Shown here: one piece after another, positions 1 through 64,000 of the stretch | Numbering within the stretch: position 1 is the first letter of the stretch | Layout of the letters: every line of letters begins with the position of its first letter | From: an uncultured Gammaproteobacteria bacterium | GTDB taxonomy: Bacteria > Pseudomonadota > Gammaproteobacteria > JACCXJ01 | Length of the DNA stretch: 64,000 nucleotides | Reading direction: 5' to 3' | Assembly: GCA_963764725.1 (NCBI GenBank) | Contig: CAVXTM010000005.1 | Coordinates: forward strand, 32,001-96,000 | The notes under the pieces: model-generated | What the model was told of the DNA's origin: nothing | The model's database searches: none | Seen by the model: only the letters and a program-made list of their open reading frames with translations | Translations under genes and position numbers: made by a program

Positions 1-1752
1 GTGATCGGCGAAAAACTCTTGCTGCCATCGGCGCTGTATTTATCGATCGAGAACGAGTTTGCGCCAGGAAGCTTGGCGCTGCCGTGGAACCCGGATGACG
101 CCCCTGTCATCGGCGCCTTTGCGCGCGAGCGCGGTGCTTTGGCCCCGGATCGCTTGGTGAGCTCGGCAAAGTCCTGGCTCTGCAATCCGCAGGTGGACCG
201 TCACGCGCCGATACTGCCGTGGAAATCGGAGATCGAGGAAGGAAAGCTGTCCCCCTTCGAAGCTTCGAGGCGCTACCTTGAGCACCTGCGCCAGGCGCTG
301 GAGCAAGCGCTAGTGGCGCGTGCTGAGACGGCATCGCTAGGCGACTGCATGATCGTACTTACCGTGCCGGCCTCCTTCGATGAAGTAGCGCGAGAGCTGA
401 CTCACCAGGCGGCCAGGGAGGCGGGCCTCGGGAACGTGACCCTGCTGGAGGAGCCCCAGGCCGCCTTCTACGCGTGGATTGCGGGGTCCGAAGCGCGGCA
501 GACGGCGGAACACTGGTCCTCGGAGGTGCGGGCAGGGGATTTGGTCTTGGTCTGCGACGTCGGCGGCGGTACGGCCGATTTTACCCTGATCGCGGTCGCC
601 GCGGCCGAGGCCGGGCTGTCGCAGGCGCTCGAGCTGCACCGAATCGCGGTCGGCGAGCACATCCTGCTCGGGGGCGATAACATGGACCTGGCGTTGGCGT
701 ATGCGCTAAAAGACCAGATCTCCGCCGAAGGTCACGAGATCGATCACTGGCAGTTCCTCGCCCTGATCCATGCCGCGCGCGCCGCCAAGGAGCGGCTCCT
801 GAGCGATGCTGCGATGGCGGAGATCCCGATCGCGGTGCCGACGCGTGGCGCGAGTCTCTTCGCCAAGACCCTCTCGACCACACTGTCGCGCGCTAAGGCG
901 ATGGCCCTAATCATCGACGGATATTTCCCGAGGACTGCGGTGACCGAGCTTCCCACGGCAAGAAAGTCCGTGGGATTGCAGGAATTCGGTTTGGATTACG
1001 CGACTGAGCCCGCCTTCAGCAAGCACCTGGCGAGGTTTCTGACACGCGCACGCGAGAACGTGCGCTCCGATCCAGCGCTATCGCAATTGCTGGGTGACTG
1101 GGCGCAAAGCGGTGATGCCCCCATCCTACGGCCGAGTGCGGTGCTTTTCAACGGCGGCGTCTTCCACGCCAAGGTCCTGCGCGAGAGGATGTTGGAGGTG
1201 CTCGGCTCGTGGCTGGAACCGGGTGCATCGCTGAAAGAGATCAAGGGGGTGGGCCGCGATACGGCGGTCGCCCTGGGCGCCGCCTACTACGGGGCCGCGC
1301 AGCTCACCGGACGGGGCATCAAGATCCGGGCCGGTACATCGTGTTCGTATTACATCGGTCTGGAGAGTCCCATGCCTGCGGTGCCCGGTTATACGCCACC
1401 CGTCAAGGCGATCTGTATTGTCCCGCAGGGGAGCGAAGAAGGTACGGAATGGGATCTTACCGGCGCCGAGTTCGGTTTGGTTACCGGGGAGCCGGTCGAA
1501 TTCCGGTTCTTCAGCTCGGCGGTGCGCGCCGGAGACCGGATCGGGACGAGGGTCGAGAATGCGGACAAGACCCTGGACGAGACCTCGAGCCTCACCGTCG
1601 CGCTACCGCCGGTCGCGGGCGCGGCGCAGCAGGTGGTGCCGGTAACGCTGAGACCGATCGTGACCGAAGTCGGGACCCTGGAGCTATGGATGTGTCACCG
1701 CCACTCCGATCGTAAGTGGAAACTGGAGTTCAATTTACGTCCGCAAAAGTAA
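1..1752 (+). CDS. Atypical Hsp70 (DnaK-like) family protein, probably 5'-truncated by window edge
   Basis: TVPASFD, LLEEPQAA, DVGGGTADF, LGGDNMD actin-like ATPase motifs; N-terminal GIDLGTT motif absent from window. Confidence 0.9.
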   Translation: MIGEKLLLPSALYLSIENEFAPGSLALPWNPDDAPVIGAFARERGALAPDRLVSSAKSWLCNPQVDRHAPILPWKSEIEEGKLSPFEASRRYLEHLRQALEQALVARAETASLGDCMIVLTVPASFDEVARELTHQAAREAGLGNVTLLEEPQAAFYAWIAGSEARQTAEHWSSEVRAGDLVLVCDVGGGTADFTLIAVAAAEAGLSQALELHRIAVGEHILLGGDNMDLALAYALKDQISAEGHEIDHWQFLALIHAARAAKERLLSDAAMAEIPIAVPTRGASLFAKTLSTTLSRAKAMALIIDGYFPRTAVTELPTARKSVGLQEFGLDYATEPAFSKHLARFLTRARENVRSDPALSQLLGDWAQSGDAPILRPSAVLFNGGVFHAKVLRERMLEVLGSWLEPGASLKEIKGVGRDTAVALGAAYYGAAQLTGRGIKIRAGTSCSYYIGLESPMPAVPGYTPPVKAICIVPQGSEEGTEWDLTGAEFGLVTGEPVEFRFFSSAVRAGDRIGTRVENADKTLDETSSLTVALPPVAGAAQQVVPVTLRPIVTEVGTLELWMCHRHSDRKWKLEFNLRPQK

Positions 1753-4538
1753 CACGCCCGCGTTTTTCCATCGGCATCGACCTTGGGACCACTAACTGTG
1801 TGCTGTCCTATGTCGATCTGAGGGTAAAAAACTCACCTCCACAGGTATTGCCGATCCCGCAACGCCAATCCTTGACTACCGTCGGGCGCGGTTTGCTGTT
1901 GCCGTCGTTCTATTACTTCGTGGCTGAGAGCGAATGCGCCGGCCTGGATGCTTCGGAGCAAGCAGGACCCGGCGCCATCGTGGGCGCCTACGCGCACGCG
2001 CAGATGAGCGCGACGCCGGGGCGAGTGATTCATTCGGCCAAATCCTGGCTCGCGCACCGTGGTATCGACCGCGAGGCTAAGATCCTGCCGTTTGGCTCCG
2101 AGGAAGTCCGGGAGCACGAAAAACTGTCACCGGTGGAAGCGAGCGCATCCTACCTCGCGTATCTGAAAATGGCGTGGAACATGGCGTTCGCCGATGGAGG
2201 CGGCGCGTTTAACAGGCAGCGGATCACCATCACGGTGCCGGCGTCTTTCGATGAAGGGGCACAGGCGTTGACGCGCCAGGCCGCAGGCCTGGCCGGGTAT
2301 CCGGAGGAAGTCAGGCTGCTCGAGGAACCGCAGGCGGCGTTTTATTCCTGGACCGAAGCGGCGGCACGCAAGCGCTCCATGACCATGGCGGCGCCTTATA
2401 TAGAGCTGCTGCCGGATCTCGCCGAGCGCGATCAGACCGTGCTCGTATGCGACATCGGGGGCGGCACCACCGACTTGAGCCTGTTTCGGCTGGCGCGCGA
2501 GCCCGCGGATTTTCTGGAGATCGAGCGGATCGCGGTGAGCGATCACCTTCTCTTGGGCGGCGACAACATCGATCTCGCCATCGCCCACGCGCTGGAGCGG
2601 CGCGTGTTAGGGGATCCTGCGGCGCGTTTGTCCCGGCGCCAGTGGCAGCATTTGGTTCCGCAAGCCGCGGCGCTCAAGGAGCGCTTGCTAGAAACCGAGG
2701 GTCCGGTGGAGGCGATCTATCATGTTTCGGTGCCGGGGGAGGGTTCGAGTTTGTTTGCGTCGGCGTTGAGCGCGACGCTCTCACGAGCGCAACTGCATGA
2801 GCTGATTCTGGAGGGGTTTTTTCCTTACACCGAGCGTGGCGATCGGCCGCGCGCGCGGCAGATCGGTCTGCGCGAAATCGGGCTGCCTTACGCGGCCGAT
2901 TCGGCGGTAAGCCGGCACCTTGCGGGCTTCCTCAACGGCGCCGAGGTCCAGGCGGTCCTATTCGCGGGCGGCACCTTGTCGCCGCGTTTTCTTCAGGAGC
3001 GCGTGCTGTCGATTATTGCCGCTTGGCAAGCGCACCGTCCCGTGGGGCTTACGCTCGCTGACATGAGCTCCGCCATCGCCCGAGGCGCCGCCTATTTCGG
3101 CGCCCTGGCGGCGCGGTCGCGGCGGCGCATCCGGGCCGGTTATGCGCGCAGCGTCTATCTGGAGCTGCAACGGGGCGAGGGGGGCGCCATCCCCGACCTA
3201 ATTTGTGTATTACCGCAAGGGTTCCAAGAAGGCGGGCGGGTCAGTCTCGCCGCGCATAGCTTCAAGGTCTTGCTAAACAAGCCGGTTCGCTTCGCCGCCT
3301 ACACCTCGACCCACCGGAGCGGCGATCGCCCCGGCGCGATTGTGCGTTTAACAGAGGGCAATTTTTCCCCGCTCCCGCCGCTCCACACCACCCTGACGCT
3401 CGCGGATCGGGACTTCGATCCGCGCACCGCCCGCGCGATTAACGTCGCTGTCACACTCGAGGTGGAGCTGAACGCATTAGGAGTCTTGCAGCTCGCACTC
3501 GTCAATCGCGACCGCTCGAAGCGTTGGCAGCTGGAGTTCAACCTGCGGTCCGCGGGCGCCGAAAGTCCGCGCGAGGCCCTCGCGGGTGATGTGGGCGCGG
3601 CGCCCGAAGCGCTTGCGCATGGAATCGATAAAATCGAGCGATTTTACGGTAAGAAGCAGGATCTTGCCGAGAAGGAGGATGTCAAGGGAGTGGTGAAGGA
3701 CCTCGAGCGAATCTTCAGCCAGGAGCGTGCGCAGTGGAATCTTTTCCTGTTACGTTCCTTGTGGCAGGCGCTCTATCCCGGGATGACCCGACGCGGCCGA
3801 TCGCTCGCACACGAGAACACCTGGCTTTACCTTGCCGGGTTTACTCTCCGCCCCGGTTTCGGGAGCGAGCTTGACGCCTGGCGCATGTCGCAAATCTGGG
3901 GCTGTTTCAATCTTGGCCTCAGCCACAAAAATGAGAAGAGCGCACAGTCCAACTGGTGGATGATGTGGCGGCGCGTGGCCGGGGGGCTTTCCGCAGAACA
4001 GCAAATGAGTCTTTACACTACGGCTCTGCCGCTGCTTAAACGCGGACCGCAGGAATTTTCCGAAGGTACGCGCTTGCTTGGCTCTCTGGAACGCCTGCCG
4101 GTCAGCGAGAAGACCGAGCTTGTCGAGTATTTATTTGATCTCCTACTCAAGGGCAAGGCTAGGAATCAACCCCATCTTTTCTGGGCGCTAGCACGGCTAC
4201 TTAGCCGTGTGCCGCTCTACACGTCGGCCGACACTGTGATCCCCGCGGCGGTGGTGGAGGAATACTTCTTAAAGCTAAGGGCGCTCGGTTGGAAGCGCCA
4301 AGGATTGCAGCCGCTCGTGGCTGTGTTCTCGAGTGCTTGCCGTGTGACTGGCGCCCGTGCATTGGACATCCACGACCGCATACGCGAGGAACTTGTTGAG
4401 AAGTTAAAGCGGGAGGGGGCGAAAGAGCTTCAGTGGCAAATCGTCCGAGAGCATCACCCAGTCTCAAGCGAGGAGCGGAATTTTCTCTTCGGAGAGGAAT
4501 TGCCCATAGGCTTGCAACTGGTTGAGGGCGACGTTTAA
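1716..4538 (+). CDS. Hsp70 family protein with long C-terminal extension (DUF3731-like)
   Basis: GIDLGTTN, TVPASFD, DIGGGTTD, LGGDNID; C-terminal W-rich region (LRPGFG..D.WR, WW.MWRRVAGGL); start codon uncertain. Confidence 0.88.
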   Translation: METGVQFTSAKVTRPRFSIGIDLGTTNCVLSYVDLRVKNSPPQVLPIPQRQSLTTVGRGLLLPSFYYFVAESECAGLDASEQAGPGAIVGAYAHAQMSATPGRVIHSAKSWLAHRGIDREAKILPFGSEEVREHEKLSPVEASASYLAYLKMAWNMAFADGGGAFNRQRITITVPASFDEGAQALTRQAAGLAGYPEEVRLLEEPQAAFYSWTEAAARKRSMTMAAPYIELLPDLAERDQTVLVCDIGGGTTDLSLFRLAREPADFLEIERIAVSDHLLLGGDNIDLAIAHALERRVLGDPAARLSRRQWQHLVPQAAALKERLLETEGPVEAIYHVSVPGEGSSLFASALSATLSRAQLHELILEGFFPYTERGDRPRARQIGLREIGLPYAADSAVSRHLAGFLNGAEVQAVLFAGGTLSPRFLQERVLSIIAAWQAHRPVGLTLADMSSAIARGAAYFGALAARSRRRIRAGYARSVYLELQRGEGGAIPDLICVLPQGFQEGGRVSLAAHSFKVLLNKPVRFAAYTSTHRSGDRPGAIVRLTEGNFSPLPPLHTTLTLADRDFDPRTARAINVAVTLEVELNALGVLQLALVNRDRSKRWQLEFNLRSAGAESPREALAGDVGAAPEALAHGIDKIERFYGKKQDLAEKEDVKGVVKDLERIFSQERAQWNLFLLRSLWQALYPGMTRRGRSLAHENTWLYLAGFTLRPGFGSELDAWRMSQIWGCFNLGLSHKNEKSAQSNWWMMWRRVAGGLSAEQQMSLYTTALPLLKRGPQEFSEGTRLLGSLERLPVSEKTELVEYLFDLLLKGKARNQPHLFWALARLLSRVPLYTSADTVIPAAVVEEYFLKLRALGWKRQGLQPLVAVFSSACRVTGARALDIHDRIREELVEKLKREGAKELQWQIVREHHPVSSEERNFLFGEELPIGLQLVEGDV

Positions 4539-4682
4539 TCGCGGATCGCTGCCCAAGTCATCCGACAATCTCCGAAGTCTGAGGCTTCGCCAGGGTAGGA
4601 CCTACGGCGGGGACTATTTCTGCCGATAGTTGCCGGGTATTACGGCGATCCGCGCCGCGATCAAAAGCCTAGGGAAACAACA

Positions 4683-7574
4683 ATGGGTAAGGATACACTC
4701 GTCTTCGACTCCGTTCTGCAGACCTTTATTCCACTAAACCGCCTGACGCCGGAGGCGCAACGTGCGCTTTTGGAGCGCACCGAGGTTATTCCCTACGAAC
4801 CGGGATGTCCTGTCTTCCGCGAGGGCGACCGGGATAGCTATGCTTATTATTTGCTTGAAGGCGACCTCGATCTTTGCTGTGACGGGCAGGTGGTAAGCCG
4901 CCTCCGCGGCGGCACTCCCGAGGCCGCGCATGCGCTCGCGCAGTTGCAACCGCGGCAGCTCACCGCGATTCCGACGACGGCTGTACGGATTCTACGCTTG
5001 GAGCGGCAGCACCTCGTGTCTGCGCTGGATCTAGATGAGGCGCGCCGGGCGGGAGATGATTCCGTGCAGGTCAACGATATAACCTGCGAAATCGCCATGG
5101 ATTGGATGACGCGAATGCTTCAATCAGGCGTATTTTCGCGCTTGCCGGTGGCGAATTTACAGCGGATTTTTGCCCTGTTCGAGTCCATCGACGTTGCCGC
5201 AGGCGACCTGGTCGTGAGCCAAGGGCAGCCTGGAGACTATTACTACGTGGTTCAGGAGGGGCGTTTTGAGGTACTTCGGCATTTATCCGGTAGCCAACAG
5301 AGCGTCAGGCTGGCAACCCTCAAACCGGGCGAACCCTTCGGCGAGGAAGCGCTGATTTCGGGAGGGCTTCGCAACGCTAGTGTCAAATCCCTTACCGACG
5401 GCAAGTTGATGCGGCTCGGCAAGTCCGATTTTATCGAACTCATTAAGAAGCCGATAGTGCCAACCATCACGCTCGATGCGGCTCGTGATTGGGTGACGGG
5501 CGGGGCCACCTGGCTGGACGCCCGTTATCCGGACGAGCATGCCGAAGGGGCCGTGCCTGGCAGCATGAATGTTCCGTTGCACGTTGTCCGTTCCTATGCG
5601 GCCTCACTCAACCGAGATAAACGTTACCTGATCTATTGCGGTACCGGTATCGAGAGTTCCATTGTCACCTTTTCGTTAGCAGAACTCGGTTTTGAGGCCG
5701 CTTATCTCGAGGGAGGACTCCAGCGGTATCCACTCGATCGGATCCGCTCCATACTTCCAAAGGATACCGGGTTGACGATTGCTGATGCGGCGGCGACCCG
5801 CGACACCGCGGCCGCAACTGGTGTGAGTGCGGGTCTCGATCTCGCCGAAGACGCGGAAGTACAAGCCTCCTTGCTACGGGCGAAGCTTTCGCAGGCCCAG
5901 CTCGAGCTGCAAGATGCCCTGCGCCTGAAGCAAGAAGCGGAGGCCTCCCGGGAGGCTGCCGAGCGGGAAACCGAAGAACGGCTGAAGGCCGAGCGAAGCT
6001 GGCACCTCTTGGGCGAAGCGGCGCGGGCCAACGCGCTCATCGCCGAAGCGCAGACGACGCGTCAAGAGATTGAAGAGGCCAAGCGCAAGGCCGAGTCCGA
6101 AGCGCAGAGCATTCGACGCGAGGCCGAGGAACATGCCCGCCGACTGAAAGCCGAAATAGAGGTGCGCGTGCGTGCCAAAAAGCGCGAGCTGAAGTCGGCG
6201 GCCGCCGCCAACAACGAGGAGTTGGCGCGCATCCAACGCCTACAGGAAGAAGCCGAGGCGCAGATTCGATCTGAGCGGCAACGTTTGGCGGCGGAAACCG
6301 CGGAGGTCGAGGCGCGTGTACAAGAAGCGCGCCGTTACAGGGAAGAGGTGGAGTCCGCCTTAAGCACTGCCGAGGAGGGCACGCAAGGCATCTTGCAAGC
6401 GGAAAGGGAACGGGTCGCCGCCGAAATGGAGCGCGCCAACACCTTACTTGCTAACGCCGAGACGATGAAACGGGAGGTCGAAGCAGCAAAGGGTGTTGCC
6501 GAGGAGGAAGCGCAGCGGGTGCGGTTGCAAGAAGAGGATCGGATCAATGCGCTCAAACGGGAGGTTGAGGAAAGGCTGCGCGATAAAGAGCAAAGGCTGG
6601 ACACGATCCATGCGGCCAAATCCGCGGAGCTCGCGCGCATCCACAAACTCAAAGAGGAAGTCGCGAGAAAGCTAAATGAGGAGAGGCAGAGGTTGGGGCG
6701 GGAAGCGATGGAGGCGAAAGAGCGGCTCGCTGAAGCCCAACGCATGGAGAAGGCGCTGGCCAAATCGCGCATGCAAGCGGCCCAGGAGATCGAGGAGAAG
6801 CATCAGCATCTTATGAACCTAGAGCAGGGTCTCCGCGAAGAGGTCAAGCAGCAGCTCAACGCGGAGCAGCAGCGCCTAGACGCCGAATTTGCTAAAGCCG
6901 CCGAGGAGTTGCGCCAAGCGCAGCAGGCGCGGGAAGCTACCGAGGAGACGCGCCGCGCGGTCGCGGAGGATGCGCAACGAAAGATTGCGGAGATCCGCGC
7001 CAACTTTGAGCGCATGCATCACGAGGAACAGGCCAGGTTACAGGTTGAACGGCAGCGCTTGGAAGCAGAAGCTCTGCGGATTCAAGGCGTTATGGAACAA
7101 GCGCGAAGCTTAAAAGCCGATGCTGATTTGGCGCGATCGGCGGCCGAACAGGAGGTCGCGCGGCTGAGAACGATGCGGAAAGACGCGTTGACGGCCGACT
7201 CGAAAGATGCGCAGCAGGTCATTGATGGTAGAATCAGAAACCTGGAGGAACGCGTTACCCAGGCCGACGCGCAGGCCAGCGCCGCCGCCAAGGCCGAGGA
7301 TATTGCTGCGACCGCTATAGAGGTGAACGCAGCGGAACTGGAACGTCAACAAGCTGCGGAACAGCGCCTCCGGGAGCAGGTCGAGTTGGAGGTCGAGGAA
7401 TGGCGACAGGACCAGGAGGCCATTGGTAATTCGCCGGAACAGCAGGCGCTGGTGGCGCTCCGCGATGCTCAGATCATGCGCGTCAACCAGCGAGCCGCGG
7501 CGGCGCTCGAACAGACCGTGGAACATGACCGGCGGCTCATCGATGAGCTACGGGGGATCGCCGTTAAACACTGA
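4683..7574 (+). CDS. Tandem cyclic-nucleotide-binding domains + rhodanese domain + long coiled coil
   Basis: VFREGD..YYLLEG and GEPFGEEALISGGLRNASV cNMP motifs; LDARYPDEHAEGAVPGS...YCGTG rhodanese; E/A/R/Q-rich tail of several hundred aa. Confidence 0.85.
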   Translation: MGKDTLVFDSVLQTFIPLNRLTPEAQRALLERTEVIPYEPGCPVFREGDRDSYAYYLLEGDLDLCCDGQVVSRLRGGTPEAAHALAQLQPRQLTAIPTTAVRILRLERQHLVSALDLDEARRAGDDSVQVNDITCEIAMDWMTRMLQSGVFSRLPVANLQRIFALFESIDVAAGDLVVSQGQPGDYYYVVQEGRFEVLRHLSGSQQSVRLATLKPGEPFGEEALISGGLRNASVKSLTDGKLMRLGKSDFIELIKKPIVPTITLDAARDWVTGGATWLDARYPDEHAEGAVPGSMNVPLHVVRSYAASLNRDKRYLIYCGTGIESSIVTFSLAELGFEAAYLEGGLQRYPLDRIRSILPKDTGLTIADAAATRDTAAATGVSAGLDLAEDAEVQASLLRAKLSQAQLELQDALRLKQEAEASREAAERETEERLKAERSWHLLGEAARANALIAEAQTTRQEIEEAKRKAESEAQSIRREAEEHARRLKAEIEVRVRAKKRELKSAAAANNEELARIQRLQEEAEAQIRSERQRLAAETAEVEARVQEARRYREEVESALSTAEEGTQGILQAERERVAAEMERANTLLANAETMKREVEAAKGVAEEEAQRVRLQEEDRINALKREVEERLRDKEQRLDTIHAAKSAELARIHKLKEEVARKLNEERQRLGREAMEAKERLAEAQRMEKALAKSRMQAAQEIEEKHQHLMNLEQGLREEVKQQLNAEQQRLDAEFAKAAEELRQAQQAREATEETRRAVAEDAQRKIAEIRANFERMHHEEQARLQVERQRLEAEALRIQGVMEQARSLKADADLARSAAEQEVARLRTMRKDALTADSKDAQQVIDGRIRNLEERVTQADAQASAAAKAEDIAATAIEVNAAELERQQAAEQRLREQVELEVEEWRQDQEAIGNSPEQQALVALRDAQIMRVNQRAAAALEQTVEHDRRLIDELRGIAVKH

Positions 7575-7639
7575 CACGCTTGCGCGGCGCTTGGTTGGAG
7601 CTGGTCGCAGAAGAACGTTGGTGAAGAAATAGCATTGCC

Positions 7640-8509
7640 ATGGGGTTGGATATCCACGCTACGCGCTTGCTCCTGTATGCGCGCGGACTGGGCGTTTCGT
7701 ATCGAGAGACGGCCATGGTCGGGCGGCAAACACTCCATTTGAGCTCGCGCGAGTTGTATAAGCTTTTTGGGCAGTTCGGTTATCCAGTCACGGTGGCCGC
7801 CGTAAACGATTTGTTTCTCCGAAATCAGGGTTTTGCGGAACCGCTTTTCGATCTCTTAGGCGCGGAGCACATCCGTTCTCTTGATGCCTCTGATTACGAA
7901 CAGGCAACGGACATCGTCGATTTAAACGCGCCGATCGACGAGTCATACAAGAACATATTTTCCGTGGTAATCGACAGCGGCTCTCTGGAACACGTGTTTA
8001 ATTTTCCCGTCGCGATCAAGAGCTGTATGCAAATGGTTGAGCCGGGCGGGCATTTTATCGGGGTCGTTCCTGGTAACAATTTTCTGGGGCATGGTTTCTA
8101 TCAGTTCAGCCCCGATCTTTTCTATCGGATTTTCACGCAAGCAAACGGATTTGCCGTCATTAAGATGTTCGTCTTCGAGGACTGGGCGGGAGCAACTTGG
8201 TTTGAGGTCGCGGACCCCGATCGCGTCAAGCGCCGGGTCGAACTTACCAACTCCCGCCCGACCTATCTTGCCGTGATCGCCAAGAAGCTTCGGGGCGCGG
8301 AGATATTCGCGACGGGCGTCTATCAAAGCGACTACGCGACGCTTTGGAAACATGACGCCAGCCCCGCAGAGGCCTACCTAAGAAAACTCGGGCGGCAGTT
8401 TATGAATCTGATTCCTACGCGACTAAGAGTGTACTACGGACGGGTGCAACGCAGGGGGCTGCTTAGCCGTCTCCATCCAAAGCTGTATACGAAGGCCGAT
8501 ATTCCCTGA
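7640..8509 (+). CDS. Class I SAM-dependent methyltransferase-like protein
   Basis: SLDASDYE, VDLN, DSGSLEHVFN, PGG motifs. Confidence 0.7.
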   Translation: MGLDIHATRLLLYARGLGVSYRETAMVGRQTLHLSSRELYKLFGQFGYPVTVAAVNDLFLRNQGFAEPLFDLLGAEHIRSLDASDYEQATDIVDLNAPIDESYKNIFSVVIDSGSLEHVFNFPVAIKSCMQMVEPGGHFIGVVPGNNFLGHGFYQFSPDLFYRIFTQANGFAVIKMFVFEDWAGATWFEVADPDRVKRRVELTNSRPTYLAVIAKKLRGAEIFATGVYQSDYATLWKHDASPAEAYLRKLGRQFMNLIPTRLRVYYGRVQRRGLLSRLHPKLYTKADIP

Positions 8510-8706
8510 TTTATTTTCGCCGCCTGGCCGCGCGTCATGACGAATAATTCTCCTTACGCCAATCCCGGATCTGTTACACGAAAAACCGGCGCAGTGCCGC
8601 GATTGTGCTTCGCGGCTAGAATACACTTGCCGCTAAATCAAACTGCCTTCTATCCTAAGAACGATGCAACTGTGGATGTTAAGCTGAACGTCTGCCGCAT
8701 GGTGGG

Positions 8707-9513
8707 GTGTCTATGAGAAGCGAATTCCTTGAAGCCGGATCAAGAAGATCTAATTTGTTGTTTGGGCTCGCCATCGTAGCCATTTCCGGTATCTGGCTTG
8801 CAGCCTCTGCGGTTTCAGGGAGGGATTACGAGCCAATGACTCGGACGCAGATCATTGAGGCCCTGGCAAACTCGCCGGCTACTCAACGTGTTGATTTGCG
8901 CGACAAGGACTTTCGTGGACTCGACCTCTCCGGGGTGAACTTCAAGGGCGCCGATCTCTTCGGTACCCACATGCAGGGAGTCAAGCTGCGTGGTGCTAAC
9001 TTTGAAGGCTGCAACTTGGACCTCACCATACTCCGTGGTGCGGACCTTGAGGCTGCGAATCTAAAAAACGCCAGTATTTTCGGTGTGGTGTTGGTTGATG
9101 CCAATCTGAAAGGAGCCGATCTGTCGAATGCACGGCTCATCGCGGATTTGCAGCGCGCGAATCTGGAAGACGCCAAGCTTGTGCATGGAAAATTCCAGGC
9201 GGACATGAAGAACCAGCCAATGGGAAAGCTGCACGTATCGATGGTCAACGCCAATCTTAAGGGAGCGGATTTGACGGGGACCGATCTATCGGGCTGCGTT
9301 TCGAGGTTCGCGAACCTCAGCGGCGCCAATCTGACCGATACGAATTTTTCTACCTGCGATCTGCGCGGCGCCGATTTCACCAACGCCGTGCTTACGCGCG
9401 CCAAATTCGACCGGACACTAATTAGCGGAGCGGTGTTTACCGGGATTACTGGGAAAGATTCGATCACCGGCCTTGAGCAAGCGCAAGGGCGTGAGGATGC
9501 GCGCTTTGATTAA
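8707..9513 (+). CDS. Exported pentapeptide-repeat protein (PedD/PA1981-like)
   Basis: Signal peptide, many A(D/N)LxG repeats, ADMKNQPMG motif. Confidence 0.85.
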   Translation: MSMRSEFLEAGSRRSNLLFGLAIVAISGIWLAASAVSGRDYEPMTRTQIIEALANSPATQRVDLRDKDFRGLDLSGVNFKGADLFGTHMQGVKLRGANFEGCNLDLTILRGADLEAANLKNASIFGVVLVDANLKGADLSNARLIADLQRANLEDAKLVHGKFQADMKNQPMGKLHVSMVNANLKGADLTGTDLSGCVSRFANLSGANLTDTNFSTCDLRGADFTNAVLTRAKFDRTLISGAVFTGITGKDSITGLEQAQGREDARFD

Positions 9514-9725
9514 GAGCGACTTGGCCGCGTTGTCGAAGAGACAACTAAGATCGATAGGCCGGGGTCCCGGCCTCAACGGGCGTAGTTCGTGGGTGGTGCT
9601 AAGAGACTTCGCCGGAGAGAAACGGTAATGGGCCCGTCAATAGGAGGAGGGACCGATACCGGCGGGCACCACCGCGAATAGCAGCGTGAGCACCACAAGT
9701 CGTCTTTCACGATGTGCGACAGCCG

Positions 9726-10481
9726 TCAACGATTTCCGCGGTGCGTACCCGTTGGCCTTCTAAGCTCTTCGATCCGTGTTTTGAGCCCGCGCACGATGCG
9801 TTTGGCGATGAAAGGGAAGATGGCTAGGAGTGTAAGCGACGCCAGCAATCCGGGTGATACAATGTCGCCCAAGGACTGGATGTTTGCGATCTGAGTGCCC
9901 GCGTTCACGCAAACGATGGCGCCGATGAGCATGCCCACCTGGCTTACCAGGATATAATTCGTGGTGGACATCGATGTCAAGCCCATGGCGAGGTTAATGA
10001 CGAGAAACGGGGAGACAGGCAACAGCCGCAGGCTGAAGAGATAAAACACACCGTCCTTGTCCATGCCCTCATTTATGAATCGTAAGCGGTCGCCGAAACG
10101 TTGTTGCACGATGTTGCGAAAAAAATAACGGGAGGCGAGAAACGCGAGGGTAGCCGCAACTGTCGAGGCGCATGAGACCAGCACTGTGCCCCACCAGAGT
10201 CCGAAGATATTTCCAGCGGCCAGCGTCAACACCAGACCGCCGGGAAGTGATAAGCCCGCAACAAAAATGTAAATGAGAATAAAGGCCGCGGCGGTGCGCC
10301 CGGGGTGGACTGCATAATAGTTATTGACGATGGATTGCTGCGCCACAAAATAGTCGATCGTAAAGTAGCGGTGAAACCCGAAAGCAAAAAACGAGGCTAC
10401 GATAACAATTAATAATGTCGCTAATAGTATCTTGACCCCTACGGCCGTTGGCGCGGGCGTAGCCATGGGTTTCGGGTCCAT
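9726..10481 (-). CDS. TVP38/TMEM64 (DedA/VTT) family membrane protein
   Basis: Hydrophobic helices; LSLPGG, LRLLPVSPFLVIN motifs. Confidence 0.9.
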   Translation of the reverse strand: MDPKPMATPAPTAVGVKILLATLLIVIVASFFAFGFHRYFTIDYFVAQQSIVNNYYAVHPGRTAAAFILIYIFVAGLSLPGGLVLTLAAGNIFGLWWGTVLVSCASTVAATLAFLASRYFFRNIVQQRFGDRLRFINEGMDKDGVFYLFSLRLLPVSPFLVINLAMGLTSMSTTNYILVSQVGMLIGAIVCVNAGTQIANIQSLGDIVSPGLLASLTLLAIFPFIAKRIVRGLKTRIEELRRPTGTHRGNR

Positions 10482-10599
10482 GTTCTAAGCGTGGACCTCA
10501 GAGTGCTAGTGCTAAATTGCACATTATTTATACTGAGCAGTCAGCGGTGGACATTTTAGTCCCTTATCCATGAAATCTTGTGCAAAAAAGCAAAGAGTG

Positions 10600-12162
10600 T
10601 CATGCATGAGCGGTATTGAGAGCAGGCATGACCACATACTCTCGGATAGCGAGTGCGCTGCTGAGCACACGACGCCCGAATGTCGTGAGGTAGTACTTGT
10701 AGCGATGTCCAATCTTTTTGATGAGGCCATGGGTGCGCAAGCGTTTCAACCAGTAGGAGGCACGGCCGGTGGAGAGATCCCGGAGATGGGCTCGGAGATC
10801 GGAGGCGCGAAAGCCGCTGATGTTCCACTCCCCGCGGGCGAGGGTAATAAAAAGGCTATGATCTTCACCGAGGAAGAGATTGAAGCCCCGATAGGAGCGG
10901 TCTTTCTCTCGTACAGGTTTGGCCATTTTGTCGATGGCGTGCAGAGCTGCATTGGGGTTATCGATGCTGGCCATGAAGCTGAGATAGCGTTCATTGGCAG
11001 CATGCATCAGCTCTCGCAGATCGGGGAGGCTATAGATGTTTTTTCGCAGGGGTGCGAGTTTGAATTGCTTGCGCCCATTGCGTTGTTCCACCCAACGGTG
11101 GTGTTTGAAGAAGGAGACATCGTTGGCGGTGCATTCCACCCGAGCCATGAGACTGAATTTATCGTAGAGCTTGAGGCTTGCTGGTCCCATATGATGGCGG
11201 ATGCGTGTACCCTGAATGCGGGTGTGAAAATCGTTACCGGCCTCCCCGCTGAAGGCCGAGGTGAGTTTGCGTCCCAAGAAGGTGGCGACGTGTTCTGCCT
11301 TGAGGGCATGCACGGCGGTACGCACGATGGCTTGATAGAGGGGTTGGAAATCGGCTTGGCGGTGGAAGATGACATCGGTCGAGAAAGCCAGGGCCAGGGA
11401 GTGGCCCTGCTTGGCGCGCCGAGGATGCAACTCCACCTGCATGCAGCTCCAGTGATAACCAGCGCGAAACTGACCCAAGATAGGACAGAAGCTTTTCGCC
11501 CATCGGTCCAAACGCCGATGCAAGCCTTTGGGATCGAGGCTATCGGCAAGCGCCTGAGCCTGTTGGGGATCGCCGATGGACAAGAAGGCATTATCGGCGC
11601 GCTCAAAGGCGATCCCTGTCTTGGTCAGTCGTTGGGCTAACCAGTGATGGCCGTTCAAATAGACCTGCAGGCGAAACGGTGCCCAGGTGGGTACTCGGAC
11701 ATAACAGAGCCCGAAGATCTCATCGATGAAATAGAAGTAATAATGCAAACACTTGCCCGGGGTAGACTTCAAACGGGTCGTATGCTGAAGCTTGTCATGC
11801 CAGGGGCGATACGAAGGACAGGCCTCCATCGCCGAGAAGATATGCACCAGCCCCGGGTGCTCACCGCGCAAAGCCAAAATCGCTTTGATCCGTTCTTCTT
11901 TACGAAACGCCTTGTAATGACGGATGAATTCAATTTCCAACGAAGCCTCAGCGGCCAGCCGCTCGGCATGGGTCCGAAGCGCCTCGCGCAGCGGTTCCGC
12001 CCAGCGGGGGTAGTCAAACAGACGCATACCCCGGACACCCAAATATCGGGCCATGGCCTCGGCATGGGCGATCTCCGGAAGCGTGCCAGTGATCACGATG
12101 CGGTCAAAGCAACAAAGCACCGCGGCGATCTTCGCTTGATGGCGTTCAACAAAGGGATTCAT
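10600..12162 (-). CDS. Putative transposase of unclassified family with C-terminal winged HTH and a probable 15-aa in-frame insertion
   Basis: FDRIVITGTL, KCLHYYFYFID..FGLCYVRVPTW, KLYDK..ARVE; C-terminal wHTH (LKRLRTHGLIKK..YYLT..G). Confidence 0.65.
   Translation of the reverse strand: MNPFVERHQAKIAAVLCCFDRIVITGTLPEIAHAEAMARYLGVRGMRLFDYPRWAEPLREALRTHAERLAAEASLEIEFIRHYKAFRKEERIKAILALRGEHPGLVHIFSAMEACPSYRPWHDKLQHTTRLKSTPGKCLHYYFYFIDEIFGLCYVRVPTWAPFRLQVYLNGHHWLAQRLTKTGIAFERADNAFLSIGDPQQAQALADSLDPKGLHRRLDRWAKSFCPILGQFRAGYHWSCMQVELHPRRAKQGHSLALAFSTDVIFHRQADFQPLYQAIVRTAVHALKAEHVATFLGRKLTSAFSGEAGNDFHTRIQGTRIRHHMGPASLKLYDKFSLMARVECTANDVSFFKHHRWVEQRNGRKQFKLAPLRKNIYSLPDLRELMHAANERYLSFMASIDNPNAALHAIDKMAKPVREKDRSYRGFNLFLGEDHSLFITLARGEWNISGFRASDLRAHLRDLSTGRASYWLKRLRTHGLIKKIGHRYKYYLTTFGRRVLSSALAIREYVVMPALNTAHA
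11386..11430. repeat. 45-nt hairpin module, copy 1 (in-frame in transposase)
   Basis: CAGGGCCA-GGGAG-TGGCCCTG followed by CTTGGCGCGCCGAGGATGCA; near-identical to 31737-31779. Confidence 0.85.
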
Positions 12163-12260
12163 GGTGACAACTCATCTCAATCTTTATTGCCCATCCGCCA
12201 GAATAGTACATTCAACACCTTGGTTCCGGCTATGCCGGGTTAGGTATAGGGGGTATCGCT

Positions 12261-14003
12261 ATGACGGGGTTAGCCTATAACACGGTTAGCGGCTCATCGG
12301 TCGCCATGCCGGCTGGAACTGATCCGTACGCCGAACGTATCTGGTTGAAAGCCTACCCGCAAGGCGTACCGGCCGACATCGGTATCGAAAGATACTCCTC
12401 TCTAGTGGACCAATTTGAGCAATGCTTTACTCGCTATGGTACGCGCCCCGCATTCGCGAACATGGGCGGCGTCCTGACCTATTCCGCGCTCGATGAGATG
12501 AGCAGGGCGTTCGCAGCGTTTCTGCAAGGCCCTCTCGGGCTCAAACCCGGCGCCCGCATCGCCATCATGCTACCGAACCTGCTTCAATTTCCCGTGGCGC
12601 TCATTGGCGCATTGCGAGCGGGATTGATCGTCGTGAACACGAATCCCTTGTATACGCCCCGCGAACTGCATCACCAGCTTGTGGATTCGGGCGCCTCGGC
12701 CATCGTGATCCTGAGCAATTGTGCCCACGTGTTGGAGAAAGCTCTGTCTGGTTCTCGTGTTGAAAACGTCATAATCACCGATCTGGGAGACCTCCTACCC
12801 TGGCCACGACGCGCGATCATTAACTTTGTGGTAAAGCGGATCAAGCGCCTCGTACCCAAGTATGAGATCAGAGGAGCATTCAATTTCAGGGAAGCCCTTG
12901 ACGTCGGTAAGGGACTCAAACTCGATCGGGTGTCGATCGGTCACGCCGACGTCGCCATGCTGCAGTATACCGGCGGGACGACGGCTATCCCTAAAGCCGC
13001 TATGCTAACGCATGGAAATCTAGTCGCAAATACCTTGCAATCGCTGGTGTGGCACGATCCCATCGTAGGCGATGGCGACGAAGTCGTGATTACCGCGATA
13101 CCGCTCTATCATATTTTCGCGTTCACGATCAATTGCTTGACCTTCCTCGAGCTTGGCGCGTTGAATCGTCTGATCACGGACCCACGCAATCTAAAAGCAT
13201 TTGTAAGTGAGCTGCGCGCGTCCAGGTTTACGTGCATCACCGGAGTCAACACCCTATTCAATCACCTCATGAATACGCCGGGGTTCAGGGATCTCGATTT
13301 CTCCGGTCTCAAGATCTGCGTGGGCGGAGGCATGGCCGTCCAGCGCGCCATCGCCGAGCGCTGGAAAGCAATGACGAATTGTATATTGATCGAGGGTTAC
13401 GGCCTGACCGAGACCTCCCCCTTGGCATGCGTGAACCCCTTGGACATCAAGGAGTTCAGCGGCAGTATCGGCCTCCCTGTGCCTTCGACCGAATGCAGCA
13501 TTCGTGACGACAGCGGAGCGCCGGTGTCGCTGGGAAGCGTCGGGGAACTATGGATCCGCGGTCCACAAGTGATGAAGGGCTATTGGAATCAGCCCGCCGA
13601 GACGGCCAAAGTGCTAACCTCCGATGGATGGCTGAAAACGGGCGACATCGCGAGCATGGATGAGCGCGGGTTTATGCGCTTGGTAGATCGCAAGAAAGAT
13701 CTGATCCTGGTGTCAGGATTCAACGTTTGTCCCAGCGAGATCGAGGAGGTCGTAATGGCGCACCCAGGGGTTCTCGAGGCGGCGGTGGTCGGGGTGCCGG
13801 ATGAGGACACCGGCGAGGCCGTCAAGCTGGTACTGGTGCGCCGCGATCCAGCCCTAAGCGCGCAAGAGCTACAAGCGTATTGCAAGGAAAATCTCGTCAC
13901 TTACAAACTACCGAAACATATCGAGTTTCGCGACCAGCTTCCAAAGTCGAGCGTGGGCAAGATCCTCCGCCGCGTCCTGCGCGAGGCGCAGGCTGCTGGC
14001 TAA
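12261..14003 (+). CDS. fadD: Long-chain-fatty-acid--CoA ligase
   Basis: LQYTGGTT..PK, EGYGLTETSP, WLKTGDIA, DRKKDLILVSGFNV. Confidence 0.9.
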   Translation: MTGLAYNTVSGSSVAMPAGTDPYAERIWLKAYPQGVPADIGIERYSSLVDQFEQCFTRYGTRPAFANMGGVLTYSALDEMSRAFAAFLQGPLGLKPGARIAIMLPNLLQFPVALIGALRAGLIVVNTNPLYTPRELHHQLVDSGASAIVILSNCAHVLEKALSGSRVENVIITDLGDLLPWPRRAIINFVVKRIKRLVPKYEIRGAFNFREALDVGKGLKLDRVSIGHADVAMLQYTGGTTAIPKAAMLTHGNLVANTLQSLVWHDPIVGDGDEVVITAIPLYHIFAFTINCLTFLELGALNRLITDPRNLKAFVSELRASRFTCITGVNTLFNHLMNTPGFRDLDFSGLKICVGGGMAVQRAIAERWKAMTNCILIEGYGLTETSPLACVNPLDIKEFSGSIGLPVPSTECSIRDDSGAPVSLGSVGELWIRGPQVMKGYWNQPAETAKVLTSDGWLKTGDIASMDERGFMRLVDRKKDLILVSGFNVCPSEIEEVVMAHPGVLEAAVVGVPDEDTGEAVKLVLVRRDPALSAQELQAYCKENLVTYKLPKHIEFRDQLPKSSVGKILRRVLREAQAAG

Positions 14004-14050
14004 GCGTCGAGATGCGCCCCGGCGCGTCCGCTCGTTAGAGCGATAAGAAT

Positions 14051-15559
14051 ATGAGCTCACGCTTTGCCGGCCTCGCGGTCGCCCTGCTATTCTCGATCGC
14101 AGCGGCGGGCGATCCGCTCACCCCCGGCAGCGCCTTGGAGCGCAGTGGATACATGCGCCTGACCACCTCCGCCGAGGTCAGCAAGTTCTTGGGCCAACTC
14201 GCATTGCTTTCGCCTTTCGTGCGTAAGGAACAAATAGGCCGCTCCGCCGGTGGGCGGTCCATCGACGCCGTATGGATTTCCAAGCCACCGCCCGTGCGCG
14301 CCAGCAAGAACACTTCGTTGCCGCGCCTGACTATTTTGCTTGTCGGCACGCAGCACGGAACCGAACCTTCGGGCGGGGAGGCGCTGCTGCTGATCGCGCG
14401 AAGGCTTGCGCTGGGCGATCTGAACTCGCTGCTCAATGGTGCGGATTTCATCATCGTACCAAACGCCAACCCCGACGGACGTGATCTCCATCGGCGCGTC
14501 AACGCCAATAATGTGAATTTGAGCACGGATTTCGTGCTTTTATCTCAGCCCGAAAGCCGCGCGATCAATGATCTGCTCTTGCGCGTACGGCCGGAAGTCG
14601 TGCTCGATGTCCATGAATCCGCGATACTGAAAAAGAAAACCCTCGGCCGTGAGGGCTACCTAACGGACTTCAATGCCCAGTTCGAGATCGGGAACAACGC
14701 TAACATCGCGCCCGAGATCAGGCGCCTGAGTCTCGACCGCTTGCTGCCCGAAATTGTGCGCGAAGTTCGACGCCGCGGCTTGCCGGCCCAGCGTTACATT
14801 GGCGAGATCACGAGTATTCGCCAGCCGCTTACCAACGGTGGTTTGTCCCTTAAGAACTTGCGTAACAAGGCCGGAATGCTGGACGCCTTGTCGTTTCTGG
14901 TCGAGAATCGCCTGGATCCGCCGGGGAACTACCCGACGCATAGAAACATCCGCGAGCGCGTTGTTGAGCAGATCCTCTGTATTGAAACCTTCCTTAAGGT
15001 CGTCCGCGCGCATGCACAGGCGATCATGGGGATAACACGCGCGGTCCGAATGGCGCCTATGCCCCGATCGGTGTATTTGTACACGGCTTATGAAAGAAAT
15101 AAAACCCAACCGCGCATGTCCTTGAAGTTGCGGCGGCGCGATACGGGGTTGGCGGAGAAGCGGTGGTTCGACGATCATCGCGCGGTAGCCACGGCGCATA
15201 AATTAAACCCACCGCAAGCCTATGTCGTCACGGCTCATGAGCAACCCGTCGCGGCGGTTTTAACGCGGCACCATCTCAGGTATAAGAAGATTACCAACCG
15301 GCGTAAGCTCGCGGTGTATGCGCAGAAAATAGAAGCGGATGGCAAGCCCTTGAAACCGGACGAGCCAGCGGCTATTCACGCGTACCCGGTCGAGCTTTTC
15401 CTAGAACCGGGCGATCTGTGGATCGAGGCGCGCCAACCGGAGGGTTTGATCTTACCCTTGCTGTTGGATCCTCGTTCCACCAGCGGTATTTTCGCCTACC
15501 CCCCGTTTAACGCCGGGTTGCGCCGGGGACGGGAATTTTTCGTCTATCGCGTGCCATAG
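14051..15559 (+). CDS. Secreted M14 zinc carboxypeptidase
   Basis: Signal peptide; QHGTE (HxxE), NPDG, RRVNAN, LDVHE. Confidence 0.85.
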   Translation: MSSRFAGLAVALLFSIAAAGDPLTPGSALERSGYMRLTTSAEVSKFLGQLALLSPFVRKEQIGRSAGGRSIDAVWISKPPPVRASKNTSLPRLTILLVGTQHGTEPSGGEALLLIARRLALGDLNSLLNGADFIIVPNANPDGRDLHRRVNANNVNLSTDFVLLSQPESRAINDLLLRVRPEVVLDVHESAILKKKTLGREGYLTDFNAQFEIGNNANIAPEIRRLSLDRLLPEIVREVRRRGLPAQRYIGEITSIRQPLTNGGLSLKNLRNKAGMLDALSFLVENRLDPPGNYPTHRNIRERVVEQILCIETFLKVVRAHAQAIMGITRAVRMAPMPRSVYLYTAYERNKTQPRMSLKLRRRDTGLAEKRWFDDHRAVATAHKLNPPQAYVVTAHEQPVAAVLTRHHLRYKKITNRRKLAVYAQKIEADGKPLKPDEPAAIHAYPVELFLEPGDLWIEARQPEGLILPLLLDPRSTSGIFAYPPFNAGLRRGREFFVYRVP

Positions 15560-15588
15560 CCTGCTGAGCGCAGCGCGCGGCGTGCTCT

Positions 15589-17166
15589 CTAGAACTGCCG
15601 GGCGGACAAAGCATCCGGATCTGGCATGATCGACTTCCTTGCCCCAGCCGATGCGGCGATTTGCGTCAAGATCTCCTCGGCCATACGCTGGGCTGCAATT
15701 AGACTCGGACCTTGGACTGTTTCCTTAAGCAGTTTGAGCGGTTCGTGGGCGTCCTGTGAACCATGCTTAGCAGCTACTTCGCACCACGCGTAGGCACGCA
15801 CGCGATCCGGATCGACGCCGCGGCCAATGGCATATGATAAGCACAAGAAGTATTGAGCGTCGGCTACGCCTTGCATCGCCGCCTCGCGATACCAACGAAC
15901 GGCGTACGCGTGGTTTTGCGCCGTTCCCCGGCCCTGCCCAAACATCAGCCCCAGATTGTACTGCGCGTTGCCATGGCCCAGTTGCGCCGCTTGTTGGAGC
16001 GAAGCGAAGGCCTTTTCATCGTCCACGGGCGTGTTTTCGCCATTGCGGTAGGCCATACCTTCTTCGAATAATGCGTCGGCTTTGTTCGATTGTTCAGCCG
16101 GAACCGCGCTTGGACCAGACACCACCGGAACGGTGGGGGTGCTCGCGGGTGGGTTTTCCCTTGACGCGAGTGGCGGGGCGGCGCCGCGTTGCGTCGCGAA
16201 TCCGGCGACAATGGCGATCGCGGCGCCGATCCCGAGCGCGCCCCAGACTGCACGGCGCCCCCAGGAGGATTGAACGTGAACATTCACGGGAGGTGGAGCA
16301 TATTGCGCCTCTTCGCTGTCCGTGACCGCGGTGGCCAGCAATATCGTTTTGGTATCCGTGTTACGCGGCGTAGGGCGGTTTCGCAGGTGCTGCAGGTGAG
16401 TCAGCAACTCGTCGACGTCGGCGTAACGATCCTCGGTCCCTTTGGCCGTCATGCGCCCGACGATCTCCTCGAAATGCGCGTGCATTTCGGGCAAGGCTGG
16501 CATCGGCTCGTTTATGTGCTTTACGATGGTCTTGATATCGGACTCGTCATCGAAAGGTTTCACGCCGGTCAGCATCTCATAGAACACGATACCGAGGCTG
16601 TAGATATCGGAGCGGCAATCAACCTCTCTACCCTGGGCCTGCTCGGGGCTCATGTAGTGCGGGCTGCCCATGATCGTTCCGGTGAGGGTGACATTCCTTT
16701 CCAGGCCGATCTGCTTGGCAATCCCAAAATCGGTAAGAATTGGAATGGCCTCCTCCCGGAACAGGATGTTGGCGGGTTTCACGTCTCGGTGCACCATGTT
16801 TCTTCGATGCGCGAGCCTGAGCGCACTCGCCATCTGCTCGATCACGTCGAGGGCGAACGCCGGGCCGAGGCCGCCTTTGATTCTCTGCTTCAGATCGCCC
16901 CCCTCGATATACTCCATCGAGATATAATGCAGCCCGTTCGCGATCCCGATATCATGAATGGTAATGATGTTCGTATGCGAAAGTTGCGCGACGGTGCGGC
17001 CCTCGTTGAGAAAACGCTCGGAAAATTCCGGGGCGTCAAAATTGGTTAGGATCTTAAGAGCCACCGCGCGGTGCAGCGATTCTTGAATCGCGAGGTACAC
17101 GGAGGCCATCCCGCCCTTGCCGATGCGGCGCTCGATTCTGTATCCAGGGATGATGTTGGGGTTCAT
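15589..17166 (-). CDS. Membrane Ser/Thr protein kinase with C-terminal Sel1-like repeats
   Basis: IGKGGMASVY, HRDVKPAN, DFG, SPEQ; TM helix; AQYNLGLMF..G.G Sel1 repeats. Confidence 0.92.
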   Translation of the reverse strand: MNPNIIPGYRIERRIGKGGMASVYLAIQESLHRAVALKILTNFDAPEFSERFLNEGRTVAQLSHTNIITIHDIGIANGLHYISMEYIEGGDLKQRIKGGLGPAFALDVIEQMASALRLAHRRNMVHRDVKPANILFREEAIPILTDFGIAKQIGLERNVTLTGTIMGSPHYMSPEQAQGREVDCRSDIYSLGIVFYEMLTGVKPFDDESDIKTIVKHINEPMPALPEMHAHFEEIVGRMTAKGTEDRYADVDELLTHLQHLRNRPTPRNTDTKTILLATAVTDSEEAQYAPPPVNVHVQSSWGRRAVWGALGIGAAIAIVAGFATQRGAAPPLASRENPPASTPTVPVVSGPSAVPAEQSNKADALFEEGMAYRNGENTPVDDEKAFASLQQAAQLGHGNAQYNLGLMFGQGRGTAQNHAYAVRWYREAAMQGVADAQYFLCLSYAIGRGVDPDRVRAYAWCEVAAKHGSQDAHEPLKLLKETVQGPSLIAAQRMAEEILTQIAASAGARKSIMPDPDALSARQF

Positions 17167-17413
17167 AGTCTCAAAGTCTGCGATGGGTTACGGGCAAGCT
17201 GAGTGTGGCCCAGCGGCGCCCTAATCCGCGGTCCTGGAATTGCGATATACCCCTGGATTTAGGACACAGCTCACTCGAAAAGGTGTTGGCGATATATCGT
17301 GCATATCGAGGAAGTTCTTTAAAGTTGTCGGCGTGGTTCAGGTTAACGAATTCGAGCGATGCGCCCGTGGACTGGGGATGCGGCCTGCATGCGCGCGGAG
17401 GGAATAACTTTGT

Positions 17414-17956
17414 ATGAAGATTAGGATTTACCGGGACAAGACACCGCGGATCGCGGCGACGGCCTTCGTCGATGCCACCGCCGTTGTGATCGGCGATGTT
17501 ACTATCGGTGCGCACAGCTCCTTATGGCCTATGGCCGTTGCGCGTGGGGACGTGAACGCGATCGTCATCGGCGATTACACCAATGTTCAAGACGGGACCG
17601 TCGTCCACACTACCTCGGACAGCATGTATTCTCCCGGAGGTTACACGGTCACGATCGGCAATCATGTCACCGTCGGCCATCGCGCCGTGATCCACGGCTG
17701 CCGAATCGAGGACTATTGCCTCATCGGCATGTCGGCGACGGTCATGGACGGCGCCGTCTTGGAAGCGGGGTTAATCCTGGGAGCGGGGAGTCTGGTGCCG
17801 AGTGGCAAAGTGCTTCAAGGAGGGTATCTTTGGATCGGGAGTCCCGCGCGCAAGTCACGTCCGCTAACGGAGGTGGAGCAGAGCTACCTTTCGGATTCGG
17901 CTGCTCATTATGTCAATTTGAAAGACCGATATCTGGGGATGCCTGGTCATGAATGA
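17414..17956 (+). CDS. Gamma carbonic anhydrase family protein (YrdA-like)
   Basis: Hexapeptide repeats; RGDVN, NVQDGTVVH, GH.AVIHGC. Confidence 0.92.
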   Translation: MKIRIYRDKTPRIAATAFVDATAVVIGDVTIGAHSSLWPMAVARGDVNAIVIGDYTNVQDGTVVHTTSDSMYSPGGYTVTIGNHVTVGHRAVIHGCRIEDYCLIGMSATVMDGAVLEAGLILGAGSLVPSGKVLQGGYLWIGSPARKSRPLTEVEQSYLSDSAAHYVNLKDRYLGMPGHE

Positions 17957-18007
17957 ACCGGCATGCGTAGCGCCGGTGATCGTTATACGTTTGTCCCAAT
18001 GGCGTGC

Positions 18008-19045
18008 ATGGAATTAACCATTAGAAAACCCGATGATCTGCACGTTCACCTCCGGGACGGACCGTGGATGGCGAACGTATTGCCGCACACCGCAATGCGT
18101 TTCTCTCGCGCCGTGGTGATGCCGAATCTCGACCCGCCCGTCACTTCCACGGCCGCGGCCTTGGCTTACCGCGCCCGCATCCTTGATGCACTGCCTCGCG
18201 GCTTGCGCTTCGAGCCGCTCATGACGCTCTATCTCACCGCGGAGACCAGTATCGAGGAGATCCGAAAGGCCAAGATAAGCGGGCTTGTGGTGGCGGTAAA
18301 ATACTACCCGGCCGGGGCGACGACTCATTCGAACCGCGGCGTAGCCGACATCCGCAGGGTGTATCCGGTGCTCGCGGAGCTTGAGAACCTCGGCATGCCC
18401 TTGCTCCTGCACGGTGAGGTTGTCGATCCTACCGTTGATGCCTTCGACCGCGAGCGTGTTTTCATCGAACGGGTGTTGAGCGAGATCATCCGGCGGTTTC
18501 CCGGTCTGAAGCTGGTGTTGGAGCACATTACGACGCGCGCGGCGGTCGAATACGTATGCGTCGGCCCCGCGACCTTGGCAGCCACGATCACCGCGCATCA
18601 TTTGCTGCTCAACCGCAATGCCCTGTTCCAGGGCGGCCTGCAACCGCATCACTATTGTTTGCCCTTGCTCAAAACCGAGGAAGACCGGCGGGCATTGGTG
18701 CAGGCCGCGACCAGTGCCAACCCGAAGTTTTTTCTCGGCACCGACAGCGCGCCGCACGCGCGCGTGGCCAAGGAGCGGGCCTGTGGATGCGCCGGGATTT
18801 ATACCGCGCACGCGGCCTTGGAGCTTTACGCGGAAGTTTTCGATGAGGCGGGGAGGCTGGATCACCTCGATGGATTCGCAAGCGGCCACGGTGCGGCGTT
18901 TTACGGATTACCGAAGACCAGCGAGACGCTTGCGCTCCGTAAGGCGCCCATGACCGTCCCACGTAAGTACCCATTCGGAAATGATGAGCTAATACCCTTT
19001 CGGGCCGGAGCGGCCTGTGATTGGACCCTGGTGACGCATGAGTAG
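18008..19045 (+). CDS. pyrC: Dihydroorotase (type II)
   Basis: PDDLHVHLRDG, KYYPAGATT, LEHITT, FLGTDSAPH. Confidence 0.97.
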   Translation: MELTIRKPDDLHVHLRDGPWMANVLPHTAMRFSRAVVMPNLDPPVTSTAAALAYRARILDALPRGLRFEPLMTLYLTAETSIEEIRKAKISGLVVAVKYYPAGATTHSNRGVADIRRVYPVLAELENLGMPLLLHGEVVDPTVDAFDRERVFIERVLSEIIRRFPGLKLVLEHITTRAAVEYVCVGPATLAATITAHHLLLNRNALFQGGLQPHHYCLPLLKTEEDRRALVQAATSANPKFFLGTDSAPHARVAKERACGCAGIYTAHAALELYAEVFDEAGRLDHLDGFASGHGAAFYGLPKTSETLALRKAPMTVPRKYPFGNDELIPFRAGAACDWTLVTHE

Positions 19046-19664
19046 CGATATGCGATCTCGGCGCCTGATGGCGTCGCGTTTCCGTGGTTTCTTGCCCGTC
19101 GTTGTAGATGTAGAAACCGGCGGTTTCGATCCAGCGACTAACGCCTTGCTGGAGATAGCCGCCGTGGCGGTAATGAGCGACGAGAGGGGCGAATGGCGGC
19201 GCGAAAAGACGGTCGCCTGTCATGTACAACCGTTTCCGGGCGCTCATCTCAATCAGGCTTCCTTGAAGTTTACGGGGATCGATCCGCACCACCCGTTCCG
19301 CTTTGCCGTGCCCGAGCATGAGGCCTTGGAGAGTATTTTCGAGTTTGTACGTCAGGTGGTCGCCAAAACGGGCTGCACTCGAGCGATCTTGGTGGGACAC
19401 AACCCCTCTTTTGATCTGGCTTTTATCAAAGCGGCGGTCGCGCGGACGGGTATCAAGCGCAACCCGTTTCACTCGTTCAGCACCTTTGATACCGCGACCC
19501 TCGGGGGCCTGGCCGTCGGCCAGACGGTGTTATCGCGCGCGGTCCAAGCGGCAGGGTTAGATTGGGATGATACCGAAGCGCATACCGCGATCTACGATGC
19601 CGAGCGTACGGCGGACCTTTTTTGCGCAGTGTTGAATAAATGGAACGAGCTAGCGGGTGTTTAG
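19038..19664 (+). CDS. rnt: Ribonuclease T
   Basis: RFRGFLPVVVDVETGGF, RNPFH.FSTFDTATL, AHTAIYD; downstream of pyrC. Confidence 0.97.
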   Translation: MSSDMRSRRLMASRFRGFLPVVVDVETGGFDPATNALLEIAAVAVMSDERGEWRREKTVACHVQPFPGAHLNQASLKFTGIDPHHPFRFAVPEHEALESIFEFVRQVVAKTGCTRAILVGHNPSFDLAFIKAAVARTGIKRNPFHSFSTFDTATLGGLAVGQTVLSRAVQAAGLDWDDTEAHTAIYDAERTADLFCAVLNKWNELAGV

Positions 19665-19777
19665 AAACGTTGAAATGCGGGATGGCGGCATGAACAACAG
19701 CAAGAGGTGGTCCATGAAACTGTATCATTTTCCAGTCTCCCCGAATTCGCGGCGGTCGGCGCCTCCCGCCTAGAATA

Positions 19778-21244
19778 TTGGCAGCTGCGACGCCGGCCGT
19801 GCGCGATCTCTCCGGCGCCGATGGCCACGCCGACACGTGCTATGGCCGTAGACCGTTACCGCCGTTTCCCGGCTGGTGGGCGGCGCTTGGACCCGGCGTC
19901 GTGTGGATGGCGCTCGCGCAGGGGAGCGGTGAGCTGATCTGGTGGCCTTACATCGTCGCAAAATACGGTTTAACTTTTCTGTGGGTGTTGATTCCCGCTT
20001 GCCTCCTGCAATACCCGCTCAACATCGAGATCGGGCGTTACACCTTATTGACCGGAGAGAGTATATTTCACGGGTTTATCCGCCTCCATCGTGGTCTCGG
20101 CATCTTTCTATGGCTGTTGATGACCCTGTCGTTTCTCTGGTTCGGCGCCTTTGCAAGCGCGGGGGGCACGGCGATCGCGGCGCTCGCCGATTTTCCGAAG
20201 GGCTGGACACAACGCGGTCAAACGCTCTTCTGGGGGTATGTCTCGATCGCCGTCTTCCTCATCGCCCTCCTCTCAAGCGGCGTTATCTACACCTTCATCG
20301 AACGATTCATGAAAGCGGTGGCGGCCGTGACCGTTTTTGGCTTGCTCTGGGCTTGCACACAACCTGACGTGGTAAAGTCGATTCCTGAGTTCCTACCAGG
20401 ACTCTATGGATCGACAGGCCCGATGCCGAGATCCTGGGATCCTCGGGATTCGACGAAGCTTCTCACGGCCGTCAGTTTCGCTGGGCTCGGCGGTTTTTGG
20501 GCGTTGTTCTATTCCTATTGGTTGCGGGATAAGGGCAGCGGGATGGCCGTGCACATGGGGAGAATCACCGGACCGCTCGCGGGTAAACCCGAAATCGTCA
20601 GCCACGACGGCAATCTTCCCGAAAGCGCACCCGAGAATGCGCGGCGGTGGCGATCGTGGCGCCGATTCCTGCGTGTTGATGTGTCCTTCGGAATCCTTGG
20701 CAACCTGTTGACCACACTGATGACCTGTCTTCTTGCCTACGCGCTATTGTTTCCTCAAGGCTTGTTGCCCGAGGAGTACCAATTAGCGGTGGTGCAGAGC
20801 CAATTTTTCGAGGTGAGCTGGGGTGAGGTGGGGCGCGTCTTGTTTCTCATTGTCGCCGCGGCGTTTCTAACGGATACGTGGTTGGCGACGGCCGATGCGG
20901 TGAGCCGCATCCAATCCGACATTGTCCATGTGCTGTTTCCGAAGGCGAGGCGCTACGAGATGCGCTATCTCTACTATGTTTTTTTGGGCTTGCTCACCCT
21001 AATCACGTCGTTAACCATGCTGCTTGATGCGCCGGGTCCTTTAATCCTCACGAGCGCCGTGATCGGATTCATCGGGACCGTGATTTTCCCGCTCGCCCTG
21101 TATTATTTGAACTATCGCTACTTGTCCCCGGAATTGCCGCAATGGGCGCGTCCGAGCCGTACCTCACAGGCGTTGTTGCTGCTCAGCTTTGTGGTTTACT
21201 TTGCGCTGGCATGTGTATACGTAGGATCGCTGATAGCTTCCTAA
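19778..21244 (+). CDS. Nramp-like/APC superfamily membrane transporter
   Basis: LGPGVVW.ALAQGSGELIWWP, RYTLLTGE; many TM segments; start uncertain. Confidence 0.75.
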   Translation: MAAATPAVRDLSGADGHADTCYGRRPLPPFPGWWAALGPGVVWMALAQGSGELIWWPYIVAKYGLTFLWVLIPACLLQYPLNIEIGRYTLLTGESIFHGFIRLHRGLGIFLWLLMTLSFLWFGAFASAGGTAIAALADFPKGWTQRGQTLFWGYVSIAVFLIALLSSGVIYTFIERFMKAVAAVTVFGLLWACTQPDVVKSIPEFLPGLYGSTGPMPRSWDPRDSTKLLTAVSFAGLGGFWALFYSYWLRDKGSGMAVHMGRITGPLAGKPEIVSHDGNLPESAPENARRWRSWRRFLRVDVSFGILGNLLTTLMTCLLAYALLFPQGLLPEEYQLAVVQSQFFEVSWGEVGRVLFLIVAAAFLTDTWLATADAVSRIQSDIVHVLFPKARRYEMRYLYYVFLGLLTLITSLTMLLDAPGPLILTSAVIGFIGTVIFPLALYYLNYRYLSPELPQWARPSRTSQALLLLSFVVYFALACVYVGSLIAS

Positions 21245-21276
21245 CACGCTGCCAGGTCGCATCATGACTTGCGACA

Positions 21277-22110
21277 ATGAACGAAACGCATTCCAACCTT
21301 AACGTCTTGGGCTCTCGAAATCCTGTGATCGTTCTTGCGGTGCTAGCGCTGAGTTTTCCGTTCACCGTAAGTAAATCTTTCTCGCTAGAGCGGAACTTTG
21401 TGAACCAGCGAGTGCCCACGCATGGGTACAAGGTCGTGCGCGTCTATCCCCACGATCGCAATGCCTTTACGCAAGGCTTGACCTACGTAGACGGCTTCCT
21501 CTATGAAAGCACGGGGGTGAAAGGCCGTTCGACACTCCGGAAAGTCGAATTAGAAACGGGCAGGGTGTTACAGCAGACTGCACTGTCCCGTGAGCACTTC
21601 GGAGAGGGTCTGACAAGCTGGGGCCCGGATCTCGTGCAGTTGACCTGGACCTCGAACCTGGGATTCGTGTATGACCGGGTGAACTTTCAAGTCAAGCGCA
21701 CGTTCAATTATTGCGGTGAAGGCTGGGGGATCACCCACGATGGTAAGCGGCTCATCGTGAGCGATGGTACGGCAACGCTGCGGTTTCTAGATGCAGACAC
21801 ATTTCGTGAGACAGGTCGCCTAACGGTGCGCGAGGGCGCGGCGCCGGTCGCTCAATTGAACGAGATTGAAACTGTCCGAGGCGAACTGTTTGCGAATGTA
21901 TGGAGGACCGACCGTATCGTCAGGATCGCGCTACAAACGGGTCAAGTCACGGGCTGGATTGATTTAAGCGGGTTACTCGGTGAAGCCGAAAGAGCAACCC
22001 GCGTCGATGTCCTGAACGGGATCGCCTACGATGCGCGGAATGACCGCCTGTTCGTTACCGGCAAACTGTGGCCGAAGCTCTTCGAAATCAAGCTTGTCCC
22101 CCGGCGCTAG
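21277..22110 (+). CDS. Glutaminyl-peptide cyclotransferase (plant/bacterial type)
   Basis: YPHD..AFTQGL, ESTG, FGEG, EGWG, LNE.E, VLNGIAYD, TGKLW. Confidence 0.95.
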   Translation: MNETHSNLNVLGSRNPVIVLAVLALSFPFTVSKSFSLERNFVNQRVPTHGYKVVRVYPHDRNAFTQGLTYVDGFLYESTGVKGRSTLRKVELETGRVLQQTALSREHFGEGLTSWGPDLVQLTWTSNLGFVYDRVNFQVKRTFNYCGEGWGITHDGKRLIVSDGTATLRFLDADTFRETGRLTVREGAAPVAQLNEIETVRGELFANVWRTDRIVRIALQTGQVTGWIDLSGLLGEAERATRVDVLNGIAYDARNDRLFVTGKLWPKLFEIKLVPRR

Positions 22111-22201
22111 TTTCATCGGCTGTGTTTTTTCAGGCGCGGAGCTTTTCGTAAGAATAAAGAATTGCGGGCCGTAACACCGGACAAAGATCGGCGTCATAAC
22201 A

Positions 22202-22666
22202 TCAGCAGTACTTTCGCCAGCAGTTTTCCATGGCGTCGCCAAAATCACCGTCGTTATTGCGGTCCCACGACTTAGCTCCGGTCTCCGCGAGTTGCATGTT
22301 GCCGTCGCCGACTTGGGGCCCTCCTGCTATGGGCGCGGCTCGCAAGATGAAGGTGTTCGCCGTCAATGCAGGGGCAGGGAGCAGCGTCAGATTATAAACT
22401 GCCGTGCCGTCCTTGGGCGACTGTGTGAAAGGCAAAGGCCCGGCCGCAGCATAACTATTGGTCTCCGTGAACCGCCGCTCCATGAATTGTGCCAGCTCCG
22501 ACAGCGCCGCCTGGGCATCGGCGCGCCTGGATGAACGCACATGCTGCTGGTATGATGGATAAGCAATCGCCGACAAGATGCCGACGATTGCCACGGCAAT
22601 CATCACCTCGATCAGCGTAAAACCCGAAACGTGGCCTGCGCTAATTCGACTCAAACTTATGCTCAT
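22202..22666 (-). CDS. pilE: Type IV minor pilin PilE
   Basis: GFTLIEVMIAVAIVGILSAIAYPSY..VR.SRR.DA. Confidence 0.93.
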   Translation of the reverse strand: MSISLSRISAGHVSGFTLIEVMIAVAIVGILSAIAYPSYQQHVRSSRRADAQAALSELAQFMERRFTETNSYAAAGPLPFTQSPKDGTAVYNLTLLPAPALTANTFILRAAPIAGGPQVGDGNMQLAETGAKSWDRNNDGDFGDAMENCWRKYC

Positions 22667-22700
22667 TGGCAAACCTCTCTGAAGGATCACGTTATAAGAA

Positions 22701-22733
22701 GAAGCCGGGCGGCCCGAAGACCGCCCGCTTTCT
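22701..22733 (-). terminator. GC hairpin between pilY1 and pilE
   Basis: Minus strand CGGGCGGTC-TTCG-GGCCGCCCG followed by T-rich run. Confidence 0.5.
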
Positions 22734-22741
22734 CAGGGACA

Positions 22742-25700
22742 CTACTGCAAGTAAAGTTCCCGCCAGGATCGCCGGCCGACGTCGCCGGGACCGGGATTCT
22801 CGGTTGTAACCTCGATCTCGCCCGTGGATCCGTTACCGTATTTGAACTCCTTGTCTTTGTCGGAGAGGATCCCGGGCTGAGGAAGAATGCCGACGGCGGA
22901 CTTCTTCCCGCTGGGGGGCACCGGATCCGGAATCCCGTCGCCGTCGATGTCCACCGCGTTTCCGACAAAGTCCTCTTCGGTAAATCTGCCGTCGCCGTTG
23001 AGATCGAAGGGTGCAAACTCCAGCCGGCTGCCGCCCGCGGCATCCATTTCCATCAGCCAGCTGGTGCCGCCGGCGCTGCAGGGATCAGTCGAACGGGATC
23101 AGCGTAGTGAAAATGATCCGGCCGTTCCTCAAGATCGGATCACTCACCTGCCGCTCGCCGTGACCGTTGGTGAAACTGCCCGGGTCATCGGTATTGTAGA
23201 GGTCCAGATACCAACCCTTGTGGAAATCAGGGTCATCCCAATTAATCATATTATCCGTCGTCAAGCGCAGATCATAGAAGACGTCGCTGCTCCCATCCCC
23301 GTTGGTATCAAAGCCTTGGTTGACCTCCTTGACGATTTCCTGCTGGAGCAGATCACCGCGATCGAACGCCGTAAGGCTGCTGTTGTTCTCATCCCAGACG
23401 CCATAAAACGTTTGGAAAGTCTCTTGCTGCGCCGGATCGTTGTCACCATCAAAAATATACTGGCCGGTACCGAAATACACCATGGCCCCGTCTGTCTTGG
23501 TGGGATGCGGGCCTACCTGCGGGCGGTTCGTGATCGGCTGGCGTTTATTGGCAGCCCCGGCCGTCGTGCAGTCCGCCGTACTGGTCCCGGCGCAGGCGAC
23601 GAACAGCGGTTGAGGTTTCCCTGCAGAGATGTACGGGATATTCCACTGGGTTTCATCCGTGTTGGTTACATCGAACTTCCATAGATTGCCGAATAAATCG
23701 CCCGCATAGATATAGTCGACGATCGAATCGCCGTTGACATCCGCAGGCGCCGGTGTGGACAGCCCGTTCGCGCGACTAAGACCTTGCGGGTCGGCCGACA
23801 TGCCCATCTCAGTATCGATCTTCTTGATGAGCTGCCCGTTTTCGAGATTGACGATGTAGAGGACGGCGTTCCCCGTCGTGCTGAGCTGACCATTGGCCTC
23901 CGTGTTGTTGTAGCCGTTACCGAACACGGCGGCCCAATCACCGTTCTGCATGCGCACGACGTTGGCATCGCTGAACGTGTAGCCTAAGTCATTATCGCCG
24001 TAAGCGGGGTCACTTGCCGCTGCGGGTCCGACGTCATTGAACTCCCACAGGACTTTCGCCTTGATGGTCGACTCGGTGCTCGAAGCGTCCGGTGGGGTTG
24101 TAATGTCCAAGGCGTAGATCGCCTGCCCGCCTCCGCGTAGACCTCCCACCAGCACGGTGTGCCAGCTACCGCCGAAGAAGGCGTCGCCGACGGTAGGCGC
24201 ACCGTCCACATAGTAGGTATGGCTGTAATTCGCGTCGGTGAGCTGGTTCAACTTCCCGTAGACAGCCGCCGGGACATAGGCGAACACTTCATCGCCCGTC
24301 GTCTCATCAAACGCGTGCAACATACCGTCGTTGGCGCCGACATAGACGACTCCCTTTCGGTTCTTGTTGGCGGTCTTGAAGTCAGAGTACTTGACGGTTT
24401 CCAAGTTGTCCGGGTAGCGGAAGAGAGGGGCACCGACGTAAGCTGGCGAAGAATTCACGATATCGCCGAGCTTTTTCGACCGGGAGCGGAAGCCGGTAAC
24501 ATCCGCACCGCGCACGTAGTTCAGGCGTTGGCTGCCCAACCCGTCTAGGGCACCTGTTCGACGGATTCTTGTCGAGCGCCGTTGACTGCGCTATATCGAT
24601 CTCCGTTGGCGCGGGAGACGCCGGATTTGCCGGCCAGCGGAAGGGGATCCCTTTTGTCCCTACGGGTGCGGAGGGCTTGAGGGTCACGATCTTGCGCGCG
24701 TTAGGATCGCTCGGCAGTTGATCGGCAGCGTCCCACTGCACAGCCCCGAGCGAGCCGTCCGGATTGACGGGTACGGACAGGAATTGCCCGCTCCAGTCGG
24801 CGGTATTGAACTTGGCTTGGAAGAGCGCGCTGTTCGCCTGCAAGGACGTGGTATTGATAGCGACCGAGCTCGCCGAGGCGGTGCGTTCGAAGATGTCCTG
24901 GAACGCCGCGTTCAATCCGGTCACGAGCTTATCGGGCACCGAAGCCAGCACGAAGTTGTCCGGCACGCCGTCGCTGTCGCCGTCCCATTCGGCCTGCAGA
25001 TTCGGCGTATTGTCATTATCGCTGTCGATGAAACCGCCGTACTTGCCTGCCAGCCACAGCATGTTCTTGTTACCATCGAGCGGATTGGTGCTGAATTCCT
25101 GGGTATCGATGAAGAAACTGCTGACCGTTTGCTTTCCCGGTAGATCGGGCCGGAGATCCTGGGTATTCGCATAATAGGAAAGCCCGGCGATGTAGTAGGA
25201 ATTCTGTTTCCCCGGCGACGGACAGGTACCCATGACCTCGCCGAGGTTCCCCATTGTCTTGTTCGAGCAGCTATTGTTGAAGGTGCCAACGCCGCCTCCC
25301 ACGGAATCGTTGGTGCCGCTCGCGGTGCCGCTCGTCCACGTGCCGGAGTTCGTCCATGTCGTGCCGTTGAGCCCCTCCATGCTGCCGACTGCATTGGTGA
25401 GCGCTGTGACATTAATGGATGAATCGGCGTTGCTCGGTTGACCATAATCGCTTGCGGTCAGGGCGTAATTGGTGCCACCCGCTCCACTGATGGTGGAGCT
25501 GTTGAAAAACGTGCCCGGTAACTTCTTGTCGAGCCAGGGGTTCGCATCGTTAATACCGATGATGAAGCACTTCTGACAGGCGTATTGATACGGATCGTCC
25601 CAATTGGTGACGATGTCAAAACCTCCCTTCTGCGCCGTGGTTAGCCCTGAGGAGTACTCGGGCGTGGGGCTGAGATGTTTTAGATACTTCAGTCCTTCGT

Positions 25701-26799
25701 AATAGAGCTCCCCAATAGGATCGTAGGTCTTATAGCCCGGGGCACTGAACTTATTCACGTAGTTTATGACACCCGAATTGAGCCCGCCGGATGCCCCGTC
25801 CGGGTTAGTGATGAATAGCCCGTCCGTTCCGAACTCTTTATTGGGATTCGCTTCAGTACCGGTGTTCGTGGAATTGGGGCGGGTCGGACCGACGTATTTC
25901 ATCTTGGATCGGAGCACGCCGCCGTCCCTGCTTTGTGAAGTATCGAAGGTGTAGCTGGTGAGCGCAAAGCGCATCTCGTCCGCGTTCGTTTGGATCAGCC
26001 CTTCGGGCTTGTAATAAGTCGTTCCACCGCTCGTGTAGGCGACGCAGTTCGACTCTCTGCCCGCACCGGTCACGGCTACGCAGGCCTTCACGTCGATATT
26101 AAATGATCCCTTTTGGGTACCGCCGCGCGTTGTGCCGACGTTGATTGCCCAGTCGGTGTTGTAAATGAATATGTCTGAATCAGAGAACGGCGTTACGGTT
26201 GAAGGGGCTACGTTGTAGGTGGACTTAAGTAACTTGTAGGGAAACCAATTGTCGTCGTTTTGTTTGCGCGCCCGCCTGATCACGGTTAGTGAGGTTGTGT
26301 CGATGAGCCGGTTACCGCCGGTCATGGTCCAGATGTACTCGTCGATAGCTGTCATTGACACCCAGTTGAGAAAGTTACCGCTCCACTTACCGCTGCATTG
26401 GTGTAGTGCGTTGGCCGCGGAGGAAGGCTCGAAGCGGCTACTCGCATAAACGTAGCACTTGTTCGGATCAAAGTAGCCGAGGTAGGTCGTGGCCGGGATA
26501 TAACAGATCCCCACGGCGCCACCACCGTAACTTGGCCTGGGGGTGGTATAAGGAGCGATACCACAGCCCGTAGGGTTTCCCGTTTGATCCGCATAGGCCG
26601 CCCCACCCATAGGTGTTTCGACCGACATGTTGAGAAGGACCGCGGGATCCGCGGTATTAATGACGAAAAGAGGCTCGTCGGCCAAACTGGCCGCGTTCCC
26701 ATAGCCGGGCAAGCACACCAACACGCCGGCCAGGAAATGGGCCAACCTAACACTAAGCCGATTTCGAGTAGAATCCATTAATTTCATGGTCGTAGTCAT
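22742..26799 (-). CDS. pilY1: PilY1/PilC pilus adhesin, split into three ORFs by two 1-nt insertions
   Basis: Signal peptide; KLGDIVNS, YVGANDGMLHAF, YYVDG, YAGDLFGNLWKFD, YFGTG, GRRSWREL; frame restored by removing one base at ~24557 and ~23092. Confidence 0.92.
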
Positions 26800-26836
26800 T
26801 TACTGCACTCCTAAGTAATAATCGTCAACTAACGCG

Positions 26837-27370
26837 TTAGAAACGCCTTGAATAGGTCGTCTGCAGCAAGGACTGGGCGCTCGTCGTACCGCCCGTGCCG
26901 TTCGCCGTGACGCGGTAGAATAACTGCCCGGAAACATCCGTCTGCTTCCCAGTGTTGAAGCTGTCACTGACGAAGAAGTAGTGTTCAACCACCGACTTCG
27001 GCTGAGCCGCCACCTGGCCGTAACCGGTGGGGAGCCCCGTATAATTAATGCGCACGCTGGTGCTCGACCAGGTCGCCGCACTGGCCAGATCGAGCATGTC
27101 CTTTTGCCATACCGTGCTGTCGCAACCCGAAGTGCAGCTTGTTACCGTGGTGGGCTCGTCGGTCAGGTTATCTATCCAAGTCTCTGTGGCACGCAGGACA
27201 GCCTCGCCGGCCTGGAGGGCGACCGTTTGATCGCGCAGATTCCCTGCCATCTTTTCTTCGAGGGTCGTCGTCTGCGAGGCCGTGATCCCGATGATGGTCA
27301 TGACCAAGAGCATAATTAGCGCAATGAAGATCGCCGCACCCTTTTGTCTGTTCCATAGATACATTTTCAT
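26837..27370 (-). CDS. pilX: Type IV pilus assembly protein PilX
   Basis: QKGAAIFIALIMLLVMT, EKMAGN, YRVTA.G.G. Confidence 0.93.
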   Translation of the reverse strand: MKMYLWNRQKGAAIFIALIMLLVMTIIGITASQTTTLEEKMAGNLRDQTVALQAGEAVLRATETWIDNLTDEPTTVTSCTSGCDSTVWQKDMLDLASAATWSSTSVRINYTGLPTGYGQVAAQPKSVVEHYFFVSDSFNTGKQTDVSGQLFYRVTANGTGGTTSAQSLLQTTYSRRF

Positions 27371-28392
27371 AAGGTCCGATTCCTGATGCTGATGGTATTG
27401 GTAAAGGTCCTGCGCAAACGCAGGTCGGGCGACACGGAGGGCACGTCGTTAAACGTGTAAGCTTGGGCCTGAGTAGCGAGATTATCGTCTAAGGTTTGTA
27501 GCAGCAGCCTTACCTCCGCGCTGATCACGTCGCCCCAGTCGCCGACGTTGTCGGCCGTCACATAGCGATTTGGTGTGAGATTGTTGTCGGTATCGATACC
27601 GTAAAAGATCTGCAAGTCCTCGACGCCTTCGACCAACTCCTGCCCGACCCCCGCACCGTCCTTGCGGAACAGCGCGGGCCGGCCCGAGGCCCCGCTTGCG
27701 ACGTAGTAGGTGCTGGTAACAAGCTGTACGATCTGGCTCCCGGCTATATACTCTCTTCCCAGCGCTTGTGTCGCGTTGCCTGGTGAGCCACCGGGGGCCT
27801 CGTTGAAGATCTTGGGATTAGCCCCACTGGGATCGATGCTCGTGATTTGGAAGATCGCCGCATCCGTGCAATCGGTGGCCATGACCACATCATCTACGCC
27901 GAGATCGCTGTTTGGTTCGACTTCAAAGCCCTCTACCGGATTCTTGGCACCCGGGTGCGCCGTGACTTGGGCCGGATTACCTACACTGCGCCGTAACGTC
28001 AGGACATCGCGCCCGCCGAGGGGGCTCACGATACCGGCAGTGGCCATGGGGTCCCGATCCCAGCCGCTAGAACTGGTCGCCTCGAAGCCCTCGATGACTT
28101 GCTCGAAGCTCCAGTTGTAGCCGGTGCCCCCGGTAAGGGTGTTGTTGATCTTGGTCTTGACGCCCGCACAGCCGAGAAAACCGGCATTGCGCAGGTCACG
28201 GGTAATGAAATCCAGGGCGAAGCGGCCGTTCTCCTGCACCCGCGAGAGGGATTCCTGGATGCGATAAGTCTGTTTATTGCCGGTGTACACATGGACCACC
28301 CCGGCCGTCAGCATGAGACTCAAGGTGACGGCGACCATGATCTCTACGAGGCCAACACCCGCCTGCCGGTGAAAACGATATTTTGGGTTCAT
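27367..28392 (-). CDS. pilW: Type IV pilus assembly protein PilW
   Basis: GVGLVEIMVA, QENGRFA, LVEGVEDLQIFYG, C-terminal IRNR. Confidence 0.93.
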   Translation of the reverse strand: MNPKYRFHRQAGVGLVEIMVAVTLSLMLTAGVVHVYTGNKQTYRIQESLSRVQENGRFALDFITRDLRNAGFLGCAGVKTKINNTLTGGTGYNWSFEQVIEGFEATSSSGWDRDPMATAGIVSPLGGRDVLTLRRSVGNPAQVTAHPGAKNPVEGFEVEPNSDLGVDDVVMATDCTDAAIFQITSIDPSGANPKIFNEAPGGSPGNATQALGREYIAGSQIVQLVTSTYYVASGASGRPALFRKDGAGVGQELVEGVEDLQIFYGIDTDNNLTPNRYVTADNVGDWGDVISAEVRLLLQTLDDNLATQAQAYTFNDVPSVSPDLRLRRTFTNTISIRNRTL

Positions 28393-28871
28393 AGCTCTGT
28401 GCTCATTGCGAATTGCTTGGGAACCGCATCGACGGCACCTCGGCCATCTACCCACTGGACCGTAACGGTCACGACGTTACCCGCACGGGCCACCGCGCCG
28501 TCGCCTGAGGGCATTAGGCTAGCGAGGCGCTGTTTCCAGGCGGCGATATCGGCGGTTGCCATCTGTGACCCGTCGCAGGGGCTAGCCATACAATCCGGCG
28601 GCGATGCAGGCGCCGGGGTCCCGATGGCGATGTCATAGTTCGCCGCCTGCGCAGCGCTGCGGTTAGTACGCATGGCGTCGATGATGTCGTAAGTGAGCAT
28701 CGTCGCCTGGCTGCGCAGATAGGCGCTATGGTTGTTGCGTAGACTGACCGCCTGGAGACCCGCCAAGCCCAGAAGCCCGACGGCCAGAAGCATCACAGCG
28801 ATGAGAACCTCAAGCAGCGTGAAGCCTCGCTGGCGGTGCGACATCTGAACAGGTTTGGAAATGATCTTCAT
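28389..28871 (-). CDS. pilV: Type IV pilus modification protein PilV
   Basis: GFTLLEVLIAV..LAVGLLGLAGLQ, AYLRSQA. Confidence 0.95.
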   Translation of the reverse strand: MKIISKPVQMSHRQRGFTLLEVLIAVMLLAVGLLGLAGLQAVSLRNNHSAYLRSQATMLTYDIIDAMRTNRSAAQAANYDIAIGTPAPASPPDCMASPCDGSQMATADIAAWKQRLASLMPSGDGAVARAGNVVTVTVQWVDGRGAVDAVPKQFAMSTEL

Positions 28872-29455
28872 GGGCATCCCCCGTTGTTCTTGGACGCATT
28901 CGCCCGTCCGACGAGATTCACCTGGATCAGACGGCGCTCGGCGGCCGCCTGAGTATCGTCGCAGACTCGGAAACTATCGGCGGCATCCGGGTCCGGGCCG
29001 CTGCCCAGCATCTGGCCGGTCGGCTGGAAGGCGATCCAGTCTGCAAAGGTAGCGCCCGGGCGCAGGGTGTAGCCTTGGGGCATTCCTTCATAGACCTGAA
29101 GTGTTTGCTCGCCTGCGTCTATCGTTCCGTTCTGAGTGACGTTGTCCGTGAACACCACCCAGCCGTTCTCCCAATTGACCCCGGGCGCAAGCGAGCAATT
29201 GCTGCCACTCGCTCGGCACATGGCGACGGTGGCATTGCGCTTGACAGCCTCGCTGCGGGCCAGGCTGAGGGCGGTGACCAAGCGGTTCACCTCCGTCACG
29301 GTCCGATTGGCACGGATCAATTGCTGAAACCCCGGTACCCCCATACCTAAAACGATGGCGGCGATGGCTACGGTGATGATCATCTCCACCAAGGTGAATC
29401 CTTGCTTGTATCTGTGTGCTAGCATGCCTTTCCTCTTGCTTGATGTGTTTTGCAT
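28868..29455 (-). CDS. fimT: GspH/FimT family minor pilin
   Basis: GFTLVEMIITVAI, ARSEAVKR, W.NGWVVF. Confidence 0.88.
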   Translation of the reverse strand: MQNTSSKRKGMLAHRYKQGFTLVEMIITVAIAAIVLGMGVPGFQQLIRANRTVTEVNRLVTALSLARSEAVKRNATVAMCRASGSNCSLAPGVNWENGWVVFTDNVTQNGTIDAGEQTLQVYEGMPQGYTLRPGATFADWIAFQPTGQMLGSGPDPDAADSFRVCDDTQAAAERRLIQVNLVGRANASKNNGGCP

Positions 29456-29558
29456 ATGCGTTGCTCTCGATGGCCCGTCGTAGCGTTCAAGCGAGCTTCT
29501 TTCTTGAGTGGAAAGGAGACCAACGCGAAGATTTGTCCGACGAGCGGCTAAAATTTAT

Positions 29559-29647
29559 TCCCCGCGGTCTTGCCGCGGGATCCTTTGCCACGGGGTTTCC
29601 AAAAAAAGGAGAAGCGCAGCTCGCGCCACGGGGTTCATGCCCCGTGG
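29559..29647. repeat. Pair of GC hairpins in the fimT-algZ intergenic region (REP-like or IS200/IS605-end-like)
   Basis: CCCGCGG-TCTTG-CCGCGGG and CCACGGG-TTCATGC-CCCGTGG. Confidence 0.45.
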
Positions 29648-29834
29648 TGGCGAAATAAAATTGATTTTGGCGGGGCGGCACCCTGATCTTCGAGTTCAGG
29701 ATGCTACGGCCGATACCTCCGGCGATGATGAAGATGCAGCGGGACCGGTCTTCCTCGGCCTGCCGCCGCAATAATGAGCACCAGAGAGCATAGCGAGGTC
29801 CAAGCTTGGGAACTTTAAAACGCGCGGTGGGGTC

Positions 29835-30911
29835 ATGAGATTGCCTACCGCGCGCGCCGCTGATCGCCTGTTCATACCCAACTTCTGCACCGTTCGGCCG
29901 GTGTTCGTACTGGTCTTGATGGCCGAGCTATTGGCCATCGTGCTGACCCTATCGACGGCCACGGATGTAAACGCAAGCTTCAACGATCTGGCCCTCAAGT
30001 CGCTTTTCATTCAATGGATTACTCTTTGCTGCGCCGCGGTTCTGTGCGCGAGCCGAACGTTTTACTCCCGCCTCAGCGAGGCCAGGGTGGCAATGGTTGC
30101 TTATTTATCGATGCTCGCGATCGCTTGGGTATTGAGCGAGCTGGCGTGGTGGACCCTAGATTACTTGAGCAACCCGATGCCTCTCGGTGCGGCTTCCAGG
30201 GGGGGATTCTTAGCATGCAATCTGGCGATTGCGGCAATCGTGATCGCGATCGCACTGCGTTATATGTATGTCCACCATCACTGGGAACGGCGCATCGAAT
30301 CGGAGTCCGAGGCCCGCATCCAGGCCCTGCAGGCCCGCATGCGGCCGCATTTTTTTTTCAACTGCATGAACACCATCGCCAGCCTGACCCGCAGCCATCC
30401 AAAGCTGGCCGAGGAAGCCGTCGAGAACTTAGCCGATCTGTTTCGAGCGAGCCTCTTGCCCGCGCGTGAGCGGGTCACGCTCGGTGGGGAGCTTGAGCTA
30501 TGCCGACAGTATTTACGGATAGAAGCCCTGCGCCTGCAAGATCGCTTGGCGATCGACTGGCAGATGGATGGGTTACCAGCGGACGCACTGGTACCGGTGT
30601 TATCGATTCAGCCGCTCATCGAGAACGCGATCTACCATGGGATCGAGCCCTTGCCTCAAGGTGGGGTGACTCGGATCAGGGGGCAGCGCGAGGGGTATCG
30701 GCTCACGGTCGTGATCGAAAATCAGAAGCCCGCGGATGGCAGGCGATCCTCGCGCGCAAGCCATGGCTTTGCCCAGGAAAACGTGGGGCAACGGATGCGG
30801 GCTTTCCACGGCGAGTCGGGGGGGCTGACAGTGGAGGACTTGGGCGATCACTACCGGGCGACATTATCTTTTCCTTATGAACGCGCCCAAGATGCGGATC
30901 CTTATCGTTGA
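29835..30911 (+). CDS. algZ: LytS-type sensor kinase AlgZ/FimS
   Basis: FIPNFC, ALQARMRPHFFFN, QPLIENAIYHG; adjacent to the fimT-pil operon. Confidence 0.88.
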   Translation: MRLPTARAADRLFIPNFCTVRPVFVLVLMAELLAIVLTLSTATDVNASFNDLALKSLFIQWITLCCAAVLCASRTFYSRLSEARVAMVAYLSMLAIAWVLSELAWWTLDYLSNPMPLGAASRGGFLACNLAIAAIVIAIALRYMYVHHHWERRIESESEARIQALQARMRPHFFFNCMNTIASLTRSHPKLAEEAVENLADLFRASLLPARERVTLGGELELCRQYLRIEALRLQDRLAIDWQMDGLPADALVPVLSIQPLIENAIYHGIEPLPQGGVTRIRGQREGYRLTVVIENQKPADGRRSSRASHGFAQENVGQRMRAFHGESGGLTVEDLGDHYRATLSFPYERAQDADPYR

Positions 30912-31644
30912 TGATGAGCCGCTCGCGCGCGAGCGGCTCGCCTCACTGGTCCGCGAGCTTGCGGTCGGTGAGGTCGTGGGAGAAGCGGGAAACGGGATCG
31001 AGGCCTTGACCGCCGTTGCGGCGCATGCGCCGCAGCTCGTGCTGCTCGATATCCGCATGCCCGGCATGGACGGGTTGGAGGCGGCGCAACATATGGCCTA
31101 CTATGAGCCTTCCCCGGCGGTGATCTTTACGACGGCCTTTGGTGATTATGCGCTTGAGGCTTTCGAGGCCAGTGCCGTCGATTATCTTTTGAAACCGATC
31201 CGTAAGGAGCGGCTTTTACAGGGACTACAGCGAGCCAGAGTACTAAGCCGGGGTGCGCTCGATATCCTCAAGGAGCGGACCGGTCCGACTCGAGGCCGAA
31301 CCCATCTGAGCGCCCCAGTAGGCGGCAGCCTGAGGCTTGTGCCCATGGATGAGGTGCTTTATTTCCAGGCAGATGAGAAGTACGTCACGGTAGTTTGGAC
31401 GGGTGGAGAGCTCGTCATCGAGGAGCCGCTAAAAACCCTGGAGGCCGAATTCGGCGAGCGGTTCCTCCGCATCCACCGCAATGCTTTGGTATCCCTCTCC
31501 CGAGTCGAAGCCCTGGCGCGCGATGGTGTGGGTGGCTTAGCTGTTAAATTGCGCGGGACAGAAAAGCGGTTGCCGGTCAGCCGCCGGCTCAGCGGTCAGG
31601 TGCGCCGATGTCTTAAATCGATGAGAAGGGCTGAGAGCTTGTGA
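30877..31644 (+). CDS. algR: LytTR response regulator AlgR
   Basis: ILIVDDEPLARERL, LLDIRMPGMDG, DYLLKP, FLRIHRNALV, VSRR. Confidence 0.9.
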   Translation: MNAPKMRILIVDDEPLARERLASLVRELAVGEVVGEAGNGIEALTAVAAHAPQLVLLDIRMPGMDGLEAAQHMAYYEPSPAVIFTTAFGDYALEAFEASAVDYLLKPIRKERLLQGLQRARVLSRGALDILKERTGPTRGRTHLSAPVGGSLRLVPMDEVLYFQADEKYVTVVWTGGELVIEEPLKTLEAEFGERFLRIHRNALVSLSRVEALARDGVGGLAVKLRGTEKRLPVSRRLSGQVRRCLKSMRRAESL

Positions 31645-31821
31645 AAAAACCTGCTGCGCTCGAAATCTCGCGTTCCGGCGGTGCTCGGAATCCTCATGTA
31701 TGGCAATATACACTCCGGTTCCTGCGCTCCGGCGGAAAACCAGGGCCAGGGTGGCCCTGCTTGGCGCGTCGAGGATGCACCGCAACCTTCCTTCGCTCGC
31801 GACGGTTTTTTCACAAGCTCT
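31634..31821. mobile_element. MITE (188 bp) with perfect 18-bp terminal inverted repeats
   Basis: AGAGCTTGTGAAAAAACC (31634-31651) / GGTTTTTTCACAAGCTCT (31804-31821); internal TGTAT-GGCAAT-ATACA hairpin. Confidence 0.85.
31737..31779. repeat. Hairpin module, copy 2 (inside MITE)
   Basis: CCAGGGCCAGGGTGGCCCTGCTTGGCGCGTCGAGGATGCA; matches 11386-11430. Confidence 0.85.
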
Positions 31822-31840
31822 TAGGGAAGGCTTGCCGGAT

Positions 31841-32248
31841 TCAAGGCTCGCGTTTCAGTTTAGCTTTAAGATCGGCGAAAGGCTTAAACGTGGCCGATCC
31901 CTCCGGTTCGGGGCCGAGAGTCATTCCCTCGCCGAGAACCGCGTCCGTGTATCGGGCGTGCTCGTTGTCGTGGCAGTAGCGGCACAAAAGCTCCCAATTG
32001 CTGCCGTCCGGCGGGTTGTTATCGTGGTTATGATCTCTGTGATGGACGGTTAGGTCTTGCACGGTTTCAGTGGTAAAGCCGCGCCCGCAGCGCGTGCAGA
32101 CCCAGGGGTAAAGGCGCAACGCTTGTTCACGGTAACCCTGAAGCCGCTGATCGTGCTCGTCGCGGGCTCGGGTTACGATTTCGTTGAGCTTTTCTTGGTT
32201 AAGGGCCCCGCGCACGGGCCGTGGCGGTCGGGAATGTGTCGTAGCCAT
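31841..32248 (-). CDS. yajD: YajD family HNH nuclease
   Basis: YREQALRLYPWVC..C, LTVHHRDHNHDNNPPDGSNWELLC.YCHDNEH. Confidence 0.93.
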   Translation of the reverse strand: MATTHSRPPRPVRGALNQEKLNEIVTRARDEHDQRLQGYREQALRLYPWVCTRCGRGFTTETVQDLTVHHRDHNHDNNPPDGSNWELLCRYCHDNEHARYTDAVLGEGMTLGPEPEGSATFKPFADLKAKLKREP

Positions 32249-32345
32249 ACGCCCTCGCTTGAATTGAATATTTCTATAACTATAGCCGATGGGAGTCGTT
32301 CGGATCGCTATGCTCGTCGCGGACTGCCCTCGCCCGAATCTCCCG

Positions 32346-33377
32346 TTATCCGTCCGCGAGCGGTTGCTTACATCGGTTATTCAGCCACTGGATGACGATG
32401 TGAGTCAAAGCGATGCGCCGGCTCGAAAACACATGATCAGTGTCCAGCGTCTTCACCGTAAGATCTCCGTGTCCGCTTTCGCGTAACGCCTCGACCAGCG
32501 GTTCGTGATGTTGATCGAGGGGAAGGATGGTGTCGCCTTCAGCTCCGATGAGTAACAGCGATTTACCCGCTAGCCTCGGGACGAGCCTGCGCAGATCGTA
32601 ATCGCGCGCGTGCGCCATCCAGCGCGCGACTGCGGCTTGGCCACTTTGGCCCACGATGGCGTTCGCATCGTCGATGTAATAGGCGAGTTGCGAGGCGAAC
32701 TCGGCGCTTTGTTGGGCCAGCTCGCCGAACTTCCCGAGATTGGCGCCAGCGAGCGAAGCTCCGCAGCGGACCCGCGGATCGCCGGCCAAAACCTCGAAAG
32801 AGACATACCCGCCCATGCTGTGACCGATGACGGCAAGGCGAGCGGGATCCGTGCGGTACTTCCGGAGAAATTCGGCTGATCTCATAAACGCCACCACGGC
32901 GTGAGTGTCCGCAATGGCGTGGTCTATCGAAAACCGTCCTTCGCTGCCCCAGGAGCCGCGATAGTGAAAAAAGAGCACGTTCCAGCCGGCGCGGCGGATC
33001 GACTGGGCCAGATCCAAGTTTCTCTCGTTTCCTGGATAACCATGCAACAAGATAACGGCCGGGTGCGGCCCCGGGCCCTGCGCGACATAAACTATGCCGC
33101 TGAGCTTGGCGCCCTGGCTACGGATCACGACCGGCTCCATCGCTGGGGGGTAGGCCGGATCGACGGTCGCGGGATCCATGAACACGGGATCGAGCTCCGT
33201 GCTTGGGACGGGTGTTTGGCACCCGGCCCCGGCGACAGTACTTAGTGTAATCGCGACTAGGGCATTCCGATAGCGATACGCGTGGCGCATTGGCGTGGTG
33301 AAAGGCTTATTGTTCAGGGAAATATATCTTCTATAAAATTGAGCCGCAATGAATCTCTTAGGGACGGTGTTTTCCAC
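32346..33377 (-). CDS. Alpha/beta hydrolase, probable lipoprotein
   Basis: LLHGYPG, YRGSWGS, GHSMGG, DH; start probably downstream of the tracked ATG. Confidence 0.85.
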   Translation of the reverse strand: MENTVPKRFIAAQFYRRYISLNNKPFTTPMRHAYRYRNALVAITLSTVAGAGCQTPVPSTELDPVFMDPATVDPAYPPAMEPVVIRSQGAKLSGIVYVAQGPGPHPAVILLHGYPGNERNLDLAQSIRRAGWNVLFFHYRGSWGSEGRFSIDHAIADTHAVVAFMRSAEFLRKYRTDPARLAVIGHSMGGYVSFEVLAGDPRVRCGASLAGANLGKFGELAQQSAEFASQLAYYIDDANAIVGQSGQAAVARWMAHARDYDLRRLVPRLAGKSLLLIGAEGDTILPLDQHHEPLVEALRESGHGDLTVKTLDTDHVFSSRRIALTHIVIQWLNNRCKQPLADG

Positions 33378-34464
33378 CCTGGCGACACCCGCCGTCTGGC
33401 GCGCGGGCTTTTCCGCGACCGAAGTTGAATCTGGTCGGAAGGTGCAGCGGATCGCCTCTTTGGTTGCGGTCGCGCTGTTCGCGGCGCTTTCGCTTAGCGC
33501 GTGCGGCGCGCCTGCACGATTGTCCGTCCTGCCTCAAGTCACCCGGCCGATGTTGGAGCCGATGCACGCGGTGATGCCGGATGGAGTCTTGCTGCCATCG
33601 CAGGCCTGGGTGCCGCCCGGGCCGGTGGTGGCCATGGTTCTCGGGCTGCACGGATTCAACGAATATAGCCATTCTTTCACGGCCGTGGGTCCTTACCTCG
33701 CCTTACACGGTATCCTCACCTATGCATACGACCAGCGCGGTTTCGGCGCCACCGCGCGTCCTGGGATCTGGGCGGGCAGCGAGCGCCTCGTCGCGGATGT
33801 TTATGAGCTTACGCGCTTGCTTCGACGGCGCCACCCGGGTGTTCCGCTTTACCTTTTAGGTGAAAGCATGGGCGGGGCGGTCGCGATGGTGGCCCTGACG
33901 CGGCCCAGCCCCCCAGAGGTCGACGGTGTGGTGCTGATGGCGCCGGCGGTGTGGGGACGGCGTTTATGGAATCCGTTCATGCGGGCGACTCTGTGGGTGA
34001 TGGCGAATACCTTTCCGGATCTTACGGTCACCGGCCGGGGGCTCAAAGTTCGTCCCTCGGATAACGATGCCATGCGGGCGAACCTGTCCCGCGATCCGCT
34101 GGTCATCAAGGCGACGCGGTTCGACGCCATCGCCGGGCTGAGCGATCTCATGGATGAGGCTTTGGCGGCGGTTCCCCGCCTCAGGCATCCGTCGTTGATC
34201 TTGTACGGCGCCCACGATCAAATCATTCCGAGGTCCTGCTTCGAGCGCTTTGTCGAGGGGCAAGCGGCGGCGCACGATTGGCGGCTTGCGTGGTATCCCC
34301 AGGGTTACCATATGTTGGCCCGCGATCTGCGCGCCTCGGTGGTGCTCAACGATATCGCGAGTTGGATCCTAAACCGCGCGGGCGCGCTGCCCTCGGGGCA
34401 CGAGTGGTTTCCATCCGAAGCGAATAGGTCACTTCTGACAGGCGCGGCGCCCGCTTTGCGCTGA
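33349..34464 (+). CDS. Lysophospholipase-like alpha/beta hydrolase
   Basis: LHGFNEY, YDQRGFG, GESMGG, YHML; lipobox LSAC; start uncertain. Confidence 0.85.
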   Translation: MNLLGTVFSTLATPAVWRAGFSATEVESGRKVQRIASLVAVALFAALSLSACGAPARLSVLPQVTRPMLEPMHAVMPDGVLLPSQAWVPPGPVVAMVLGLHGFNEYSHSFTAVGPYLALHGILTYAYDQRGFGATARPGIWAGSERLVADVYELTRLLRRRHPGVPLYLLGESMGGAVAMVALTRPSPPEVDGVVLMAPAVWGRRLWNPFMRATLWVMANTFPDLTVTGRGLKVRPSDNDAMRANLSRDPLVIKATRFDAIAGLSDLMDEALAAVPRLRHPSLILYGAHDQIIPRSCFERFVEGQAAAHDWRLAWYPQGYHMLARDLRASVVLNDIASWILNRAGALPSGHEWFPSEANRSLLTGAAPALR

Positions 34465-34631
34465 CAGGGCAGAGTAATCGATCCTAGCGTTTGACAGCAT
34501 GCCGTGAGATAGGTAACGTCGTCGTCGCGATTTACCTGGCAGTTTGTCTACTTGAAGATGCGGATTTACGCGAACCATTAGGATCAACCGTTAAGGCTTT
34601 CTTCAGATACTGGAGTTTTCCGAGACAAGCG

Positions 34632-35843
34632 TTGGATACGAGATTTCCTAGGATCGAGCGGTTACCGCCGTATGTGTTCAGCAGCGTCCAGGAGCTCAAG
34701 ATGGCGGCGCGCCATCGGGGCGAGGACATCATCGATTTCGGGATGGGAAACCCGGACCAGGCCGCGCCGCAACATATCATCGATAAGTTGGTCGAAGCCG
34801 CTCAGCGCGCCGATACCCATCGCTACTCCACGTCGCGCGGGATCCCGCGTCTGCGCAAGGCGATCTGCGATTGGTATAAACGCCGCTACGATGTTGACCT
34901 GGACCCGGAAACGGAGGCCATCGTGACCATCGGATCCAAGGAAGGATTGGCGCATCTGTCCATGGCCATCGTCGATGAGGACGATACGGTACTGGTGCCG
35001 AATCCCGCCTATCCGATCCATCCGTTTGGCTTTATCATCGCCGGCGCCGACGTGCGGCATGTACCCATCGGGCCGGGGATCGATTTCTTCGCGGAATTAC
35101 AGAAGGCTATCCGCGACTGTTGGCCGAAACCGAAGCTGCTGGTCCTCAACTTCCCGAGTAATCCGACCACCCAATGCGTGGAGCTGCCGTTTTTCGAGCA
35201 CGTCATCGCCATCGCGCGCGAGCACGGAATTTGGGTCATTCAAGACCTCGCCTACGCGGACTTGGTTTTTGATGGTTATCAAGCGCCTTCCATCTTGCAA
35301 GTGCCGAGCGCCAAGGACATCGCGGTGGAGTTCTTTTCGCTCTCCAAGAGCTATAATATGCCGGGTTGGCGCGTAGGTTTCATGGTGGGTAATCCCTTCT
35401 TGGTGAAAGCATTGGCCCGGCTCAAGTCGTACTTGGACTATGGAACTTTCACCCCGATTCAAGTAGCTGCCATCGCGGCCTTGGAAGGGCCGCAGGACTG
35501 TCTTACCGAGATCCGTCACATGTACTGGCGCCGCCGCGACGTGCTCTGTGACGGCCTCAACGCTGCCGGCTGGAGCGTCGAGAAACCGCGCGGGACCATG
35601 TTCGTATGGGCGCCGATTCCGGAGCCTTATCGGGACTTGGGTTCCTTGGAGTTTTCCAAGAAACTTCTCTTGGAAGCTAAGGTGGCGGTCTCGCCCGGGA
35701 TCGGTTTTGGCGAGTACGGCGATCAGTACGTACGCTTCGCGCTCATCGAGAACGAGCACCGGACCCGGCAGGCGATCCGGGGGGTCCGCGAGATGCTGCG
35801 CAAGGGCAATGCCTTGCCGGTGCGTTCAGTCCATGGCTTGTAG
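34632..35843 (+). CDS. alaC: Alanine transaminase (class I PLP aminotransferase)
   Basis: [39 protein letters not shown]; upstream of hom-thrC. Confidence 0.92.
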
Positions 35844-35895
35844 CTTCATGGCCAGCCGGTCACGCTGGAACCGCGTATACACAACGGATTGTTGA

Positions 35896-37215
35896 GTGCA
35901 GGATTTGAATCCCGTACAAGTCGGGCTCCTCGGGCTCGGAACCGTGGGCGGCGGGACCATCCAGGTCTTGCGCCGGAACGGCGATGAAATCACGCGCCGC
36001 GCCGGAAGAGCGATTGAAGTCACCTGCGCGGCCGCGCGCGACCTCGATAAACCGCGCGGCCTGCCTCTCGATGGGATTGCAATAGGTAGCGATCCTCTGA
36101 CGGTCGTTAACGATCCCGAGATCCGGATCGTGGTCGAATTGATCGGCGGCGTGGAGCCGGCCCGTACCCTGGTGCTCAAGGCCATCGCGAACGGCAAGCA
36201 CGTAGTAACGGCAAACAAAGCCTTGATCGCGATCCACGGTAACGAAGTGTTCCGAGCCGCCCAGGAGCGCGGCGTGATGGTGGCCTTCGAGGCGGCCGTG
36301 TGCGGCGGAATACCGATCATCAAGGCGATCCGCGAGGGGCTAGCCGGGAACCGCATCGAGTGGCTCGCCGGGATCATCAACGGGACCGGGAATTTCATCC
36401 TCACCGAGATGCTGGATAAAGGCCGTGATTTCGAGACCGTGCTGCGCGAGGCGCAACGCCTCGGCTACGCCGAGTCAGATCCGGCCTTTGACGTCGAGGG
36501 CATCGACGCCGCGCACAAGCTCACGATCCTGGCCGCGATCGCCTTCGGCATTCCCCTGCAGTTCGACAAGGTGTATAGGGAGGGGATTAGCCAAATCACG
36601 CAGGCTGACATTGATTACGCGGAGCAACTGGGTTACCGGATCAAACACCTCGGGATCGCGCGCGATGCCGGAGACGCTATCGAGCTGCGGGTGCATCCGA
36701 CCTTGGTGCCGCGGCGGCAACTGCTTGCCAACGTCATGGGGGTGATGAACGCGGTGCTGATCAAGGGCGATGCCGTCGGCCAGACTTTGTATTACGGCGC
36801 TGGCGCCGGCGCCGAGCCGACGGCCTCGGCCGTGGTGGCCGATCTCGTGGACGTGGTGCGAACGCTCACCTCCGATCCGGAGAACCGCGTACCGCATCTG
36901 GCCTTTCAACCGGCCGCTCTGTCGAACCGCCGCGTGGCTGCCATGGACGCCGTCGCTACGGCCTATTACTTGCGCATGCACGCGGTGGATCAGCCGGGCG
37001 TCTTGGCGGACATCACGCGGATCTTTGGTGATCTGCGGATCAGCATCGAAGCGATTCTGCAGAAGGAGCCGATGCCTGGCGAATCGCATGTCCCCATCAT
37101 TTTCCTAACGCACCGGGTGCGGGAGCGCTCTATGAACGCGGCCATCGAGCGCATCGAAGCTTTGGGGTCGGTTACAGGCCGGGTGACGCGCATTCGCCTG
37201 GAGACGTTCGCTTAA
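35896..37215 (+). CDS. hom: Homoserine dehydrogenase
   Basis: [30 protein letters not shown]-terminal ACT domain. Confidence 0.97.
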
Positions 37216-37231
37216 ATTTCGAAATCAGAGC

Positions 37232-38302
37232 ATGACGCCCTACGCCGGACTCATAGACCGTTACCGCCAGCGCTTGCCGATCAGCGATGCTGCGCGCATC
37301 ATCAGCCTCTGCGAGGGGAACACGCCGCTCATCCGCCTACAGAATATTCCCGAGCTCATCGAGCGCGATGTCAAACTGTATGTCAAATACGAGGGGCTGA
37401 ATCCGACTGGTTCTTTCAAAGACCGGGGGATGACCGTGGCCGTCACCAAGGCGGTGGAGGAGGGCAGCCGCGCGGTGATCTGCGCCTCGACGGGGAACAC
37501 CTCCGCTTCCGCGGCGGCCTATGCCGCCCGTGCGGGGATCGCGGCGTTCGTGTTGATCCCCGAAGGTAAGATCGCGCTCGGAAAGCTCGCGCAGGCCATG
37601 ATGGCGGGTGCGGTCGTGTTGCAGATCCGGGGGAATTTCGATGCCGGGATGCACCTGGTCAAGGAGGTCGCAGCGCGGGCGCCCGTGACCATCGTCAATT
37701 CCATCAATCCCTACCGTTTGCAGGGACAGAAAACCGCGGCGTTCGAGATCATCGAAGCGCTCGGGCGGGCGCCGGATCTCCACTGCATACCGGTCGGTAA
37801 CGCCGGTAACATCACCGCCCACTGGATGGGCTACAAGGAATATGCCGGCGATGGCCTTGCGAAGACCTTACCGCGGATGTGCGGCTACCAAGCGAGCGGC
37901 GCCGCGCCGTTTTTACGCGGACATTTCGTCGATGGTCCGGAAACGGTGGCGACCGCTATCCGCATCGGACACCCGCAATCCTGGGATCAGGCTTGGCAAG
38001 CGAATAAGGAATCCGAGGGATGGTTTGATGAGTTGAGCGATGAGGAGATCCTAGCGGCCCAAAAGCTTCTCGCGGAGAGGGAGGGCATTTTCTGCGAACC
38101 CGCTTCGGCGGCCTCGGTCGGCGGAGCCTTGCGCGATCTCGCAAGCGCTAAGATCCCTCCCGGGAGCCTGGTCGTTTGCACGCTCACGGGCCACGGCCTC
38201 AAGGATCCCGACATCGCGATCCTGCAAAGCGGCGCCAGGCGCGTGAATGTCGATGCCACGCTGGCGGCGGTGGAGCGGGCGATTATGGACAATATGACTT
38301 AA
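37232..38302 (+). CDS. thrC: Threonine synthase
   Basis: [41 protein letters not shown]. Confidence 0.97.
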
Positions 38303-40506
38303 GGGAATCCTAAATTTAGCGTTCCCTTAAGCTTATGCAATTGTACCGGTGGCTGACATGTCATCTTCCAGCAGCGGTGGATGTGCGGCCGCCGGACGAA
38401 ATCCAGAGAAATCGTGTCCCGGGTGATGTCTTGGATGTCGATCCCGGGCGAGGAAAACCGCAGCTTGAAATGCTTGCTGTTGGTTGAGAAAAGCAGCACG
38501 CCGTCGGCGCTCAGAAGCTTGAGCGCATCCTTGATCAGCGCCTCGTGATCGCGTTGGACATCGAAGGTTCCGGCCATGCGCTTCGAGTTGGAGAAGGTCG
38601 GCGGGTCGAGGAAGATGAGGCCGTAACGTGCTTTGCGTTGCGCTGCCTCCTGTATCCATTCCAGGCAGTCTGCCTGAATAAACGCATGCGGGCCCATATC
38701 GATTCGATTCAAGTTGAAATTGCGCCGCGCCCACTCGAGGTAGGTGTGCGAAAGATCGACTGTCGTCGTGCTCGCGGCACCCCCCAAAGCCGCGTACACG
38801 CTGGCGGCGCCCGTATATGCGAACAGGTTCAAAAAATGCCGCCCGGCCGCCAGGGCCTTGACGAAGGCGCGCGTGGCGCGATGATCGAGAAACAGGCCGG
38901 TGTCGATATAATCGGTGAAATTCACCGCAAAGCGATAGGCACCCTCATTGACAGTCACGAAGCGTCCTTCCTCGGCGAACTTCGTATACTGCGCCCGGTC
39001 CTTTTGCCGTTGGCGTAGCTTGAAGAACACCCGGTTCTCCGGTACGCCGGTGAGATCGGGGATCACGGCGAGGGCGGCGTCACGCCGTGCCGCCGCCTTG
39101 AGCGCGTCCACGGTGGGCGGGGGCGCGTACTCCTGCACATAAACCCAAGACTCCTCGCCCCCATAGAAGTCGATCGCTAAGGCGTACTCGGGTAAGTCGG
39201 CGTCATAGAGCCGGTAACATTCGACACCCGATCGCCGTGCCCAGCGGGCCAGCGAGCGCATATTCTTGCGGAGACGATTCGCAAACATCTCGACGCTCTG
39301 CCCCGCCAAGCTTGCCGGGCGCGTATCCGGCAGCTCGATTGGGGGAGTGGCGGCGCGCGCGGAACAGTGAAACAACGTCAAGGAGCACTCGAGGCCGCCG
39401 TTGTACAGCAGGATGGATCTGCTTGCATCCATCCGTAGCCGATAGAGAAGCTTGGTGTTCTCCGTGAATACCGCCGCGTCCCAGCCCGAAAAATTGCGCC
39501 TGAGCGTGTCACCGATCTCGGCATAGAGCCGCGGCAGCTCGCTATCGCCTCCGACTCTGCGTCCGTACGGCGGGTTAACCACGATTAATCCAGGCGTTGG
39601 CGCATTGGGCGGGGCAACTTGCAGTTCTTGCCGTGTGAATTGAATGACGCCGGCTATGCCCGCGCGCTCGGCGTTCTTGCGCGCGGACGCTACCGCACGC
39701 GGGTCGCGGTCGTACCCGGTGATCGTCGGCATGTTCTTGATGCCTTCCTGTTTGCGAGCCTGAGCCTCGTTCTGCAGCCGCTCCCAAAGTGCCCGATCGT
39801 GGCCGCGCCAAGCGAGAAACCCGAAATACCCGCGGATGAGACCCGGTGCGATGTCCGCGGCGACGAGGGCCGCTTCGATCGGAAGGGTGCCCGAGCCACA
39901 CATCAAATCCATGAACGGTTGGCCCTCGGCCGCGCGCTGGGGCCAGTCCAAAAGCAAAAGGATCGCGGCGGCGAGGTTCTCTTTTAACGGCGCCAGCATG
40001 GCGTCGTCGCGGTAGCCCCGCCGGTGCAGGCCCTCGCCGGAGAGATCAATGCTTACCGTGGCCTCGTTTTTAAATAGGTAAACGTTAATGCGTAGATCGG
40101 GCCGGTCTAAAGCGACCGTCGGTCTTGATCCGAAAAGATCGCGGAATTGGTCGACGATCGCATCTTTGACCTTGAGCGCTCCGAAATGCGAGTGGGTGAG
40201 GAACGAGTCGGCGCTATTCATATCGACCGCAAACGTATTGTCAAGGCCAAAGTGTTCGTGCCAGGCGATCGCGCGCACGCCGTCGTACAGCGCTTCGGGA
40301 TCGGAGGCCGGAAAACGGCCGAGCTGTAATATGACCCGCGATGCGACGCGCGACCAAAGGCAAGCGCGGTAGCCGGTTTCAAGCGTGCCCGCGAAGGCCA
40401 CGCCCGCCGATTGAACGCGGATCTTGGTGGCGCCGAGCGCTGTCAGCTCCTGTGCCAGAAGAGCTTCCGTCCCTTTCGGTGTGCTCGCGAAAAAACGTAG
40501 GATCAA
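38299..40506 (-). CDS. rlmKL: Bifunctional 23S rRNA methyltransferase RlmKL
   Basis: THUMP domain, [42 protein letters not shown]. Confidence 0.97.
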
Positions 40507-40573
40507 TCCAGTTCTCTTGCGTTGGATTATTCAGCGATAGACTCATCGATTGCACAATACTGCGCATTCTAAT

Positions 40574-40679
40574 GTAGCAAGCCCGGAAGGAGCGCAGCGG
40601 ATTCCGGGGAATCAGGTAGGGCGATCCGTTATCATTTCCCGGATTCCGCCTTTTGTGGGGCTTCATTCGGGCGCTCTAC
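40574..40679. repeat. Inverted pair of GTAG-type REP-like palindromes
   Basis: GTAG..CCCGGA-AGGAGCGCAGCGGAT-TCCGGG ... CCCGGATTCCGCC..TTCATTCGGG..CTAC. Confidence 0.65.
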
Positions 40680-40741
40680 ACCCACCCCGACCTCCATGGC
40701 AATGCCGAACGACTCCGGAAACTCAAGCCATCAAAAAAAAA

Positions 40742-42120
40742 GGCTCTTCGGGAGAATTTGTGGGTAGATATGGGGTGGTTGACTAGAGGTTCAGCATCCC
40801 GCTCGGAATCTTTGGTTAGATGGAAGTGTGAACTTTTCATCGACCAGAGGGAGGGGAACGGGATGCAACTCAAGACTATCCTCAATCGCGTCGAGAAATC
40901 AAGTCGTTCGTGTACGGGGAGGCACGTGGGTGGAGGAAGCAGCGCGCCCCCGGCTGGAAGTGGAACTCCATCCACGGGCCAACGGCCGGCCGATCTGCTC
41001 GGGCTGTGGCCGAAGGGGGCCCGGTTACGATCGGTTGCCGATGAGGCGTTTCGAGTTCGTGCCGCTGTGGGGCATGACGGTGTTTTTCGTGTATGCGCTG
41101 CGGCGTGTGGACTGCCCCCGTTGCGGCGTGAAGGTGGAGCGCCTGCCTTGGGCGATGGGCAAGCACCCACTGACCGAGGCCTATGCGTGGTTTCTGGCCG
41201 GTTGGGCGAAACGGCTCTTTTGGCGGGAGGTGGCCGAGGCCTTCCAGACGACTTGGGAGGCGGTGTTCGCTGCAGTAGAACACGCGGTCCTGTGGGGCCG
41301 GGTGCACGTAGATCTCTCGGGCATTGACAGCCTGGGCATCGATGAGTTGGCTTGGGGACGGGGGCATCGGTACCTGACCATGGTCTACCAGATCGACGCC
41401 CGGTGTAAGCGGCTGCTGTGGATGGGCGAGAAACGCACGGTCAAGACGCTGTTGCGTTCCTTCCGTTGGCTGGGCAAGGAACGTAGCGCTGGCCTGCGCT
41501 TCATTTGCTCGGACATGTGGAAACCCTACCTCAAGGTCATCGCCAAGAAGGCGGGGCAGGCCATCCACGTGCTGGATCGCTTCCATATCATGGCGAATCT
41601 GAGCAAGGCGATGGACGAGGTGCGTGCCCAGGAAGCCCGGGGGCTCAAGGCCGAAGGCTATGACCCAGTGCTGACCAACACGCGCTGGCTCTTGCTCAAA
41701 CGCCCCGAGAACCTCACCGAGAAGCAAGAGACTAGACTCGCCGATCTGCTGCGCTACAATCTGCGCTCCGTGCGGAGCTATCTGCTCAAGGAGGACTTTC
41801 AATTCTTCTGGTGCTATACCTCGCCGTATTGGGCGGGGCAATTTCTCGATCACTGGTGCACACGTACGATGCGCTCGAAGCTCGAGCCAATGAAGAAGAT
41901 CGCTCGAATGCTGCGGGGTCATCGCGCGCTGCTGCTCAACTGGTTCCGCGCCAAAGGGCAGATCTCCAGGGGCGTGGTCGAAGGATTCAACACCAAGGCA
42001 AAACTGACCACCAGAAAAGCCTACGGCTTTCGAACCTATCATGCACTGGAAGTGGCTTTGTATCATACCCTTGGCGCTCTACCCGAGCCGCAGTTCACCC
42101 ATAGATTCTGCTGAGGAGCC
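40742..42120 (+). mobile_element. ISL3 family insertion sequence
   Basis: Imperfect inverted repeats GGCTCTTCGGGAGAATTTGTGGGT / ACCCATAGATTCTGCTGAGGAGCC; 8-bp poly-A target duplication. Confidence 0.95.
40863..42114 (+). CDS. ISL3 transposase (5' frameshift near 40900)
   Basis: CxxC..CxxC zinc finger, GIDE, CSDMW, LDRFH, VEGFNTKAK..RKAYGFR. Confidence 0.93.
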
Positions 42121-42299
42121 AAAAAAAAGGCTTTGTTTAACTCGATCGGTGCCATGTTCCAGTTCCAAGGTGGCATTTCCGACAGTGACAAGGAGAGAGT
42201 TTTCGCGGCTTTGCAGAAGGGTCGCCACATTACTGTTGGCGAAAATGGCCGTGTTACTTATCCAGAGGTCTCAATAGTGTCCGACACGTTTCATAGTGA

Positions 42300-42331
42300 G
42301 TAGGGCGGAAGCCCCGCAGGGGCGTTCCGCC
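42300..42331 (+). repeat. GTAG-family REP upstream of RAYT
   Basis: GTAG-GGCGGAA-GCCCC-GCA-GGGGC-G-TTCCGCC; same family as 49277 and 49550. Confidence 0.8.
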
Positions 42332-42360
42332 GTATGAATGAGAGGTAATAAGGTTGACTG

Positions 42361-42551
42361 ATGCCGGACTATCGCCGTTTTCGCGTCCCCGGAGGCGCAT
42401 TTTTTTCACCATCAACCTATTGGAGCGCCGAGCCGATTTGCTGGTGCGGCATATCGAGCTATTGCGGGAGGCGGTGAGGCGTACGCGGGCCGAGCGACCT
42501 TTTCATGTCGTGCCTGGGTCGTGGTGCGAACTCCCATCTACGGAACTGTAA
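42361..42551 (+). pseudogene. REP-associated tyrosine transposase (RAYT), N-terminal fragment
   Basis: MPDYRRFRVPGG..FFTINLLERRADLLVRHIELLREAV..RPF; frameshifted, truncated before HUH motif. Confidence 0.85.
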
Positions 42552-42712
42552 AGGCCACGCATGCCCAAAAGTGGCCGACTAGAAATTGGCGTCTCACAGG
42601 CTTCGCAAGGAACTGCAAGCATTGTCCGAGACGAAGAACGCAGTTACTCGGAAGCCACCCAGACAAACTATAGAGAGGAGGACAATGATGATCACAATGA
42701 GAAAGCGCACGA

Positions 42713-43139
42713 ATGATTTTCGTCGTATTGCTGATCGTGGTCAGGGGACGTAAATCGACTGAAATCGGCAGCCTACGCGGGAGCGCATTTGGAAAAGAGG
42801 AGATTCAGAAGGCGATAGCAGCCGGGAAGCTTCAGCACGTCTACTACGACGGAGAAGTGTTGAGCAGTCAGAGACATCGGGATCGCTTCGGTTTCCTGCT
42901 TGCGTACGGTCCCATCCGAACGGCACGATCTTCAAGCTCTTCGAGGGTTTACGACTTGCGCTCTAGCTTCGTGCATCACGGCCGAAATCCAGGCGATCTA
43001 GAGGTAATGAGCCGATTCCTCGCCATGGCATGATGTCGTGTGCAGCTGCTATGGCATCGTCGGGCTTTCAAGTCCAAGGACCACCTGCTCGCTACCTGAT
43101 TCGCTGAAGTATGCATGGATCAGAGGGATGCCGCCTAAT
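42713..43139 (+). pseudogene. Decayed cassette ORF with HEPN-like RxxxxH motif
   Basis: YDLRSSFVHHG; ends near the attC R'' box. Confidence 0.5.
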
Positions 43140-43285
43140 TGTAGATGGCACGTCGCTCGCGCCAGCTCCGCAGGGTTGTGTTACGCGCCCGTGAAGCGAT
43201 GAGATTAAAAATCATGCATCCAGTGGCTGGGCGCATAACTGTTTCTATCGATGGCTCGCGATGTGCCATCGGGGCGGAGTTGAGC
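43133..43285 (+). other. Putative long attC site
   Basis: GCCTAAT (R''-like), GATGGCAC/GTGCCATC inner boxes, GTTGAGC (R'). Confidence 0.55.
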
Positions 43286-43312
43286 CTCACTCGTGATGGG
43301 AGGCGCTCGCGC

Positions 43313-43431
43313 CGCCATCCCTTCGTTCGAACGGCACCGCTTCGCTGCGCTCGCGGCTGCAGCCCACGCGGCTTCGTGGCAAGCAAGCTTGCCACTCCAC
43401 CGCGGGGCTGCCGCTCAACTCGCGCTCCGTT
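43313..43431 (+). other. attC site with degenerate R'', interrupted in R' by the group II intron
   Basis: TTCGAACGGCA/TGCCGCTCAA L boxes with an extra C, long internal palindrome, GTT at 43429-43431. Confidence 0.75.
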
Positions 43432-44050
43432 ATCGCGCCAAGGAAGCTTGGCGTATCTTGCAGGGTGAAAGTCCCTGCCGGGTAAGGGCTAACCACCCAC
43501 CCGTATCGAGTGTTGCGCCTGTGGCGGAACGTTCGAGCAGTCAGAAGGTTGTGAGAGTCGTGAACAAGACAGGCGAAGCGTACACAGAGCATCTCGTAGG
43601 CCACAAGGGTGATCGCACACCCTGAAGTGCTGGTACAGCCTCGAAAGAGAGTTTGTGGCAGTCGGCGAGCGTGTTAACGGACGTGAAGCCCATGGGAAGC
43701 GACCGTTTTGTTTGGGTGAGGTCGCGGAAGGCTGTCGGGGTCCTCAGGCCGTGGCATGCGAGAAGAGATACGTTGAGAACTTGGGAGGCCCCGAGTGCTC
43801 CTGGGGTTTGGAAGTGGCGTGGTAAGGCATACAGCTATTGAGGCACGGCAGGGGAAACCCGGCAACGGGGTTAGGCTGGAGCCTAAGCGGCGCTGCGGAA
43901 GGGCTCATGCGGGTAGGGGAGCTGAAGCGAAAGCCGAAGCGAACGAAGGTCGCTCGGAGGCGTCGGATCACCTCATAGTACTCGGAAGCCGGGAGAGCCG
44001 GCTACAGGGGGAAGGGGGTGACAGTGATACGCAGCCTGCAAAGGCAACTT

Positions 44051-46611
44051 ATGCCGGACACAGTTGGACCGGAAGAACATAAGCGAACCTCCCTGCAGGG
44101 AATAGCGTACAAGGCGAAGACCGACAAGGCCCATCGTTTTGGCAACCTCTCAGGGGAGCTGAACGAGGACTTGTTGAAAGAGGCCTGGCGCCGGCTTAAC
44201 AAGCAGGCGGCAGGAGGTGTAGACCGGGTCACGGCCCGGGACTACGAGCAGGAGCTCGATGCTAACATTAAGGGGTTGGTTGAGCGTCTGAAGGCCAAGC
44301 GTTATCACGCGCGGCTCATCAGGCGTCACTATATACCGAAGAGCGATGGCAGGCAGAGGCCGTTGGGCATACCTGTTGTCGAAGATAAGCTGCTTCAGGC
44401 TGCAGCGGCCATGCTATTGCAGGCGATATATGAACAAGACTTCTTGCCGGTAAGCTTTGGGTACCGCCCTGGGGTGGGAGCCAAAGAGGCGGTCGGGGCC
44501 TTGACGTTCAACCTGCAGTACGGTTGTTTTGGCTATATCGTAGAGGCTGATGTCAAAGGCTTTTTCGATAATCTCGATCACGACTGGCTCATCGGATGTT
44601 GCGCCTGCGGATCGGGATGAAGCGTTTATTGGCTTGATTCGCAAATGGCTCAAGGCGGGGGTAATGGAACCGGAAGGCGAGGTGATTCACCCGGTCACCG
44701 GCAGTCCTCAAGGCGGCGTGGTCTCACCGGTCTTAGCGAATGTGTATTTGCATTATGTGCTGGACCGGTGGTTTGAGCACGTGTCAAACCTCGGTGTCGT
44801 GGCAAGGCGATGCTCTGCCGCTACGCCGATGATTGGGTCTGCGCGTTTCAGTACCAGAAGAAGCCGAAGCTTTCCACCGGGTGCTACCGAAGCGGCTCGC
44901 CAAGTTCAACTTGGAGGTCGAGAAGACGCGGCTCCTTCGCTTTAGTCGCTTTCACCCGGGCCTAAGACGACGCTTTGCGTTTCTGGGCTTTGAGTTCTAC
45001 TGGGACATCGATCGCCAGGGAGAGCGTCAACTGAAGAACCGCACGGACCGGAAGAAGCTCCGGGCCTCGCTGCGCTCCTTCACGGAGTGGGTGAAGCGGC
45101 ATCGCCATTATTCCCTCAAGCGGCTCTTCGGGGAGATCTGTAGCAAGTTGCGAGGTTACTTCAATTATTATGGCGTCGCCGGCAATTCCCGTTCGGTGAA
45201 AACGTTCTTCGATGAGACCATGCGGATCCTGTTCAAATGGCTGAATCGACGGAGCCGCAAGCACCGGATGAATGGGTGGCGCTTCTACCGGCTAGTACTT
45301 CGTCACATAAATATGCTTACACATCATGCCAACTCCAAGTCGAAGCGCTTCCACCGGAAGGCGACGGGCTGCTCGTTCATTTCGGCGATCCCCTTGAGGA
45401 TTCGTTGTTTCAGTTCGTCTCTGGACGAAACCCGAATATGCCGTAGAAAACTGCGCGCCATTTTGGAGAAAGCGCACTCGACTAAGTTGAGCCAGGAACC
45501 GTGTTTGGGCGTATGAACGTACTCGAAGCGACCGGGACGCGTGGCCAAGTAGGCCATGGTCTCTTGCGGATATGGGCGGAATGGTGTCGAACCCCATGCG
45601 GTCGTCGGCTCGGGGTAGTGGGCATCTAGGCGCCTCTCGGCGCGATGAACTCCCGGCTACGGTGACGAGGCTCGACGTCGTCGATGGTTTCACCGTTGTG
45701 CGGTCCAGAGCGACCGGATGGACGCGTGCCGTGACGCACGTACTCGTGGTCGCGCCCGATCGCGGAGTGCTGGCCCGGCACGGGCGGCAGATGGGAGCCG
45801 TCACCCCGAGGGCTTGCACGCCCGGCTTTTCGTCCACACTCACCGAATAGACCGGCGCAGCGGTCTTCGCGCTCACCGGCGTGGGCGCATGCGCGTGCAG
45901 GCTCAGCTCGCGATACACCATCAGCACCTCATGCATCTGCCGCTCAAAGTCCGCATCACGCCGTTCCAGGTAGTACCGAATCCGGTGCGGCTTGATGTCT
46001 CGCTCATTGAGAATGCGCCACACCGTGGTCTTGTTGGTGTCCCGCAGGCGCGGGAATCCCGACTCCAAGGCTCGGTTGCCCACGAACTTCGCCAGTTCGG
46101 ACAAGGTCCACAATTCCGCAGCCAAGCCATGATCCTTGGGCTTGGTGCAGGCCAAGCTTACCACCCAGGCCTTGGCCTCCGGCGTGATCTCAGCGTCCTT
46201 GGGCCGGTGAAACCGATCCTTAAGTCCGACCAGCACACCGGCCGCAACTGCCTTGTCTATGCATTTGTAAATCGTCGGTCGAGACACACCCACATCGCGT
46301 CGGATGTCTGTAATCGATGCCCCATCAGCGTATTTCAGCAACACCTTGGCGCGCTCGGCTTCACGAACTGGCGCCGTCCGAGAGCGAGCCAATTCCGCAA
46401 GCATCGACCGGTGCGTAGCGGTCAGCGTCAACGGCGCACGCTTGGTTTTTCCTGTCATGTCCGACTCCCGAGAGGACTCGGGAGGACATCATGACACCAG
46501 CAGACATATGCGTAAAGATATTACAGTAACGATGTACTAGTGGATCTCTTTCACGTGCCGGTGCCCCGCATCACAGAGCTTAATCGACGACCGAATCCCG
46601 TGTTAGCATGA
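44051..46611 (+). pseudogene. ltrA: Group II intron reverse transcriptase/maturase, frameshifted and IS630-disrupted
   Basis: [50 protein letters not shown] at 44822-44833, FLGF, LRGYFNYY; no endonuclease domain. Confidence 0.9.
45295..46537 (-). mobile_element. IS630 family element with frameshifted transposase
   Basis: Imperfect inverted repeats GTACTTCGTCAC / GTAACGATGTAC, TA duplication within CTAG; VDEKPGVQAL, TPKHGSWLNLVE. Confidence 0.92.
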
Positions 46612-46746
46612 TGAGGTCTTCGCTGACTGCGGAAGCGAGTATCACCGAGGAGCCCGGTGCGGTAGTTCCGCACGCCGGGATCTGTGCCGGGGCGGTCGGG
46701 TAACCGGCCGCTCTACGGCGGAGGCCGTAAGAACAGGAGCAAGAAT

Positions 46747-47646
46747 CTGAGAGTTCCATGGAACACAAATCGCTGTATCCTTTGCCTCCACGAAAACGAC
46801 TTGTGCGAGGAGCATCTGATTCCAGAGGCGCTCGGCGGAAAACTCACATGCGACTTTCTTTGCCGTACATGCAATTCGAAGCTAGGACACAACTTAGAGG
46901 CTAAAGCAAAGGCCGACCCGTCTGTCCTCATCGCCGCAAAACATCTCGCATCGCGGGTTCCAGAATTGGCAGCATCATTGCTGGAAAGCCACCCGCATAT
47001 CGGTCACAGCGAGCCGGGACCTGCCAAAGGATATATAAAGAACGGTGAGTTCATCGTCCGTTCGCAAAAGCTGGATGATGGGAGCCTTATCCAACCAACG
47101 GACCGTGCAAGAAACTCCATATCTAGGATATTGCAGAAATCTGGTTACGGAGAGGCGCCAATCAGTCTTGCAATGCAAGCATATGACGACGCTCCAGAGG
47201 ACACAAAATTAGAAATTGCTCCTGGTCTTGAGATCGTTAAGTGGCGTATTCAACGGTTGGAGTTGGATCTAAGCTGTGCTGTGCTGATGGACCCTCTTAT
47301 ACCTGCAAAAACGGCATACGAGTTCCTTGCTTGCCATATTGGTTCTGCCATCTATGACAGCGCCCCGCAACTGTCTGAAGTTCGAAATTGTTTAATAAGC
47401 GGCTTATTGAATACTGACCTGATACTGGTAGAGAGACTCTCTTCAAATAAGTACGAACCGTTTCATGGTATTTGCTTTGAAGGAAATGATCCCTACGCAA
47501 AGGTCGAAGTCAGGCTGTTTGGTTGGTTAGCATTCAGAGTTCATTTCCGTCGCCTATCGATTCAGGGACCAAGATTTATTTACACTCATCGGCTGGATAC
47601 CAAGGAAGAAGATGTTCGGGTTATTGATGAAGCAAAGACGGCCTAA
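46747..47646 (+). CDS. HNH endonuclease gene cassette
   Basis: CILC..EEHLIPEALGG..LC.TCNS.LG; AGGAG upstream of an in-frame CTG; visibly lower GC; stop within attC R''. Confidence 0.8.
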   Translation: MRVPWNTNRCILCLHENDLCEEHLIPEALGGKLTCDFLCRTCNSKLGHNLEAKAKADPSVLIAAKHLASRVPELAASLLESHPHIGHSEPGPAKGYIKNGEFIVRSQKLDDGSLIQPTDRARNSISRILQKSGYGEAPISLAMQAYDDAPEDTKLEIAPGLEIVKWRIQRLELDLSCAVLMDPLIPAKTAYEFLACHIGSAIYDSAPQLSEVRNCLISGLLNTDLILVERLSSNKYEPFHGICFEGNDPYAKVEVRLFGWLAFRVHFRRLSIQGPRFIYTHRLDTKEEDVRVIDEAKTA

Positions 47647-47727
47647 CAACGCCATCAACACGGACCGCGAAAAGCGGCGCTCCTTCGTCGCCCCGCTTTT
47701 CGCGGCCGGTTATGGCGAGCGTTATGC
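47641..47727 (+). other. Canonical attC site
   Basis: GCCTAAC-AACGC-CATCAAC ... CCGCGAAAAGCGG/CCGCTTTTCGCGG ... GTTATGG-CGAGC-GTTATGC. Confidence 0.92.
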
Positions 47728-47734
47728 CTAACCG

Positions 47735-48412
47735 ATGCTCAAGGTAATCCCGGAATACAGAGGACGGTCTGCCGACGTTATCGTCTCGGAAAACATTTGC
47801 AATGAATCATCCGGGTATATATATCGTGCGCTGTCATGGCTGGACTTGGCCAAGAGGAAAAGGAGTAGTCCCGCATTTCAGTACGCAGCGCACGATACAA
47901 GACAAGGTATTGAGCAGCTTCTATTCGAGGAGCTTGTCCTAAGTACAGGAGCAGCTTTGTCGCGAGACGAGTACCAGAAGTGCCTCGGCAACAGCACGAA
48001 GCTGCACGCCATTATCAAGCGGCTTTCCCCGGAGCGTGAGAAGCTCGCGCGCTTCACCCAAGCAATTATGTCAGTTGCGAGCGCTCCAATTGACCTTGTG
48101 ATTTGGGACCACGGGCTGCTTATGAAGCACTGGGGAACGGTTTCAGACTATCTCCATTGGTCAGGGGCCATCGATGAGACGATTGACTCCTGGCCTTGGG
48201 TGGAGGAAGGCATCAGCAAGACCGAACAAGCCTGCTCGTACATTTGGAGAAACCAGACCGAGCGGGACACGGCGGTGAGCTCGAAGGACATGCATCCCGA
48301 GATGCCTCGCTTTGGGAGCGCTTCCAGACAGGGAGCATTGGTGTTGAGGAGGTCAAATCTGGTCGAGGATTCTGGAGCCAATACTCGAATGCGACCCCGG
48401 GATAACCAGTAA
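47735..48412 (+). CDS. Hypothetical cassette protein, 3' end probably frameshifted or truncated
   Basis: Starts 8 nt after attC R'; no downstream attC seen. Confidence 0.6.
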   Translation: MLKVIPEYRGRSADVIVSENICNESSGYIYRALSWLDLAKRKRSSPAFQYAAHDTRQGIEQLLFEELVLSTGAALSRDEYQKCLGNSTKLHAIIKRLSPEREKLARFTQAIMSVASAPIDLVIWDHGLLMKHWGTVSDYLHWSGAIDETIDSWPWVEEGISKTEQACSYIWRNQTERDTAVSSKDMHPEMPRFGSASRQGALVLRRSNLVEDSGANTRMRPRDNQ

Positions 48413-48646
48413 GGATGTGAGACGACCATGGATGGTCGTTTCAGTTCAATGTTCAAGGGGCGCGGTTTGGGTGGGTTCTTATTAAGGGGATTGCTTCGTG
48501 AAGGGTGGGTGATGTGGTGGCTATGGGCATCGGGAGCCGGAGATGGTGAAGGCTTATAGTTGCTGTAAATAAGGAGTGGGATGCATCCTAGGGTTTAAAC
48601 GTGTGACGGCGTTTAAAGTCAACCCTAAAAATCAGGAGGCATCCCG

Positions 48647-49274
48647 ATGAGAAGAGTAACGGCGAGTGAAGCGACACGCAAACGGATCGCAGAGATGCTA
48701 AGGAGGTTGAAGGGATCGATGAAGTGAGCTGGTAGCCAGGCGGCCCGATTGGTCAGTGAGGAGGCGCTGGAGGCGCAGGTCGCGGGTGGGCGGGGTTACG
48801 AATAGTGCTCTCCGCTGGTCAGCGTAACGGCTATCGTTGCGGGAAGCTGGCAGGTGCAGAAGGTCGGATTGAATCCGCAATCGCGAGGTGCGTGGTTTGC
48901 CGGGCTGGCAATCGGAGTGAGAGCCGCGCTCTGTGGCAAGACCGAGGAGCTGGAGCGCTTAGCCATCGAGATGTACGCCCGGGGATTATCGATGCGCGAT
49001 GTTGAGGCGGCTTTTACGGACAACCAGGGGCGCTTGTGCCCAGCCGCAGTGCGGCGAGCCGCGTGGCCGAGCAGCTGTGGGTCAACTACCAGGCCTTTGC
49101 GACCCGTAGCCTCGCTGAGATTCCGATGGTGTACCTGTTTGTAGACGGCGTGGCCGAGCGGCTCCATCTTGGGCAGCCGCGAGAAGCGATCCTAGCCGCC
49201 TGGGGCATGGCCGAGGATGGGACCAAGCATCTGCTGGGGCTATTTCCCGGCACCAAAGAAGATACCGCCTCAGG
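48647..49274 (+). pseudogene. IS256 family transposase fragment
   Basis: RNGYR, EMYARGLSMRDVE, YLFVDGV.ERL; multiple frameshifts; cut off by REPIN. Confidence 0.85.
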
Positions 49275-49360
49275 CCGTAGGGCGGATGCCCGTCAGGGCG
49301 ATCCGCCGCATGGCAAATCTTTCGGCGGAACCACCTTCGGCGTTCCGCCCTACGAGATCT
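49275..49360. repeat. REPIN copy 1 (two inverted GTAG REPs)
   Basis: GTAGGGCGGATGCCCGTCAGGGCGATCCGCC...GGCGGAACCACCTTCGGCGTTCCGCCCTAC. Confidence 0.88.
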
Positions 49361-49364
49361 CCGG

Positions 49365-49541
49365 TTAGGGCGTCTGCCGGGAGCCTAAGAGTTCCAGGAT
49401 CTCTCCCGGCGAGCGTAGCATCACCGGTGCACCCTTGAAGTCCTTCGCGTTCCGCGTCACCGGGTAGTCGACCCCGACCTGAAGGCCGGCGGCGGCCTGG
49501 ACACCGTCTTCGTAATCCCGAAGACCGAGGCCAAGAGGTCC
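49365..49541 (-). pseudogene. C-terminal fragment of a PIN-domain (VapC-like) protein
   Basis: Hand translation: LRDYEDGVQAAAGLQVGVDYPVTRNAKDFKGAPVMLRSPGEILELL. Confidence 0.75.
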
Positions 49542-49547
49542 GTAGGT

Positions 49548-49634
49548 CCGTAGGGCGGATGCCCGTCAGGGCGATCCGCCGCATGGCAAAATCTTTCGGC
49601 GGAACCATCTTCGGCGTTCCGCCCTACGAGATCT
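49548..49634. repeat. REPIN copy 2, direct repeat of 49275-49360
   Basis: Near-identical (one extra A, one substitution). Confidence 0.88.
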
Positions 49635-49647
49635 GCAGACGGTTGGG

Positions 49648-50460
49648 TCACTTGGGCAGCGCGCTTACGAGGCGCTTGGCCATGCGTGACAGACTTTCGA
49701 CCTGGCATTCCAACGGTGACTTTTGCTCTGGGTGGCCGTGCGGGTAGCAGCGGCCCGTGTGCATCGGACGATAGTTCGGAAAGCTCGCCCAGAATTTTGC
49801 CAGCGGCCCGCGTACCGCGGTACCCGACCGCTGCTCAATCGCGCGTAGGAAAGCGGCGCGCGTCGCCTTAATGAGCGCGATCGCCTGCTCGCGGTCAGGC
49901 ACGTGCCGGACGTTGCCGAACTCCTGCACCGGCGAGATGTTGAAGTCAAAGCCGAGCACACGATCTAAGGAATTGTTGAGCATGTCGATCAACGGTTGGC
50001 GCTTCAACACCACAGGCCGCCGTGGCTTTTTAGCGTCCTTCACACGAGACGGCCATCCCAGGATCTCGTCGATCTGCCGCACGGCCTCCGGTTTCGGAGT
50101 TCCTGCTCCCTGCTGTGCCACGATTTGGATAAAGAGTTCGAAGTAGAGCTCAACCGCCTTCGAAACGGCTGCCCGGCTCTCGTCGGGATCCGATTCGCCT
50201 CCCGGCTGGGGTGACTGCCACTCCTCGCACAGCCCATCCAGCTTGCCTACGTTTAAGCACATGGGCGTGCCGACGTTGCAGCCCGAGAACTCAGGGCAGT
50301 CGACGTCGTAGTAGCAATCGCAGTCCTGATCGCCGAACTCTTCGTCGTCGGGCTCACTTTGGCCCTCGGCTGACTCGGTTTGGAGAATCAATTGCCCATG
50401 GGTCGGGGCGATCGCTGCGCCGTACAGCATCATTAATACCAAAAGCATTCTTAAGCGCAT
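49648..50460 (-). CDS. Hypothetical secreted protein with acidic Cys-rich N-terminal module
   Basis: GAGGAG RBS, signal peptide, CDC-x5-C-x5-C-x6-C-x9-C, later CYPHGH..C. Confidence 0.7.
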   Translation of the reverse strand: MRLRMLLVLMMLYGAAIAPTHGQLILQTESAEGQSEPDDEEFGDQDCDCYYDVDCPEFSGCNVGTPMCLNVGKLDGLCEEWQSPQPGGESDPDESRAAVSKAVELYFELFIQIVAQQGAGTPKPEAVRQIDEILGWPSRVKDAKKPRRPVVLKRQPLIDMLNNSLDRVLGFDFNISPVQEFGNVRHVPDREQAIALIKATRAAFLRAIEQRSGTAVRGPLAKFWASFPNYRPMHTGRCYPHGHPEQKSPLECQVESLSRMAKRLVSALPK

Positions 50461-50671
50461 AGGTTTTCTCCTCAAACACGCCTCGAAAAAAGAAAGTGGC
50501 CAGAAGCCGAAGCCGGCGACGCAACAAAACCAAGGGAGAAAGCGACAAGGAGAATAATGAACAGTCCACGAACGAACATATCGCCTCCCCTTTTGCTCAA
50601 CATACGAAAAATTAGAGTAGCCGATACCAACCGCCTCTGGCAACTCGCCGAGGAGGCCTTCATCAGTGCGG

Positions 50672-51040
50672 CTAATCGGCAACCCGAGTTACGGAGGTAA
50701 TCGACGTTGAAATCCTCCTGATCTCGTAGTAAGTGCTCCAAAATTGACGTTGCGATAAGCCCCGTTCTCGTCGTTGCTCTCGGCTTTGAGAGCTTCGTTC
50801 GGCTTTCTCGATGGCACGAGAAAAGCGTTCTTTCAGTATATTCCAGTGGATGGAAAAATCTGTGTCACCGGGAGGCAAGGTCCAAATACAATGGAGATGA
50901 TCCGGCAAGGCCACCACCGCTTCCAAACGAAATGGACGCCTTTCCGTGACGTACCGGAAAGACCGGCGCAACGCATCGATCTGATCGACCAGCAAACGGT
51001 TACCCTTCCTTCGTCGAGATTGACAAGAAAGACGGTATCT
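50672..51040 (-). pseudogene. Degenerate RAYT transposase
   Basis: RPFRLEAVVALPDHLHCIWTLP..DTDFS..W; QRQFW/EH frameshift. Confidence 0.88.
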
Positions 51041-51079
51041 ACGCGGGCTGGCGCCTTTGACCGGCCTTTTACCCCGTGC

Positions 51080-51099
51080 CCCTCAGCGTGGCGTTAGAC
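51080..51099 (+). other. Possible right half of an attC site
   Basis: CTCAGCGTGGC-GTTAGAC preceding hicB-hicA; left half absent. Confidence 0.4.
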
Positions 51100-51162
51100 G
51101 GTGGAGACCATGAGAGATATATTGACCAGCAAGACCATTTTATTGCTTCTTTCAGGTGTTAC

Positions 51163-51378
51163 ATGCGAAACGAATTTACTGCGATAATTGAGCGAGACGG
51201 CGAGTGGTTTATCGCCTATTGCCCCGAGATCCCTGGCGCTAACGGTCAGGGCCGAACGAAGGAAGAGGCCCGAGGGAGTTTGACCGAAGCAATCGCCCTT
51301 ATTCTTGAAGATCGCCGAGAGGATTGCTTACGCGGGGTACCGCCGGAGGCTGAGCGAGAAACCGTCATGTTATCGTGA
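51163..51378 (+). CDS. hicB: HicB family antitoxin
   Basis: FTAIIERDGEWFIAYCPEIPGANGQG.T.EEA. Confidence 0.88.
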   Translation: MRNEFTAIIERDGEWFIAYCPEIPGANGQGRTKEEARGSLTEAIALILEDRREDCLRGVPPEAERETVMLS

Positions 51379-51445
51379 AGCGAAGCGCCCTGCTTCTGCA
51401 TTTGCGGCAGTATGGTTGTTATGTCAAGCGCAACGGTCGATCCTC
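51375..51445 (+). pseudogene. hicA: Truncated HicA family toxin
   Basis: MKRSALLLHLRQYGC then similarity is lost before the GSH motif. Confidence 0.6.
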
Positions 51446-51472
51446 AACCAAGGGCGTGGTACTAGACCCTAT

Positions 51473-53950
51473 TCACTGCCCCAACTTGACCCACTGCAAT
51501 CGCAATGCATTGGCGATCACCGATACCGAGCTGAGGCTCATCGCCGCCGCCGCGATCATCGGCGAGAGCAGCAGCCCAAACGTGGGATAGAGCACGCCCG
51601 CCGCGATCGGCACGCCGAGCGCGTTGTACACAAATGCGAAGAATAGATTCTGGCGGATATTGCGCATCGTGGCTCGGCTTAAACGCAGCGCGCGCACGAT
51701 GCCGCGCAGATCGCCCTTAACTAAGGTCACGCCGGCGCTTTCCATTGCCACGTCCGTTCCGGTTCCCATGGCGATCCCGACATGCGCCTGGGCGAGGGCT
51801 GGTGCGTCGTTGATGCCGTCGCCCGCCATGGCGACCTTGTGGCCTTGATCCTGGAGTTTCTTGATTACCGTGAGCTTCTGATCCGGCAGCACCTCGGCCT
51901 CGACGCGATCGATTCCAAGTTTCCCGGCCACGACGCGGGCCGTCGTCTCGTGATCACCCGTGAGCATCACTACACTCAGTCCTTGCTTATGCAAGGCGGC
52001 AATGGCCTCGGGCGTCGTCTCCTTGATCGGATCGGCTACACCGAACAATCCGGCTGGCTTTCGGTCCAGGGCCACGAACATCACGGTCTGCCCGTCGCCC
52101 CTCAGGGCCTGGGCGCGATCTTCAAGCGCGGCGGGATCGATGCCTAGGCTCTCGAACAACTCGCGATTTCCGACCGCCACCTGCCGTCCGGCTACTGTTC
52201 CTATCACGCCCTGACCGGTCTTAGATTCGAAGTCCGAAGCGGAGGGTATCGACAGGCCGCGTTCCTCGGCCCCGCGCACGATCGCCGCAGCCAGCGGATG
52301 CTCGCTCGCCCGCTCGAGGCCCGTCGCCAAGCGCAAGACCTCGTCCTCGGAATGCCCGGCTAGCGCGTACACCGAAACGAGCTTTGGCCGCCCTTCGGTC
52401 AAAGTGCCGGTCTTGTCGACGACCAGGGTATCGATGCCCTCGAGGACCTCCAAGGCTTCCGCGTTCTTGATGAGCACACCCGCCGTCGCCCCACGGCCGG
52501 TCCCTACCATGATCGACATCGGCGTCGCCAAACCGAGAGCGCAAGGGCAGGCGATGATAAGGACGGCGACCGCATTGACAATCGCATGGGCAAGCCGCGG
52601 CTCGGGGCCTATGGCTCCCCAGGCCACGAAGGTCAGCACCGAGACCAGCACGACTACCGGAACGAAATACCCCGACACGGCATCGGCCAGGCGCTGGATC
52701 GGTGCGCGACTGCGTTGCGCCTCGCTCACCATGCGTACGATCTGGGCCAAGAGCGTATCGCTGCCCACCCGTTCGGCCCGCATCACGAGGCTTCCTGTGC
52801 CATTCACGGTCGCCCCGATCAAGCGATCGCCGACAGTCTTCTGCACCGGAACCGGCTCGCCGGTAACCATGGACTCGTCAATCGCGCTTGTCCCCTCCAG
52901 TACCACGCCATCGACCGGCACTTTCTCGCCCGGCCGTATGCGAAGACGGTCGCCGATCTTGACGCGTTCCAGGGAGATGTCCTCCTCGGCGCCGTCCTCC
53001 CGGAGTAAGCGTGCGGTTTTCGGCGCGAGCGAGATCAACCCGCGAATAGCTGCACCGGTACGGCTGCGTGCCTTGAGTTCGATCACTTGACCGAGCAACA
53101 CCAGGACCGTGATCACGGCGGCCGCTTCAAAATAGACCGGCACGTTGCCGTGAGCATCGCGTAACGAAGCCGGGAAGAGGCCGGGACTAAGCGTGGCCAC
53201 GGTGCTGTAGATCCAAGCAACGCCGACGCCCAGCGCAATCAGCGTAAACATGTTAAGACGCCGGTGAACTAGCGATTGCCATCCGCGTTGAAAGAATGGC
53301 CATCCTGCCCACATCACGACGGGCGTCGCTAACGCCAGCTCCAGCCACTGAATCCAACGCATCAGCGACGCGTCCGGGACGCCAGCCACATCACTGAGCA
53401 TGGCGATCACGAAGACCGGCACGGCCAAGACGAGGCCTACTCGGAAGCGCCGAGTCATGTCCGCGAGCTCGGGATTGTCCTCTTCGATGACGACAGCGCG
53501 TGGTTCCAAAGCCATGCCGCAGATGGGACAGGTCCCCGGCTCGCTGCGCAGCACCTCGGGATGCATCGGGCAGGTATATTCCGTGCGCGTCTCGATTCCG
53601 GACACGCTCATCGGCTCGAGGGCCATCCCGCAGTCGGGACAGCTTCCCGGCCCCGGTTGCTGAATCTCGGGATGCATAGGGCAGGTGTAAGCGCTTGGCG
53701 CGGTGATGGGTTGCGCCGGTCTCGGGGGCAGCGTTTCGGACGTTCCGGACGCAGCTTGCAGATAGCGCTCGGGGGCCGCCTGAAATGCAGCTAAGCACCC
53801 GCCAGAACAGAAAAGATAGGTTTTGCCTTGGTAGCTCAGCCGATGTTGACCGTCCGGGCGCACCGTCATCCCGCAGACGGGATCGGTGGTCATCGGCGTA
53901 GCATCCGCGGCGTGCGTGGAGCGTGGGTGTTGGGAGTCGACATGGCTCAT
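51473..53950 (-). CDS. copA: Cu(I)/Ag(I) P1B-type ATPase with YHS and heavy-metal-binding domains
   Basis: DPVCGM..FCS..C, YTCPMHP x2, TGE, CPC, DKTGT, HP, GDGIND, YN, MSLSS. Confidence 0.95.
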
Positions 53951-54205
53951 GAGTTTGGCGGAGGGAATTTGCCTATGCGATTAGTATATACTTTTCCAAT
54001 GCTCCTCCCGTTCTCCGTACGTGCGGTCAGCAGCAGGAAGGTTAATCTCGGTTGACGCGGTACGGCTCCCGCCGTGGATAGGTTTCCTACCGGTTCCCCT
54101 CGATTAATTCATAATGGCCTAAGAGACCATGAAGTTTTGGACCGAGGCCACTTCACTTGCGAAGCTCCGCCTCATAGCGGTGTAGAGAATAGTGTTATCT
54201 CCCGG

Positions 54206-55234
54206 TCAAAATTTCCGCAACCGGCTCTCTCGCTCTGTCCAAGTAGACCAGAGATGCTGCTGCGCTCTTTCCGATGCGTGCTGGCCGTCGACAAATCCTT
54301 TGTCTTCCAAGTGGAACCGGGCAGGGTCCGTAAAGTCCTCGAAAGCAAAACCGTACCGTTTAAAGAGAGGCCTCAAGCGGTCGGCTGATTCGAAAACGAA
54401 AGCGTATTCTGCTTTCTCCTTTTCTAACGCATGGTAAACCGCGGGCGAAAAAGGCGGCAAGAACCCAGCCACGTAAATACCCCGCCGCTGGCATTGGGAG
54501 AGAAAGGAGTCCAACTCTGCGAACGCCTTTTCAGACAGAGCGTTCCCGCGGACATAGACGTTCGTGTTTTGAGCGATGTGTTGCAGATCATCTTCGTGAG
54601 CTTCTACCCATTCCCATTGATGACTGCCGTCGTTCCGAAAGCCGTAGTTGCGGGCTATCGCGCCCAGGCCTACCCGTTCCAGGCCCTCCGGGTGAGACCT
54701 AGTAAGATCGGAAATTTGGAACTTACGAATCAACCAGTCCAGATATACATTATCCCAAGCGTGAAATAGTCTCCAGAACGGCGTCGTCGGGAGCTCTGTC
54801 TCCCGAAAAATATCAATCTTCGGAACATCCCAGTTCGGATTAAAAAATTTCTGGTCCAGTCCCACAATAAGGAGCTGCGGTTCTTCTTCGGTCGCCAATC
54901 GACCGATAAACTTCTGAAAATCCTCAAGCACCCGTGCGCCCCCACCGGCATTGAAAAAACTACCCTGAAAAAAGTCAGAGCGAAACGGCATGACACGCGA
55001 GGTTCCTAGCGCCACGACCTCGGGTCTCGCAGTCTGGACAGCCTTGAGCTTTATAGACGCTGTGGTGTCGCTATACGCGAGCCCTACGAGCACCGGCTGT
55101 GGAAGCAGAAACCGATTTACAACGCCTTCGATCGATATAAACTCACCGGATATCTCAAGCACCCAGGCCGGGAACGCGAGAGGGACCGCTAGGAGCAAGA
55201 GAAAAAGGGAGAGTTTCAGGATCAATTGGCGCAC
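54206..55234 (-). CDS. Membrane-anchored SGNH/DltD-like acyltransferase
   Basis: N-terminal TM, LGTSR, FFNAG, DGQH (DxxH); downstream of MBOAT. Confidence 0.65.
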   Translation of the reverse strand: MRQLILKLSLFLLLLAVPLAFPAWVLEISGEFISIEGVVNRFLLPQPVLVGLAYSDTTASIKLKAVQTARPEVVALGTSRVMPFRSDFFQGSFFNAGGGARVLEDFQKFIGRLATEEEPQLLIVGLDQKFFNPNWDVPKIDIFRETELPTTPFWRLFHAWDNVYLDWLIRKFQISDLTRSHPEGLERVGLGAIARNYGFRNDGSHQWEWVEAHEDDLQHIAQNTNVYVRGNALSEKAFAELDSFLSQCQRRGIYVAGFLPPFSPAVYHALEKEKAEYAFVFESADRLRPLFKRYGFAFEDFTDPARFHLEDKGFVDGQHASERAQQHLWSTWTERESRLRKF

Positions 55235-55243
55235 AATTGGTTC

Positions 55244-56680
55244 TCAAAATCTGAAATAGATGAATTCTTGATATCCCTGTGTGTACTTATAAAGGGTCAT
55301 TATCGTAACCGCGTAATACACGGCCCAACGAAGCACCACCGGCTTCGAAAGAAACAATCTCACTAAACGGCCTTTGGCCTGCATCCAGTGCCCTACTTCC
55401 ATCAGTATGATTGACAATAGCGCCCAGGCCGGCCGGTCACCCGTAAAGAACACCAACACCCAAGGTTTTGCGAAATCGAATGCCACTATTGCCCCTAGAA
55501 CGTCCCCCGCATTGCCCAAGGAATCGGCGCGGAATAGAATCTCGGAGATCGTCCATAGCTGGAACGTAATCAATGGTGCCCAAAGCCGACGCCATCCTGC
55601 CAACCGCGGCCACCGGTCGAAAAACGCGTTTCGTTGCGGCAGCGTAAACACCGAAACACACATATAAAACGCGTGCAGAAGGCCAAATGCTAAAAATGGC
55701 AAAGTCGCACCATGCCATATTCCGATGGCGATGAAATTGATCGTGATCGCAGCAGCGAGCCCCCAAGCTCCCCACGCACGGAAAGCCATGCGCAGCGGCA
55801 TGAACACATAATCCGCCAACCATCGCGTCAACGTCATGTGCCAGCGTCGCCAAAAAACCTGCAGGTTCGGAGAATAAAACGGCATGTCGAAATTCCGCGG
55901 TGACTCTATTCCATAAAGTCGCCCGATACCGATAGCAATGTCCGTAAAGCCGGAAAAATCGGCGTAAAGCTGTATCACGAACGCGTAAGAAGCCAGGAGT
56001 ACACACGCCGAGTTGTAGTTCAGCGGCGCCGCGAAGACTTCGTTCACGAGTATGGCTAGCGAATCCGCGACGACAACCTTCTTGAAATAACCGAAGAGCA
56101 TCAGGCGCAGGCCGCGCACGATGCGCTTCGGATCAGTCGCGATAGGACATTTGACTTGCGGCAGGAATTCACCTGGCCGCTGGATAGGCCCACTCAGGAT
56201 CTGGGGAAAAAACGCCACATAGAGACCGAACGCCGTGAAATCATTCTCGGCCGGGATCTCGTCCCAATATATATCCACTACGTAACTGACCAGTTTAAAG
56301 GTGTAGTAGGAAATACCGAGAGGGACCAGAATCCGATCGAAACTGTCTGCCAGGCCGCCCGCAAATCCGGACACGCGCGCAAGCTCTCCTAAAACACCGG
56401 CGTACTTAAAGAGAGCCAGCGAACCTAGCAGCAGCCCGAGCGAATAAAGGAGCGCCTTCCTTTTGTCGCGGCCGGATCTGGCGCGCTGGATCGCGATGCC
56501 AGCAACATACGCCACGGCGGTCGCCGTGACGAGCAGCAACAGATAGGGAATGTTCCACAACCCATAAAATGTATAGCTGAATGCTAGGAGCGCGGTCTTA
56601 CGGTGCTCCGGAGGCAGGGCATAGTAAACAATCAGTGAGGAAAGAAGAAATATTGGAAAGATCGCTGAATTAAAAAGCAT
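55244..56680 (-). CDS. MBOAT family O-acyltransferase (AlgI/DltB-like)
   Basis: PLGISYYTF, FFPQ..SGPI, DFSG..DIA.G, FWRRWH.TL, GIWHG, C-terminal FIYFRF. Confidence 0.95.
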   Translation of the reverse strand: MLFNSAIFPIFLLSSLIVYYALPPEHRKTALLAFSYTFYGLWNIPYLLLLVTATAVAYVAGIAIQRARSGRDKRKALLYSLGLLLGSLALFKYAGVLGELARVSGFAGGLADSFDRILVPLGISYYTFKLVSYVVDIYWDEIPAENDFTAFGLYVAFFPQILSGPIQRPGEFLPQVKCPIATDPKRIVRGLRLMLFGYFKKVVVADSLAILVNEVFAAPLNYNSACVLLASYAFVIQLYADFSGFTDIAIGIGRLYGIESPRNFDMPFYSPNLQVFWRRWHMTLTRWLADYVFMPLRMAFRAWGAWGLAAAITINFIAIGIWHGATLPFLAFGLLHAFYMCVSVFTLPQRNAFFDRWPRLAGWRRLWAPLITFQLWTISEILFRADSLGNAGDVLGAIVAFDFAKPWVLVFFTGDRPAWALLSIILMEVGHWMQAKGRLVRLFLSKPVVLRWAVYYAVTIMTLYKYTQGYQEFIYFRF

Positions 56681-56681
56681 A

Positions 56682-56924
56682 TCAGCTCGTTTTTTGCTCT
56701 ATCAGTGCGATCAGCTCTCCGACATTTTTGAGGCCCTGTACTTCTCGGGTCGAGAATGAGATGCCAAACTTCTTTTCCGTGGCGAAGATCATGGTCACGT
56801 GATTCAATGAGTCCCAATTGTTAACATCCGCGGCGGTCGTTTCTTCGCGAATTTCAAGCGTCGGCTGGCCGAACACTTCGCGAAATACCTCAGTGAGTGC
56901 AACCATTATTTCGGATCTTTGCAT
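56682..56924 (-). CDS. Acyl carrier protein
   Basis: 80 aa, acidic, WDSLNH phosphopantetheine site. Confidence 0.92.
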   Translation of the reverse strand: MQRSEIMVALTEVFREVFGQPTLEIREETTAADVNNWDSLNHVTMIFATEKKFGISFSTREVQGLKNVGELIALIEQKTS

Positions 56925-58702
56925 CCGGCAATCTCCTCCTGTTCAGTTTCGATGAAGTGAATCCGCGGCTCATACGCGTTTGTTTCAAGGGCCCAATCGG
57001 TTGCCCCTTTAGCATTCTCTTGCACTTTTTGGAAGCCGAAGCGACCAAAAAACTCTTTGACCATCTGATTCTTCGACGTGGGTTGGTAAGAGGCTTTAAC
57101 GAGACTGATCCCCTGTCCTCTTGCGAACTCGAAAAGATAATTCATCGCATACTGCTCCACCCCGCGGGCCAGTACACGGCAACTCATGACCCACTCCTCG
57201 ATCCGCATCGTGCCGGCATCGATGCGGCCGATGACGACCGAGATCAGTCCGTTGTCGCCATACTTGTCGCGCAGTTTAAGATAAATCGGCAGCCAACCTT
57301 GCCGGTCCTGCATGAAGGTCTCACACTGCGCCTCGCTGAAGCGTCGAGTCAGCAAATTGAACTGATTACTACGCTGCAAGAGCTGTGCGATACGCGGCAG
57401 GTTGAAAGGATCGAACCGTTTGAGCGTTATCTTCATGTCGAGTGACTTCAGATAATCTTCCGGATTTGAGAAATGCTTCTCGGCGATCTTGCGCTGCGCT
57501 TCTAGCCGATAAAGCTCCGCGCGTTCAGCGTCGATCTCAGAGTACGAAGTGGTCTCGAAGAGATTAATCTCGGCCAGACAGCGCAGGAACAGCGCGGGAT
57601 CCTCTGGCATCTCTGGGACGATCAACTCCGGCAATTCTTCTCGCACAAGATTGCGCTCGAACGGGCTATCATCGATAAAAACCATTGAACTGAAGGAAAT
57701 ATTAAGCGTTTCGCGGATTGCCTTGATGTTTTCGACTTTACTTACCCAGTTGGCAATGAAAACAGTAATATCGTTCTCTTTTAAGACCATCTCCGGGTGG
57801 TTGCGGAAAGGAAGAAGCGCATTTTCTGGATCGTTCTTGCTGCACACGGCAAGCAGGATGCCTCTTTTTTTGAGGTCTAGCAGATAATGCTGAAACCACT
57901 GAAAGGCCTCGCCATCTCCAAAGTGTCCGAGCCGGATCCCCTCAAGGCCGTCATCTCCGATAATGCCGCCCCACAGCGTGTCGTCGAGATCGAGAACGAC
58001 ACATTTTACTCCCGCCCCTTGCAATGAAAGGAGAATATCGACGGTGTTTTGTACAGCGTGTGGGAGAAATTCAAATGCGCAAAATGCCTTGCAGAGAATC
58101 CACATCTTTTCATCTAGCCAATGCCGGCGTCCGTGATATGAAGCGATACTGTCCACATCGTTGATGAAGACATTATTGAATGAACGCGCAGTTTCGACGA
58201 GCGCTCTGTTGATAGACGCGATGGCACAGAAGAAAGAGTTACCAACCTTTTCCTCATAGTTTCCGAAAAGCCTTTCATACGGCAGCACAAAATTGCTTTG
58301 CACAACCGCTGCATTGGAGCGCTCTTTGAGGGTGGTCCATAGAGATCTGAGGTTGGCGATCTGATCCTCAGCAAAGAGTATTTTGTCTCCAGGGAACAGA
58401 CGGTATCTGTCCCGAAGTGCAAAAACGGAATTTAAGATAACGATGGTGTCCGGGTCGAACGCATACAGTCCAGATGCGGGGTTGAAGATCTCAAGCTCTA
58501 CGGTGCCGTATTCTGCCTCGTAGATTTCAGCCCGGATCCCGTTCTTGGAAAGCAGTGTCTTAAAAAGCGGGGTGAGGTATTGTGGTGCAGAATCTGAAAG
58601 GACAGCCAGACGCATGCTCGTCCGGCAAGCTGAAAAATCGAGCGACTTGGATTCACTGTTCAGCTTGAGATAGTTCAACTCCGATATAGCGTAACGCAGC
58701 AT
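56906..58702 (-). CDS. FkbH-like HAD-IIIC glyceryl transferase/phosphatase
   Basis: VLDLDDTLWGG, CSKN, FIDDSPFER, QRSNQFN, DKYGDNG, WVMSCRV. Confidence 0.95.
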   Translation of the reverse strand: MLRYAISELNYLKLNSESKSLDFSACRTSMRLAVLSDSAPQYLTPLFKTLLSKNGIRAEIYEAEYGTVELEIFNPASGLYAFDPDTIVILNSVFALRDRYRLFPGDKILFAEDQIANLRSLWTTLKERSNAAVVQSNFVLPYERLFGNYEEKVGNSFFCAIASINRALVETARSFNNVFINDVDSIASYHGRRHWLDEKMWILCKAFCAFEFLPHAVQNTVDILLSLQGAGVKCVVLDLDDTLWGGIIGDDGLEGIRLGHFGDGEAFQWFQHYLLDLKKRGILLAVCSKNDPENALLPFRNHPEMVLKENDITVFIANWVSKVENIKAIRETLNISFSSMVFIDDSPFERNLVREELPELIVPEMPEDPALFLRCLAEINLFETTSYSEIDAERAELYRLEAQRKIAEKHFSNPEDYLKSLDMKITLKRFDPFNLPRIAQLLQRSNQFNLLTRRFSEAQCETFMQDRQGWLPIYLKLRDKYGDNGLISVVIGRIDAGTMRIEEWVMSCRVLARGVEQYAMNYLFEFARGQGISLVKASYQPTSKNQMVKEFFGRFGFQKVQENAKGATDWALETNAYEPRIHFIETEQEEIAGCKDPK

Positions 58703-58967
58703 ATAACTCCCGGACGATTAGACCTGTTGCTCTCTGTGTCAGCATGACGAGAGAAACAAGCAGCGCCCGACCATGGACTTTCTCTGGCAGCGCAGCCCGC
58801 TTGAATTGGACATATGAAGACCTCCCCGCAAAAACATCATGTTGGACAACCGTCGCAGTTAGCGCCAGCCCGAGTCAATTGTTATAGTGTCAATCGAAAT
58901 ACCGAATCAGAAGAGCGATAAGCATTTCTTGACAAACGTCTGGCGGCACTATACACCATAACTTGTC

Positions 58968-59513
58968 ATGATTGAACAGAATTTAGGTGCATTGGTTCGG
59001 CAGCTTCGCGAAAGCCGCAGGTTGTCGTTAAGGGGTCTAGCTGAGCAGACGGGATTCTCAGCCTCATTTCTTTCTCAAGTAGAGAATGGACAGGCCTCGC
59101 CGTCCATATCCTCCATGGAACGTATCGCGCACTCGCTTGGTGTCAGCATGGGCGAGTTCTTTCGGGCCACTGAAGTGAGTCACTCGCCGGTAGTCCGTGC
59201 CGGTGAGCGAACCGGCCTGACCAGCGAGTGGTCGCAAGCCGAAATCGAAGCACTGGGTCAAAGTCAACCGGGGCGACAGCTTGAAGGCGTTATTGTCACG
59301 ATCCGGCCGGGCGGTACCAGCGGCAAACGGCCGCATGCTCACTTGCACGATCAGATCGCGGTGATCTTACAGGGAGAACTGGAGCTGACACTGGGGGACG
59401 AAGAGCACACCCTGTCGTCTGGCGATTCGGCTACCGTTCGGGCGGGGACGCCGCGCCGGTGGCGCAACGTGTCTGCCGATCCCGCCCAAGTCCTGATTGT
59501 GTCGGCGTGTTGA
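58968..59513 (+). CDS. XRE family regulator with cupin domain
   Basis: LSLRGLAEQTG.S.SFLSQVENG..SPS; H.H..ILQGEL..GDS. Confidence 0.92.
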   Translation: MIEQNLGALVRQLRESRRLSLRGLAEQTGFSASFLSQVENGQASPSISSMERIAHSLGVSMGEFFRATEVSHSPVVRAGERTGLTSEWSQAEIEALGQSQPGRQLEGVIVTIRPGGTSGKRPHAHLHDQIAVILQGELELTLGDEEHTLSSGDSATVRAGTPRRWRNVSADPAQVLIVSAC

Positions 59514-59679
59514 AGCCCTGCCTCTCGTCTCTGAGCGGTTTTTCTGCAAAGTCACCAATTGAATCGGAGCGTTATACGGCGCCCCTCGTGATGCCGCCGT
59601 CCGCCGCGGTCGGGAGCACGTTTTTGAAGTGGTCTTAGTTTGGCCTACTGTAGCCATCGGCAATTCCGGCAGCGACACC

Positions 59680-60366
59680 ATGTGCCCCAAGATCCTCGCG
59701 ATCGACACCTCGACCGAAGCTTGTTCCGCGGCGCTTCTCCTGGGCGATGAGGTGCGGGAGCGCTTTGAGATCGCGCCCCGGCGCCACAGCGAGCTGATCT
59801 TGCGTATGATCGACGAGCTGTTTCGCGAGGCCGGATTGACCTTGACCTCGCTCGCGGGGCTCGCTTTCGGCCGGGGACCGGGCTCTTTTACCGGGGTTCG
59901 CATCGCCGCCGGTGTGATTCAAGGACTGGCCCTGGGCGCCGATCTGGGCGTCGCGCCGATCTCCACCTTGGCGGCTCTTGCGCAAGGCGCACATAGACGA
60001 ACGGGATCGCGTCAAGTGCTGAGCGTTATGGATGCTCGTATGGGCGAAGTTTATTGGGGGATCTATGAGCTCGACGCCTCGGGAATCATGTGCGCCACAC
60101 AGCCCGAATGCGTGGCTCACCCGGCGGCCGTCCCCCTTCCCGAAACGGGGGCCTGGTTTGGCGTAGGCAGCGGGTGGTCGGATCACGGTGAGGCGTTGCG
60201 GCAACGGCTCGGAGAACGGCTTCGCGGTGCGGACCCGCATCAGTATCCTTCCGCCCGTGACATCGGCCTGCTCGGCGCGCAGGCTTTTCGTCAGGGGGAC
60301 ATGGTGGCGGCTGAGCAGGCGTTGCCGGTCTATCTAAGAGATCGCGTCGCGGAGCCTCGGAATTAG
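59680..60366 (+). CDS. tsaB: tRNA threonylcarbamoyladenosine biosynthesis protein TsaB
   Basis: ILAIDTST, GRGPGSFTGVRI, DARMGEVY, PVYLR. Confidence 0.96.
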   Translation: MCPKILAIDTSTEACSAALLLGDEVRERFEIAPRRHSELILRMIDELFREAGLTLTSLAGLAFGRGPGSFTGVRIAAGVIQGLALGADLGVAPISTLAALAQGAHRRTGSRQVLSVMDARMGEVYWGIYELDASGIMCATQPECVAHPAAVPLPETGAWFGVGSGWSDHGEALRQRLGERLRGADPHQYPSARDIGLLGAQAFRQGDMVAAEQALPVYLRDRVAEPRN

Positions 60367-60387
60367 GGGACGGTCTGTCCCCTAATT
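60361..60387. repeat. Perfect 11-bp-stem hairpin between convergent tsaB and cpdA
   Basis: AATTAGGGGAC-GGTCT-GTCCCCTAATT. Confidence 0.7.
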
Positions 60388-60390
60388 ATG

Positions 60391-61194
60391 CTAGTGCTCC
60401 AAACGCTCGATACCCGTCTCCAGCCGTCCGTCGCCCCACAGCCGTAGCCAACGGTAGCCGGGGCTCCGCGTATCGCGCTGGTGACGATCGGTCCGTGGCG
60501 TAAACTGCACGCACGTGGAGGGGGTTCCAAGAAGCTGCACGCCCTCTCTCAGCGCCACGAACTCCTGGTGAATGTGGCCCCAGAGCACCGCGCGTACCTG
60601 CGTATGGCGGTCGAGTACCTCGAAGAAGGCGGGGGAATTATCCACCCCTATCTCGTCCATCCATAGGCTCCCGATCGCGACAGGATGATGGTGCATGAAC
60701 ACCAAGGCCGGGTGCCCAGCCTCGGCCGACAATCGCTCATCAAGACGGGTGAGTTGCTCGGCGCTCAAATGACCGTGTTCTCGGCCGGCCACGGCGGTGT
60801 CAAGAAAAGCGCAGCGCCACTCCCCGACCCGCGCGTGATCGACCGCGTGGATGTTGCCGCCCGCAAGCACTTGGCGCATCGCGTCCTTATCGTCGTGATT
60901 CCCGGGCAAGCAATACACCGGAACTCCCAAGCCCCCGATCCATTCACGCAGCCGGGCATAGGCGGCTCGGCTACCGTCTTGGCTCAGATCACCGGTCAGC
61001 ACCAGCGCATCGGGCGGCCACCGCTTTGCTTGCGCCAAGGTCAATACGGCGCGCAGCGATTCCGAAGTATTCAAGCCGTCGTAAAGGCCGCCTGGATCCG
61101 CATAGAGATGGGGGTCCGTCAGTTGCAAAACCGTCCAGGGATCGCGGTTCAAACGCGGACCGAAATTTTCCATGGCGCTAAGTTCTTTTGTCAT
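60391..61194 (-). CDS. cpdA: 3',5'-cyclic AMP phosphodiesterase
   Basis: TDPH, TGDLSQD, PGNHD, HHHP, WGHIHQ, TPSTCVQF. Confidence 0.92.
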   Translation of the reverse strand: MTKELSAMENFGPRLNRDPWTVLQLTDPHLYADPGGLYDGLNTSESLRAVLTLAQAKRWPPDALVLTGDLSQDGSRAAYARLREWIGGLGVPVYCLPGNHDDKDAMRQVLAGGNIHAVDHARVGEWRCAFLDTAVAGREHGHLSAEQLTRLDERLSAEAGHPALVFMHHHPVAIGSLWMDEIGVDNSPAFFEVLDRHTQVRAVLWGHIHQEFVALREGVQLLGTPSTCVQFTPRTDRHQRDTRSPGYRWLRLWGDGRLETGIERLEH

Positions 61195-61244
61195 GACGCT
61201 AGGTTAACGTATGATCATGTAGCGTGCATAACCGGGGCCGTGTC

Positions 61245-61907
61245 GTGACCAACAAGACCATCCGCTTGAGCGACGCGCTGTATGCCTATCTGCTCTCTGT
61301 CTCCTCGCGGGAATCCGAGGTGCTTGAGCGCTTACGCGTGGAGACAGCGTCATACCCGGAAGCCAACATGCAGATCGCCCCCGAGCAGGGGCAATTCATA
61401 ACGCTGTTGGTGCGTTTGCTTGGCGTTAAAAAAGCCATCGAGATCGGCGTCTTTACGGGTTACAGCTCACTTTGCGTCGCCCTCGGGTTACCATCTGATG
61501 GACAGCTCATTGCCTGTGACGTCAACGCGCAATGGACCTCCGTCGCCGCGCGCTACTGGCGCCAGGCGGGGGTCGCCGGCAAGATCGATCTACGTCTCGC
61601 ACCCGCTATTGAGACTCTGCAACAACTCCTGGCTGAGGGCGTTGCGGGCACCTTCGATTATGCCTTCATCGACGCAGATAAAGAATCCTACATCGATTAT
61701 TACGAGCTTAGCCTCCGGCTCCTGCGGCCCGGCGGGCTCATCCTCGTGGACAACGTTCTCTGGGGCGGCCGGGTGGCGGACCCAAGCGCGCAGGACCAAG
61801 CGACCGAGGCGATCCGCCGTTTTAACCTCCATCTCAAGGAGGATCCGCGCGTGGATTTGAGCATGATCCCGGTGGCCGACGGGCTCACGCTGGCGCGTAA
61901 GCGCTGA
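61245..61907 (+). CDS. Caffeoyl-CoA-type O-methyltransferase
   Basis: EIGVFTGYS, FIDADK, DNVLWGG, PVADGLTL. Confidence 0.93.
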   Translation: MTNKTIRLSDALYAYLLSVSSRESEVLERLRVETASYPEANMQIAPEQGQFITLLVRLLGVKKAIEIGVFTGYSSLCVALGLPSDGQLIACDVNAQWTSVAARYWRQAGVAGKIDLRLAPAIETLQQLLAEGVAGTFDYAFIDADKESYIDYYELSLRLLRPGGLILVDNVLWGGRVADPSAQDQATEAIRRFNLHLKEDPRVDLSMIPVADGLTLARKR

Positions 61908-61958
61908 AGGTGGTGTTCCGCGGCGTTCCCCGGGTTTCGGGAGAAAGGACGGTGGCAG

Positions 61959-62789
61959 ATGACTTTGATGAAACTATTCCCCACGCCTGTTGAAACGGTG
62001 CCGTTGGAACGGCTTTACTTAAACCACAATCTTCGGGCAGTCCGAGACCCTTCACGGCCGTTTGTCTATACCAACTTCGTCGCCAGCCTCGATGGCCGGA
62101 TCGCATTAGGGGGTTCTCGGACGGGCACCGCGGTGGTGCCGAACGAAATCGCCAATGCTCGCGACTGGCGTCTCTTCGAGGAACTGGCCGCCCAGGCGGA
62201 CGTGTTGCTCACAACCGGACGGTATGTGCGGCAGCTTGCCAGAGGCGATGCTCAGGCTAGCTTGCCTCTGAGCGAGGAAGCGGCGTATCAGGATCTACGC
62301 GATTGGCGGCAGGCCCAAGGCCTTGCGGCGCAACCGGCGGTTGTGATCTTGAGTGCAAGCCTCGATATTCCCCTCATGGAGCCCCTAATTGGCCGTCACG
62401 GCCGGGTCTATGTCGCGACAGGATCCGATGTCGATGCGGCCCGGGCACGTGCGATCGAGGCCCGGGGCGCCAGGGTGATAGTCGCCGGGCAAGGCAGGCG
62501 TGTGCGGGGTCAAGCCTTGATCGAGGCCCTGCGCGGGGAGGGTTTGACTCTAGTTTATTCGACGGCGGGACCCAAAGTGCTGGCAACCTTGCTGTCCGAC
62601 CGGGTACTCGATCGACTCTACCTGACGCAGGTGCACCGGGTCCTAGCGGGCGAGTCTTACGATACTCTAGTGGAAGGACAGCGGCTTTACCCGCCTGCGG
62701 ACGTCCAACTGCACTCCTTATACTACGACGCACCGCGTGGGACGATCCCGGGCCAGCTCTTCGCGTCCTATGCCGTTACGCCGTTGTGA
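61959..62789 (+). CDS. RibD C-terminal/dihydrofolate reductase family protein
   Basis: PFVYTNFVASLDGRI, G P motif, DRLYLT. Confidence 0.85.
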   Translation: MTLMKLFPTPVETVPLERLYLNHNLRAVRDPSRPFVYTNFVASLDGRIALGGSRTGTAVVPNEIANARDWRLFEELAAQADVLLTTGRYVRQLARGDAQASLPLSEEAAYQDLRDWRQAQGLAAQPAVVILSASLDIPLMEPLIGRHGRVYVATGSDVDAARARAIEARGARVIVAGQGRRVRGQALIEALRGEGLTLVYSTAGPKVLATLLSDRVLDRLYLTQVHRVLAGESYDTLVEGQRLYPPADVQLHSLYYDAPRGTIPGQLFASYAVTPL

Positions 62790-64000
62790 GGAGAAATCAT
62801 TGCCGAAAGTACTCTGGAAAGACGCGGAAGGCGAATACGTGGTCACGAACTTTCCGCCATGCCAGGAGCGTCTTGCTTCAGCTCTTAATGGCTGCGGCAC
62901 TTTCCAGTCTGACCCTACCGAACGTGGCGCGGGCGCTGGAGCCCTCTAAGTCCGAACCGCCGATCGAGGAGCGCGTTCAGGCGCTGATCCCGGATGTCGA
63001 GGCCTACATTGCAAGCGGGATGAAGGCATTCGATGTACCCGGCATCGCCATCGGTATCGTCGCAAACGATCGGCTTATCTACGGAAAGGGTTTTGGTGTG
63101 CGCAGCAAGGTCGGTGGTGTGCCGGTCGATACGCGCACTGTCTTCCAGATCGGCTCAACCACCAAAGCATTTCTCGCCGCGACGATGGCCTTGATGGTCG
63201 ATCGCGGCAAGTTGCGGTGGGACGACCGCGTTGTCGACCTCGATCCGGATTTTCAGCTAAAGGATCCTTGGGTCACGCGCGAGTTCCGTATCTTCGACCT
63301 CCTCGCTCAGCGCTCCGGGCTCCCACCCTACGCCAACGATATGTTGGGCATGCTCGGGATTGAGGAACCGGCGCTGATCCGCTCCCTGCGCCATGTCGAA
63401 CCGGTGTCCAGCTTCCGCTCGACCTTCGCCTATACCAACATTACGCATCTCTTGGCTGGTCGCATCGTGGCGAAGGCTGCGGCCGCTCCGGACGGAGATA
63501 CTGTCCTTCGTCAGGAACTGCTCGATCCCCTGGGCATGAAGGATTCGTCTTACACTGCCGAAGCCATCGTAGCTGCGGCGAACCATGCTGTTGGTCACCG
63601 CTGGACACCTGAGGGCACGATCGAAGTACCCTTCACGCAACTTTTTCCTTACGACTTCGGCGGGGCCGGCGACATCAATTCCACCATCGAGGATATGGCG
63701 CGCTGGGTTCGGTTGCAGCTTGGCAACGGCAGCTTCGAGGGGCGCCGCATCGTCTCGCCCGAGAATCTTGCCTTAACCCGCACTCCAAAGGTCGCGATGT
63801 CCGACAAAGTCTCCTACGCGCTAGGTTGGGCCGTCCAACAGACGCCGAACGGCAACATCGTTTGGCACAACGGAGGCACGAACGGCTTCGGCGCCTATGT
63901 CGGCATGGTGCCTGACAGAAATATCGGCGTCATCGTCCTCACCAACGAAGAGAATGTGGGCTTTCCGGATGCGATCGGGCTGTACATTGTGGACCGGATT
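62786..64000 (+). CDS. Serine hydrolase (class C beta-lactamase-like), 3'-truncated by window edge
   Basis: Hand translation: VPGIAIG, FQIGSTTK (SxxK), YTN, WHNGG; absent from ORF track because no stop in window; start 62786 or 62888. Confidence 0.9.
   Translation, partial: MRRNHCRKYSGKTRKANTWSRTFRHARSVLLQLLMAAALSSLTLPNVARALEPSKSEPPIEERVQALIPDVEAYIASGMKAFDVPGIAIGIVANDRLIYGKGFGVRSKVGGVPVDTRTVFQIGSTTKAFLAATMALMVDRGKLRWDDRVVDLDPDFQLKDPWVTREFRIFDLLAQRSGLPPYANDMLGMLGIEEPALIRSLRHVEPVSSFRSTFAYTNITHLLAGRIVAKAAAAPDGDTVLRQELLDPLGMKDSSYTAEAIVAAANHAVGHRWTPEGTIEVPFTQLFPYDFGGAGDINSTIEDMARWVRLQLGNGSFEGRRIVSPENLALTRTPKVAMSDKVSYALGWAVQQTPNGNIVWHNGGTNGFGAYVGMVPDRNIGVIVLTNEENVGFPDAIGLYIVDRI

Follow-up and report, generated by a model that had tools for sequence, protein, structure and literature searches.

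An unclassified single-gene insertion sequence bounded by CTAA, with a putative Rep_trans-like tyrosine nickase

IS200/IS605 elements such as IS608 and ISDra2 move with a HUH enzyme of the Y1 type; they have neither terminal inverted repeats nor target duplications, carry hairpins near both ends, use a short target word 5' of one end and exist also as non-autonomous derivatives. To our knowledge, tyrosine-nuclease transposons are known only with HUH enzymes (IS200/IS605, IS91, ISCR and Helitrons), and Rep_trans-like nickases of the TBP type have so far been encountered only in the replication of plasmids and phages and among conjugative relaxases. IS5- and IS701-like DDE elements duplicate 4 bp at YTAR, and pT181 origins have CCGGC/GCCGG arms. 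The IS91, ISCR and Helitron elements (HUH, Y2) are described in the excerpted text of PMC5714925 as targeting a tetranucleotide, lacking inverted repeats and duplications and encoding an enzyme akin to the initiators of plasmid replication. For Rep_trans enzymes the catalytic residues are given as D46, R-x-D142-x-A-x-D, R-x-Y191-x-K and R-x-E214 (excerpts of PMC4797284 and PMC5714925), the nick of Rep_trans-type origins lies in a hairpin loop according to partial accounts, and Rep_trans origins and MOBT relaxases are said to share CT'AA as their conserved nick site (excerpt of PMC9371924).

The element described here lies in a stretch of 64,000 nucleotides from an uncultured Gammaproteobacteria bacterium, which is called the window below. 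It resembles IS200/IS605 in the absence of terminal inverted repeats and target duplication, in the hairpins near its two ends, in a short target word 5' of one end and in its non-autonomous derivatives, but its family enzyme has 505 aa with no HUH motif and no Y1_Tnp match in Pfam, and it uses one word, CTAA, at both ends and in the target. With IS91, ISCR and Helitrons it shares, as far as the excerpted description of these goes, the tetranucleotide target and the absence of inverted repeats and of duplication; its nuclease family is, however, unrelated to theirs, a Y2 transposase domain with HUH was not matched in Pfam or NCBIfam, and there was no sign of flanking DNA captured by read-through. 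One candidate for an IS91-like capture, a 3.1-kb unit shared by the loci L034, L035 and L042, was rejected, as it consists of the element and an adjacent second, distant family member. TTAG/CTAA on both sides is also found in the IS5 and IS701 groups; unlike these, the element lacks inverted repeats, its protein matches no DDE family and its flanking words show polar differences.

A mobile element and its ends

The segment 10556-12243 of the window is a mobile element without terminal inverted repeats (Table 1). A first-pass annotation of the same DNA had seen here a transposon with TTAG on both sides, without terminal inverted repeats, with a CCGGC-TAT-GCCGG hairpin at the right TTAG and with unrelated housekeeping genes as neighbours, and all of this held up: TTAG is present at 10556-10559 and 12240-12243, the best end-to-end pair is subterminal and has 20 nt at 70%, the hairpin, which looks functional, lies one base from the right TTAG, and the flanking genes encode a VTT/DedA membrane protein and an AMP-binding ligase. 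Its transposable nature was confirmed by multiple copies in the genome and by empty sites. The genome contains at least five full copies at 99% identity, three older copies and several fragments, and eight of its places are full-length, beside partial and interrupted ones. The left ends all begin with TTAGTCCC (11/11) and the right ends terminate in GCCGGGTTAG, followed by G, in 10 of 11 cases, so that the TTAG boundaries are conserved among the copies, and these shared boundaries are far beyond chance. Homologues are likewise not single-copy and syntenic, being multi-copy in this genome and in at least five genomes of the species set.

Empty sites with a single TTAG were found for the window copy in the related genomes G003 and G004 and for a further copy (C1) in G003. 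Compared to the empty sites of the relatives, the filled site of the window has one extra T before the left TTAG, an additional A/T that the explanation preferred below leaves unexplained. A 136-bp derivative in which both ends are retained occurs seven times in G003. Contigs of public sequencing runs break at 10555/10556 and at 12245; reads of a circle junction or of precise excision were not listed in four runs, three of which are contigs that drop rare forms, and this therefore has no bearing on the absence of such forms. The orientation of the copies relative to local GC skew showed no bias (8-9 of 13 copies), an Rfam search gave no match, and a promoter search found no promoter-like site, with terminator-like sites at chance level. 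Contigs from an RNA library contain an insert-free relative, and contigs cannot show transcription.

Table 1. Features of the element in the window (gene orientation is the minus strand)
Feature	Position	Strand	Remarks
Whole insertion sequence, TTAG to TTAG (CTAA in gene orientation)	10556..12243	-	1688 bp; boundaries identical in all full copies of the genome
5' junction C-CT|AA, gene orientation	12240..12244	-	C-C-T from the target, AA from the element
GC hairpin CCGGC NNN GCCGG	12226..12238	-	5-bp stem, one base inside the 5' junction; canonical in 48/58 loci
AACCAA box	12220..12225	-	abuts the hairpin on its 3' side; columns 20-25 of alignment A3, all invariant
Putative transposase gene	10600..12162	-	520 aa here, 505 aa in the family; catalytic part of ~420 aa N-terminal, then winged helix
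Codon of D20 (CFDRIV)	12103..12105	-	invariant, 61/61 sequences; proposed third metal ligand (motif N')
Q242-V-E244 / F-S-T-D263 strand	11374..11439	-	split by the insert; proposed counterpart of Rep_trans R-x-D-x-A-x-D
45-nt in-frame insert	11383..11430		exact position uncertain within 3 nt; copies C10, C13 and C16 lack it
K331-L-Y333-D-K335 and R341-V-E343	11134..11172	-	candidate catalytic set: tyrosine as nucleophile, lysine, arginine, and glutamate for metal binding
C-terminal winged helix-turn-helix	10633..10887	-	about residues 426-510; weak Pfam, NCBIfam and PHROG matches and a MarR chain of the PDB
Imperfect subterminal hairpin	10576..10596	-	~20 nt inside the 3' end; DNA fold; relatives have analogous hairpins of other sequences
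3' junction ACT|AA, gene orientation	10556..10560	-	ACT from the element, AA from the target

Read in gene orientation, every element starts with C-CTAA-C-CCGGC-NNN-GCCGG-AACCAA and ends with ACTAA; the canonical 5' end was found in 48 of 58 loci and across phyla. In the alignment of the 5' hairpin 94.3% of the cells are paired, two of the five pairs show compensatory changes and the covariation score was reached by none of 500 shuffles. The AACCAA box next to it may serve in binding or as a guide. For a hypothetical circle junction, a GGG/CCC mini-stem enclosing ACTAA was also considered and dropped, as the GGG is not conserved.

The two junctions vary in an asymmetric way. Among the junctions matched by regular expression the 5' junction is CCTAA in 72 and CCCAA in 9 of 88 cases, its positions 4-5 are invariant among canonical ends and its C is present in the empty site. 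At the 3' junction C and T are constant and the following bases vary in 9 of the 38 loci with a recognisable terminus. The 5' CTAA is thus variable solely before AA and the 3' CTAA solely after CT, and for this reason we place the cut at CT|AA, a model under which the moving segment would be 10558-12241. Individual loci agree: all five with a 5' CCCAA and a readable 3' end retain T at the 3' junction, and all seven with a 3' ACTA(T/C) retain AA at the 5' junction. In 11 insertions the flanking tetranucleotides are unequal, always at the positions that hybrid junctions predict. Judged from these junctions, the pair of CTAA words did not arise by target duplication. The cut deduced in this way is identical to the nick site of Rep_trans and MOBT enzymes as given in the excerpt of PMC9371924, and the conserved GC hairpin lies 1 nt from it, beside the cut and not around it.

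The enzyme family and its comparison with Rep_trans

The single open reading frame of 520 aa that had been reported for the element was found again on the minus strand. Searches of its protein against Pfam, NCBIfam and PHROGs gave winged-helix matches only and no transposase family; in the first-pass annotation no DDE, HUH, or serine or tyrosine recombinase signature had been recognised in it. The C-terminal winged helix, also claimed before, was detected weakly, with E 0.03 for the window protein; 29 of 61 relatives match, at E 1.7e-6 in the best case. PDB sequence searches with the protein and with the family profile gave no match for the catalytic part, PDB sequences compared with the core profile gave nothing at E up to 10, and the protein Atlas returned the family's own clusters alone, with residues 1-400 in no named cluster.

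Relatives are abundant: 7815 of 8000 candidates scored had E up to 0.001, the family comprises 7422 representatives of 50%-identity clusters, and a search with a single protein as query located 518 loci in species genomes of many phyla, with multiple copies in at least five genomes. Eight pairs of family genes gave dN/dS values of 0.07-0.26. One copy resides in a cultured host, on plasmid pOLGA1 of Paraburkholderia phytofirmans OLGA172. As the first-pass annotation had suspected, relatives carry the names of MarR/ArsR regulators or are called hypothetical. They do share a C-terminal winged helix with these regulators (weak matches), but this match covers less than 20% of the family protein, which has 505 aa with an N-terminal domain of ~420 aa and is not a small single-domain MarR/ArsR protein, and its gene occurs in multiple copies between transposon ends. 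A full-text literature search found no paper describing such an element, and the family is an unclassified single-gene insertion sequence of many bacterial phyla.

The window copy itself carries an insert of 45 nt, which is real, as the copies C10, C13 and C16 of the same genome are without exactly these nucleotides. It belongs to a dispersed palindromic mini-repeat with 29 BLAST matches in the genome and adds LHPRRAKQGHSLALA (15 aa) between E244 and F260; the insert-free protein reads MQVE-FSTD, in agreement with the Q-V-E-F-S-T-D predicted for its removal. Since the insert splits the QxE/xxTD strand, the window copy was probably moved in trans; it is probably inactive itself and would have been mobilised by an intact 505-aa copy such as that of contig C10.

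Among 61 family sequences E244 is conserved in 61, D263 in 60 and Q242 in 55; K331, Y333, R341 and E343 are each found in all 61 and K335 in 60, so that the KLYDK and RVE motifs read previously are present and belong to the invariant part of the family. The invariant residues recur at every second position, agreeing with beta strands. Rep_trans enzymes are dimeric and have a TBP-like fold, in which the whole catalytic set faces the inside of a beta sheet. D20, Q-x-E244-x-S-x-D263, K-x-Y333-x-K and R341-x-E343 are colinear with the metal ligands, tyrosine and lysine of Rep_trans as far as these are given in the excerpts of PMC4797284 and PMC5714925, and D20, in the strand-like N-terminal stretch CFDRIV, may correspond to the aspartate of motif N'. 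Motif by motif the likeness is uneven. In motif I the Q-x-E-x-(A/S)-x-D of the family is spaced as in Rep_trans and aligned in the core comparison only, with Q-x-E in place of R-x-D and the R not kept; E occupies this position in one genuine Rep_trans group too (LELAMD). Motif II (T/S-x-Y/E-x-G) is absent, the family consensus upstream of the tyrosine being EG-x-RIKH-x-x-G. In motif III (Y-x-K-x-x-E) K-x-Y-x-K is invariant and the downstream E is absent, and in motif IV (W/L-x-R-x-E) R341-x-E343 occurs in 61/61 sequences, preceded by V/L. The spacing differs as well, with 8 residues from Y333 to R341 against about 20 in Rep_trans and ~220 residues from D20 to E244, about 130 more than Rep_trans has between the first acid and motif I. 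E113, Y142, Y144, N170 and N191, all within this stretch, are invariants of the family's own without Rep_trans counterpart.

With E allowed up to 1 the Rep_trans model of Pfam (PF02486) did not match the window protein, with E up to 10 it matched none of the genome's copies, and it is absent among the 25 of 51 Pfam families listed for the 61 relatives. Full-length hhalign comparisons with Rep_trans alignments of 7 and then 16 sequences gave probabilities of 0.06-1.6%, which is not significant; a homologue search with a pT181-type Rep yielded only relatives of at least 80% identity, of no use for a broad profile. When hhalign was restricted to the cores, regions chosen with the hypothesis in mind, all three motifs were aligned with a score of 17.0, P 0.019 and a probability of 2.4%, a score that shuffling reached 3 times in 150 for the template and once in 150 for the query. 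This alignment pairs the Q-x-E strand with RvD-lAxD and R341-x-E343 with RxE, and in both the full-length and the core comparison K-x-Y333-x-K falls on riYdK of Rep_trans. When relaxed, the colinear motif is also satisfied by 30 of the genome's 2984 long open frames. Shared ancestry of the enzyme with Rep_trans is therefore only weakly suggested. From the initial proposal of a Rep_trans-like enzyme one part stands, as the motifs seen are invariant residues of a family thousands strong and the cut falls at CT|AA, while membership was borne out neither by PF02486 nor by the full-length profile.

Outside the enzyme's sequence, the excerpted accounts of Rep_trans and MOBT systems (pT181 RepC, pC221 RepD, RepSTK1, ICEBs1 NicK and ICESt3 RelSt3) likewise place a GC-rich hairpin at the nick, and pT181-type Reps are described there with the catalytic part first and the DNA-binding helix-turn-helix last, the same order as in the family protein. 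In contrast to the nick in the hairpin loop described for Rep_trans, that of the element would lie beside its hairpin, and the element is a chromosomal multi-copy insertion of 1.65 kb and not a replicon or conjugative element.

Proposed mechanism and alternative explanations

Our preferred reading, to which we assign a probability of roughly 0.6, is an insertion sequence whose enzyme nicks DNA through a tyrosine in a metal-dependent, Rep_trans-like active site and recognises the ends of the element with its C-terminal winged helix. D20, E244 and E343 would serve as metal ligands and Y333 as nucleophile, with K331, K335 and R341 also in the active site of what may be a dimeric enzyme. It would nick one strand at CT|AA at both ends, beside the CCGGC/GCCGG hairpin and after ...GGGACT, and would also cut the target C-C-T|A-A; rejoining of the strands would leave the element between two hybrid CTAA sites with no target bases duplicated, and host replication would make the second strand. 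The element could move as a single-stranded circle after excision, like IS608, or by rolling-circle copying, like IS91. The fuller picture, in which a TBP-fold nickase of the Rep_trans kind drives the whole many-phyla family by hairpin-guided single-strand nicking and joining at CT|AA, and in which the active lineage seen here has been parasitised, its gene split by the 45-nt mini-repeat and its copies still multiplied in trans, we also favour, by a slightly smaller degree of belief.

The enzyme might instead have a nuclease fold of its own or another known one, its likeness to Rep_trans being convergent or due to chance, and nicking and rejoining at CTAA would still be possible. That no sequence method was significant against Rep_trans, that residues 30-230 hold invariants of their own without counterpart and that the motif spacing is unlike Rep_trans all speak for this; six invariant, colinear catalytic positions recurring at every second residue, a deduced cut identical to the nick site in the excerpted Rep_trans literature and a GC hairpin at this cut speak against it, and we regard it as unlikely, while it is the strongest of the competing explanations. 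A cut-and-paste element with a DDE-type transposase, staggered cutting at TTAG and duplicating 4 bp, would also account for TTAG on both sides and one TTAG in empty sites, and invariant D and E residues are indeed present. We consider it improbable, as terminal inverted repeats and any DDE match in Pfam or NCBIfam are absent, an invariant K-x-Y-x-K is present and the 11 insertions with unequal flanking words always differ as hybrid junctions predict.

Site-specific recombination of a circular junction with the target within a short CTAA core, as in IS110 or IS607, would agree with the absence of inverted repeats, the short conserved core at both junctions and the high conservation of one end. 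The protein, however, matches no DEDD or serine recombinase family, and the target, being only C-C-(T/C)-A-N, is short and degenerate, with cores unlike the element's own tolerated, which makes this route a shade less credible still than a DDE transposase. Least probable of all, and close to negligible, is that the open reading frame encodes a true MarR/ArsR-type regulator carried as cargo of an element that another enzyme moves. The database names and the C-terminal winged helix would suit a regulator, but the element has no other gene, the frame is flanked by the same ends in different phyla at a protein identity of 50%, the part beyond the winged helix makes up ~420 of its 505 residues and contains the invariant ones, and derivatives lacking the gene occur as multiple short copies alongside a full copy.

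Implications

Elements of this family break assemblies into contigs of about 1.7 kb, and the copy on plasmid pOLGA1 in a cultured host makes the question bench-testable. If the preferred reading of a Rep_trans-like tyrosine nickase is true, thousands of annotations as MarR/ArsR regulators or hypothetical proteins would be corrected, and a small enzyme for sequence-specific single-strand nicking, with a very short recognition site, would be at hand. Transposition would then have recruited a second replication-initiator fold, unrelated to the first, and the family would form an evolutionary link among rolling-circle replicons, relaxases and insertion sequences.

A mobile element of a large protein family

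The genes for a VTT/DedA membrane protein and an AMP-binding ligase flank a 520-aa ORF for which the first-pass annotation had proposed a transposon bounded by TTAG, with a hairpin beside the right TTAG and no terminal inverted repeats. ORF, hairpin and both TTAG are present in the window sequence (see table), and terminal inverted repeats, looked for at both ends of the element (10556-12243, minus strand), were absent.

Features of the element and places of the 45-nt mini-repeat (C numbers are contigs of the own genome, GCA_963764725.1)
Feature	Position	Strand	Basis or remark
520-aa ORF	10600-12162	minus	window sequence
TTAG, both sides of ORF	10556-10559 and 12240-12243		window sequence
CCGGC-TAT-GCCGG hairpin	12226-12238		1 base from right TTAG
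45-nt mini-repeat, window	11383-11430 and 31735-31788		
45-nt mini-repeat, genes of own genome	C10:130916-132103, C9:7275-8459, C10:136970-138151, C15:171582-172172, C1:466287-466760		

In a DNA search of the own genome (19 contigs) the 1.69-kb unit was found full-length at eight places, together with interrupted and truncated ones. All 11 left ends start with TTAGTCCC and 10 of the 11 right ends terminate in GCCGGGTTAG followed by G; the copy on contig C10 has extra bases at its right end. The site occupied in the window is empty in the same-genus genomes G003 and G004, which read GGACAT-TTAG-GTATAGG, so that the proposed transposon was borne out both by further copies with nearly uniform ends and by empty sites with a single TTAG. 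The related genome G006 has TTCG at this site. Relative to the empty sites the filled site contains one extra T, for which we have no explanation. A 136-bp derivative, in which some 50 nt remain of one end and some 35 nt of the other, is present in seven copies in G003 and in two more in the unpublished genome G008, one of them exactly at the window's site, and contigs from public runs end exactly at 10555/10556 and at 12245. Two copies in the own genome (C11:177652-180498 and C18:264419-267500) have themselves been hit by other insertions, one of about 1.15 kb and one of about 1.38 kb; the latter has an 8-bp overlap of element sequence at its flanks.

Searching Pfam, NCBIfam and PHROG with the protein gave no family except weak winged-helix matches at residues 456-509, and among the sequences of solved structures only a MarR chain was found, matching the C-terminal tail. 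With E values up to 0.001 there are at least 7815 relatives (7815 among the 8000 candidates scored), and the 50%-identity clusters contribute 7422 matching representatives. The 120 relatives listed are 500-513 aa long, and the few named ones are called 'MarR family transcriptional regulator' or 'hypothetical protein' in the databases. Relatives are encoded at 518 loci of species genomes from Gammaproteobacteria, Nitrospirota, Planctomycetota, Acidobacteriota, Gemmatimonadota, Armatimonadota, Desulfobacterota and others; at least five of the genomes contain several copies at 99-100% identity. A match was found in 15 of the 41 related genomes searched, the distribution being patchy outside the family. 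Fifteen plasmid records match and none of the phage records searched does; pOLGA1 of Paraburkholderia phytofirmans OLGA172 carries a relative with 48.7% identity and the same ends, annotated as ArsR family regulator. A second member with 51% identity lies outside the window on the same contig (C5:128250-129880) and shows the same ends in the layout CCTAA-G-CCGGC-ACA-GCCGG-AACCAAAC ... 515-aa ORF ... GTGACTAA. For eight pairs dN/dS was 0.07-0.26, and the ORF is therefore a selected protein. The element is a real insertion sequence of an active lineage, from a very large family that is unclassified; its status as an insertion sequence with this ORF as transposase is very probable (about 0.95).

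Terminal hairpin and proposed cut site

In gene orientation, in which TTAG reads CTAA, the 5' end starts with C-C(T/C)AA-C-CCGGC-NNN-GCCGG-AACCAAA at 48 of 58 loci and lies 58-140 nt upstream of the start codon. A comparison of 28 distinct versions of this end shows 94.3% pairing in the stem, a variable loop and compensatory changes at two of the five stem pairs (CTGGC/GCCAG and GCGGC/GCCGC); the covariation score was reached by none of 500 shuffles. The 3' end, ...GTAAGGGACTAA or a variant of it, follows 40-60 nt downstream of the stop codon, with an imperfect hairpin about 20 nt inside.

The two CTAA are not a target duplication. At the 5' junction AA is unchanged throughout the canonical ends, and T as the third base is replaced by C in 9 of the 88 junctions matched. 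At the 3' junction C and T are unchanged in all 38 loci with a recognisable terminus, and the two bases that follow are AA (29 loci), A plus T or C (7) or other (2). The variation is polar: T stands at the 3' junction of every locus with 5' CCCAA whose 3' end is readable (5/5), and AA at the 5' junction of every locus with ACTA(T/C) at the 3' end (7/7). If both ends and the target were cut between T and A (C-C-T'A-A) and then exchanged, the junctions would be hybrid and would vary in just this way, which is predicted neither by a 4-bp staggered duplication nor by a cut after CTAA. The C before CTAA can be assigned to the target, because the empty site of the copy on contig C1 has this C in G003 (...TCCTCC-CTAG-GCAGC). 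In the elements ICESt3, Tn916 and ICEBs1, which use MOBT relaxases, a CT'AA nick site is described as conserved (PMC9371924); there CTAA is located in a hairpin loop, the hairpin being GC-rich, whereas in the present element it stands one base beside the hairpin.

Some copies in other genomes have repetitive surroundings. At L066:158-200 two copies stand head to tail, one beginning directly where the other, a diverged one, ends with ...GGTAAGGGACTAA; hence CTAA at the 3' end of the element is itself usable as a target. In L076 a tandem array of GTACCTAA, containing the target word CCTAA, makes up the 3' flank, and L079 is flanked by repeated TTCCCTA. All three copies on a Sedimentisphaerales chromosome (L082-L084) have CTAATAC words and a variable hairpin repeat (CTCAAGCTGAC...GTCAGCTTGAG) next to them, a setting that looks like insertion into a repeat family of the host.

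The 45-nt insert

The window's copy carries a 45-nt insert, which lengthens the protein by 15 residues between E244 and F260, within the strand that would carry a proposed metal ligand. Five full copies in the own genome share it at 99.0-99.9% mutual identity, four of them with an open frame, and this lineage is the one most recently multiplied there. Three copies lack it (94-96.5% identity to the insert-bearing group), and of these only the one on contig C10 is open (505 aa). The insert-bearing copies were probably moved in trans by this intact protein; that movement in trans happens follows from the seven 136-bp derivatives in G003, which contain no gene.

The insert is a palindromic mini-repeat with 29 matches in the own genome, including other repeats and intergenic places. 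Three unrelated tyrosine-nuclease transposase-like genes hold it in frame, each near a conserved motif: the present element, an IS91-like HUH gene (3 copies; directly ahead of RVRYYGFLS) and a RAYT/IS200-like gene set (directly ahead of RGIWQRRFWEH), with reading frame and orientation differing between the host genes. Summed depth in RNA-library contigs is 855-951 over the mini-repeat versus 144 alongside. It also occurs in an approximately 200-bp MITE with the ends AGCTTGTGAAAAAACC...GGTTTTTTCACAAGCT and CTGAG flanks, which in the unpublished genome G002 (L105) lies some 40 bp to the left of the site that the element occupies in the window.

Possible relation of the enzyme to Rep_trans initiators

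Across 61 full-length relatives (28-94% identity) D20, R21, G104, E113, Y142, Y144, G151, P162, N170, N191, E244, K331, Y333, R341 and E343 are invariant and Q242, D263 and K335 nearly so. Many of them follow an every-second-position pattern (Q242-x-E244-x-(A/S)-x-D263, K331-x-Y333-x-K335, R341-x-E343-x-T-x-N), as expected on beta strands. In Rep_trans initiators of rolling-circle plasmids, D46, D142 and E214 are described as metal ligands, and the motifs R140-x-D142-x-A144-x-D146, R189-x-Y191-x-K193 and R212-x-E214 all lie on beta strands (Carr et al., PMC4797284). D20, E244, Y333, K335, R341 and E343 would correspond in colinear order to D46, D142, Y191, K193, R212 and E214, and one bona fide Rep_trans group likewise has E at the D142 position. 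A distant subfamily retains CxDRIV, QxEYSRN, LKxYDK and LRIE; its 495-aa member at L034:4093-5580 (YDCIDRIV, QIEYSRN, LKLYDK, LRIE) directly follows a typical member, the pair forming a 3.1-kb unit repeated in that genome. Of the five motifs described for Rep_trans (N', I, II, III, IV; review, PMC5714925), the present family is distinguished by the lack of motif II and of the motif III glutamate, and its motif spacings differ.

The Pfam model PF02486 matched neither the window protein (E up to 1) nor the genome copies (E up to 10) and was not among the 25 of 51 families listed for the 61 relatives, and full-length hhalign against Rep_trans gave probabilities of 0.06-1.6%. Using the core only, the three motifs were aligned with a score of 17.0 (P 0.019); shuffling the template gave such a score in 3 of 150 cases and shuffling the query in 1 of 150, and with the template reversed the score was 10.3. 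When the motif pattern was relaxed, it was matched by 60 of 61 family members and 14 of 16 Rep_trans proteins, and also by 30 of the genome's 2984 long frames. Statistical support for a kinship at the sequence level is weak.

From the first-pass proposal of a Rep_trans-like enzyme the mechanism remains as the best-supported reading, whereas membership in PF02486 is not seen by sequence. Known carriers of the Rep_trans fold are plasmids, filamentous phages, conjugative transposons and, newly, archaeal viruses (as described in 2026, PMC13107129), and in the full-text literature we found no paper on a transposon with a Rep_trans-type enzyme. Judging from cut site, hairpin and invariant residues, we rather favour the view that the element is a tyrosine-nuclease transposon of the single-strand type which would use a different, Rep_trans-like nuclease.

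Follow-up and report, generated by a model that had tools for sequence, protein, structure and literature searches.

Class C group II introns that home to the attC sites of integrons (IIC-attC introns) occupy the bottom strand, against the direction of cassette transcription (PMC3001079), and one of them, S.ma.I2 of Serratia marcescens, is described as separating a gene from its own attC and supplying an outward promoter (PMC8876359). The first-pass annotation of the DNA studied here took class IIC to be the only class known at attC, a premise that passes over the report of class-E (IIB) fragments, H.ha.F1 and H.ha.F2, in a cassette cluster of Halorhodospira halochloris (Sonbol & Siam 2021, PMC7923331). 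Both fragments are truncated at the 5′ end, and their description gives no insertion site, EBS1 or lineage-wide pattern (PMC7923331). The same authors speculate that attC hairpins guide targeting, describe UHB.I2 as a CL1 (IIB1) intron downstream of an attC, in cassette orientation and with no conserved flanking exons, and mention (their ref. 31) a top-strand, sense-oriented intron in attC that is described as class IIC (PMC7923331). In the class E/F ribozymes Cl.be.I2, Pe.th.I2 and Ge.ur.I1, EBS1 is reported to be essential and EBS2 dispensable for splicing (Nagy et al. 2013, PMC3753933).

The window, the whole stretch of 64,000 nucleotides that was analysed, very probably carries at 43433-46722 a dead, endonuclease-less, IIB-like intron of class E/F type in the R′ core of an attC, from a lineage that homes in the sense strand to attC R′ sites. 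The intron and its exons are made up as follows:

43268-43432, plus strand: 5′ part of the interrupted attC (left arm, right arm, R′ start GTTA)
43433-46722, plus strand: group II intron, IIB-like, class E/F type, 3290 nt including an IS of 1243 nt
43468-43750, plus strand: domain I core, Rfam RF02005 (group-II-D1D4-6), 92 bits, E 1e-25
46649-46683, plus strand: domain V, with AGC triad and the 5-nt loop UAGUU
46685-46720, plus strand: domain VI, with a candidate branch A at 46715
46723-46725, plus strand: GGC, the remainder of the R′ core; start of the 3′ exon at the split GTTA/GGC (the slash marks the cut) and also of the HNH cassette

The proposal of the first-pass annotation that a group II intron lies on the sense strand within an attC core is borne out. 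The match to RF02005 spans the full model (1-225), its 92 bits standing against a gathering score of 49; the RNA fold of 46636-46722, covering domains V and VI, has an energy of -47.1 kcal/mol, and these domains, with the catalytic triad and the bulged A, are conserved in 40 aligned relatives; and nhmmer homology to 80 related intron loci ends at both junctions in the window. Between domain I and domains V/VI lie reading-frame pieces matching Pfam RVT_1 and GIIM, and the ribozyme stretch 5′ of the ORF start (44018) measures ~585 nt. Relatives free of an IS are 1.88-2.10 kb long. Their junction alignment has the consensus ...CGTTA/GUGCG...GAY/, which places the window intron, by alignment, from 43433 (5′ end UCGCG) to 46722 (3′ end GGCGGA). 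Its excision in silico yields CTCCGTTA/GGCCGT, in which the R′ core GTTAGGC is restored. The cut had earlier been drawn as GTT/AGGC, which has the right location and an identical ligated sequence, but the exact point is GTTA/GGC, 1 nt rightward and 3 nt downstream of the G/TT crossover point of the R′ core. A 1-nt ambiguity in the cut had already been allowed for. The ends had likewise been seen, correctly, to be non-canonical, the consensus GUGYG...AY being absent, but they read UCGCG and GA rather than AUCGCG and GG. GUGCG forms the 5′ end at 54 of 85 unique related junctions and UCGCG at 11, so that UCGCG is a subclade trait rather than a sign of decay.

Decay is evident elsewhere in this copy, which, as read from its sequence, is dead:

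44024-45294, plus strand: RT/maturase pseudogene in three frames, YADD kept, Pfam RVT_1 and GIIM
45295-46537, minus strand: IS630-like element, 1243 bp, with ~28-bp imperfect inverted repeats
46540-46611, plus strand: displaced RT end, the last 23 codons and stop (VDLFHVPVPRITELNRRPNPVLA), which fits the C-terminal consensus PxPRI of homologues

The RT is broken by at least three frameshifts into pieces (44024-44590, 44616-44783, 44783-44860 and 44857-45297) that are each 67-81% identical to P0001 in ungapped tblastn. The IS, which we take to belong to the IS630 family from its TA/CTAG target rule, has duplicated TA within CTAG (45293-45294 and 46538-46539). It matches only itself in BLAST (one copy in the genome), and its transposase is frameshifted, with HTH domains alone in the long frame and the DDE-type C-terminus in other frames. 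Elsewhere in the genome no other RT of >41% identity was found. After insertion, the RT gained its frameshifts and then received the IS630-like element 23 codons before the stop; the element is itself broken.

Target recognition proceeds by base pairing, with two loops of domain I as the known and the candidate partner:

43675-43681, plus strand: EBS1 (UAACGGA), pairs with IBS1 UCCGUUA at 43426-43432, 7 bp
43647-43653, plus strand: candidate EBS2 (GAGAGUU); exon AACUC at 43417-43421 is a potential partner of its GAGUU

EBS1 pairs with the last 7 exon bases; for the second loop (~43647-43653) the probable partner is the right arm of the attC. The identification of 43675-43681 as EBS1, put forward in the first-pass annotation, is confirmed by its position in a hairpin terminal loop in the Rfam alignment and by its covariation with the last 5-7 exon bases across 47 aligned relatives, in which the exon ATGTTA is matched by TAACAT (L023), CCGTTG by CAACGG (L040), AGTACG by CGTACT (L048), AATGCG by CGCATT (L054), TTGTTG by CAACAA (L073) and TTTATT by AATAAA (L075). 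Loop positions aligned with the EBS2 candidate pair with exon positions -8 to -17 over 9 bp in L061 and L083, 7 bp in L054 and 6 bp in L059/L060, although the overall statistic is weak, runs of at least 5 bp being found at 29 of 47 targets and 43 of 94 controls.

The target preference extends to relatives, which were taken as the best 80 matches per collection and are thus a non-random sample. Across many phyla, relatives have kept UAACG as EBS1 and occupy attC-like hairpins, cut at CGTTA/, and for several of them an intI lies at a distance of a few kb; "attC-like" here follows our own criteria. The 85 unique junctions comprise 39 CGTTA/, 5 other GTTA/, 4 GTTN/, 2 GTT/ and 35 others, and GTTA thus ends the 5′ exon at 44. 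The arm-pairing test compared 44 GTT junctions with 1065 control GTT sites: 22 scored as high as the best 5% of the controls (binomial p 1.7e-17), and 10 as high as the best 1%; the remaining 22 were not outstanding, and the interrupted attC of the window itself reached only the best 15%. In 6 of 25 genomes the contig of the intron also carries, 3.5-45 kb away, an intI that scores above the curated cut-off (loci L016, L015, L061, L027, L019 and L020/L021), divergent from the intron in five and co-directional in L061; none was found on the intron's contig in the other 19, many of which are fragmented metagenome bins. On a tree of 77 RTs, the deepest split has GTTA-type junctions on either side, and the non-GTT types mostly make up small nested clusters; the window intron belongs to a clade of 24 rows (SH-aLRT 95), 17 of them GTTA. 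The target is shared by relatives, as seen from the 44 GTTA junctions, the enriched arm pairing and the nearby intI; 35 of the 85 junctions are not GTT-type.

A rival reading is that the lineage is specific for a short motif (NCGTTA and a variable match to EBS2, together only ~6-12 nt) rather than for attC, which would be hit merely since GTTRRRY is the most abundant conserved instance of the motif, the hairpin and the integron being irrelevant. We regard this as unlikely, although it accords with recognition by EBS1 base pairing, as shown by the covariation, with the half of the GTT junctions that lack outstanding arm pairing, with several GTTA sites that follow simple hairpins and are not clear attCs (e.g. 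L068 and L016), and with the many relatives whose targets have shifted to unrelated sequences. Any one genome contains thousands of copies of a 5-nt motif, yet AAC...GTT arm pairing is present at half of the testable sites; the rough chance expectation for an intron within 45 kb of intI is less than one genome, against the 6 of 25 observed; and in L061, L059/L060 and the window the EBS2 candidate fits the neighbouring attC arm. The share of GTTA junctions, the arm pairing and the proximity of intI together argue that the lineage homes, in the sense strand, to attC R′ sites, and target choice is a property of the lineage. The earlier proposal of an independent attC-homing lineage thus holds, with sense insertion in the R′ core, EBS1-IBS1 pairing to (U)CCGUUA and a target shared by relatives.

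That the interrupted repeat is an attC is indicated by its family and its neighbours, which include two arrays elsewhere in the genome:

46759-47646, plus strand: HNH_5 endonuclease gene, 295 aa, Pfam PF14279, E 6e-11
47641-47727, plus strand: intact attC of the HNH cassette, R″ GCCTAAC at 47641-47647, R′ GTTATGC at 47721-47727
Contig C7, array: intI 99992-100918 (minus strand); attCs 106983-107073 and 107959-108050 (plus strand)
Contig C13, array: intI 52921-53691 (plus strand); attCs 42257-47572 (minus strand)

The left arm, ATCGGGGCGGAGTTGAGC at 43268-43285, is degenerate when aligned by eye to family members, its R″ reading ATC where copies elsewhere have AAC; the right arm, GCCGCTCAACTCGCGCTCCGTT, occupies 43410-43431, and the R′ start GTTA 43429-43432. 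The two arms pair in the fold of the ligated site, in which the part 5′ of 43268 is ambiguous. Exact copies of the 22-nt stretch 43410-43431, which precedes the intron, are present at 8 further sites in the genome, with a variable RRRY after GTT in each, and on contigs C7 and C13 members of the family are located ~6 kb from an intI gene and point away from it. Downstream of the intron, the HNH cassette has a G+C content of 49% (genome, 59%), and the stop codon of its gene falls inside R″. The first bases of a cassette match the R″ of its own attC, and by this cassette logic the HNH cassette starts with TTA at 43430-43432. As the first-pass annotation had noted, the reverse complement of ACGGCCTAAC at 47638-47647 agrees exactly with the ligated GTTAGGCCGT (10 of 10 nt). 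The cassette's attC folds as an imperfect hairpin on both strands and has copies of 73-86% identity in attC arrays of this genome (C2:144648-144704 and C7:107959-108050) and in three related genomes (G031, G036 and G038). The intron, the HNH gene and the R″-to-R′ order all run on the plus strand. No match to the integrase model TIGR02249 was found on the 165-kb contig C5, on which the two attCs (43268-43432/46723-46725 and 47641-47727) constitute a CALIN; the site belongs to an integrase-less cassette cluster. An empty insertion site was not found in 40 related genomes.

The absence of an integrase from C5, the missing AAC in the left arm of the window copy, and an unusually long, near-perfect 16-bp stem at AAC/GTT, without obvious extrahelical bases, could suggest that the palindromic repeat belongs to some other family (REP-like or a transposon end) and that its cassette reading is coincidental. 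This is very improbable, given copies placed 6 kb from intI on C7 and C13 and divergent from it, as expected of cassette arrays, the four bases after GTT that differ between copies, as at cassette junctions, the 10-nt R′/R″ signature of the HNH cassette, a second attC type in the same arrays, and intron relatives from other phyla that occupy independent attC-like sites close to intI.

The class of the intron is indicated by its RNA:

43713-43718, plus strand: alpha′, in the terminal loop of the hairpin after EBS1; its partner lies in the first hairpin loop of domain I (~43490-43499)

The loop-loop contact covaries in relatives (GCCA with UGGC, ACCA with UGGU, GCUA with UAGC in L056, ACUC with GAGU in L063), and the domain V loop is 5 nt long in all 40 aligned sequences. 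A 5-nt domain V loop and an alpha′ that caps a stem-loop of domain Id3 are given as hallmarks of classes IIE and IIF (PMC3753933), and the window intron has both. Among 2083 RT homologues (351-2000 aa), identity is 72-79% for the best, whose length is 440-456 aa, and the closest intact ones, mostly of that length, contain only RVT_1 and GIIM, with no D/En domain; the best plasmid match in PLSDB is 43% identical. Support is thus good for a IIB-like intron of class E/F type rather than IIC. The first-pass term "class E-like" is right as to the IIE/IIF hallmarks, but these are common to E and F and do not separate either from the other or from unclassified relatives. Its separation of the lineage from IIC-attC introns is sustained by the D1D4-6 match, both hallmarks and an RT no nearer to IIC than to IIA or IIB. 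An ordinary IIC-attC intron, suggested by the position in attC beside the conserved GTT triplet and by an RT that lacks an endonuclease domain, as IIC enzymes do, is scarcely credible in view of an RNA with D1D4-6 (not D1D4-3), AGC triad, 5-nt domain V loop and terminal-loop alpha′, the ~585 nt of ribozyme before the ORF, an insertion in the sense, top strand unlike that of bottom-strand IIC-attC introns (PMC3001079), and phmmer scores of P0004 that do not favour solved IIC enzymes (129 and 119 bits) over IIB (130) or IIA (120). The same genome also holds, on C13, a separate D1D4-3 element, which is antisense to its array.

Enzymes without an endonuclease domain usually take their primers from replication forks, and active members of the lineage may retrohome by this route. 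The intron and the cassettes share one orientation, so that an active copy could be removed from cassette transcripts by splicing, which would leave the RNA restored. In the DNA the intron parts GTTA from GGC, leaving only 4 of 7 R-box pairs, which may affect recombination by IntI.

Among described systems, UHB.I2 is like the window intron in being non-IIC, sense-oriented and beside an attC, but its RT is of class CL1, different from this lineage (PMC7923331). Cl.be.I2, Pe.th.I2 and Ge.ur.I1 share, by description, the small IIB-like RNA, the alpha′ at the Id3 tip and the 5-nt domain V loop, and the introduction and EBS-IBS section of that study make no mention of an attC target (PMC3753933). 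The intron of ref. 31 in PMC7923331 has the same orientation and attC target but is given as class IIC. H.ha.F1 and H.ha.F2 resemble it by description, each being a decayed class-E-type intron on the cassette strand of an integrase-less attC cluster (PMC7923331); unlike them, the window intron retains both ends, its cut has been mapped to GTTA/GGC, and 85 junctions have been traced. With the IIC-attC introns, such as S.ma.I2, it shares an RT without endonuclease and homing to attC next to a conserved triplet, but its RNA is IIB-like rather than class C, and it is inserted sense, in the top strand, within the R′ core that forms the downstream end of attC, a placement from which introns of its type could be spliced out of cassette transcripts. 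The pattern mirrors that of the IIC-attC introns, known as antisense insertions, and points to a little-known intron lineage specialised on integron attC sites.

The borders of the window intron were placed by comparison with its relatives. The intron comprises the following features.

43468-43750, plus strand: match to the Rfam model group-II-D1D4-6 (92 bits against a gathering score of 49)
3′ of the D1D4-6 match: reading-frame pieces matching Pfam RVT_1 and GIIM, in three frames
45292-46458, minus strand: HTH transposase ORF, after the RVT_1 and GIIM pieces
46649-46720: a clean domain V/domain VI pair

When the 80 best-matching loci from species-representative genomes, encoding reverse transcriptases 44-60% identical to P0004 (a reverse transcriptase of this intron lineage), were compared by nhmmer with the 5′ and 3′ intron segments of the window, homology ended at the borders drawn in the first-pass annotation. 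Most relatives begin with GUGCGCC after a 5′ exon ending in CGTTA and finish with CCUACCGCGAY; in the window intron and its nearest subgroup, CGTTA is followed by UCGCGCC. Alignment to the relatives sets the end of the 5′ exon at A43432 and the intron at 43433-46722. The cut thus placed sits 1 nt to the right of the insertion point proposed earlier, and the ligated sequence, CTCCGTTA followed by GGCCGT, is identical. Intact relatives are 1.88-2.10 kb long, and the window copy has reached 3290 nt because of an inserted IS.

45295-46537: inserted element of 1243 bp, with imperfect inverted repeats of ~28 bp and a TA duplication within CTAG
46540-46611: displaced tail of the reverse transcriptase gene

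This element, which we take to be IS630-like from the TA/CTAG target rule, breaks the reverse transcriptase gene 23 codons before its stop, is present as a single copy in the genome (G000), and has its own transposase split over frames. The reverse transcriptase is readable against P0001, another enzyme of the lineage, in pieces (44024-44590, 44616-44783, 44783-44860 and 44857-45297), which amounts to at least three frameshifts, and no other reverse transcriptase in G000 exceeds 41% identity. The window copy is a dead, non-functional relic.

The segment TAACGGA (43675-43681), which the first-pass annotation had read as EBS1 from its complementarity to the junction, is indeed placed by the Rfam alignment in a terminal loop. 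When the 5′ ends of 48 introns were aligned with MAFFT, the loop changed in step with the final exon bases, a covariation that confirms EBS1 and fixes the splice site.

Covariation of the 5′ exon end with the EBS1 loop at loci holding related introns
L023: exon end ATGTTA, loop TAACAT
L040: exon end CCGTTG, loop CAACGG
L048: exon end AGTACG, loop CGTACT
L054: exon end AATGCG, loop CGCATT
L073: exon end TTGTTG, loop CAACAA
L075: exon end TTTATT, loop AATAAA

A plausible position for EBS2 is ~43647-43653, where a candidate forms good pairings with exon bases -8 to -17 of some relatives, reaching 9 bp in L061 and L083; by a crude and weak statistic, pairing runs of at least 5 bp occur at 29 of 47 targets and 43 of 94 controls. 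Two hallmarks of classes E and F named by Nagy et al. (PMC3753933) are a 5-nt domain V loop and the location of α′ in a terminal loop. The domain V loop is 5 nt long in 40 of 40 aligned sequences, and the next hairpin after EBS1 carries in its terminal loop α′, whose bases covary with the loop of the first hairpin in domain I. The reverse transcriptase homologues are mostly 440-456 aa long and lack an endonuclease domain. Compared with solved structures, P0004 scores 130 bits against a IIB enzyme, 129 and 119 against IIC enzymes and 120 against the IIA enzyme LtrA, and such similar scores argue that it is not a close relative of class C. The class E label remains an assignment from RNA features alone, with hallmarks common to class F. 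In a tblastn search of 72,556 plasmids with P0004, no close relatives were found, the best match being 43% identical.

In gene cassettes, the bases 3′ of the crossover between G and TT are part of the downstream cassette, whose own R″ they match. This signature holds at the window site: as already noticed in the first-pass annotation, the ligated GTTAGGCCGT exactly complements ACGGCCTAAC (47638-47647), the R″ end of the next palindrome. The 22 nt 5′ of the intron recur as exact copies at 8 other places in G000, each with different RRRY bases 3′ of GTT. Most of these copies are paired with a complementary arm, AACGGAGCGCGAGTTG, 65-165 nt upstream, and copies lie ~6 kb from intI on contigs C7 and C13, in divergent orientation as in cassette arrays. 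The second palindrome (47641-47727) has copies 73-86% identical in the same arrays and in the related genomes G031, G036 and G038; additional matches in genomes flagged as unpublished were left out of account. The left arm of the window attC (43268-43285) has drifted, with AAC changed to ATC and one base lost in a by-eye alignment to family members, and the two arms still pair in the fold of the ligated site. GTTGAGC at 43279-43285 is a perfect core-site match. The structure upstream is ambiguous, with a GCCTAAT box at 43133-43139 and a 13-bp inverted repeat, GATGGCACGTCGC (43144-43156) with GCGATGTGCCATC (43258-43270), that overlaps the left arm; box and repeat (43133-43270) may be the remnant of another attC.

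A TIGR02249 profile search found no integron integrase in the window or elsewhere on its 165-kb contig, C5; intI genes of G000 are located on contigs C15, C7 and C13. Having two attCs but lacking an integrase, the locus qualifies as a CALIN. The HNH cassette (46723-47735) has a G+C content of 49% against 59% for the genome. Among 40 related genomes, neither an uninterrupted copy of the site nor of this cassette was found, only the second attC family being matched, and the HNH gene itself occurs in 0 of the 40. From rlmL (38299-40506) to ~49650 the sequence is a patchwork of mobile DNA.

40828-42114: ISL3 transposase, beside rlmL
46759-47646: HNH_5 gene
47735-48412: unknown ORF
Between rlmL and ~49650: fragment of a Mutator-type transposase

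The ISL3-family transposase (428 aa; DDE_Tnp_ISL3, E 1e-70) is apparently intact and has A-rich flanks. A palindromic repeat, GTAGGGCGGA...TCCGCCCTAC, present by eye at 49272-49370, 49540-49640 and ~42300-42345, resembles REP elements more than attCs; the idea, likewise from inspection by eye, that 42354-42551 might be a fragment of a REP-associated transposase was dropped, as a Pfam match was absent. A small ORF (51163-51378) has a weak, sub-threshold likeness to UPF0150/HicB-like antitoxins (E 0.002 and 0.014). The GC skew of C5 is weakly positive around the locus, too weak for replication-strand assignment.

To the 80 genome loci, 80 metagenome loci were added for the tally of junctions, which gave 85 with unique flanks. 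The metagenome contigs are short, and that scan brought no closer relatives than the genome scan had (42-62% identity); it was used for this tally only.

5′ exon ends at 85 junctions
CGTTA: 39
Other GTTA: 5
GTTN: 4
GTT: 2
Other: 35

Tabulated in this way, the flanks of homologous introns match the start of an attC R′ core at the 44 of 85 junctions that follow GTTA; 35 are of non-GTT type. After GTTA, the 3′ exon begins most often with GGC (7) or GCT (4), which makes GTTAGGC-like R′ cores. Unconstrained folds of the upstream flanks were of use by eye only, and a whole-hairpin energy test (AAC anchored to GTT, against control GTT sites) did not discriminate, its controls being noisy and GC-dependent, so that an arm-duplex test was used instead. 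At each of the 44 GTT junctions whose upstream flank reaches 125 nt or more, an AAC was sought 45-170 nt upstream and the 22 nt inside each anchor were paired; 1065 GTT sites from the same loci served as controls. Half of the junctions (22/44) fell in the best 5% of controls (binomial p 1.7e-17) and 10/44 in the best 1%. The test is conservative, since the controls include other attCs, and it misses AT-rich sites that are attC-like by eye, e.g. L056.

When 25 genomes with relatives were searched for intI (TIGR02249, curated cut-off), 6 carried it above the cut-off on the intron's contig; relative to the intron, it is divergent in 5 of them and, in L061, co-directional. None turned up on the intron's contig in the remaining 19, many of which are fragmented bins and several of which have non-GTT junctions.

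Distance from intron to intI
L016: 3.5 kb
L015: 4.8 kb
L061: 5 kb
L027: 7 kb
L019 (two intron copies): 10.5 kb
L021: 30 kb
L020 (same genome as L021): 45 kb

A maximum-likelihood tree, built quickly from 77 reverse transcriptases, has GTTA-type junctions on either side of its deepest split and non-GTT types mostly in small nested groups; the labels require 21 changes. The window protein belongs to a 24-row clade (SH-aLRT 95) in which 17 rows are GTTA. Because the tree is rooted at its midpoint only, GTTA ancestry is suggested rather than demonstrated. Two intron copies lie within a few kb of each other at L061, L019, L056 and L096; those of L061 are in attCs of one family, and those of L096 follow CGTTA and CTACTA, one each. 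At L046:690-806 a related intron begins directly after the 3′ end of another copy, as a head-to-tail tandem.

Other introns are present in G000. A second group II intron RNA (RF02001, D1D4-3, 130 bits; L186:3102-3269, plus strand, equal to C13:43101-43268) lies inside the cassette array that adjoins intI. It is on the other strand from the attC right arms of that array, an arrangement that fits an antisense IIC-attC-type element, and a match to P0004 was not found there. A third type (RF02003, D1D4-4, 103 bits; L184:3400-3539, minus strand, equal to C1:189399-189538) has a reverse transcriptase ~35% identical to P0004 nearby (C1:188236-189045). G000 also encodes a multi-copy tyrosine recombinase (C7:104036-104833, C10:132129-132926, C10:138177-138974, C9:8485-9282 and C15:170351-171124) in ORFs of 288-344 aa that adjoin attC arrays and score ~100 bits, below the cut-off, with the integron-integrase model. 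Similar multi-copy, sub-threshold recombinases occur in G001, G006 and G015, one directly beside intI and another ~3 kb from the related intron L060.

Our comparisons show that EBS1-IBS1 pairing selects the target. The paired bases are NCGUUA, at the 3′ end of the attC top strand, and the cut falls 3 nt beyond the G/TT crossover. Established group II biology would predict reverse splicing into DNA and then, because the enzyme lacks an endonuclease domain, cDNA synthesis primed by nascent strands at the replication fork. Since the intron is in sense orientation, an active copy should be able to splice from cassette transcripts, which is not possible for IIC-attC introns according to the accessible text of PMC3001079. 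In the DNA itself, the intron would part GTTA from GGC within the R′ core, a split that should leave the R box weaker, and would be physically part of the downstream cassette. A tentative reading, which we consider rather improbable as a whole, is that a widespread class-E-type lineage is a specialised integron passenger that reverse-splices into the folded or single-stranded attC top strand at replication forks, 3 nt inside the downstream cassette, and so is excised, shuffled and transferred by IntI with that cassette; that it is phenotypically silent because it is spliced from cassette transcripts; that EBS2 adapts to each host's attC family; and that sense-strand introns of this kind could also fuse adjacent cassettes or contribute to the making of new gene-attC units. 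The lineage offers a means to test whether IIB-type introns are guided by DNA hairpins, whether an intron 3 nt from the crossover blocks IntI, and whether introns travel between hosts with cassettes. Targetron builders, too, could find its short, conserved target of interest.

Until now, attC targeting by group II introns was regarded as peculiar to a single, antisense-inserting sublineage of class C; the accessible text of a 2015 review (PMC4424553) gives attC insertion as a trait of class C only and homing as the rule for all other classes. In a term search of the accessible part of Toro & Martinez-Abarca 2013 (PMC3552965), neither attC nor integrons were found to be mentioned. The lineage described here is a second one, structurally unrelated to the first, and its EBS1 is directed at the sense strand of the R′ core, which suggests convergent colonisation of attC sites. 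A sense-oriented intron, being removable at the RNA level, need not silence downstream cassettes, and the two lineages would have opposite effects on cassette expression. The only report of a non-IIC attC-homing lineage retrieved by our full-text literature search was that of Sonbol & Siam 2021 (PMC7923331), whose accessible text describes a CL1 intron that follows an attC, as well as two 5′-truncated fragments of class E from a Halorhodospira CALIN, and speculates that hairpins matter. The insertion site of their class-E copies could not be defined, according to the same text, whereas that of the window intron is mapped. The association had thus been glimpsed before, unlike the exact insertion site, the way EBS1 selects it and the extent of the pattern within the lineage.
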